Origin: Promethearchaeota archaeon Loki_b32
GTDB lineage: Archaea > Asgardarchaeota > Lokiarchaeia > Sigyniarchaeales > SOKP01
DNA: 31,130 nucleotides
Assembly (NCBI GenBank): GCA_005223125.1
Contig: NJBH01000041.1
Span: forward strand, 1 to 31,130
Direction: 5' to 3'
Below are positions 1-31,130 of this stretch, piece after piece. Both the position numbers and the translations under genes were made by a program. The notes under the pieces were generated by a model. The model saw nothing but the letters and a program-made list of their open reading frames with translations. It searched no databases and was not told the DNA's origin. Each line of letters starts with the position of its first letter. Positions within the stretch are counted from its first letter, which is position 1.

Positions 1-447
1 ACCAACAATTTGTTTTACGGTTCAGGTTATGGCGCCATTGAGGTCTACTTGGAGTCTATAACAGGTGGAGCGTCGAGCGAGAGTAGTATCTTTATACAGA
101 ACAACACGTGTGACTATTCACCCCAGTGGGATGGGATATCAGTCTATGGCGTACCAGATGTTAATAACGCCGGTTTTGTTTTTCTGGCAAATAATATAGT
201 CTCAAACAATGGTCGATATGGTCTCGTCCTTGCCAATGGCTATATGTACGCCAATGTTTACAATACGGGTTATTATAACAACTATACCAACAAAAATTGG
301 GAATTTGATGAAGATAACCCTGTAATATTGGGAACAGACCCATACGAAGTAGGAGGAAGTGGCTATGCTCCAATTTGTTATATCGACCAGCAATGCTCCT
401 TAACAGATGGTGGTTTTAATTACATACAACAAACTTCTATATTATAA
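1..447 (+). CDS. Fragment of a right-handed beta-helix (pectin-lyase/NosD-like) repeat protein; open at the window edge and probably truncated at its 3' end
   Basis: Frame is open from base 1. Asn/Gly/Tyr-rich repeats typical of parallel beta-helix rungs (IQNNTCD, LANNIVSNNGRYGL, VYNTGYYNN). The first 120 nt are ~43% GC by hand count, visibly higher than neighbouring genes. Confidence 0.55.
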   Translation, partial: TNNLFYGSGYGAIEVYLESITGGASSESSIFIQNNTCDYSPQWDGISVYGVPDVNNAGFVFLANNIVSNNGRYGLVLANGYMYANVYNTGYYNNYTNKNWEFDEDNPVILGTDPYEVGGSGYAPICYIDQQCSLTDGGFNYIQQTSIL

Positions 448-542
448 TATTTTTGCAAACCAGTAGCTAATTCTATAAAAAAAACTTCGCCGCCTCTTCC
501 ATTCTCTAAATTACTTTTAGAAAAGATTAAAATATTTACCAT
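420..542 (-). pseudogene. Truncated N-terminus of a GT4-like (GT-B fold) glycosyltransferase, 40 codons
   Basis: Manual translation from the ATG at 542 gives MVNILIFSKSNLENGRGGEVFFIELATGLQKYYNIEVCCM*. This matches the GT4 N-terminal pattern (hydrophobic beta1, GGxE loop, ELAxxL helix, beta2). It is divergent from a nucleotide-sugar enzyme and ends where it runs into the higher-GC segment. Confidence 0.6.
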
Positions 543-966
543 ACTGATGCATTCTTTATTATTATTGATAATAAATTACATTAAAGTCATTCTTTTAACA
601 TATTCTTAAAAATTCTTTAATTTTAATAAATATATTTTAAGTCATAGTCTTTAATTAAAAAAATTAATGATAAATTAAAATTAATTTTATAGTTTTATTC
701 AATTTATACCATTACGAATGATTTAGAAATAAAATGTTAAAGCAAATATAATTCTTTGTTAAGCAATAATATTGAATTCCAAAAACTATTTAATAAAAAC
801 AAATATTTGATATTTATATTGATTTATTAACCTAAATAATCTTCATAGTATTACAGAATTAAGATTTTTAAAAATCATAACAAAAAATTACTCCTTTTAT
901 TAAAACCTTTTGAATTTTTTAATAAATAAATTAAAATCAAATAATTAATTGATATAAGGTAATATT

Positions 967-2118
967 ATGGACAAACTAATACCAATTGAAAAAGTATTAG
1001 AAGAAAACCCTCGAGTTCAAGAGCTTGAAAAACAAGGATATATAATAAAACCAGAAAATATTGAGGAATATTTAGATGATTATAAGAGTCGATCTACAAC
1101 TTTACCTGATGAAAATTATTGGAAAGATAAAAAAGTTCTAATAACTGGTATAAGTGGATTTGCTGGAAGTCATTTAGCCGAACAATTATTAGATTTAGGA
1201 TGTGAAGTTCATGGTACAATACGTAGACATGCTGTCCCGATGCATGAAAACATTGAACATTTAAGGGGAAAGATATTTCTTTATGAAGCTGATATAACAA
1301 GTGCTGAACGAATATTGAGTATATTTGAAGAAATTCAACCTCATGCTGTTTTTCACCTTGCTGCAGAATCATTTGTTCCAACATCTTTTAGAGAACCTGT
1401 CAGGGTAACGCATAATAATATTGTTGGAACTATTAATATTTTTGAAGCGGCGCGGAGATTCGATAACAATTTAGAAAGTATTCATGTAGCATGTAGTAGT
1501 GAACAGTATGGCTTAGTAGACCCAGAGGAAGTTCCTGTCACAGAAGATTTAAAAATAAATCCGTTTCGGCCAAGAAGTATTTATGGAATAACAAAAGTAG
1601 CTACAGAAAATATAGCAAAGTTATATCATAATTCCTATGGTATACCGAGCATAATTACTAGAGGTTTTAATCATGAAGGTCCTCGAAGAGGGATTCAATT
1701 TGTAACAAGTGTAATTCATAGACAGATAGTAGAGATTTTAGAGAAAAGAAGAAGTAACATTCTTATTGGAAATCCAAATTCTATTCGTGATTTTACTCAT
1801 GTTAAAGACACTGTTAACGCTTATATCCTGGTAAGTGAAAAAAGGAACTATGGTGAGCCATATAATGTGTGTTCTGGAAAGGGGATTACAATAGCAGATT
1901 ATTGTAAACTAGCTAAAAAAATTTATAATGTTTCTACTGAAGTTCTTGTTGATCCAAAAAGAATGCGTCCTAGCGAAGTACCTTTGTTAATAGGTCGAAA
2001 TGACAAAATTGTTAATGATATAGGATGGAAACCTATAAGATCTATTATTGATATAATTAAGGAAGGGGTAAAATATTTCCAAGAACATCCAGAACAATTA
2101 GGAATTGAAGCTCATTAA
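967..2118 (+). CDS. GDP-mannose 4,6-dehydratase / NAD-dependent nucleotide-sugar epimerase-dehydratase (extended SDR)
   Basis: Rossmann motif LITGISGFAGSHL, HLAAESFVPTSF, SSEQYG, catalytic YGITK, FNHEGPRRG, RPSEVPLLIG. RBS-like AAGGT upstream. ~50-aa N-terminal extension. Confidence 0.9.
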   Translation: MDKLIPIEKVLEENPRVQELEKQGYIIKPENIEEYLDDYKSRSTTLPDENYWKDKKVLITGISGFAGSHLAEQLLDLGCEVHGTIRRHAVPMHENIEHLRGKIFLYEADITSAERILSIFEEIQPHAVFHLAAESFVPTSFREPVRVTHNNIVGTINIFEAARRFDNNLESIHVACSSEQYGLVDPEEVPVTEDLKINPFRPRSIYGITKVATENIAKLYHNSYGIPSIITRGFNHEGPRRGIQFVTSVIHRQIVEILEKRRSNILIGNPNSIRDFTHVKDTVNAYILVSEKRNYGEPYNVCSGKGITIADYCKLAKKIYNVSTEVLVDPKRMRPSEVPLLIGRNDKIVNDIGWKPIRSIIDIIKEGVKYFQEHPEQLGIEAH

Positions 2119-2268
2119 ATTATTCTTTAATTCTTCTTAGTTAATTCCTATTACTTTCTTGAACTATTCTCTATTATTCTAAAATTTTAATTAACCGCAT
2201 AAAAGCCATAGTTTATGTATTAAGAATCAATAAAGAAAGAAACTAATACTTAAAAATAAATAAAATAT

Positions 2269-2985
2269 TTACAGGTTTAATTCTTTCTTTTGTACTTGAA
2301 TTAGTTGCAAAATCCCCTTTTCTCCCAATTCTACAATCTCATTCAACTTTTTTCTGGAATAGGTAGCACCCTCTGCTGTTCCTTGTATTTCAATAATCCC
2401 AGAATCTTCATTCATAATTAAATTGAAATCAACATCAACTTTAGAATCTTCATTATAATTCAAATCTAATAAGACCTGCCCATTTTTCAACCCTAATGAG
2501 ATAGCAGCAACTACTTTATAATCAGGGAATTCATAAATTAGCTGTTGGTTATAAAGGTAATTTATAGCATCAAAAACTGCAACAAAAGCACCTGTTATTG
2601 AAGCACATCTCGTACCTCCATCTGCTTGGATTACGTCACAGTCAATGTTTATCGTACGCTCTCCAAGTTTTTCATAATTAAAAGCGGCTCTAATACTTCT
2701 TCCAATCAATCGCTGGATTTCTACAGATCTACCCCTGTGAGTTTCACGTTTATTTCTTGTTTGTGTTGCCCTTGGTAACATTGAATACTCCGCTGTTATC
2801 CACCCCGTCCCTGTATCAACTAAAAACCGAGGAACAGATTCGACTACAGATGCAGTAACAATGATCTTGGTACTTCCCTGTGTTATTAATACGGAACCTT
2901 CCGGATATTTGAGGTAATTCCGTTCTATTGTGATTTTTCTTAGTTCATCAAATTTTCTTCCATCGAATCTGATATTGCCTTCCAT
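2269..2985 (-). CDS. rph: Ribonuclease PH, bacterial type
   Basis: GWITAEYSMLPRAT, EIQRLIGRSIRA, DCDVIQADGGTRCASITG and EIQGTAEG are the signature blocks of bacterial RNase PH. GAGGT RBS upstream. Confidence 0.93.
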   Translation of the reverse strand: MEGNIRFDGRKFDELRKITIERNYLKYPEGSVLITQGSTKIIVTASVVESVPRFLVDTGTGWITAEYSMLPRATQTRNKRETHRGRSVEIQRLIGRSIRAAFNYEKLGERTINIDCDVIQADGGTRCASITGAFVAVFDAINYLYNQQLIYEFPDYKVVAAISLGLKNGQVLLDLNYNEDSKVDVDFNLIMNEDSGIIEIQGTAEGATYSRKKLNEIVELGEKGILQLIQVQKKELNL

Positions 2986-3107
2986 TTAATATAACCTCTT
3001 TTACTCCAATTATCAATAAAAAAAACTACTTTATAGTAATTTTAAATTTTTTTTCATACATAAGGTATATTAATATTTTTTATAAAAACGTAAAAAAGTT
3101 TTTAGAA

Positions 3108-4217
3108 TTAGATAAAATTAATTAATGGATACGATCCTAAGATCTTATACCATATAACATTTTCATTCATTTTATCAAATACTTTTTGTACTCTTGGATC
3201 GCTTTTATCTCCTTCAAAATCCATAAGAAAAATATACTCCCAACGTCCTATTCTTCTTGGGCGCGATTCTATTTTTGATAAATTAATATTGGAATCTGCA
3301 AAGATTTTTAAAACACGGTACAAAGCTCCTGGAGTATGTTTTGTAACAAAAATTAAGGATGTTTTCATTACACCTTCTTTAAAATCATTTTCTTCTTTAG
3401 AAATGATTAGAAATCTCGTATAATTTGAGGAGTTATCTTCAATTCCGGAATTTAGGACTTTTAAGCCATATATTTTACTAGCAAAAGCAGTGCCTATAGC
3501 TGCATATGACTCACTATTCATTTCAAGAATTTTATGCATAGCCTCAGCAGTTGATTTAACATCAATAAGATCTGCATTAGGTAAATTAGTTTTAACCCAA
3601 TTCCTTGTTTGAGCGAAAGCTTGTGGATGTGAAAAAACATTTCTAATTTTAGATAGATCTGTGTTCTTTAATGATATCAAATTTTGAATGATTCTAAGTT
3701 CAAGTTCTCCATAGATAACAAGATCTTTTTCAATTAATAAATCAAGAGTTTCTCGAACTGTTCCTTGAAGACTATTCTCAATTGGAACAACACCAAAATT
3801 TATCTTCTCCTTTTCAACATTCTCAAAAATCTCTGTCATTGTATCAAATGTAATAAATTCTGTACCTGCTTTTGGAAAGAACTCCAAAGCCGCTTGATGC
3901 GTAAAAGTCCCTTGAGGTCCTAAATATCCTACTTTGTGTGTTAAACCTTGAATTAACTTGTTTGCACTTAGAATTTCTTTCCATATTGCTTCAATACTCA
4001 TTGGTTTTAATATCGTTGATTTTTTTTTTATTCTATCAATAATATCTCTTTCTCTTTTAGGTTGATTTACCACCATATTTAAAAATTTCTTAAGATTTCC
4101 TATTTTTTGGACAATTTCTCCTCTTTTATTTAAACATTCAATAATATTATTATCAATTTTATCGATATCTTTTCTATAATTTTCAAGTTCATCTTTATGA
4201 ATTTTTTCTTCACTCAT
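3108..4217 (-). CDS. pheA: Bifunctional chorismate mutase / prephenate dehydratase (P-protein) with C-terminal ACT domain
   Basis: N-terminal AroQ helix (RKDIDKIDNNII...R), then YLGPQGTFT, VPIENS, SHPQA, NYTRF, and the ACT motifs PGALY and KIESRP. Confidence 0.95.
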   Translation of the reverse strand: MSEEKIHKDELENYRKDIDKIDNNIIECLNKRGEIVQKIGNLKKFLNMVVNQPKRERDIIDRIKKKSTILKPMSIEAIWKEILSANKLIQGLTHKVGYLGPQGTFTHQAALEFFPKAGTEFITFDTMTEIFENVEKEKINFGVVPIENSLQGTVRETLDLLIEKDLVIYGELELRIIQNLISLKNTDLSKIRNVFSHPQAFAQTRNWVKTNLPNADLIDVKSTAEAMHKILEMNSESYAAIGTAFASKIYGLKVLNSGIEDNSSNYTRFLIISKEENDFKEGVMKTSLIFVTKHTPGALYRVLKIFADSNINLSKIESRPRRIGRWEYIFLMDFEGDKSDPRVQKVFDKMNENVIWYKILGSYPLINFI

Positions 4218-4253
4218 TTTAAATCAATTAAGAGAAAATAATTCTAATTTAAA

Positions 4254-5930
4254 TTAAATTATTTTTTGTAAATTTAATTCTAACGCAGCGACAGGAAATT
4301 CTAGTTTAAAATTTAGTAACACTTCGGGATGTATTTCTCCAATCTCACCAATCTTGATTCCTTTTAAATAAATATCTCCATATCGACCATTAATATAACT
4401 AGGATTTTCACTAGGTTTAACCTCATATTCTTTAATAAAACCAAGAGAAGTCATAATAAAATCTAAAGTGGATTTTATTTCAGTAAAATCCGCAAATTCA
4501 TGATAACTAACAGCTGAGACATTAACTTCCCTTTTTGTTCCAGTTTCTTCACTAGAATCCAATAAAATAATGTCTCCGACTTCGAAAATTCTTAACGGTT
4601 TTTCTTCGGATCGATTATATAATAGAGTTTCCATTAATTTTGGTAAAATAGTTGTTCTGGTTGTATTATATTCTTTTGATACAGGATTTAAAATTTGTAC
4701 ATGGTCTTTTTCTAGATATTCTTGTCTCATATAATTATACTGTCTATCTGAATTTGATAGGATGAAATTTAACACTTCTAAATAACCCGCACCAATCATA
4801 ATTGTTCTTATTTTATTTGAAAATGATTGAATGGGATGATATTCTCCAATACATCCTTCTCTAATAGTTAGAGGTAATTTTTCATATCCATAACCGATTG
4901 CAAATTCTTCTGTAAAATCAACGATATGCATGATATCTCCTCTATAAGCTGGTACCCAAACATCTAAGTATCCTTTCTTATTAGATTGTTTAGCATCAAA
5001 TCTAATTTTATTAAAACATTTTATTACCTCCTTAGATGATAAACTTAATCCAATGTACTCGTTTAAATAATTAATATCTATTTCCCATTTTTCGGGAGTT
5101 AAATTTGGAGTAACAATTTTTTCTCCATCCTTATAGTTTACTTTAACACTTTCAATTTTAGCACCCATATCCGCTAAAGTTGTTGCTAAGATGTTTAAGG
5201 CTAAATTTACGGCTTTAAAATCTGTTCCAGTTAAATCCAAGAAGAGATTTTTTGTCTCATCTGTTACTGTTGTTATAATTCCATTTATAACAGGTGGAAA
5301 AGACAAAACCTCATCATTGCTATCAAAAATAATAGGATAAACTTCCTTTCCTTCTAAAATATGCGCATATTCAATACCTTTTTCGTGTATTAACAAAATC
5401 TCTTCTAAATTCATTGGATACCCATCACCATGCAGAGGAATAAAACTTACTGAGTCCGGTTTTACAGCGGTATACCTATAAGGTGGTTTTATTTTATCAA
5501 GATCATGGACACCAATAGCCACCTTTTTCCTATCTCGTCCAACTGCCCAATGAAGGTGTTCTTGAATAGTCATTAGTGTTGCTACTTCATCTTCATCCAA
5601 ATCTATATTCCTTACTACACCACAAACTATATATGGCCTAACCTTCTTGACTATAGGCTCAACATATAGTTCAATTTCGCCAGGTGTTATTTCAAATGAA
5701 GGTATTCCTAACTCTATTTCATAATACCCTTTTAATGCTCTCGCAATACCTTCTGGACTTGAGTAATCAGGCCTATTAGGATTATATTCAACTTTAACTT
5801 TTTGTTCTTCTACATTTACATCTTCTAAATCTAAACCAATCCATTGTAAATCATATTCTAAATCCTTGATTTCCAATTTTTTTCCAACTAATTTTTCCAA
5901 ACGTTCTAATTTTAATTCAAGTGTTGGCAT
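4254..5930 (-). CDS. pheT: Phenylalanine--tRNA ligase beta subunit (archaeal/eukaryal type)
   Basis: MPT start, NPNRPD, QEHLH..GRDRKKVAIGVHD, SFPPVING, VPAYRGDIMH, GEIHPEVL. GGAGGT RBS. Directly downstream of pheS. Confidence 0.96.
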   Translation of the reverse strand: MPTLELKLERLEKLVGKKLEIKDLEYDLQWIGLDLEDVNVEEQKVKVEYNPNRPDYSSPEGIARALKGYYEIELGIPSFEITPGEIELYVEPIVKKVRPYIVCGVVRNIDLDEDEVATLMTIQEHLHWAVGRDRKKVAIGVHDLDKIKPPYRYTAVKPDSVSFIPLHGDGYPMNLEEILLIHEKGIEYAHILEGKEVYPIIFDSNDEVLSFPPVINGIITTVTDETKNLFLDLTGTDFKAVNLALNILATTLADMGAKIESVKVNYKDGEKIVTPNLTPEKWEIDINYLNEYIGLSLSSKEVIKCFNKIRFDAKQSNKKGYLDVWVPAYRGDIMHIVDFTEEFAIGYGYEKLPLTIREGCIGEYHPIQSFSNKIRTIMIGAGYLEVLNFILSNSDRQYNYMRQEYLEKDHVQILNPVSKEYNTTRTTILPKLMETLLYNRSEEKPLRIFEVGDIILLDSSEETGTKREVNVSAVSYHEFADFTEIKSTLDFIMTSLGFIKEYEVKPSENPSYINGRYGDIYLKGIKIGEIGEIHPEVLLNFKLEFPVAALELNLQKII

Positions 5931-5949
5931 TTTTCTTCAAACCTCCGTC

Positions 5950-7485
5950 TTAGTATGGTTGACTCCTTAGCCATTTTATTGGATTAATATATAAATCTCT
6001 AATATCATCGCGATCGAAATATAACATTGCTATTCTCTCAAGTCCTTGACCCCAAGCTAAAACACGTGTTGGATCTTTTATTCCCCATGGATATGTAACT
6101 TCCGGTCTAAAAATACCTGAGCCTCCCATTTCTAACCACTCACCTAATTTATCATAATAAACTGAAACTTCCATACTAGGTTCGGTGTAAGGGAAAAATC
6201 CTGGTCTGGTTATAATCTTTTTAAAACCCAATTTTCGGTAGAATTCTGATAATAAACCAATTAAATCACAGAGGGTTACATTATCATCAATAACAATCCC
6301 TTCAACCTGTGTAAATTCAGCTAGATGTGATTTATCTAGTTTTTCATTCCTGAATACTCTATCAATACAAAATACTTTTACTGGTGGTTTTTCATTATTC
6401 CTATAAAATTTGGCCAATCTCCTTATGGTAGTTGATGTTGTATGAGTTCGTAAAACGGTTTTTTTAGCTGTATCAATTTCCCAATCATAACCCCATCCTC
6501 GAGACCCTGAATCTCCACCATTCTCATGGGTTTCTTGAACTGCTTTAACTCTATCTTGTTCAGGCAATTTTGCAACTTCGGGATTACTCAGATAAAATGT
6601 ATCTTGCATTTCTCGAGCAGGATGATCCTGTGGTTGAAATAAAGCGTCAAAATTATAAAAAGCACTTTCGATGATGGGACCTCTAATCTCTGTAAATCCC
6701 ATTGATATAAATATTTCTCGAATTTCATTTATTAATTTAATCATTGGATGTAGCTTACCAGCTTTCAATAAAGGTCCAGGCTTAGTTACATCAAATGGTT
6801 TTAAATCATAATTTTTCCAAGATCCAGAGCTAAGCATCTCTGATGTGATTTTACTAACTTGTTCTAATTCTTTAATTTTCGAAATATCGATTTTTTTGCC
6901 TTTTTCAGTCAAATTTATGATTCTTTCAGTTCTATTATTTTTCTTGACCAATTTTCTTTTATTTAATAGATCTAATTGTACTAATTCATCTTTAGATAAT
7001 AGTGAGCGTTCAAGAGTAGGATTTTCTTTAAATTTTTGTAGAAATCTTTCTAAAACTGTTTTTGGAAATTTTTCAGCAGTAATAAATACTTTATTTTCTC
7101 CAGAAGCTTTACTTTGGGCGATCCATCTTTTTTTTTTTAAATTTGAAATACCTACATAAAAAATATTCCTATCTAGATGAGATCTTTCTAAGAAATCATC
7201 TAAACTCAATTCCTTAATATTATTTTCCAATAAAATATTGAGTAATTGACGTTCTGGAAGACCATTATTCAAATAATCAATTCCTTCGTCATTTAAAGAA
7301 ATTTGATATACTTCTTCTTCCTTGAAGTACCCTAAATCATGTTCTATTAAATCATTAATTGCTGACATAAGTACTATGTAATCAATTTTTAATTCTTTTG
7401 CCAGATCTGTAGCAATTACTTCAGAAGGCTTTTTCTTTAATACTTTTAAAATATTAATTACCTGTTTTTTAAGTCTAATTATCAT
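5950..7485 (-). CDS. pheS: Phenylalanine--tRNA ligase alpha subunit (archaeal/eukaryal long form)
   Basis: NFDALFQPQDHPAREMQDTFY, LRTHTT, FRNE..D.SHLAEFTQVEG, FFPYTEPS, GLERIAM. Long N-terminal winged-helix region. Confidence 0.97.
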   Translation of the reverse strand: MIIRLKKQVINILKVLKKKPSEVIATDLAKELKIDYIVLMSAINDLIEHDLGYFKEEEVYQISLNDEGIDYLNNGLPERQLLNILLENNIKELSLDDFLERSHLDRNIFYVGISNLKKKRWIAQSKASGENKVFITAEKFPKTVLERFLQKFKENPTLERSLLSKDELVQLDLLNKRKLVKKNNRTERIINLTEKGKKIDISKIKELEQVSKITSEMLSSGSWKNYDLKPFDVTKPGPLLKAGKLHPMIKLINEIREIFISMGFTEIRGPIIESAFYNFDALFQPQDHPAREMQDTFYLSNPEVAKLPEQDRVKAVQETHENGGDSGSRGWGYDWEIDTAKKTVLRTHTTSTTIRRLAKFYRNNEKPPVKVFCIDRVFRNEKLDKSHLAEFTQVEGIVIDDNVTLCDLIGLLSEFYRKLGFKKIITRPGFFPYTEPSMEVSVYYDKLGEWLEMGGSGIFRPEVTYPWGIKDPTRVLAWGQGLERIAMLYFDRDDIRDLYINPIKWLRSQPY

Positions 7486-7898
7486 ACGCTCTAGCTATTT
7501 TTTTTTATATTATATCTTTTAAAATCTCTAATGTATTTAAATCTTTCGTGGAGTTAATCATTGTAAATAGCCCGATCTCGAATTAGAAGGATGATCTTAG
7601 AATTAAATGTTGATGTTCTGGATTTCTATAAAAGTGAAACCAAAAAATCCGCAGCCAAGGGATTAAATTCTGTCTAAAAATATTATTCCCTTGGCAGAAT
7701 AAAGAATTTAAACGAAAATGAAACTTGAAAGACTCTTCTTTTTAAACAAGTACCCAGTTGATATGATTCCATCATTATCAAGCAACAAGAATTCATTTCC
7801 TAATAAAAATAAAACAAATACTAAGTAAAAAACTTTGTTTTTTTATCTTTATATCTTCTTTAAAATTTTATTTTGAAAGTATAGGGTATTAATTTTAA

Positions 7899-8342
7899 TT
7901 ATATTTTTTCTCTTATAGAAGTAGAACTAATTTTATTACTATTCTCATCTTTTAGGAGTGGTATTACAATTAGAACAAGAGGTTTTAATCCTTTTTTCAT
8001 TCTATTCTCATTTAACTTCAGAGCATTATCATAAGTTTCTTGACTTACTACCAATCCATCGTATTCTGGATCTTGAGCATATTTATCCATATCAGACCAA
8101 TTTGATATTTCAACAATATTAACCCGATTTAAGTCTGCAATTGAACTAATATACGATTTCAAATTCTCTTTTCTAGTTTCATAATCTTCTAATTTTGAAG
8201 AGTATTGTTTATTTTTTAATAAATCCTGAGAAGTTAATCCAATCTCAGTTAATTCAGAAATAGACAAAGCTGTTTTTAATAAAAATTTATGACCCTCATG
8301 AAAATGATCGAAAGTTCCACCTAATCCCACTTTTTTGAGAAT
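7899..8342 (-). CDS. coaD: Archaeal-type phosphopantetheine adenylyltransferase (cytidylyltransferase family); probable start ATT at 8342, ORF-track start GTG at 8330
   Basis: GGTFDHFHEGH (HxGH), GLTS, LVVSQET, N..R...GL.PL, ISSTSIR. The frame extends upstream as ILKKVGLGGTFD, with GGGTG 8 nt before the ATT. Confidence 0.85.
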   Translation of the reverse strand: MLKKVGLGGTFDHFHEGHKFLLKTALSISELTEIGLTSQDLLKNKQYSSKLEDYETRKENLKSYISSIADLNRVNIVEISNWSDMDKYAQDPEYDGLVVSQETYDNALKLNENRMKKGLKPLVLIVIPLLKDENSNKISSTSIREKI

Positions 8343-8384
8343 CTGAAATACACCCTATCAATTAAAAAATAATAGTATTATAAT

Positions 8385-8819
8385 TTATGCTTTGACTTTT
8401 AAACTTTCTTTCTTACTTTCTGATTCTTTGGTTTTTTCGGTAGGACTTTTCAATCTTACAGAGTAAATATCTTTTATCTCCATTAAGTCATCACATTTAT
8501 CACATTTTTCTAACCTTTTAAAAACAAAATCTCCTTTTTCGTAATTTCGAACTTTTGTAAAGCCACACAGTTTACAGATCAAAATTGTTAAAGTTTGTCG
8601 GATAGGCTCAGGAAGACTCTTATGATATTGGATTAATGTAGCTCCAAAACAAATTAACATAAAACCTATTGTCCAACTTGTGACTGAATCGGGTCCAAAA
8701 TCGAGATAGATGAACATAGCTCCTACTACGATTAATAAAATTAATAAGATGTTTTTTAAAGCGCTTTTAAAAGTAATACCTTTCTTTAATATATCCTCAT
8801 CGTCTTCTTCTTCAATCAT
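8385..8819 (-). CDS. Conserved archaeal membrane protein with two TM helices and a C-terminal Zn-ribbon
   Basis: Two hydrophobic segments followed by CKLC-x-GDFVFK-x-CDKC. Divergent from the DUF1512 gene. Confidence 0.75.
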   Translation of the reverse strand: MIEEEDDEDILKKGITFKSALKNILLILLIVVGAMFIYLDFGPDSVTSWTIGFMLICFGATLIQYHKSLPEPIRQTLTILICKLCGFTKVRNYEKGDFVFKRLEKCDKCDDLMEIKDIYSVRLKSPTEKTKESESKKESLKVKA

Positions 8820-8938
8820 AGAAATTGTCCTATTATCTTCTTTTCTATGCTTTATAATAGAAAAGAATAAATAAATTTTTTTATTATAACAATTAAATAA
8901 TTTAGAGTTTTCAAATAATAATTAATTTTAACAACGAG

Positions 8939-10075
8939 ATGAAAAATATTTATCAAACACCAAAAACAGATCCAATTTCTCTTTTTATATCATTATTATG
9001 GCTTTTACTTATTTTTGTATCAATGTTTTATGGGCAAAAAATACAAGCATGGAAAGCATCAAAAGAAATTCAAACAGCTCTAGAAAAATTAAAAAAATGG
9101 AATGATGAATGTAAAGAGATTTTAATTACAAACTTTAAGGAGTTTGCAGATAAAAAGAAAACTCAGAAAGATCTAATGTTTCAATTAGAAGACTTTTTAA
9201 CATTCATTACTATTTCTCCTGTTTCCCTTGACCCATATGGAATCATTCCTAAGTTTGATCATGTTGTTGATGTAAGAGATAATAGATTTAAAGAAGAAGT
9301 AGAGTTGCTGGCTCCAAATGCCGATAATATTCAAAGATCCCATTTAGAAAATTTATTGGAGGCAACAATGGCTATAGATTTCATCTATAGATTAATTCGA
9401 CATTACCTTATTCTAGGGAAGAAATCAAAATCAATGATTTTATTACTACAGATTTCATATCAATTAGGATTAATTATGGCTATGGCTAAAGCCTATTATC
9501 ATGCTGCTAAAGCCTTTTCTGAGGGTAGTCCAATTGGAGATGGATTGGGACCATTGGTTGTGGCTAGTTTTATTAGATCTGTATCAGAAGACGAGATTAA
9601 AGCTCATGAAATTACCAGAGAAACAATTGTACAAGAAGTCAATTTTGAAGATAGAACTGTGTTTGTCGTCCGTGCCAAAGGTCCAGGTGGAACTGTTGGA
9701 AAACCTGGAAAGGCAATTAAGCAATTAATTGAACAGCATGGTGATACAATATCAAGAATCATTATGATTGATGCTGGTTTGAAGCTTACTGGTGATAAAA
9801 CCGGTTCGATAGCAGTTGGAGTTGGAGCAGCTATAGGAGGTATTGGAATTGAAAAACATCTTATTGAAGAAGCTTCAACAGGAAAATTAATCCCGATAGA
9901 TGCCCTTATTTGTAAGCAATCTTTAGAAGATGCTATAACCACCATGAAAAGACCCATTACTAAATCTGTAGCACAATTTGTAGAGAAAATAAAGACTTCG
10001 ATCCGAAAGCGAACTGAAAAAGGTACAAAGATCATTTTGGCGGGTATTGGAAATACAACTGGAATCGGTGTCTAG
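8939..10075 (+). CDS. DUF1512 family protein (N-terminal TM helix)
   Basis: PVSLDPYGII, PIGDGLGPLV, KGPGGTVGKPG, IMIDAGLKLTG, AIGGIGIEK and C-terminal GIGNTTGIG are recognisable DUF1512 blocks. Confidence 0.85.
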   Translation: MKNIYQTPKTDPISLFISLLWLLLIFVSMFYGQKIQAWKASKEIQTALEKLKKWNDECKEILITNFKEFADKKKTQKDLMFQLEDFLTFITISPVSLDPYGIIPKFDHVVDVRDNRFKEEVELLAPNADNIQRSHLENLLEATMAIDFIYRLIRHYLILGKKSKSMILLLQISYQLGLIMAMAKAYYHAAKAFSEGSPIGDGLGPLVVASFIRSVSEDEIKAHEITRETIVQEVNFEDRTVFVVRAKGPGGTVGKPGKAIKQLIEQHGDTISRIIMIDAGLKLTGDKTGSIAVGVGAAIGGIGIEKHLIEEASTGKLIPIDALICKQSLEDAITTMKRPITKSVAQFVEKIKTSIRKRTEKGTKIILAGIGNTTGIGV

Positions 10076-10090
10076 TTTCTTTTTTTTTTT
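10076..10090 (+). terminator. Oligo-T tract, probable archaeal intrinsic terminator
   Basis: TTTC followed by a run of about 11 T immediately after the TAG stop of the DUF1512 gene. Confidence 0.45.
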
Positions 10091-10289
10091 AAGAAATAAA
10101 ACTTATTCTTTTCATACTTTTTTAATAGTATTTTTCAAATTGAATATTAATCTATAATAGAAAAAGAGACTAATAAATTCATTAGAAAAATAGAAATCAT
10201 TTTATAATTAACGGAATAAAATTACTTAATTGAATATTTTAATTAATAGAAAATAAAAATAGTAAAATAAAATTTATAATTGAGGTGTA

Positions 10290-12167
10290 ATGAAAATTTA
10301 CGGTTATATGGGAAAGATTCTTAGAGTTGATTTAACAAATGGTAAAATTAATGAAGAATTTCCAGATGAAGAGACATTAAAATTATATTTAGGTGGATCT
10401 GGTATAGCTACTAAATATATGATTGATGAAATACCAAAAGGTATAGATCCATTAGGTCCTGAAAATAAATTGATTTTTATGACAGGACCCTTAACTGGAA
10501 CTCCTTCTCCTAGTACTGGAAGATATAGTGTGAATGCAAAATCTCCTCTTACTGGTGTTTGGGGTGAAGCAAATTCAGCTGGTTTTTGGGGTCGAGATCT
10601 TAAAAGATCAGGCTTTGATGGAATAATATTTGAAGGGATATCTTCAAAACCAGTATATCTTGTTACTGAAGATGGAAAGGCTGAACTTAGAGATGCTTCA
10701 CATCTTTGGGGAAAAAATACTTCAGAAACAACAAGAATAATAAAAGAAGACCTTGGCAATAAGTTTAATGTTGCTTGTATAGGAATTGCTGGTGAGAATC
10801 TAGTCAAATATGCTGCAGTTATGAATGATTGTGATAAACCAAATTATGGAAGAGCTGCAGGAAGATGTGGAATGGGTACTGTAATGGGTTCTAAAAAGCT
10901 GAAAGCTATAGCAACTAAGGGTAACGCTAAAATCGAAGTGGCAAATCCCGAAGAATATAAAGCAGAAGCTAAGCAGAGATATGATTGGGTTAATCAAAGT
11001 TTATTAAAGATGACGCTTGAAGTGTTTGGTACAGCTACTATGGTTGATTTAGTGAATATTAAGGGTGGTTTACCTACGAATAATTGGCAAACTGGTGTCT
11101 TTCCAGCAGCTGATAAAATTAATGGAACCGCTATTAATGAGACGATCCTAACTGGGAGAAAACCATGCTTTGCATGTCCAATAGCTTGTGGACGATTAGC
11201 TGAGATCAAAGAAGGAAAATATAAAAGTACTGGAGAAGGACCAGAATATGAAACAATTGGAGCTTTCGGGACGATGTGTGGTGTTGATAATTTAGAAGCA
11301 ATTACCATGGCTCATTTCCTTTGTAATGAATATGGGCTTGATGTAATTTCCGCTGGAAACACAATTGGATTTGCTATGGAGTGTTATGAAAAAGGAATAT
11401 TGACAAAAGAGGATACAGGTGGTCTTGAGTTTAATTTTGGTAATACTGATCTTATTGTAGATCTTGTTTCAATAATAAGTAAAAGAGAAGGAATTGGTGA
11501 CTTACTAGCTGAAGGAACAAGAAATATGGCTCAAAAGCTAGGAAAAGATTCAATTAGATTTGCTATGCAGGTAAAAGGTTTAGAGCTCCCCGCTTATGAT
11601 AGTAGAGCTGCCAAAATCACTGGACTTGCTTATGCGACAGCAAATCGAGGTGGGTGCCATATTACAGGATATATCGAAGGTCCAGCCTTTTTAGGTATGC
11701 CATTTATGATAGTCGAGAATGCTTCAGTAGGAGATACTCTAATGGAAAATCCCGAAGATACTAAAGTAGTAAAAGATTTTGAAGACGCCTTTGGATTATT
11801 TGATTCTATTGGGGGATGTAAATTTATGGGAATGGTATTATCTTCTGAAGATTGGGCATCATTATTGTCAAAACTTCTTGGTTATGAGATTACTAAAGAA
11901 GATTTTGCTAAAATCGGAGAGAGACTTTACAATTTAGCAAGAATCTATAATGTAAGAGAAGGAATAACAAGAGCAGATGACACATTACCTCCGCGATTGC
12001 TAGAAGATCCCTTACCAGAAGGTCCTGCAAAAGGAATGACAGTTAATTTAGATCCTCTTCTTGATGCATATTATGATTATCGAGGTTGGGATAAAGAAAC
12101 TGGCAAACCAACAAAGGAGAAACTTAAAGAATTAGAATTAGAATGGGCAATCAAAGAAATATATTAA
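10290..12167 (+). CDS. aor: Tungsten-containing aldehyde:ferredoxin oxidoreductase family protein
   Basis: GYMGKILRVDLT, AKSPLTG, CIGIAGEN, AAGRCGMGTVMGSKKLKAI, Fe-S ligands CFACPIAC plus GGCKF, GPEYET, YGLDVIS, YY..RGWD. GAGGTG RBS. Confidence 0.95.
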   Translation: MKIYGYMGKILRVDLTNGKINEEFPDEETLKLYLGGSGIATKYMIDEIPKGIDPLGPENKLIFMTGPLTGTPSPSTGRYSVNAKSPLTGVWGEANSAGFWGRDLKRSGFDGIIFEGISSKPVYLVTEDGKAELRDASHLWGKNTSETTRIIKEDLGNKFNVACIGIAGENLVKYAAVMNDCDKPNYGRAAGRCGMGTVMGSKKLKAIATKGNAKIEVANPEEYKAEAKQRYDWVNQSLLKMTLEVFGTATMVDLVNIKGGLPTNNWQTGVFPAADKINGTAINETILTGRKPCFACPIACGRLAEIKEGKYKSTGEGPEYETIGAFGTMCGVDNLEAITMAHFLCNEYGLDVISAGNTIGFAMECYEKGILTKEDTGGLEFNFGNTDLIVDLVSIISKREGIGDLLAEGTRNMAQKLGKDSIRFAMQVKGLELPAYDSRAAKITGLAYATANRGGCHITGYIEGPAFLGMPFMIVENASVGDTLMENPEDTKVVKDFEDAFGLFDSIGGCKFMGMVLSSEDWASLLSKLLGYEITKEDFAKIGERLYNLARIYNVREGITRADDTLPPRLLEDPLPEGPAKGMTVNLDPLLDAYYDYRGWDKETGKPTKEKLKELELEWAIKEIY

Positions 12168-12208
12168 AATAATAATATTTAATTTTTTTTAAAAAACGGG
12201 AGAAAATC

Positions 12209-13912
12209 ATGACTGAAGAAAAAAAGCTAACATATGCCGATAAGCCATGGAAAAAGAGTTATAAGCTTGGACCTTTCAAACTTGCAGAAACTATGGCACC
12301 TTTCCCTGAAATATCAGTGTATAAATTACTTGAGGATTCCACAACAAACTTTCCTGATAGTAGAGCGATTAATTTTATGGATGAAGAGATAACCTACCAG
12401 GAATTAAAACTGCAAGTAGATAAATTTGCAACAGCATTATCGGATTTAGGGATAAAAAAGGGTGATACAGTAGCAACAATCCTTCCAAATTGTCCGCAGT
12501 TCATCATTTGTGACTTCGCAATTTTACGCTTAGGTGCAATTCATGTTCCTCTCAGTATATTACATAAAGCTCCCGATTTATTATATGAATTAGGTGAATC
12601 TAAAGCTGAAACTGTGATTTGTTCGTATAGACGCATTGAACGAATTCATCAAATAAAAGATCAAGTATCTGTTAAAACTATGATTTACACAACTGTTCCC
12701 ATTTTCCCTGATTATTCCTTACCCGAAATAAAAGAAACATATGGTGCGATTCGCTTTGAAGATTTAATAAATAAATATGATCCAAATCCCCCTGAAGTTG
12801 AAATAAACCCTAAAGAGGATCTTGCAGAATTACCTTTTACAGGAGGTACTACAGGTGTTCCAAAAGGTACTATGTTAACTCATTATAACGTGACAACTAC
12901 TATTATTCAGACTTTTCAGTGGTATACAAAACCATTGGAGGCAGGAATAAAGGGTAAAGCTTCTGTATTGGTATGTGTTCCAACATTTCATCAATATGGT
13001 CATATGATTGTATTCGCTTCTGTTTTAATGGGTATGTGTGTATTTTTAGTTGATCCAAGGGATATTAAAGGAATCTTAGAAATAATAAAGAAACATCGAC
13101 CTTTTATGGTTTGTGCGGTTCCTACTCATTATATGCTATTTATTGAGGGAGATATACCAAGAATGCCGATTTTTTATTATTCTGGTGCAGCTGCGCTTCC
13201 TTCTGAAGTTGCAGAAAAATTTGAAAAAAAAGCGGGTGTACCTATGGGTGAGGGTTATGGTATGACAGAATCATCTATAACACATATAAATATTTCTGCT
13301 CTTTCAAAAGTAACGGGATTTATGGCGGAAGTAAAAAGAGGTGTAGGAATGCCTGTACCCGATACTGATGTTAAACTTGTTGATCCAGAAACAGGTGAAG
13401 AGGTTCCATTTGGTGAAGCTGGAGAAATACTTGTTCGGGGACCGCAACTGATGAAAGGATATTGGCCTACTCCTGGTAAAGGATTAACTGAAGATGGATG
13501 GGTGTCAACTGGTGATATTGGAAAAATGGATGAGGATGGTTACTTCCATATAGTTGACCGAATTAAAGATATGATAAATGTATCCGGTATGAAAGTATAT
13601 TCTAGAGTATTTGAAGACCTTTTATATAAACATCCCGCAGTAAACGAAGCAGCTATTATTGGTGTCCCAGATCCAGAACGTCCTGGAAGTGAAAGAGTAA
13701 AAGCCTTTGTCCAACTAAATACTGGCTTTAAAAATAAAATTACAACAGATGAAGTAATTGAATATTGTAGAGAAAAATTTCCCCCATATGCAGTACCAAA
13801 ATCTGTTGAGTTTAGGAAGACTTTACCATTAACATTAGCTATGAAAATTTTTAAGAGAAAGCTTCGAGATGAAGAAATCGCTAAAATGAAGGAAAGGGGA
13901 GAAATTAAATAA
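12209..13912 (+). CDS. Long-chain-fatty-acid--CoA ligase (AMP-binding, FadD-like)
   Basis: FTGGTTGVPKG, EGYGMTE, TGDIG.MDEDGYF.IVDRIKDMI.VSG, and C-terminal catalytic Lys region (LPLTLAMKI). Confidence 0.92.
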   Translation: MTEEKKLTYADKPWKKSYKLGPFKLAETMAPFPEISVYKLLEDSTTNFPDSRAINFMDEEITYQELKLQVDKFATALSDLGIKKGDTVATILPNCPQFIICDFAILRLGAIHVPLSILHKAPDLLYELGESKAETVICSYRRIERIHQIKDQVSVKTMIYTTVPIFPDYSLPEIKETYGAIRFEDLINKYDPNPPEVEINPKEDLAELPFTGGTTGVPKGTMLTHYNVTTTIIQTFQWYTKPLEAGIKGKASVLVCVPTFHQYGHMIVFASVLMGMCVFLVDPRDIKGILEIIKKHRPFMVCAVPTHYMLFIEGDIPRMPIFYYSGAAALPSEVAEKFEKKAGVPMGEGYGMTESSITHINISALSKVTGFMAEVKRGVGMPVPDTDVKLVDPETGEEVPFGEAGEILVRGPQLMKGYWPTPGKGLTEDGWVSTGDIGKMDEDGYFHIVDRIKDMINVSGMKVYSRVFEDLLYKHPAVNEAAIIGVPDPERPGSERVKAFVQLNTGFKNKITTDEVIEYCREKFPPYAVPKSVEFRKTLPLTLAMKIFKRKLRDEEIAKMKERGEIK

Positions 13913-14059
13913 ATTAAAAATAGAACCAAATTTAATACTTTTTAAACTTTAAATTTTACTTTTCTGATTATAAAATAGATTACCTATAAAAACCAATTAA
14001 AATTTAAAATATATAAAATATTCAAAAGTTTATAAAAAAAAAAATTTAGAGTGAATTTT

Positions 14060-14482
14060 ATGAAATTTGGAACACCAGAATGGGCTGAAGCTTATTGTAA
14101 GGCAATTAACGAGAATCAAAATTATAAAGATGCTGCTGGACCAGAGGGCTTTCCGCCTAATGGATGGGAAGGTGATTTTCTCTTTCTTGTAGAACCTTCT
14201 GGGAATTTAGACCATGAAATCAGGATGTTTGTAGGACTTTATCATGGAGAATGTACAGGAGCTAGAATACTTGAAGAAGGAGAGGAAGTTAATACTGAAT
14301 ATATATATTCAGGGCCTTATGATGCTTGGGTACAAGTGTTAAAAAAGGAATTAGATCCAATTCGGGGCTTGCTCGCCGGAAAATTTAAACTCAAAGGGGA
14401 TATGGCCAAAGTCCTAAGAGCCACAAGAGCAGCACAAGAACTTGTCGTTTCTACTACAACGATTGATACTGAATTTTATTAA
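14060..14482 (+). CDS. SCP2 sterol/lipid-binding domain protein (start ATG 14060 preferred over GTG 14051)
   Basis: F.TPEW...Y...IN, WEGDF, LYHGEC, GPY..W.., LDPI..L..GKFKLKGDM. GAGTGA acts as an RBS before the ATG at 14060. Confidence 0.85.
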   Translation: MKFGTPEWAEAYCKAINENQNYKDAAGPEGFPPNGWEGDFLFLVEPSGNLDHEIRMFVGLYHGECTGARILEEGEEVNTEYIYSGPYDAWVQVLKKELDPIRGLLAGKFKLKGDMAKVLRATRAAQELVVSTTTIDTEFY

Positions 14483-14546
14483 AATAATAAATCTCCAATA
14501 ATTTTTTTCTTTTTTATTGAATCTTAAAAATTTTGTAAATTCTAAG

Positions 14547-15356
14547 ATGGATAATAACACAGGTAATTTTTTCGAATTAACAACCAAACAAGTTTATTTT
14601 TTTGATTTAGATGGTACAATATATTTAGGAAATAAACTCTTTAAGGGAGTTCTTGAATTAATTGAAGTATTAAGAACCAGAAAGAAAAAGTTTTTCTTCC
14701 TTTCAAACAATTCAAGTAAATCAACCGAAGATTACCTCAAAAAATTAAATAAGTTTAACCTAAACATCTCACGAGATAATCTCATTTTATCTCAATATCC
14801 TACAATAGAATACCTCAGAAAAAATAACTTTAAAAAATTATTCTTATTAGGAACTCAATCTCTAAAAAATGAGTTCAAGAAAGAAGGATTTGAACTAACC
14901 GAGGATGATCCTGAAATTCTGGTTCTAGCATTTGATCAGGAATTGACTTATGAACGTTTAGTAAAAGCTGCGTATTTCCTTCAAAAAGAAAACTTTCCCT
15001 ATATTGCCACTCATCTCGATAATAGATGCCCTACTGAGAATGGATACATTCCTGATGCAGGAGGTATTGCTGCCCTTTTATATAAAGCTACAGAAAGAAT
15101 GCCAAAAGTTTTTGGGAAACCAAATAAAGAAATGCTCCTTTTTAAGCTAGATCAATTAGGAATATCACCTAAAAATGCTGCTATGTTTGGAGATCGTCTT
15201 TATACTGACATGAAAATGGGAAAGAAGGCAGGTGTAACAACTTGTTGCTTATTATCGGGAGAGGCTACTATAGAAATGATAAATGCAACCGATGATAAAC
15301 CAGATTTTATTCTAAATGGAATTTGGGAACTCTTAGATGAATTCAATAAGAAATAA
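14547..15356 (+). CDS. HAD-superfamily subfamily IIA hydrolase (NagD-like phosphatase)
   Basis: FDLDGTIY, LSNNSS, PDAG, GKP, GDRLYTD motifs. Start uncertain (TTG 14517 or ATG 14547). Confidence 0.92.
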   Translation: MDNNTGNFFELTTKQVYFFDLDGTIYLGNKLFKGVLELIEVLRTRKKKFFFLSNNSSKSTEDYLKKLNKFNLNISRDNLILSQYPTIEYLRKNNFKKLFLLGTQSLKNEFKKEGFELTEDDPEILVLAFDQELTYERLVKAAYFLQKENFPYIATHLDNRCPTENGYIPDAGGIAALLYKATERMPKVFGKPNKEMLLFKLDQLGISPKNAAMFGDRLYTDMKMGKKAGVTTCCLLSGEATIEMINATDDKPDFILNGIWELLDEFNKK

Positions 15357-15421
15357 TTGAATTTTACTATTTTAAATAACCACTTTTCGAAAATTTTATT
15401 TCAATAAAGAAATTACTATAA

Positions 15422-15938
15422 TCAGAAATTTAAATCTCCATCACGATAAGTATGATAATTTCCTAAATATTCTATTATTAAATCTATTAAATTCATGAGA
15501 TTTGAATCTTTAGGATTTTTAACAAGATCTTTTAGTTTTTTGTTATCTAAAGAGTCAATAAATTCTAAAAACTCTGCTGATGACATTTTATCAATAATAG
15601 AGTAAGTACAAATGATTCGTAAAAGATCACTGAATGAGCTAAACTTTATACCATATAACAGACTACAGAATTGCTCGCTGTTAAGATATTCTAAAAATCA
15701 TTCCTTTCTAAGATACTCCCTTACCGTTTCATTACCTTCCTTGAATCTTATTGCGATCTCTTCTTTAAATATTTTTCCTGCTTGTTTCTCTCCAATTTCA
15801 GTTAATCTTTTTAACAAGGGAAACGCAAGACTTTTATGAATCAACCTTGTATTATAATTATTCTCGTACCATACCTGTAAATTACTACAATGCCCCCAAA
15901 ATTCTATTTCAGGGGGTATAATAATTTCACCCTCTTTT
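15422..15938 (-). pseudogene. 5'-truncated, nonsense-disrupted member of the 'FWGHCSNLQ' domain family
   Basis: Manual translation gives KEGEIIIPPEIEFWGHCSNLQVWYENNYNTRLIHKSLAFPLLKRLTEIGEKQAGKIFKEEIAIRFKEGNETVREYLRKE*FLEYL...DGDLNF*. It lacks the N-terminal FKVN..QC half and has an in-frame TGA at 15698-15700. Confidence 0.85.
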
Positions 15939-15963
15939 TATCGGTTGATTTCACCCTCTTTTT
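15924..15963. repeat. 16-bp direct repeat ATTTCACCCTCTTTTT (15924-15939 and 15948-15963) with an 8-nt spacer
   Basis: Read directly. TTTTATCGGTTGATT (15936-15950) also recurs exactly at 16089-16103. Confidence 0.9.
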
Positions 15964-16454
15964 CTATTTACTAATAACTCATCAATGAAGTCTTTAAATG
16001 TGGTTTTAAATTTCTCCCTAATTTCATCTCTATGAGGGTAATAAAATCTTCCTGTGTCGCCTAATAAAATAAAATCATCTCCAACCAGTTTTATCGGTTG
16101 ATTCTTATTACGGACTATTAACTCACTATAAAATTTATATCGAAAATCACTATAATCAATTTCACATATATCATCTCCAAATGCATCATAAACAATACGA
16201 GCTGTCAAAATGTCATAATCCTCTCTCAATTTGTATATATTTGAATCTAAAATATCATCCTCTATGTAATTTTTTAGTTTACGTTCAACATTAAACATAG
16301 GATCTTCATCAAATCGATTAATAAATTCTGCGGAAAGTCCTATTTTCTCTAACATCTTACCTAAATTTTGTTCTTTCTTAAGAGCAACAATAATACTAGC
16401 ACTAGAACTACTTGAATTCGTGATAAATCCATCGATAAGTTTTATTATTTTAAC
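15951..16454 (-). CDS. TNSSS-motif protein 3 (~167 aa); true start upstream of the ORF-track ATG, non-canonical (GTT 16454 or ATT 16460)
   Basis: The frame extends 33 codons upstream of ATG 16355: VKIIKLIDGFITNSSSSSASIIVALKKEQNLGK-MLEKIGLS. An in-frame TAG lies just above, and GAGGT is 8 nt before the GTT. Confidence 0.8.
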   Translation of the reverse strand, partial: VKIIKLIDGFITNSSSSSASIIVALKKEQNLGKMLEKIGLSAEFINRFDEDPMFNVERKLKNYIEDDILDSNIYKLREDYDILTARIVYDAFGDDICEIDYSDFRYKFYSELIVRNKNQPIKLVGDDFILLGDTGRFYYPHRDEIREKFKTTFKDFIDELLVNRKRG

Positions 16455-16471
16455 TTTAATATACCTCTAAT

Positions 16472-19400
16472 TCAATGAAATCGTGCAAATTTTAACTCAT
16501 TATATTCTTTTTTATATTCTAATAATAACTTTCCATACTCTTCTACTGCTTGTATTTCATCCTTAAAAAGCTTATAATAAGGTTTAAACGATTCATGAAA
16601 GAAATGACCGAGTTTTTGTTTTGTGTCATGTGTAACGATATTCTTATGAGTCCTGTACAATTTTAAAATACATTCAACGGCTAAAACCTGAAGTGATCGA
16701 CTATCTCTTAAATATAAAACTGTTAATCCTTTAAAAGCATCAATACCAAAGCTAAGAATAGCGTCCTTGAAAGGCTCTAATTCATCCTCTCTTATCCATA
16801 TACGCTCTTTCTCTTGGAGTTTATTGACTGTTTTCATAAAAGATTCTTGAATATCTTTATCAACCAAATCTACTAGTGCAGGCGATTTTAATTTTGGAAA
16901 AATCTTCGAATAATCTAAATCAGGGGAGAAAGCGATGTATAGCTGAAGTTCTGTATCAAGATCTTCTAAATAATTTAAAAATCCATCATCATTAAGGAAT
17001 CTTATAACTGAATATGAGCTTGTAGATATTAAACGCACCAAATTCTCTTTTAAATAAGATTTAGCATCCTTATCACCACTATCAACAAGTTTTTTTAAGA
17101 CTATTAATGGTAGGGGTGCTGAAATATCTTCCTTTAACGCTTTAATTATCTCTGATTTGATATGCTCATTTTTAAACGAGAAGATCTCTGTGAATTCTTT
17201 TTCCTCAAAGAACTTTAGATATTCTGGTCTAGATAAAAATGCAATGATATTTAATGGACTATTGGTAAAAATTTTTGAAGCTAGCTCATTAAATAATTCT
17301 CTTGCAGTGTTAACAGTCTGTTCTATATTCGAAGCAATTACTTTAATAGGAATTGAAAAAGGAGGATCTTGCTTTTGAAGAGAAAATTCAAAACTTTTCT
17401 TAAAAGTATCGCTTTTGTTTAAAGCTTCAAATATTTCTTCAAAATCTTCTTGAATTAAATCATTTAAACGACTATCCCTAAAAGTATCACCATATCTATG
17501 CTTCCTGAACATCTCATTTAATGACTTATAATCTCCGGTTTCGAATTTACTAATAATCTCCTTTTTCAAGTCTGCTAATTTGTCGCTACATGCTCTTCTT
17601 TCTCTAAATTTGTTAATAACACGTGGGACACCAAGTTTGGTGAGCTCTTTCAGTAAACTCAAGTCTACTTTATTGAAATCAAACTCCTTGAATATTGCGA
17701 TTAATTCTTCTTTACTGAATACCTTTAAATAATTTCTCTCCAGAATTAATTTGATTGTGTTTGAACCTTCACTTAGAAATATATTTTCTAACTCCCTCTT
17801 GTAGATTACTGGAACCAGGTGATTTAGTCGTGTTAATAGATTAAGAAAACTATGGCTTCCATCTTTTTTTAAATTGTCAAAATTTATTTTTTTGACAATC
17901 GATTTCTGCTCCTCTTCAGTGAAAAAATCGTGAAGATAATGTTTATTTACTATAGTGTTTATCTGTTTATAATTTCCTCTATAGAATTGCTTTTCAATTT
18001 CTTCTTTTATATAATTCTTTGCTAAGGATTTATTATATTTAGAAATACCTCGAAGGATTGATAGGCTTGTGTATTCATAATTCAAGATTCTTTGGAAATC
18101 GAATCTTTTTAATAAGTTATCGATTTCCTCTTCCTCAAATACATCAAGATAATTATTAGAAAAGAGATTATTCACATCCCGTACATTTCCGTTTAGAAGT
18201 ATTTTTCTGATCTCTTGTTTAAATATCTCCTTAGCTTTAGAAATCCCCAATGAACTCAGCAATTTTAGATCTATTAATCTCCTCTCCTTTTCACTTGATA
18301 AAAACGAAATATAATCAAAATCCCTAAAAATAATCTCTAATTCTTCAGTAGTAAATATTTTCAGTGAAACTCCATGATGATATGGTTTTAATATATCAGA
18401 GAAAGTTTTCCAGTCTTTAGCTTCAATTAATGAGATAATATGATCTTTGAAAAAAGTCCTTGCTCCTTTAATACCCTTATCAATGAGTTTTTTTAGCCAA
18501 TTATTTCGCTCTTTTTCCTTCCACTTTGATAATTTAGCAAAGTCAAAATCTTCAAATAACGTTTTTAACTCTTCTTCGGTAAAGTTAGATAAATAACGTT
18601 GATTCCATAAATATGTGATAACACTATAATTTCCATTAAGAAGTCTTTTAGCAACTTCCTCTTTAAAGAGATTTTTAGCTTTAATAACACCTTGATCAGC
18701 TAATTTTTTTAAAAGTGGAAAAGCTATGTTACTATGTAATAACCGCGTATCATAATTATTTTCTACCCACGCTTGAATATTGGAACAATGAGCCCAAAAT
18801 TCTTCTTCAGGAGAGATTTCTGTCGAAACATGATCTCTTTCGGTATTACTGTAAATCTCCGAAGCTTCATCAACAGATTCAATTCCATCATAATCTGGGA
18901 TCTCTTTGATTGGAATATTTAACAAAAGTTGCATACATTGGGTGAATCGTCTATCTTTAATGTATAAAATCGTTTTTTCATTTTCTAATCTAAGAGAAAT
19001 ATTATCATTGATTTGATAAATTTTGGATTTTAACAGCTCCACTAACTTTTTTGCCTTTTGTGAACGCATTATCTGTTCTGGCGATGCATAACGGGATGAG
19101 GAATGATATGCACTTTCCTCATATATCTGGAGAATTTCTTGTTTTAATGAATCTGGTAACATATTATTAATCTTGATAATATATTCTTGATCTAAATTTT
19201 GAAAAGCTATATAAAAGAAATCCTCAATTCCATGATTAGCCCATCTATCTGAAGGATTGTACTTCTCTAATAGTCGATTTATAATATTATATTCTTTATT
19301 TTCTATAATTGCTTTAATCTGATCTTGTGTAAAGATATCAAAAAATATATTAATAAATTCATATCCCCAATCTCCATATCTATAATTATTTTCATTGATT

Positions 19401-22300
19401 AAGACATGCTTGATAAAAGGCTCAATTATATCTTCCCCCATTTCTTTAAAAATTCCCTTCATATGATCTAAATAATCCCGGCTCTGAGTCATTTTAAATA
19501 TTATATCACCACCAGCTTTTCCTAATTTACTAAGGAAACCTTCGATGTACCAGGGGGGATATTCCTCTTCAGATGCTTTCTTAAGTTTATCCAAAAGATG
19601 AGAGTTTGGGTTTTTATAAATCTGTACTACATCCTTCTTATCTAGAATTTTAATAACTTCGAAATTAAATAAATCCCTTATTTCTTCATAAGACTTATTT
19701 ATAATGAACTCAATAATTTCCTTTTTTGCCAAATCTTCATTCTCTTCTGCAATTTCTTTAATAGGATAAGCAATGGTATCCATTTCCATATAATCAAATT
19801 TTTCATTTAATAATTGTAATAATACTTTCAAGCCAAATTTTCCTAATTTGCCAAATTTACCTATCAACCAATCAATTGTCTCCCCTTCTTCTACGAAGTC
19901 AATATAATACATAAATTTTCTTACAAACTCCTTTATATCAAAATCAGAAAATAACTCATGAATTTCAGCGCTTGGTAAAAAATCAAGAATATTTTCAGAA
20001 AAGAGATGAAAATATAAAAGGTCATTTTTTTGGGTTGTTAATAATTCCAGAATTTCTTCCTCAATACTTCCTTTTATTTGATTTAACGTTTTGAATAAAT
20101 AACTCCGATATAAAAATTCAGGATCAAAATTTGAACTTTTCCACTGCGTTATAAATAGGTTAAACATAAAGATAACAGAATTCTGCGAGATTTCTTTGTT
20201 TATTTGATCAATTAGAGAAGTAATTTGCACTTTATGATCATTATAGGCAAAATATCCTCCTTGCATAAGATTATAGAGAAATTGTAGCTTCTCTTCTCCT
20301 ATAATAGTATCTAACTTACTATTAACATAATTAAGTCCCCCTTGTCCCAAGTTTTCAAGCATATAAGATGCTTTAGACTTGATATGTGGATCATCGTGAT
20401 CAAGTATATTCAATAGAATTTCAAAAAAATGAGAGCGTGGATCATTAGTAATAACTTGAAGCTTATCTATTTTTAAGCGATAAAATACCCCACTGTCTAT
20501 AATCTTTAGAAGTTTCTCGATATCAGATGTCTTAAAACATTCTTCAAAAGTCTTAATTAAAATAATAGGAGCGGCTTCCGCTATTTGTTTTAAAGCCGTT
20601 TTTGCAGTGGAAATATTCTTATTTAAATCAGCTAATATTTTTTCTAAGATTTCCTGAGAAATTGAACTTATAAGAGTCTCGAATTCACCCTCAAGGAGGA
20701 AGCTAAAGAATTCATTTCCCATTAAATAAATCAATTTTTCGATATCAATTTTTTTTATCCAATCAATAAGCGTCTCTTTTTGTCTATCAGATAAATATTG
20801 AGAAACTATATTAAAACTCCTTATAATAACACTAGCATCTTCTTTTTCAAGTTCTTTTATTATATTAGGAATATAATTGAATTCTTGATCTCTTAGTAGT
20901 TCTTGTTTTTCATCACTTGAAAGAAAATCTAAGAAACCATTTCTAGTAAAAGAACTGAATTTATCTATTGGTAATTTTAAGAACCAATGTTTCAATCTAA
21001 CTATTAAATCTTCGGGTATATAATTTATTATATTCTTGAAAGCTTTTGTTAGATGATAAATATCCCTCTTTTCTAAATGTCTTGTTAATTTATGGAAAAA
21101 ATTATAATCTGGATCTAGAAGGAAACTGTCTACCATATCTTTGTCAAAAACTCCTAAAACTCCCTTTTGAAACAATAGTAAAGAATCCGTAAATTTTATT
21201 GTTTTCATCCAGGTTAAAACATCTGATTTTAGGTTCTCAGAAGCAAACCCAAGAGCTTGAATGAGGATATAAGCATCATGTTCTTTTTCTCTTGAATAAA
21301 TGCTTTTTTTCAAGGCATTTTGAGAATACCAATTTATCAATTTTTCATTTAATATCTTCATTATATTATTTTTTTGATTTTCATTCACAAAATCCAACAG
21401 AGGTTTCTTCGAAAAGATACCCCCATTTAATAGATCTATAAAAGCTTCAAAATCTCTATCAGGTAAATCATGGATAATACGGTCTTTATATTTATCGGGG
21501 AGATACTCAAATAAATTCTGAAGTGCTCTGGTAGCTGTAGTATTTGGATGTCGAAACCGACTAGACTTAAAACCACTAAGAAGGGTTTCTATTAAATTGT
21601 CATCAATAAAGGCTTTTTTATATTTATCTTTAAATCCTTCAAAAAAACCAGCTCTTATTAAAGTAATTTTTATCTCAGGATCTCTATATTGAAACCATTT
21701 TAGCACCCTGTTATAGAATTGTTCCTCAGAAATAGACCTTAAAGGCTTGTAAAATGCATCATTATAAGGTATAGAATGTGGATGATCAATACAATTTAAA
21801 AATATATCCAATAAATTTAACGTAGGTCGTTGATATAATTCTTTAATTTGCGACTCATCAAAATAATTTAAATACCTGCCAAGAACTAAGAATTTAATGA
21901 CAGGACGGTAATTACTTTCTAATCTTTTGATAATTTCTTCTTGAAAAACCTTTTGCGCAATAGGATCTCCCACATCACTTAACTTTCGTAGCAAGGGGAA
22001 AGCGATATTCCGGTGTAACAATCGAGTATCATAATTACTTTCTGTCCACACTTGTAAATTAGAGGAATGTCCCCAAAACTCTGCGTCTTCTGGAATTTTT
22101 TTCTTGGATTTTTCTGATTTTTCTATCTTTTCTTCCAATTCATCAATAGATGTAATTTCTTCAAGAGATTTCATTTCTGAAACAGGAATATCTATAAGTA
22201 AACGGCGACATTGATTAAATCGCTTATTATTTACATAAATATTCGTCTGATTATTTTCAAGCTTTAGACTTAAATACTTATTAACTTTAAATTCTTTCAT
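16472..22300 (-). CDS. 1942-aa protein with two copies of the Loki-type 'FKVN...QC...FWxH[CS]SN...LLH' domain and extensive alpha-helical repeats
   Basis: Domain copy 1 is at the N-terminus. Copy 2 begins at ~19021 (YQINDNISLRLE...FTQC...EFWAHCSNIQAW...LLHSNIAFPLLKKL). About 70-aa helical repeats follow. No TM segment or signal peptide is evident. Confidence 0.85.
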   Translation of the reverse strand: MKEFKVNKYLSLKLENNQTNIYVNNKRFNQCRRLLIDIPVSEMKSLEEITSIDELEEKIEKSEKSKKKIPEDAEFWGHSSNLQVWTESNYDTRLLHRNIAFPLLRKLSDVGDPIAQKVFQEEIIKRLESNYRPVIKFLVLGRYLNYFDESQIKELYQRPTLNLLDIFLNCIDHPHSIPYNDAFYKPLRSISEEQFYNRVLKWFQYRDPEIKITLIRAGFFEGFKDKYKKAFIDDNLIETLLSGFKSSRFRHPNTTATRALQNLFEYLPDKYKDRIIHDLPDRDFEAFIDLLNGGIFSKKPLLDFVNENQKNNIMKILNEKLINWYSQNALKKSIYSREKEHDAYILIQALGFASENLKSDVLTWMKTIKFTDSLLLFQKGVLGVFDKDMVDSFLLDPDYNFFHKLTRHLEKRDIYHLTKAFKNIINYIPEDLIVRLKHWFLKLPIDKFSSFTRNGFLDFLSSDEKQELLRDQEFNYIPNIIKELEKEDASVIIRSFNIVSQYLSDRQKETLIDWIKKIDIEKLIYLMGNEFFSFLLEGEFETLISSISQEILEKILADLNKNISTAKTALKQIAEAAPIILIKTFEECFKTSDIEKLLKIIDSGVFYRLKIDKLQVITNDPRSHFFEILLNILDHDDPHIKSKASYMLENLGQGGLNYVNSKLDTIIGEEKLQFLYNLMQGGYFAYNDHKVQITSLIDQINKEISQNSVIFMFNLFITQWKSSNFDPEFLYRSYLFKTLNQIKGSIEEEILELLTTQKNDLLYFHLFSENILDFLPSAEIHELFSDFDIKEFVRKFMYYIDFVEEGETIDWLIGKFGKLGKFGLKVLLQLLNEKFDYMEMDTIAYPIKEIAEENEDLAKKEIIEFIINKSYEEIRDLFNFEVIKILDKKDVVQIYKNPNSHLLDKLKKASEEEYPPWYIEGFLSKLGKAGGDIIFKMTQSRDYLDHMKGIFKEMGEDIIEPFIKHVLINENNYRYGDWGYEFINIFFDIFTQDQIKAIIENKEYNIINRLLEKYNPSDRWANHGIEDFFYIAFQNLDQEYIIKINNMLPDSLKQEILQIYEESAYHSSSRYASPEQIMRSQKAKKLVELLKSKIYQINDNISLRLENEKTILYIKDRRFTQCMQLLLNIPIKEIPDYDGIESVDEASEIYSNTERDHVSTEISPEEEFWAHCSNIQAWVENNYDTRLLHSNIAFPLLKKLADQGVIKAKNLFKEEVAKRLLNGNYSVITYLWNQRYLSNFTEEELKTLFEDFDFAKLSKWKEKERNNWLKKLIDKGIKGARTFFKDHIISLIEAKDWKTFSDILKPYHHGVSLKIFTTEELEIIFRDFDYISFLSSEKERRLIDLKLLSSLGISKAKEIFKQEIRKILLNGNVRDVNNLFSNNYLDVFEEEEIDNLLKRFDFQRILNYEYTSLSILRGISKYNKSLAKNYIKEEIEKQFYRGNYKQINTIVNKHYLHDFFTEEEQKSIVKKINFDNLKKDGSHSFLNLLTRLNHLVPVIYKRELENIFLSEGSNTIKLILERNYLKVFSKEELIAIFKEFDFNKVDLSLLKELTKLGVPRVINKFRERRACSDKLADLKKEIISKFETGDYKSLNEMFRKHRYGDTFRDSRLNDLIQEDFEEIFEALNKSDTFKKSFEFSLQKQDPPFSIPIKVIASNIEQTVNTARELFNELASKIFTNSPLNIIAFLSRPEYLKFFEEKEFTEIFSFKNEHIKSEIIKALKEDISAPLPLIVLKKLVDSGDKDAKSYLKENLVRLISTSSYSVIRFLNDDGFLNYLEDLDTELQLYIAFSPDLDYSKIFPKLKSPALVDLVDKDIQESFMKTVNKLQEKERIWIREDELEPFKDAILSFGIDAFKGLTVLYLRDSRSLQVLAVECILKLYRTHKNIVTHDTKQKLGHFFHESFKPYYKLFKDEIQAVEEYGKLLLEYKKEYNELKFARFH

Positions 22301-22332
22301 TTAGTCATTTACACCTTAAACTCCATATCCTC

Positions 22333-22713
22333 CTACATTTCATTAAGCACATGCAGTAAAATCAATTCATTTTTTATGACAGTTGTACGCTTATCACCAT
22401 AGGAGTACCTACTAAGCACATCATAAGCTTCGCATTCAAATTCTGCATAGGGCTCATCACCCCAAGAGGCCGTACAATAGTCCATCAAATAAAGATCATA
22501 TTCATCTAAAAGATCATCAAATTCAATTGAATCTTCAAACCAATCTCTAATCTCATCCATATTTTTGCTAAATTCATCTTCCCAATTACTCGATAGACCA
22601 ATTTTTCTGAATAACTCCCCTAAACCTTTGCCCTTTCGAGATGCTAGAAGAATTGTAGCGCTAACTGAACTTGAATTTGTAATAAACCCTTCTAATATTT
22701 TTATTATTCTCGT
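22333..22713 (-). CDS. TNSSS-motif protein 2 (126 aa, acidic); probable ACG start
   Basis: The frame extends 51 codons upstream of ATG 22560: (ACG)RIIKILEGFITNSSSVSATILLASRKGKGLGELFRKIGLSSNWEDEFSKN-MDE. AGGTGA lies 9 nt before the ACG, with an in-frame TGA just above. Confidence 0.82.
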   Translation of the reverse strand, partial: TRIIKILEGFITNSSSVSATILLASRKGKGLGELFRKIGLSSNWEDEFSKNMDEIRDWFEDSIEFDDLLDEYDLYLMDYCTASWGDEPYAEFECEAYDVLSRYSYGDKRTTVIKNELILLHVLNEM

Positions 22714-22717
22714 TTTA

Positions 22718-23137
22718 TCAATTCACCTTTATGTCTTTTAAATACACCAAAATGGATCTGATAAACCTTCCAGTTTTAACTCTATATTTTGGATTTTGAA
22801 CTAAATAATCTAATTTTTCTTCACTAGCACCTAATAGTAAGAGAAGATCAGCTCCAACTAACATTTCAGGAGTAATTGAATTTCTAAATAAATCAATGTG
22901 TTTTTTACTCAATTCATATAACTCTAAATTCTCTTTTGCAAAAAAAATATCATAGTAGTTTTCTAATTCTAAAATACTTGAGTCTATCACGTTTTTGTTG
23001 ATTAATGATTGAATATTTTCAATATCTAGCATAAATTTATCTTGAAAAGAATTTGGAATCTTAAGGAAGCTTAACAAATTCCCTAAATCTGATTCTTTTC
23101 GGAGTGCTAAAATAATCACAGAAACTGTATTCTTCAA
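22718..23137 (-). CDS. Motif-less paralog of the TNSSS proteins (139 aa; TTG start at 23137 preferred, ORF track 23164)
   Basis: VSVIILALRKESDLGNLLSFLKIP aligns with SATIIIALRKGRDLVEAMKKIGVP. It shares L..YYDI and VGADLLLL with the paralogs. AGGTGA precedes the TTG. Confidence 0.75.
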   Translation of the reverse strand: MKNTVSVIILALRKESDLGNLLSFLKIPNSFQDKFMLDIENIQSLINKNVIDSSILELENYYDIFFAKENLELYELSKKHIDLFRNSITPEMLVGADLLLLLGASEEKLDYLVQNPKYRVKTGRFIRSILVYLKDIKVN

Positions 23138-23151
23138 ATTCTCACCTTCAT

Positions 23152-23526
23152 TTAATACATACAACTCTCGTTAAAATATAAGAAAATCAAATCTTTTCCG
23201 CTTTTCTCTTCAAGAGTATAAGCCATCCATCTTAAAGCCTCAAGTTCTTCATAAGGGATTTCATAAAAATCATCACTATCCATTGTCAAGATATCGTTAA
23301 TTAATATATCATATTCATCTGTCAAATGGTCAATCTCAATCTCATAATCTTCAATATACTCCAAATTATCTGTAAAATTATAAAAATTTTCTGGTAAATC
23401 ACTTGGTACTCCTATTTTTTTCATCGCTTCCACAAGATCTCTTCCTTTCCGTAAGGCGATAATAATTGTCGCACTATCACTACTAGAATTCGTAACAAAT
23501 CCGTCCATTATTCTAATAATTCTCAA
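23152..23526 (-). CDS. TNSSS-motif protein 1 (124 aa, acidic)
   Basis: MRIIRIMDGFVTNSSSDSATIIIALRK. The TTG start overlaps the radical SAM stop (TTGA). GAGGAG RBS 8 nt upstream. Confidence 0.88.
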   Translation of the reverse strand: MRIIRIMDGFVTNSSSDSATIIIALRKGRDLVEAMKKIGVPSDLPENFYNFTDNLEYIEDYEIEIDHLTDEYDILINDILTMDSDDFYEIPYEELEALRWMAYTLEEKSGKDLIFLYFNESCMY

Positions 23527-24743
23527 ATCTCAATCTCCTCAACCATATTTAGAGTATTCAATTCTTTACCCTTTTCCTGGCAAAATACAATACCAGGTTC
23601 TATTGGACAACCACCAAAACAACTTAAGAAATGGTCACATGTCTTACAACCTTCATAACGAGGATTTATTAAAATTTTTCTGAACCTCTCGAATGATTCC
23701 CAAGCATTTACTATATCCATACCCTTCAAGTTAATTCCTTGATTGATTTGCATAAATGAGCATGGCTTCATATTTAAATTCCAATCAATATAAGCAGAAT
23801 ATATGCCTCCTGTACATCCTTCAATAGATTGTGGTAAAAAGGGAAAATCTTTTACAATAAAGGAAGAACAAGCATCAATACTCAAGCGCAATCCGTACTT
23901 TTTTCGAAAGCTTAAAATTTTTATAAGCTCTAAAGATAATTTCTTTTTATCATTTGAATCTAATATTTCATGGCTTAGATTTGCGCCCCTTCCCATTGGT
24001 TTGAATAATAACAATACAACGTTTGAAATTCCTAATTTTGCATATTTTTCTGTAATTTCTGAGAGTTTTGGAATTCGTGATTTTAACAATAATAAATGCA
24101 TATTTGTCTGTATCCCATGGCTTAGAAACTTTCTAGTCGTTTCTATGGTCTCTTTGGTTCTTTTTTCAGAATGGCTTACAGCGACTGCTCCACAGTACTT
24201 TTTTGAAGCATTAAGAATTTCCTCAGTTAAGTTTGTGCCATTAGTTGTATAATTAGGAATTATACCACCTTTTATTCGTAATTTTTCTAGAATTTCTGTA
24301 AAGTGTGGATGAAGTGTTGGCTCCCCACCCCCTAATGCGATTTGTAAAACTCTACTTTTTTTCATTTTTGTGAGGAGTAGATTGAAATCTTCCATTGAGA
24401 GATTTCTACCCTCTTCTATAGATTTTGCTGACATATAACAGTAATTACAACTTAAATTACAATAATTATTTAAAGAAAGATCTATTAATACCGGGGATTT
24501 TGTAATAGGAGCAGTAAATTGAGGGTTGTCTTTTATTGTTGGATCTATACGCAGCTCTATTTCTTTAGGATAATTCTGATTAAAGAAAAACTTGGAAAAT
24601 TTCAACTCTTTTTCATTCAACGGCTTTTTCTGTAGGTATTTGAGTAAAGTTATAAATCCCCCTCTATCAACCATCACCATTCTGCCATTAGTTTGGTTGA
24701 AGTATACTCCTCCAAACGACTCATTCCTTAAGATGATTTTCAA
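23523..24743 (-). CDS. Radical SAM / SPASM-domain protein with RRE (PqqD/MftB)-like N-terminus
   Basis: CNLSCNYC (CxxxCxxC), GGGEP, YTTNG, KPMGRG. SPASM cysteines CTGG...MKPCSF...CKTCDHFLSCFGGC...C. N-terminal LRNESFGGVYFNQTNGRMVMV. Confidence 0.93.
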   Translation of the reverse strand: MKIILRNESFGGVYFNQTNGRMVMVDRGGFITLLKYLQKKPLNEKELKFSKFFFNQNYPKEIELRIDPTIKDNPQFTAPITKSPVLIDLSLNNYCNLSCNYCYMSAKSIEEGRNLSMEDFNLLLTKMKKSRVLQIALGGGEPTLHPHFTEILEKLRIKGGIIPNYTTNGTNLTEEILNASKKYCGAVAVSHSEKRTKETIETTRKFLSHGIQTNMHLLLLKSRIPKLSEITEKYAKLGISNVVLLLFKPMGRGANLSHEILDSNDKKKLSLELIKILSFRKKYGLRLSIDACSSFIVKDFPFLPQSIEGCTGGIYSAYIDWNLNMKPCSFMQINQGINLKGMDIVNAWESFERFRKILINPRYEGCKTCDHFLSCFGGCPIEPGIVFCQEKGKELNTLNMVEEIEI

Positions 24744-24878
24744 TTCAATTTTTCACATTATTTTTGTCTTATAATACCTAAGGATAGTTATAAATAAAAA
24801 TTATTTCAATTCCTTGAGTGTTGAATTTTTCTGATTTCAAGCTATAATTGTATTAGCTGTATTTTACTTCAGAAAATT

Positions 24879-25100
24879 TTATACAATAAAAAATGAGTGA
24901 CTTGATTTTATTTTTTTATACCTCCTTTCCCTATAAAGTTCATGTTCCCCTTCCTTTTCATACACATCCTGAAGACCTAACCAAATTTTAACTAAAGTAG
25001 GATTAGTATTAATAGCACTTTGAAGGAGTTTGAACGCGTCATCAACTTTCCCTTGAGCCAATAACTCTTGTAAAGCCTGATCAAAATCACGATGGAACAT
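24879..25100 (-). CDS. Small TPR-like helical protein, possibly the remnant of a longer TPR gene
   Basis: QGKVDDAFKLLQSAINTNPTLVKIWLGLQDVYEKEG fits a TPR consensus. The same frame upstream reads ...HHTL*ELGNRYF... with two TAA stops. Confidence 0.45.
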   Translation of the reverse strand: MFHRDFDQALQELLAQGKVDDAFKLLQSAINTNPTLVKIWLGLQDVYEKEGEHELYRERRYKKIKSSHSFFIV

Positions 25101-25416
25101 CCTGAAAATTACTGAATTTGAGGAGGGTATAAATATAAAAGGAAATTATATTAAAATTTGGGAGAGTTCTTTATTTGTTACTTCTAATGTAAAGTATCTG
25201 TTTCCGAGTTCTTATAATGTATGGTGGTAGTTTATATGATTAATACATAATCAAATTTTTTCTTTTTTTGTATGTTTAATAATCTGAGTTAAGGTTTTAT
25301 TTTTATAAGGATTATTTTTAGTTTTTAACTAGAAAATTTTATTTCTTTTAAGGAATTATATTAATTCAATAATTTCATTTGATTGATTAAATATATAACA
25401 GTCTTTTGGTATCAAT

Positions 25417-28113
25417 ATGACAATTAATAATAAGAAATTTGTCTATGATTTTAGTGAAGGCGATAAGGATCAAAAGAATCTCCTAGGCGGTAAAGGCGCT
25501 AATCTAGCTGAAATGACTAGATTGGGCTTAACTATTCCACCAGGATTTACAATAACAACTGAAGCTTGTCTACTTTATTTTGGAAATCCTGAAAAAATAA
25601 TGAGACAATTAAGACCTAGTGTTATGGAATATTTAAAAGCCTTAGAGAATAATACAGGAAAGAAGTTTGGCAATAATAAAAATCCTTTATTAGTATCCGT
25701 CCGGTCTGGTGCACCCATGAGTATGCCTGGTATGATGGACACTGTTCTAAACTTAGGATTAAATGATGAAAGCATATTGGGATTAGCAGAGCAAACAGAA
25801 AATCCACGGTTTGCCTATGATTCTTATCGAAGATTCATTCAAATGGCTGGCGATGTAATCATGGGAATTGGTGACGAGAAATTCGAGAGAATTTTAAATA
25901 AATATAAAAGGAATATCGGAAGAAATGCTCAAGATACTGATCTAGGGGTAGCTGATCTACAAAAAGTAATAGCTGACTATAAAGCTCTATATGAGAAAGA
26001 AATTGGTTCCGTATTTCCACAAGATCCATTCAAACAACTATTTTTATCCATTGAAGCAGTTTTTAAATCTTGGAATAACAGAAGAGCTTTAACATATAGA
26101 AAAATTAATAACATTCCTGATTTTGGTACCGCGGTTAACATTCAAGCAATGGTTTTTGGAAACAAAGGCGAGAATTCAGCTACAGGAGTTGCTTTCACTA
26201 GAGATCCATCAACTGGTGAAGATACTAAGTTTGGTGAATATTTAACAAATGCACAAGGAGAAGATGTAGTTGCTGGGATAAGGACTCCTAAAAAATTGGA
26301 AGAAATGGGGGATGAATTTCCAGAAATATATAAAGAATTATTGAAGACAATGGACAAATTGGAAAATCACTATAGAGATATGCAAGACATTGAATTTACG
26401 ATTGAAGATGGAAAATTAAATATCTTACAAACACGAAATGGGAAAAGAACACCTTCAGCAGCAGTAAAAATAGCTGTGGATATGGTTAAAGAAGGATTAA
26501 TTACGAAAGAAGAAGCGATAATGAGTATTGATCCAAAAAAGATCTCAAAATTATTATTTAAGAGTATTGATGAAAATTCAATAATTCACATATTAGCTCA
26601 TGGCATTAATGCGTCTCCTGGAGCCGTTTCTGGAATCGCTATTTTTGACTCTGATAGAGCAGAAGAATTAGCGAACCAAGATCAAAAAGAGATTATTTTA
26701 ATACGCCCACAAACAAAACCAGAAGATGTTCATGGCCTCTATGCTGCAGCTGGAGTGTTAACTCAATTTGGAGGAAAAACTTCACATGCCGCAGTTGTTG
26801 CTCGAGGAATGGGTAAACCTGCTGTTGTAGGAGCTCAAGATGTTGAAATTGATGAAGAAAATAGAGAATTTAGAGTTGCAGAAATGGTCATAAAAGAAGG
26901 TGACTGGATAACTATTGACGGAACAACAGGAAGTATTATTGAGGGAAAAGTTCCTTTAATTGAACCCGAAATAAAAGGAGAATTTCTTGAATTATTAGAA
27001 ATAGCAGATGAGATTAAGACATTAGGTGTAAGAGCAAATGCAGACACCCCAGTAGATGCTCGAAAAGCAATAGAATTTGGTGCTGAAGGAATAGGATTAT
27101 GTAGGACAGAACACATGTTCATGGATATTATTTCTCGTCTGCCCGTTGTACAGAAAATGATAATGGCGAGAACAAAAGAAGATCGTCAAGATGCATTGGA
27201 TAAACTACTTCCGATGCAGAAAGGAGATTTTTATCAAATATTTAAAATTATGGAAGGAAAACCAGTAACAATACGGCTGTTAGACCCGCCTTTGCACGAG
27301 TTTTTACCAGAGCTATCAACTGTCTTATTAGAAACTCAAGAACTTAAGATGACCAATAACTTAACAAAATCTTTATTAAGTACAAGTCCTTTAGATGATG
27401 AAATCGCTGAAAAAAGTAAAGTAATCTCCTTAATTAGGTCACTCTCTGAAGTAAATCCCATGCTCGGATTAAGGGGGGTTAGGCTTGGAATTGTATGGCC
27501 AGAAATAAACGAAATGCAAGTGAGAGCTATTTTTGAGGCAGCATGTGAACTTAAGCGCGAAGGGATTGACGTTATACCAGAGGTTATGATCCCGCTTGTT
27601 GGGATGCTTTCAGAATTACAATTTGTAAAATCTCAATTAATGGAAGTTGCTTTAGAAACAATTAAGAATTATGATGTAGAATTAGATTATAAGTTTGGTA
27701 CCATGATAGAAGTCCCAAGAGCTGCTCTAATCGCAGATGAAATTGCTATTGAAGCGGAATTCTTCTCTTTTGGCACAAACGATTTGACACAGATGACTTA
27801 CGGCTTTAGCAGAGACGATGCTGAGGGAAAATTTATACCAGTCTACTTGAATAAAGAAATTTTAGAAAATAATCCATTTGAAATCCTCGATCAAGAAGGT
27901 GTTGGAAAATTAATGAAAATGGCTCTTGAGTTAGGCAAGAAAACCAGACCCGATCTGAAATGTGGGATTTGCGGAGAGCATGGAGGAGAACCAAGCGCGA
28001 TCAAATTTGCTCATTCCATCGGATTGGATTATGTTTCTTGTTCACCGTATAGAATTCCTGTAGCAATAATTGCAGCAGCTCAAGCAGTAATTGAAGAAAA
28101 TAGAAAAAAGTAG
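25417..28113 (+). CDS. ppdK: Pyruvate, phosphate dikinase
   Basis: LLGGKGANLAEM, PLLVSVRSGA..SMPGMMDTVLNLG, AQGEDVVAGIRTP, phospho-His motif GGKTSHAAVVAR, GIGLCRTEHMF, FSFGTNDLTQ, GICGEHGG. Confidence 0.98.
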   Translation: MTINNKKFVYDFSEGDKDQKNLLGGKGANLAEMTRLGLTIPPGFTITTEACLLYFGNPEKIMRQLRPSVMEYLKALENNTGKKFGNNKNPLLVSVRSGAPMSMPGMMDTVLNLGLNDESILGLAEQTENPRFAYDSYRRFIQMAGDVIMGIGDEKFERILNKYKRNIGRNAQDTDLGVADLQKVIADYKALYEKEIGSVFPQDPFKQLFLSIEAVFKSWNNRRALTYRKINNIPDFGTAVNIQAMVFGNKGENSATGVAFTRDPSTGEDTKFGEYLTNAQGEDVVAGIRTPKKLEEMGDEFPEIYKELLKTMDKLENHYRDMQDIEFTIEDGKLNILQTRNGKRTPSAAVKIAVDMVKEGLITKEEAIMSIDPKKISKLLFKSIDENSIIHILAHGINASPGAVSGIAIFDSDRAEELANQDQKEIILIRPQTKPEDVHGLYAAAGVLTQFGGKTSHAAVVARGMGKPAVVGAQDVEIDEENREFRVAEMVIKEGDWITIDGTTGSIIEGKVPLIEPEIKGEFLELLEIADEIKTLGVRANADTPVDARKAIEFGAEGIGLCRTEHMFMDIISRLPVVQKMIMARTKEDRQDALDKLLPMQKGDFYQIFKIMEGKPVTIRLLDPPLHEFLPELSTVLLETQELKMTNNLTKSLLSTSPLDDEIAEKSKVISLIRSLSEVNPMLGLRGVRLGIVWPEINEMQVRAIFEAACELKREGIDVIPEVMIPLVGMLSELQFVKSQLMEVALETIKNYDVELDYKFGTMIEVPRAALIADEIAIEAEFFSFGTNDLTQMTYGFSRDDAEGKFIPVYLNKEILENNPFEILDQEGVGKLMKMALELGKKTRPDLKCGICGEHGGEPSAIKFAHSIGLDYVSCSPYRIPVAIIAAAQAVIEENRKK

Positions 28114-28291
28114 TCAAAATTTTTTTTATAAATATTAGAAAAAAATAACTTTCTATTTAGGGTTTTTTATTTCACGTATCCCTATTTGATAAAGATAAAA
28201 TTAAAAATTAAAATGAGAGCTAAGATTTAAATTCTCAAATGTACATTAATAGAATGAGCCAAAAACGATAAATAGATTTAATTGAGAAAAG

Positions 28292-29659
28292 ATGCGAGAG
28301 TTTAAGGTCAATGAGTACATTACATTAAAATTTGAGAACAGAAAAACGAATATTTATGTAGCCGCTAAACTGTTTCGGCAGTGTAAATATTTATTAATCG
28401 AAATTCCTATAAATGAAATGACATCTCTCGATGAAATTGAATCCATAGATGATGCGGCTAAAAGATTAGGACATTCTTTAGAAAATGAAATTAATCCTGA
28501 ATTAAGTATTCCTCCAGAAGTAGAATTCTGGGGGCATTGTAGCAATTTACAAGCTTGGTATGAAAATAAATATAATCCACGACTTCTTCATTCAAATTTA
28601 GCGTTTCCGCTATTACAGAAACTTAATGATGTAGGCGATTTGCTTGCGAGGCAAGTCCTCAAGGAAGAACTTGCAAGACGTCTAATAGCTGGGGCTTATT
28701 CAGTAATGGACTTATTAATTAATAAGTTTTATATTGATTTTTTCAATAGAGATGAGCTGTGGTTTATTTTAAACGAGTTTAAATTAGATAAGTTTGAAAA
28801 AAAATTATACTATGTAAGTGCTGAATTTTTTATACTGAAGAAGCTAGTGGATATGGGAGATGGAAAAGCTATCCAAAGATTAAAAATAAAAATAATAAAT
28901 TATCTCTCTAATGGTTATAATTCCATTATAGCTCATTGTTATGAAAGAGGGTATATAGATTATTTAACAAGAGAGGAATTTTGGGGCGTATTTGGTGCTG
29001 ACGGTGTTGTACTTCATGAATTGGAACAAAAGATAAAAAAATATAGAATAATTAGTGGTCAAAAACGATATGTAGAGCAATTTCAAAATTTTGAGTATTT
29101 TAAGCTTCAAGATGGTATTAATATAAATAGTGGTCCTATGATCTTTACATTTGAAGAGGGAGAGATCACAGAAATTGGAATATTTGGAGATGAGAGGTCA
29201 GTAGCAGAAGCAAATCATGATTATTATTATAAAGACAAAGGTCACTTAGAGCTGGAGGAACTTGGCGAGTCTATAGGAAAGTTAGGTTCACTTAAGAAAC
29301 TGATTTTGCGGGATCTTGGATTAAAAAAACTTCCAACATCTTTTGAAAATTTAGATCAATTAAGAATTCTGTCATTAGCAGAAAATTCAGAAATTAAATT
29401 ATCAAATTCTCTATGGAAACTTGAATCACTTAAGGAATTGGATTTAAGTATGAACAATTTAAGGAGGATTCCAAAATCAGTCGAAAATCTAAAAAATCTT
29501 CAGGAATTGTATTTATATGGAAACAACTTGAAGTCAGTTCCACTAAAATCTATTGAAAAATTAAAGAAATTACAAGAAATATGTGTTGATCTCGAATTTG
29601 CTAAGAGAATGGATGATAAGACATATGAATATTTAAAAAATATATTATCTGTTACTTGA
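28292..29659 (+). CDS. Leucine-rich-repeat protein with N-terminal Loki-type 'FKVN...FWGHCSNLQ' domain
   Basis: The N-terminal ~130 aa closely resemble the N-terminus of the 1942-aa protein. One extra helical repeat follows, then ~5 C-terminal 23-aa LRRs (LKELDLSMNNLRRIPKSVENL). Confidence 0.9.
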   Translation: MREFKVNEYITLKFENRKTNIYVAAKLFRQCKYLLIEIPINEMTSLDEIESIDDAAKRLGHSLENEINPELSIPPEVEFWGHCSNLQAWYENKYNPRLLHSNLAFPLLQKLNDVGDLLARQVLKEELARRLIAGAYSVMDLLINKFYIDFFNRDELWFILNEFKLDKFEKKLYYVSAEFFILKKLVDMGDGKAIQRLKIKIINYLSNGYNSIIAHCYERGYIDYLTREEFWGVFGADGVVLHELEQKIKKYRIISGQKRYVEQFQNFEYFKLQDGININSGPMIFTFEEGEITEIGIFGDERSVAEANHDYYYKDKGHLELEELGESIGKLGSLKKLILRDLGLKKLPTSFENLDQLRILSLAENSEIKLSNSLWKLESLKELDLSMNNLRRIPKSVENLKNLQELYLYGNNLKSVPLKSIEKLKKLQEICVDLEFAKRMDDKTYEYLKNILSVT

Positions 29660-29661
29660 CT

Positions 29662-30000
29662 TTAAAATGGGAGATCAAAAGGATCTGGGTTTAATATTCT
29701 CGTTTTGGACTGAGGAATGAATGCTAAAGGATATTGCTTAAATAATTTCATAATGTTATCAATATCATTACAAAATTGAGAATTAAAACCTTCTATATTT
29801 TTAAATCCCCAGTATTCTTTACTCTTATCTGAAAAATAGATCTCGTCTAAAACTAATGCCCCTAGAATTATATTTATAGCTCCGAGATATTCAGTCTCCC
29901 CAGTAGCCTTATCAACAGTAGCAAAGAATAGTGTTTCACGTCCCTCAAATAGAGCTCGCAATACATATTTATATTTTGCAATAAAATCTCTCATTCTCAA
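29662..30000 (-). CDS. Hypothetical protein (112 aa)
   Basis: Protein-like composition, TTG start, converges on the LRR gene with a 2-bp gap. No motif recognised. Confidence 0.55.
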   Translation of the reverse strand: MRMRDFIAKYKYVLRALFEGRETLFFATVDKATGETEYLGAINIILGALVLDEIYFSDKSKEYWGFKNIEGFNSQFCNDIDNIMKLFKQYPLAFIPQSKTRILNPDPFDLPF

Positions 30001-30789
30001 CCGCCAAAATTATCACTTCTTCCATTTTTTTTTTTCATTTGTTTTCACTTTTTTTTCATATTATTTGCTAATCTTTTTAAAGAAAAAAAGAACTGAGTCG
30101 CTCTTTTACTTAATATTAATCTTTTTTGTAAATCTGAAAGAAATAAGATGAATCTTTGAGAATTAATAATATAACCCTTAAGACTGCTAAAAACTTTCGA
30201 AAACTGTCGAAATACTTCTATAACACCATACACCTTTTTCAATTAAGAATATTAATTATCAATATAATTTTTATACTCATTTTCCAACCTTTTGCGAAGA
30301 TGGAGAATATTTATCGTTTTTAAGGGTGGGGCTTTTAAAATTCTAATCTTATCATTTTATTCATTATCTAAATTGTCTTTAAATGCACTTTCTTCATGTT
30401 TTTGCATAATCTTCACTTTATCTGTGTTTTCACTTTTTCTCTATTAATATCATCGATTGAGCATGTATTATGTAACCACTTTAACAAAGCGGCACACCAC
30501 AGTTTTCTTGTTTTTTGATATACTTTTAGTAATAAGTAAATGTTATATTTAAAAATTTGCAAAATTAAAACAGGAAGATTAAATGAATCTTTTTTACCTC
30601 AAACTTTCTCAATTTTTGCACATTTTCTACGGGTGTAGAAAAGATTTGTGGTCAAAAAAATCTCTCACAATTTCTGCCCAAAGTAGATTTTGGATTATAT
30701 AAAATGAAAAAAAAAAATTAGAGTTAAATATTCACTAAGATAATATATATCAATTGATAAAAAATTTAAAAAAATTCAGGTGAATAAAA

Positions 30790-31130
30790 ATTAAAACTAA
30801 ACATGTGACGTTAAAAGTTATTGCGCTCATCTCGATTTTTATTTTAAGTACAGCCAATCTTAGAGTACAAGCAGACAAACCTGAACCTGGAATAACCTAC
30901 AGTTGGTCAGAAGAGACATTTAGGTTTTCCGTTGATCAGGTCTGGGACGGAACGCCTAAGGTCCTCAATTTTACGGGGGAATATGTAGATGATTATATTC
31001 ATAGGAACCATTATTTCAATGAAAGTGGGGAAACATGGATACGAGAAGATGTGACTACCACACATTTTGCAAATTTCAGTTATTTTCATAATGGGTCAAA
31101 AACGGGATATATTAAACTGGACTTTGTACT
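30790..31130 (+). CDS. Secreted / cell-surface protein, 5' part (runs off the window); probable ATT start
   Basis: Open frame IKTKHVTLKVIALISIFILSTANLRVQA-DKPEPGITYSW... to the window end. It has a basic n-region, a hydrophobic h-region and a VQA cleavage site, plus sequons NFT, NES, NFS, NGS. AGGTGA lies 6 nt before the ATT; alternative start GTG 30805. Confidence 0.75.
   Translation, partial: MKTKHVTLKVIALISIFILSTANLRVQADKPEPGITYSWSEETFRFSVDQVWDGTPKVLNFTGEYVDDYIHRNHYFNESGETWIREDVTTTHFANFSYFHNGSKTGYIKLDFV

Follow-up and report, generated by a model that had tools for sequence, protein, structure and literature searches.

A radical SAM/SPASM enzyme and its N-terminally tagged partner proteins in Asgard archaea, phages and bacteria

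The radical SAM (rSAM)/SPASM enzyme encoded in the window (the whole stretch of DNA that was analysed, 31,130 nucleotides) and the small proteins encoded beside it, which carry the N-terminal tag F-[VI]-[TS]-N-S-S, almost certainly form a dedicated pair. The module is widespread in phages and bacteria, and is not restricted to the source lineage. The best explanation for the block holding these genes, on which our own judgement is evenly divided, is that it represents the Asgard version of a horizontally mobile, two-part module composed of a dedicated rSAM/SPASM enzyme and its tagged clients. Full-text searches, mainly of papers outside subscription journals, found no description of this enzyme–tag pair, and Kaur 2020 treats C-terminal peptides, rather than the N-terminal tag (PMC7159879).

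The block lies between the housekeeping genes for a HAD hydrolase and a pyruvate-phosphate dikinase, which are direct neighbours in nine congeners lacking the block (an empty site). Neither a target-site repeat or duplication nor an integrase was seen at the block. The seven co-oriented, tightly packed frames reported in the preliminary description all exist, on the minus strand and with spacings of -4 to 32 bp, in the order listed below from the enzyme to the remnant. The block contains no protease, transporter or exporter gene, and no heme genes were seen in the loci examined.

15432..25403, no strand assigned: insert of about 10 kb, flanked by the two genes named above; ends approximate
23523..24743, minus strand: radical SAM/SPASM enzyme, 406 aa; RRE-like N-terminus (1-80), C95/C99/C102 and eight auxiliary Cys
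23152..23526, minus strand: tagged protein 1, 124 aa; the tag is residues 1-18, followed by a small alpha/beta domain
22718..23164, minus strand: tag-less paralogue; first TTG at 23164, with the TTG at 23137, preceded by AGGTGA, the likelier start
22333..22713, minus strand: tagged protein 2, 126 aa; ACG in place of a standard Met1 codon
16472..22300, minus strand: 1942-aa protein; Lokiarchaeal-expanded domain at about 1-155 and again at about 1090-1250, helical repeats at about 1270-1780
15951..16454, minus strand: tagged protein 3, 167 aa; GTT in place of a standard Met1 codon
15422..15937, minus strand: Loki-domain gene remnant; 5′ part missing, in-frame TGA at 15700-15698

How closely is the tag tied to the enzyme? 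Among 151 genomes of the class, tag-bearing genes occur in exactly five, which are those with an intact non-viral enzyme, and the 144 genomes without the enzyme yield two weak matches, both tag-less. The tag lies within about 5 kb of the enzyme at 15 of the 17 Asgard loci, and elsewhere in the genome for the other two. The 4.13 Mb genome studied here has no N-termini of this kind beyond the three in the block, and only this enzyme, out of 53 CxxxCxxC-type frames, has tagged neighbours. Co-oriented tagged genes are present at 48/80 viral and 66/80 metagenomic enzyme loci. Throughout, many loci are kin and the counts thereby exaggerate independence. About 40% of the viral enzyme loci have no tag nearby, and four such fragments have none anywhere on the contig. 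Conversely, when the search starts from the tag, the enzyme (E <1e-30) is found on 32 of 36 phage contigs longer than 100 kb, often distant from the tag, and on all of the near-complete ones (14/14), as compared to 1 of 21 control contigs, which itself lacks a tag match. The link between the tagged genes and this rSAM clade is strong whichever of the two is searched first, as the preliminary description had anticipated. The cultured coliphages RB43 and RB16 also encode the enzyme, with two tagged genes in RB43.

The three tagged proteins share 31-41% identity, and all of them match the long N-terminal motif originally proposed. As also proposed, the tag is carried by folded proteins of 120-170 aa, rather than by short peptides; in the model, residues 1-14 lie outside the folded domain. 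Across 290 tags, the Asn is invariant (which the search patterns partly dictate), and the aromatic position is F or Y without exception. Tagged proteins 2 and 3 have no ATG, GTG or TTG at Met1, and their ACG and GTT codons stand 7-9 nt after a Shine-Dalgarno site; near-cognate start codons of this sort occur in 6 of 34 Asgard tagged genes. Pfam, NCBIfam, PHROG and PADLOC contain no family for the tagged proteins, and the tag domain has no counterpart in the viral structure library and no PDB sequence match. The fold search returned only ACT/ferredoxin-like matches (best Z 5.3, rmsd 3.8, 80 aligned), a result that does not establish a new fold. Low-power hhalign comparisons of shallow alignments detected no homology between the Asgard client bodies and the phage or bacterial ones. 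The tag-less paralogue has orthologues in two related operons, and the nearest homologues of tagged protein 3 in other operons are LRR fusions.

The enzyme has the superfamily features, namely the CxxxCxxC motif (C95/C99/C102, invariant in the alignment), the GGE motif and the Radical_SAM domain (PF04055, 62.8 bits with a cut-off of 29.5). Q134, N214, H216, K248 and D290 are near-invariant in this family. Its Pfam SPASM score, taken alone, is below the cut-off; the eight auxiliary cysteines, of which C366-C369-C375-C379 form Cx2Cx5Cx3C and the others are C292, C310, C328 and C388, are present in at least 98% of 113 cellular members. This pattern predicts two fully ligated auxiliary clusters in the cellular members, while the phage members have lost the second. 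The best PDB match is SuiB (5V1Q, E 2e-19), and the nearest solved relatives are the peptide maturases SuiB, SkfB and PqqE. The enzyme falls outside the NirJ/Ahb small-molecule class, consistent with the preliminary description: the NirJ2 and AhbD models score 76.9 and 54.7 bits, respectively, against cut-offs of 500, and the WgkB model also falls short (58 vs 650). We rejected a viperin identity, as that match (52.9 vs 180 bits) is restricted to the N-terminal core.

The RRE-like N-terminus was assigned by pattern only, from three strands followed by helices in the alignment. Pfam and PDB searches with this region gave no match, and Atlas links it, at 0.88, to a cluster with PqqD in 11% of members. 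The helices are absent from the phage and bacterial enzymes. In a quick tree, the 20 Asgard enzyme sequences form one group outside the phage and bacterial rows (SH-aLRT 93), leaving a recent phage-to-Asgard transfer of the enzyme unsupported.

What might the enzyme do to the tag? D290 is invariant in 200 sequences and aligns with the SuiB Glu at chain position 339, which corresponds to E319 on the assumption of a 20-residue tag on the chain; E319 is the catalytic base of SuiB (PMC8124187). Given SuiB as the nearest structure and an invariant Asp at its base position, our best guess is that the enzyme forms an oxidative cross-link within the tag or adjacent to it. We propose that the beta-prone first residues of the tag would dock on the RRE-like N-terminus, and that the F-V-T-N-S-S stretch would then enter the barrel, where the enzyme would make an oxidative covalent change. 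We consider a covalent change inside or just after the tag somewhat probable. The specific first guess, an aromatic-to-C-beta cross-link between Phe and Asn (i+3) or Phe and Thr/Ser (i+2) with Asp290 as the base, is unlikely to be right in that detail.

In RiPP pathways, what is conserved at the N-terminus normally serves as the handle and is not itself modified, and SuiB, the nearest structure here, reportedly recognises a Ser-rich LESS stretch directly before its core. By this logic, the tag would serve only as a leader or handle, with the enzyme modifying the client elsewhere or the tag being removed later. The conserved C-termini that client families have of their own, such as SHH, RDG and NYW, fit this unlikely reading. 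However, the tag is all that the client families detectably share, so a common site outside it is hard to see. Moreover, the distance from F to NSS is constant, while the strand upstream differs by three residues between the Asgards and the phages.

Co-folding, a check suggested at the outset, bears on binding as well as on modification. The pair passes at 0.59, as compared to 0.00 for the best control, which is weak support. Of the solved pairs, 58 of 80 reach the mark, as do 2 of 110 mismatched pairs, the latter both at or below 0.60. The three runs share at least 50% of their contacts, with a partner pLDDT of at least 59. This result fits binding equally well as turnover, and the tagged proteins could be non-covalent subunits, activators or inhibitors of an enzyme whose actual substrate is a small molecule or a third protein. 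The same may hold for the rSAM protein Avap1, the role of which was left open, while Avap2 binds KpAvs2 (PMC11564622). We regard this explanation as quite improbable, as the up to six mutually unrelated tagged proteins per enzyme resemble a client list rather than a subunit, and the nearest solved relatives are peptide maturases.

In an anSME-type reaction, a tag Ser or Thr would be oxidised to an aldehyde or ketone; this, or epimerisation, would give the small domain a catalytic or reactive centre. The tag is Ser-rich, anSME is among the PDB matches (E 2e-9), and two clusters are predicted in the cellular members. Nevertheless, we find this very unlikely: the clients have neither a sulfatase domain nor the S/C-x-P-x-R motif, the phage members lack the second cluster, and the residue just after the AuxI Cys, S329, is Ser in 200/200 sequences, at what we take to be the position of the catalytic Asp of anSME. 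The invariant Ser in place of this Asp makes the formylglycine formation suggested in the preliminary description less likely. Finally, the near-cognate starts of tagged proteins 2 and 3, the terminal pseudogene and the short direct repeats where tagged protein 3 meets the remnant would suit a decaying passenger island whose genes no longer cooperate in this genome, but this is highly improbable, given the intact genes and low dN/dS of the enzyme (about 0.07), tagged protein 1 (0.12-0.22) and the 1942-aa protein (0.19-0.25), and the near-cognate starts in four other loci.

Selection acts on the 1942-aa protein, which is real but an optional add-on. It was initially regarded as a core partner, and we rejected this role: it is found in 3 of 17 Asgard loci, its only two full-length relatives are both in operons of this type, and the rest of the genome holds about 20 further copies of its main domain. 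Behind the second domain copy stand at least seven degenerate helical repeats. Pfam, NCBIfam, PHROG and PADLOC contain no family for this protein; a hidden STAND was also rejected, with Walker A absent and no profile match. The fold search with the Loki domain gave generic helical matches only (best Z 6.4 over 51 residues), which likewise does not establish a new fold. The last frame, previously taken for a pseudogene of the tag family, is a 5′-truncated, TGA-interrupted copy of this domain, with 51% identity.

In bacteria, the enzyme–tag pair comes after a gene for an Avs2-like STAND NTPase whose effectors are swappable. Of 48 bacterial loci, 39 have this partner; its Walker A and B motifs are intact, and its N-termini are of the SMEK, trypsin or membrane type. 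As a single query against the five module-bearing Asgard genomes, the bacterial NTPase was not found. Instead, the Asgard module adjoins, or is fused to, LRR or Loki-specific helical proteins, and LRR or Loki-domain neighbours occur at 13 of 17 Asgard loci, against a background of 4.7%; the LRR adjacency may reflect shared variable regions. The conflict or defence role raised earlier has good circumstantial support in these STAND, LRR and Loki-domain contexts, the patchy distribution and the empty insertion site, but the Asgard operon contains no NTPase or recognisable effector. On balance, we slightly favour the view that this operon takes part in conflict. Together with the tag-less paralogue, the marked small domains would then be subunits or switches of a large sensor-type protein in virus–host conflict; this large partner would be a STAND NTPase in bacteria, and in the Asgards an LRR or Loki-domain solenoid.

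A further reading, which we consider rather unlikely, is that one enzyme reads a portable tag of 16-19 residues and places a new covalent mark on unrelated folded proteins in phages, bacteria and Asgards, the Asgard form being wired to LRR and helical-solenoid proteins and serving as an immune-type sensor free of any NTPase. Should the tag indeed be modified by the enzyme, this would be a new protein modification that phages and bacteria have in common with the archaeal relatives of eukaryotes, with a portable tag that could be grafted onto other proteins. It would likewise be informative about the role of radical SAM partners in Avs/NLR-type defence operons. In the Asgards, the module is united with LRR and solenoid proteins, which is relevant to the pre-eukaryote assembly of immune-type receptors.

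Several known systems resemble the module in part. As in the streptococcal cross-linking enzymes SuiB, StrB and WgkB, the auxiliary cysteines align, a carboxylate occupies the E319 base position and, in the Asgard form, the N-terminus is RRE-like in pattern; in contrast, the clients here are folded proteins of 120-650 aa with the conserved piece at the extreme N-terminus, and the operon has no protease or transporter. RRE-dependent RiPP maturases act on short precursors, whereas the partners here are 120-170 aa domains or fusions. Like anSME and AtsB, the enzyme is an rSAM/SPASM protein with eight auxiliary cysteines and would target a short motif within a whole protein, but it has an extra N-terminal domain, a Ser where the Asp of anSME would follow the AuxI Cys, and no sulfatase client or S/C-x-P-x-R motif.

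KpAvs2-Avap1-Avap2 combines an Avs2-type STAND, a radical SAM protein and a small accessory protein, matched by the bacterial form of the module (PMC11564622), while the module has two small paralogues, one of them tagged, and its Asgard operon has no STAND. The tagged and tag-less proteins scanned gave no Pfam hmmscan match to DUF6375 (PF19902), whereas Avap2 was defined by HHsearch in that paper. In QatB-QatC and the type IV CBASS Cap9, a defence enzyme likewise engages the conserved unstructured N-terminus of its partner (PMC13279940), but with QueC chemistry on an N-terminal Gly and an unrelated enzyme and motif, making this an analogy only. The triceptide (3-CyFE) and dynobactin rSAM enzymes use short precursors with C-terminal cores, unlike the clients here, and their family models are not among the top hits of the enzyme. 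Nonetheless, the tag contains the same aromatic-x-Ser and aromatic-x-x-Asn spacings, and these systems provide a precedent for aromatic-to-Asn (i+3) and Phe-to-Ser (i+2) links (PMC11002830).

The enzyme and the tagged proteins form a real module, which is arranged in Asgards in a lineage-specific way. Named relatives of the enzyme place the window in a Promethearchaeota (Lokiarchaeal) genome. The seven minus-strand frames claimed in the preliminary description were all found, with intergenic gaps of -4 to 32 bp, and its long motif is matched by all three proteins that carry the conserved N-terminal stretch (hereafter the "tag"):

24743-23523, minus strand, radical SAM/SPASM enzyme (406 aa)
23526-23152, minus strand, tagged protein 1
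23164-22718, minus strand, tag-less paralogue
22713-22333, minus strand, tagged protein 2
22300-16472, minus strand, giant protein (1942 aa), with the Lokiarchaeal-expanded "Loki domain"
16454-15951, minus strand, tagged protein 3
15937-15422, minus strand, remnant of a Loki-domain gene

The tagged proteins share 31-41% identity with one another and 22-29% with the tag-less paralogue. A search of the whole genome revealed tagged genes only in the window, and none of the 52 other CxxxCxxC-type frames of the genome has a tagged neighbour. The block is an insertion, because the flanking HAD hydrolase and pyruvate-phosphate dikinase genes, which lie ~170 bp apart in nine congeners, are separated by ~10 kb here (15432-25403). 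The enzyme was found in 7 of the 151 Lokiarchaeia genomes, once as a fragment and once on a phage-like contig. Upstream of the enzyme, the insert also holds a short frame (24879-25100, minus strand, ~73 aa) with weak TPR-like matches (E 0.01-0.09). At the junction of tagged gene 3 and the remnant, short direct repeats (15917-15963 and 16070-16103) are possibly the scar of a deletion that truncated the last gene.

How tightly are the tag and the enzyme linked? Tagged genes are enriched beside this enzyme clade, as had been expected from the window (15/17 Asgard, 48/80 viral and 66/80 metagenomic loci), and all five Lokiarchaeia genomes with a tagged gene have the enzyme. For the phage-form tag, the enzyme is rarely close by (8 of 80 local stretches), but the link holds at the genome level: contigs >100 kb chosen by the tag contain the enzyme in 32 of 36 cases (~26/30 once near-identical phages are merged), among them all 14 near-complete ones, the four misses being 26-40% complete. 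The 21 control contigs, selected through a ribonucleotide-reductase motif, are shorter (seven >100 kb); the enzyme occurs in one of them and the tag in none. Phage RB43 encodes the enzyme at 92-93 kb; its two tagged genes, at a distance of 20-24 kb from the enzyme, flank a vWA-like gene (L160-L161, 68.5-72.4 kb). Cultured-phage records, which represent a single lineage, number 175 with one of these RB43 proteins and 172 with a close enzyme match, and organism-name tallies agree. On a phage-like contig in a Promethearchaeota bin (L013/L030, G081:C134), six tagged genes lie around a phage-type enzyme and sheath-like genes; this contig may have been binned wrongly or may belong to a virus infecting that host. 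In two genomes in which the enzyme was not found (G120 and G108), homologues of the client domain occur as separate proteins that lack the tag (L120, L121).

The tag reads M-[KR]-I-[IL]-K-I-x-D-G-F-[VI]-T-N-S-S-S in Asgards and M-K-I-[KR]-x-[DG]-F-V-[TS]-N-S-S-S-S-S-F in phages and bacteria. The F-to-NSS spacing is the same throughout, and each form keeps a constant distance to Met1. Asn is present in 290 of 290 tags, although for most of these tags the search patterns demanded it beforehand. Behind the tag, homology was undetected among the bodies of at least 18 sequence clusters. A tagged-protein model predicts residues 1-14 at low confidence, ahead of a small alpha/beta domain. An Odinarchaeota-labelled contig bears a divergent tag, G-F-I-A-N-S-S-G (L140, 5834-6325), near the most distant Asgard enzyme and adjoined by HEAT-like and BRCT genes. 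The Met1 codon of the 34 Asgard tagged genes is ATG in 20, TTG in 8 and near-cognate in 6 (ACG, GTT, ATT and three ATA). These six, each exactly at the Met1 position and preceded by a Shine-Dalgarno site, comprise tagged genes 2 (ACG, 22713) and 3 (GTT, 16454) of the window and those of loci L008, L016, L117 and L144; they may reflect expression tuning, or loose start selection in Lokiarchaea.

The enzyme, a radical SAM/SPASM protein, reaches the cut-off of no named family, and its closest solved structures are SuiB (E 2e-19), SkfB and PqqE. Across 200 aligned members, the three SAM cysteines, D290, C292, C310, C328, S329, K248, S190 and W348 are invariant, while the second auxiliary cluster is mostly lost in viral members. 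D290 aligns with the SuiB Glu preceding the first auxiliary Cys. This Glu would be E319, the SuiB active-site base (PMC8124187), provided that the crystallised chain bears a 20-residue tag. Residues 1-80 show an RRE-like pattern that matched nothing in the libraries. In a quick tree, the homologues that bear the names Loki, Hel, Hermod, Hod and Odin fall into a single group, apart from the bacterial and phage rows.

The best-supported reading is that the enzyme acts on the tagged clients by a covalent change in or adjoining the tag. Co-folding, proposed in the preliminary description, scored 0.59 versus 0.00 for the best control, weakly suggesting binding. Serious rivals are that the tag is a handle only, and that the tagged proteins play a non-covalent role. 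For the covalent change, a cross-link is our first guess, held with low confidence, because of the SuiB-type base and the aromatic-x-x-Asn or aromatic-x-Ser/Thr spacing, both of which have precedent (PMC11002830).

In Asgards, an LRR or Loki-domain gene is near, or fused to, the tagged domain in 13 of 17 loci, versus 4.7% of random windows of this genome. The giant helical-repeat partner first described is a real protein, with two full-length orthologues (56-57% identity), each within the same operon type, and a dN/dS of 0.19-0.25; it proved optional rather than fixed, and is a putative binding partner of the tagged proteins. It has two Loki-domain copies, and behind the second come at least seven helical repeats that stem from the domain's end. 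This domain (~155 residues), present in 21 frames of the genome (28292-29659 and 20 others), has a four-strand sheet followed by helices, a W-[GA]-H-x-S-N-L motif, and neither a Pfam family nor a clear PDB fold. Its fusion partners are LRRs, Ras/Roc GTPases (both elsewhere in Promethearchaeota) or its own helical repeats.

In bacteria, the genes run from the STAND NTPase through the tag-less small protein and then the tagged protein to the enzyme, with the STAND present in 39 of 48 loci having sufficient upstream sequence. The STAND is Avs2-like, with intact Walker A and B motifs and a SMEK, trypsin-like or membrane-type N-terminus; one query against five module-bearing Asgard genomes found no such protein. 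Between the two bacterial small proteins there is weak paralogy (hhalign E 6e-4, probability 30), which echoes the tagged and tag-less pair of the window. Some bacterial copies neighbour CBASS, restriction genes and recombinases. A metallo-beta-lactamase-fold gene precedes a trypsin-STAND in one cassette (L441, 3144-7224), and an alpha/beta-hydrolase gene precedes the STAND in another (L143, 2510-7132).

No description of the enzyme-tag module was found in the searchable literature; new here are the way in which the Asgard operon is built, the evidence from the empty site, the linkage of tag and enzyme across whole phage genomes, and the match of D290 to the SuiB base. The nearest described system to the bacterial form is KpAvs2-Avap1-Avap2 (PMC11564622). 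QatB-QatC (PMC13279940), a defence operon that depends on a modified unstructured N-terminus, may be likened to the module by analogy.
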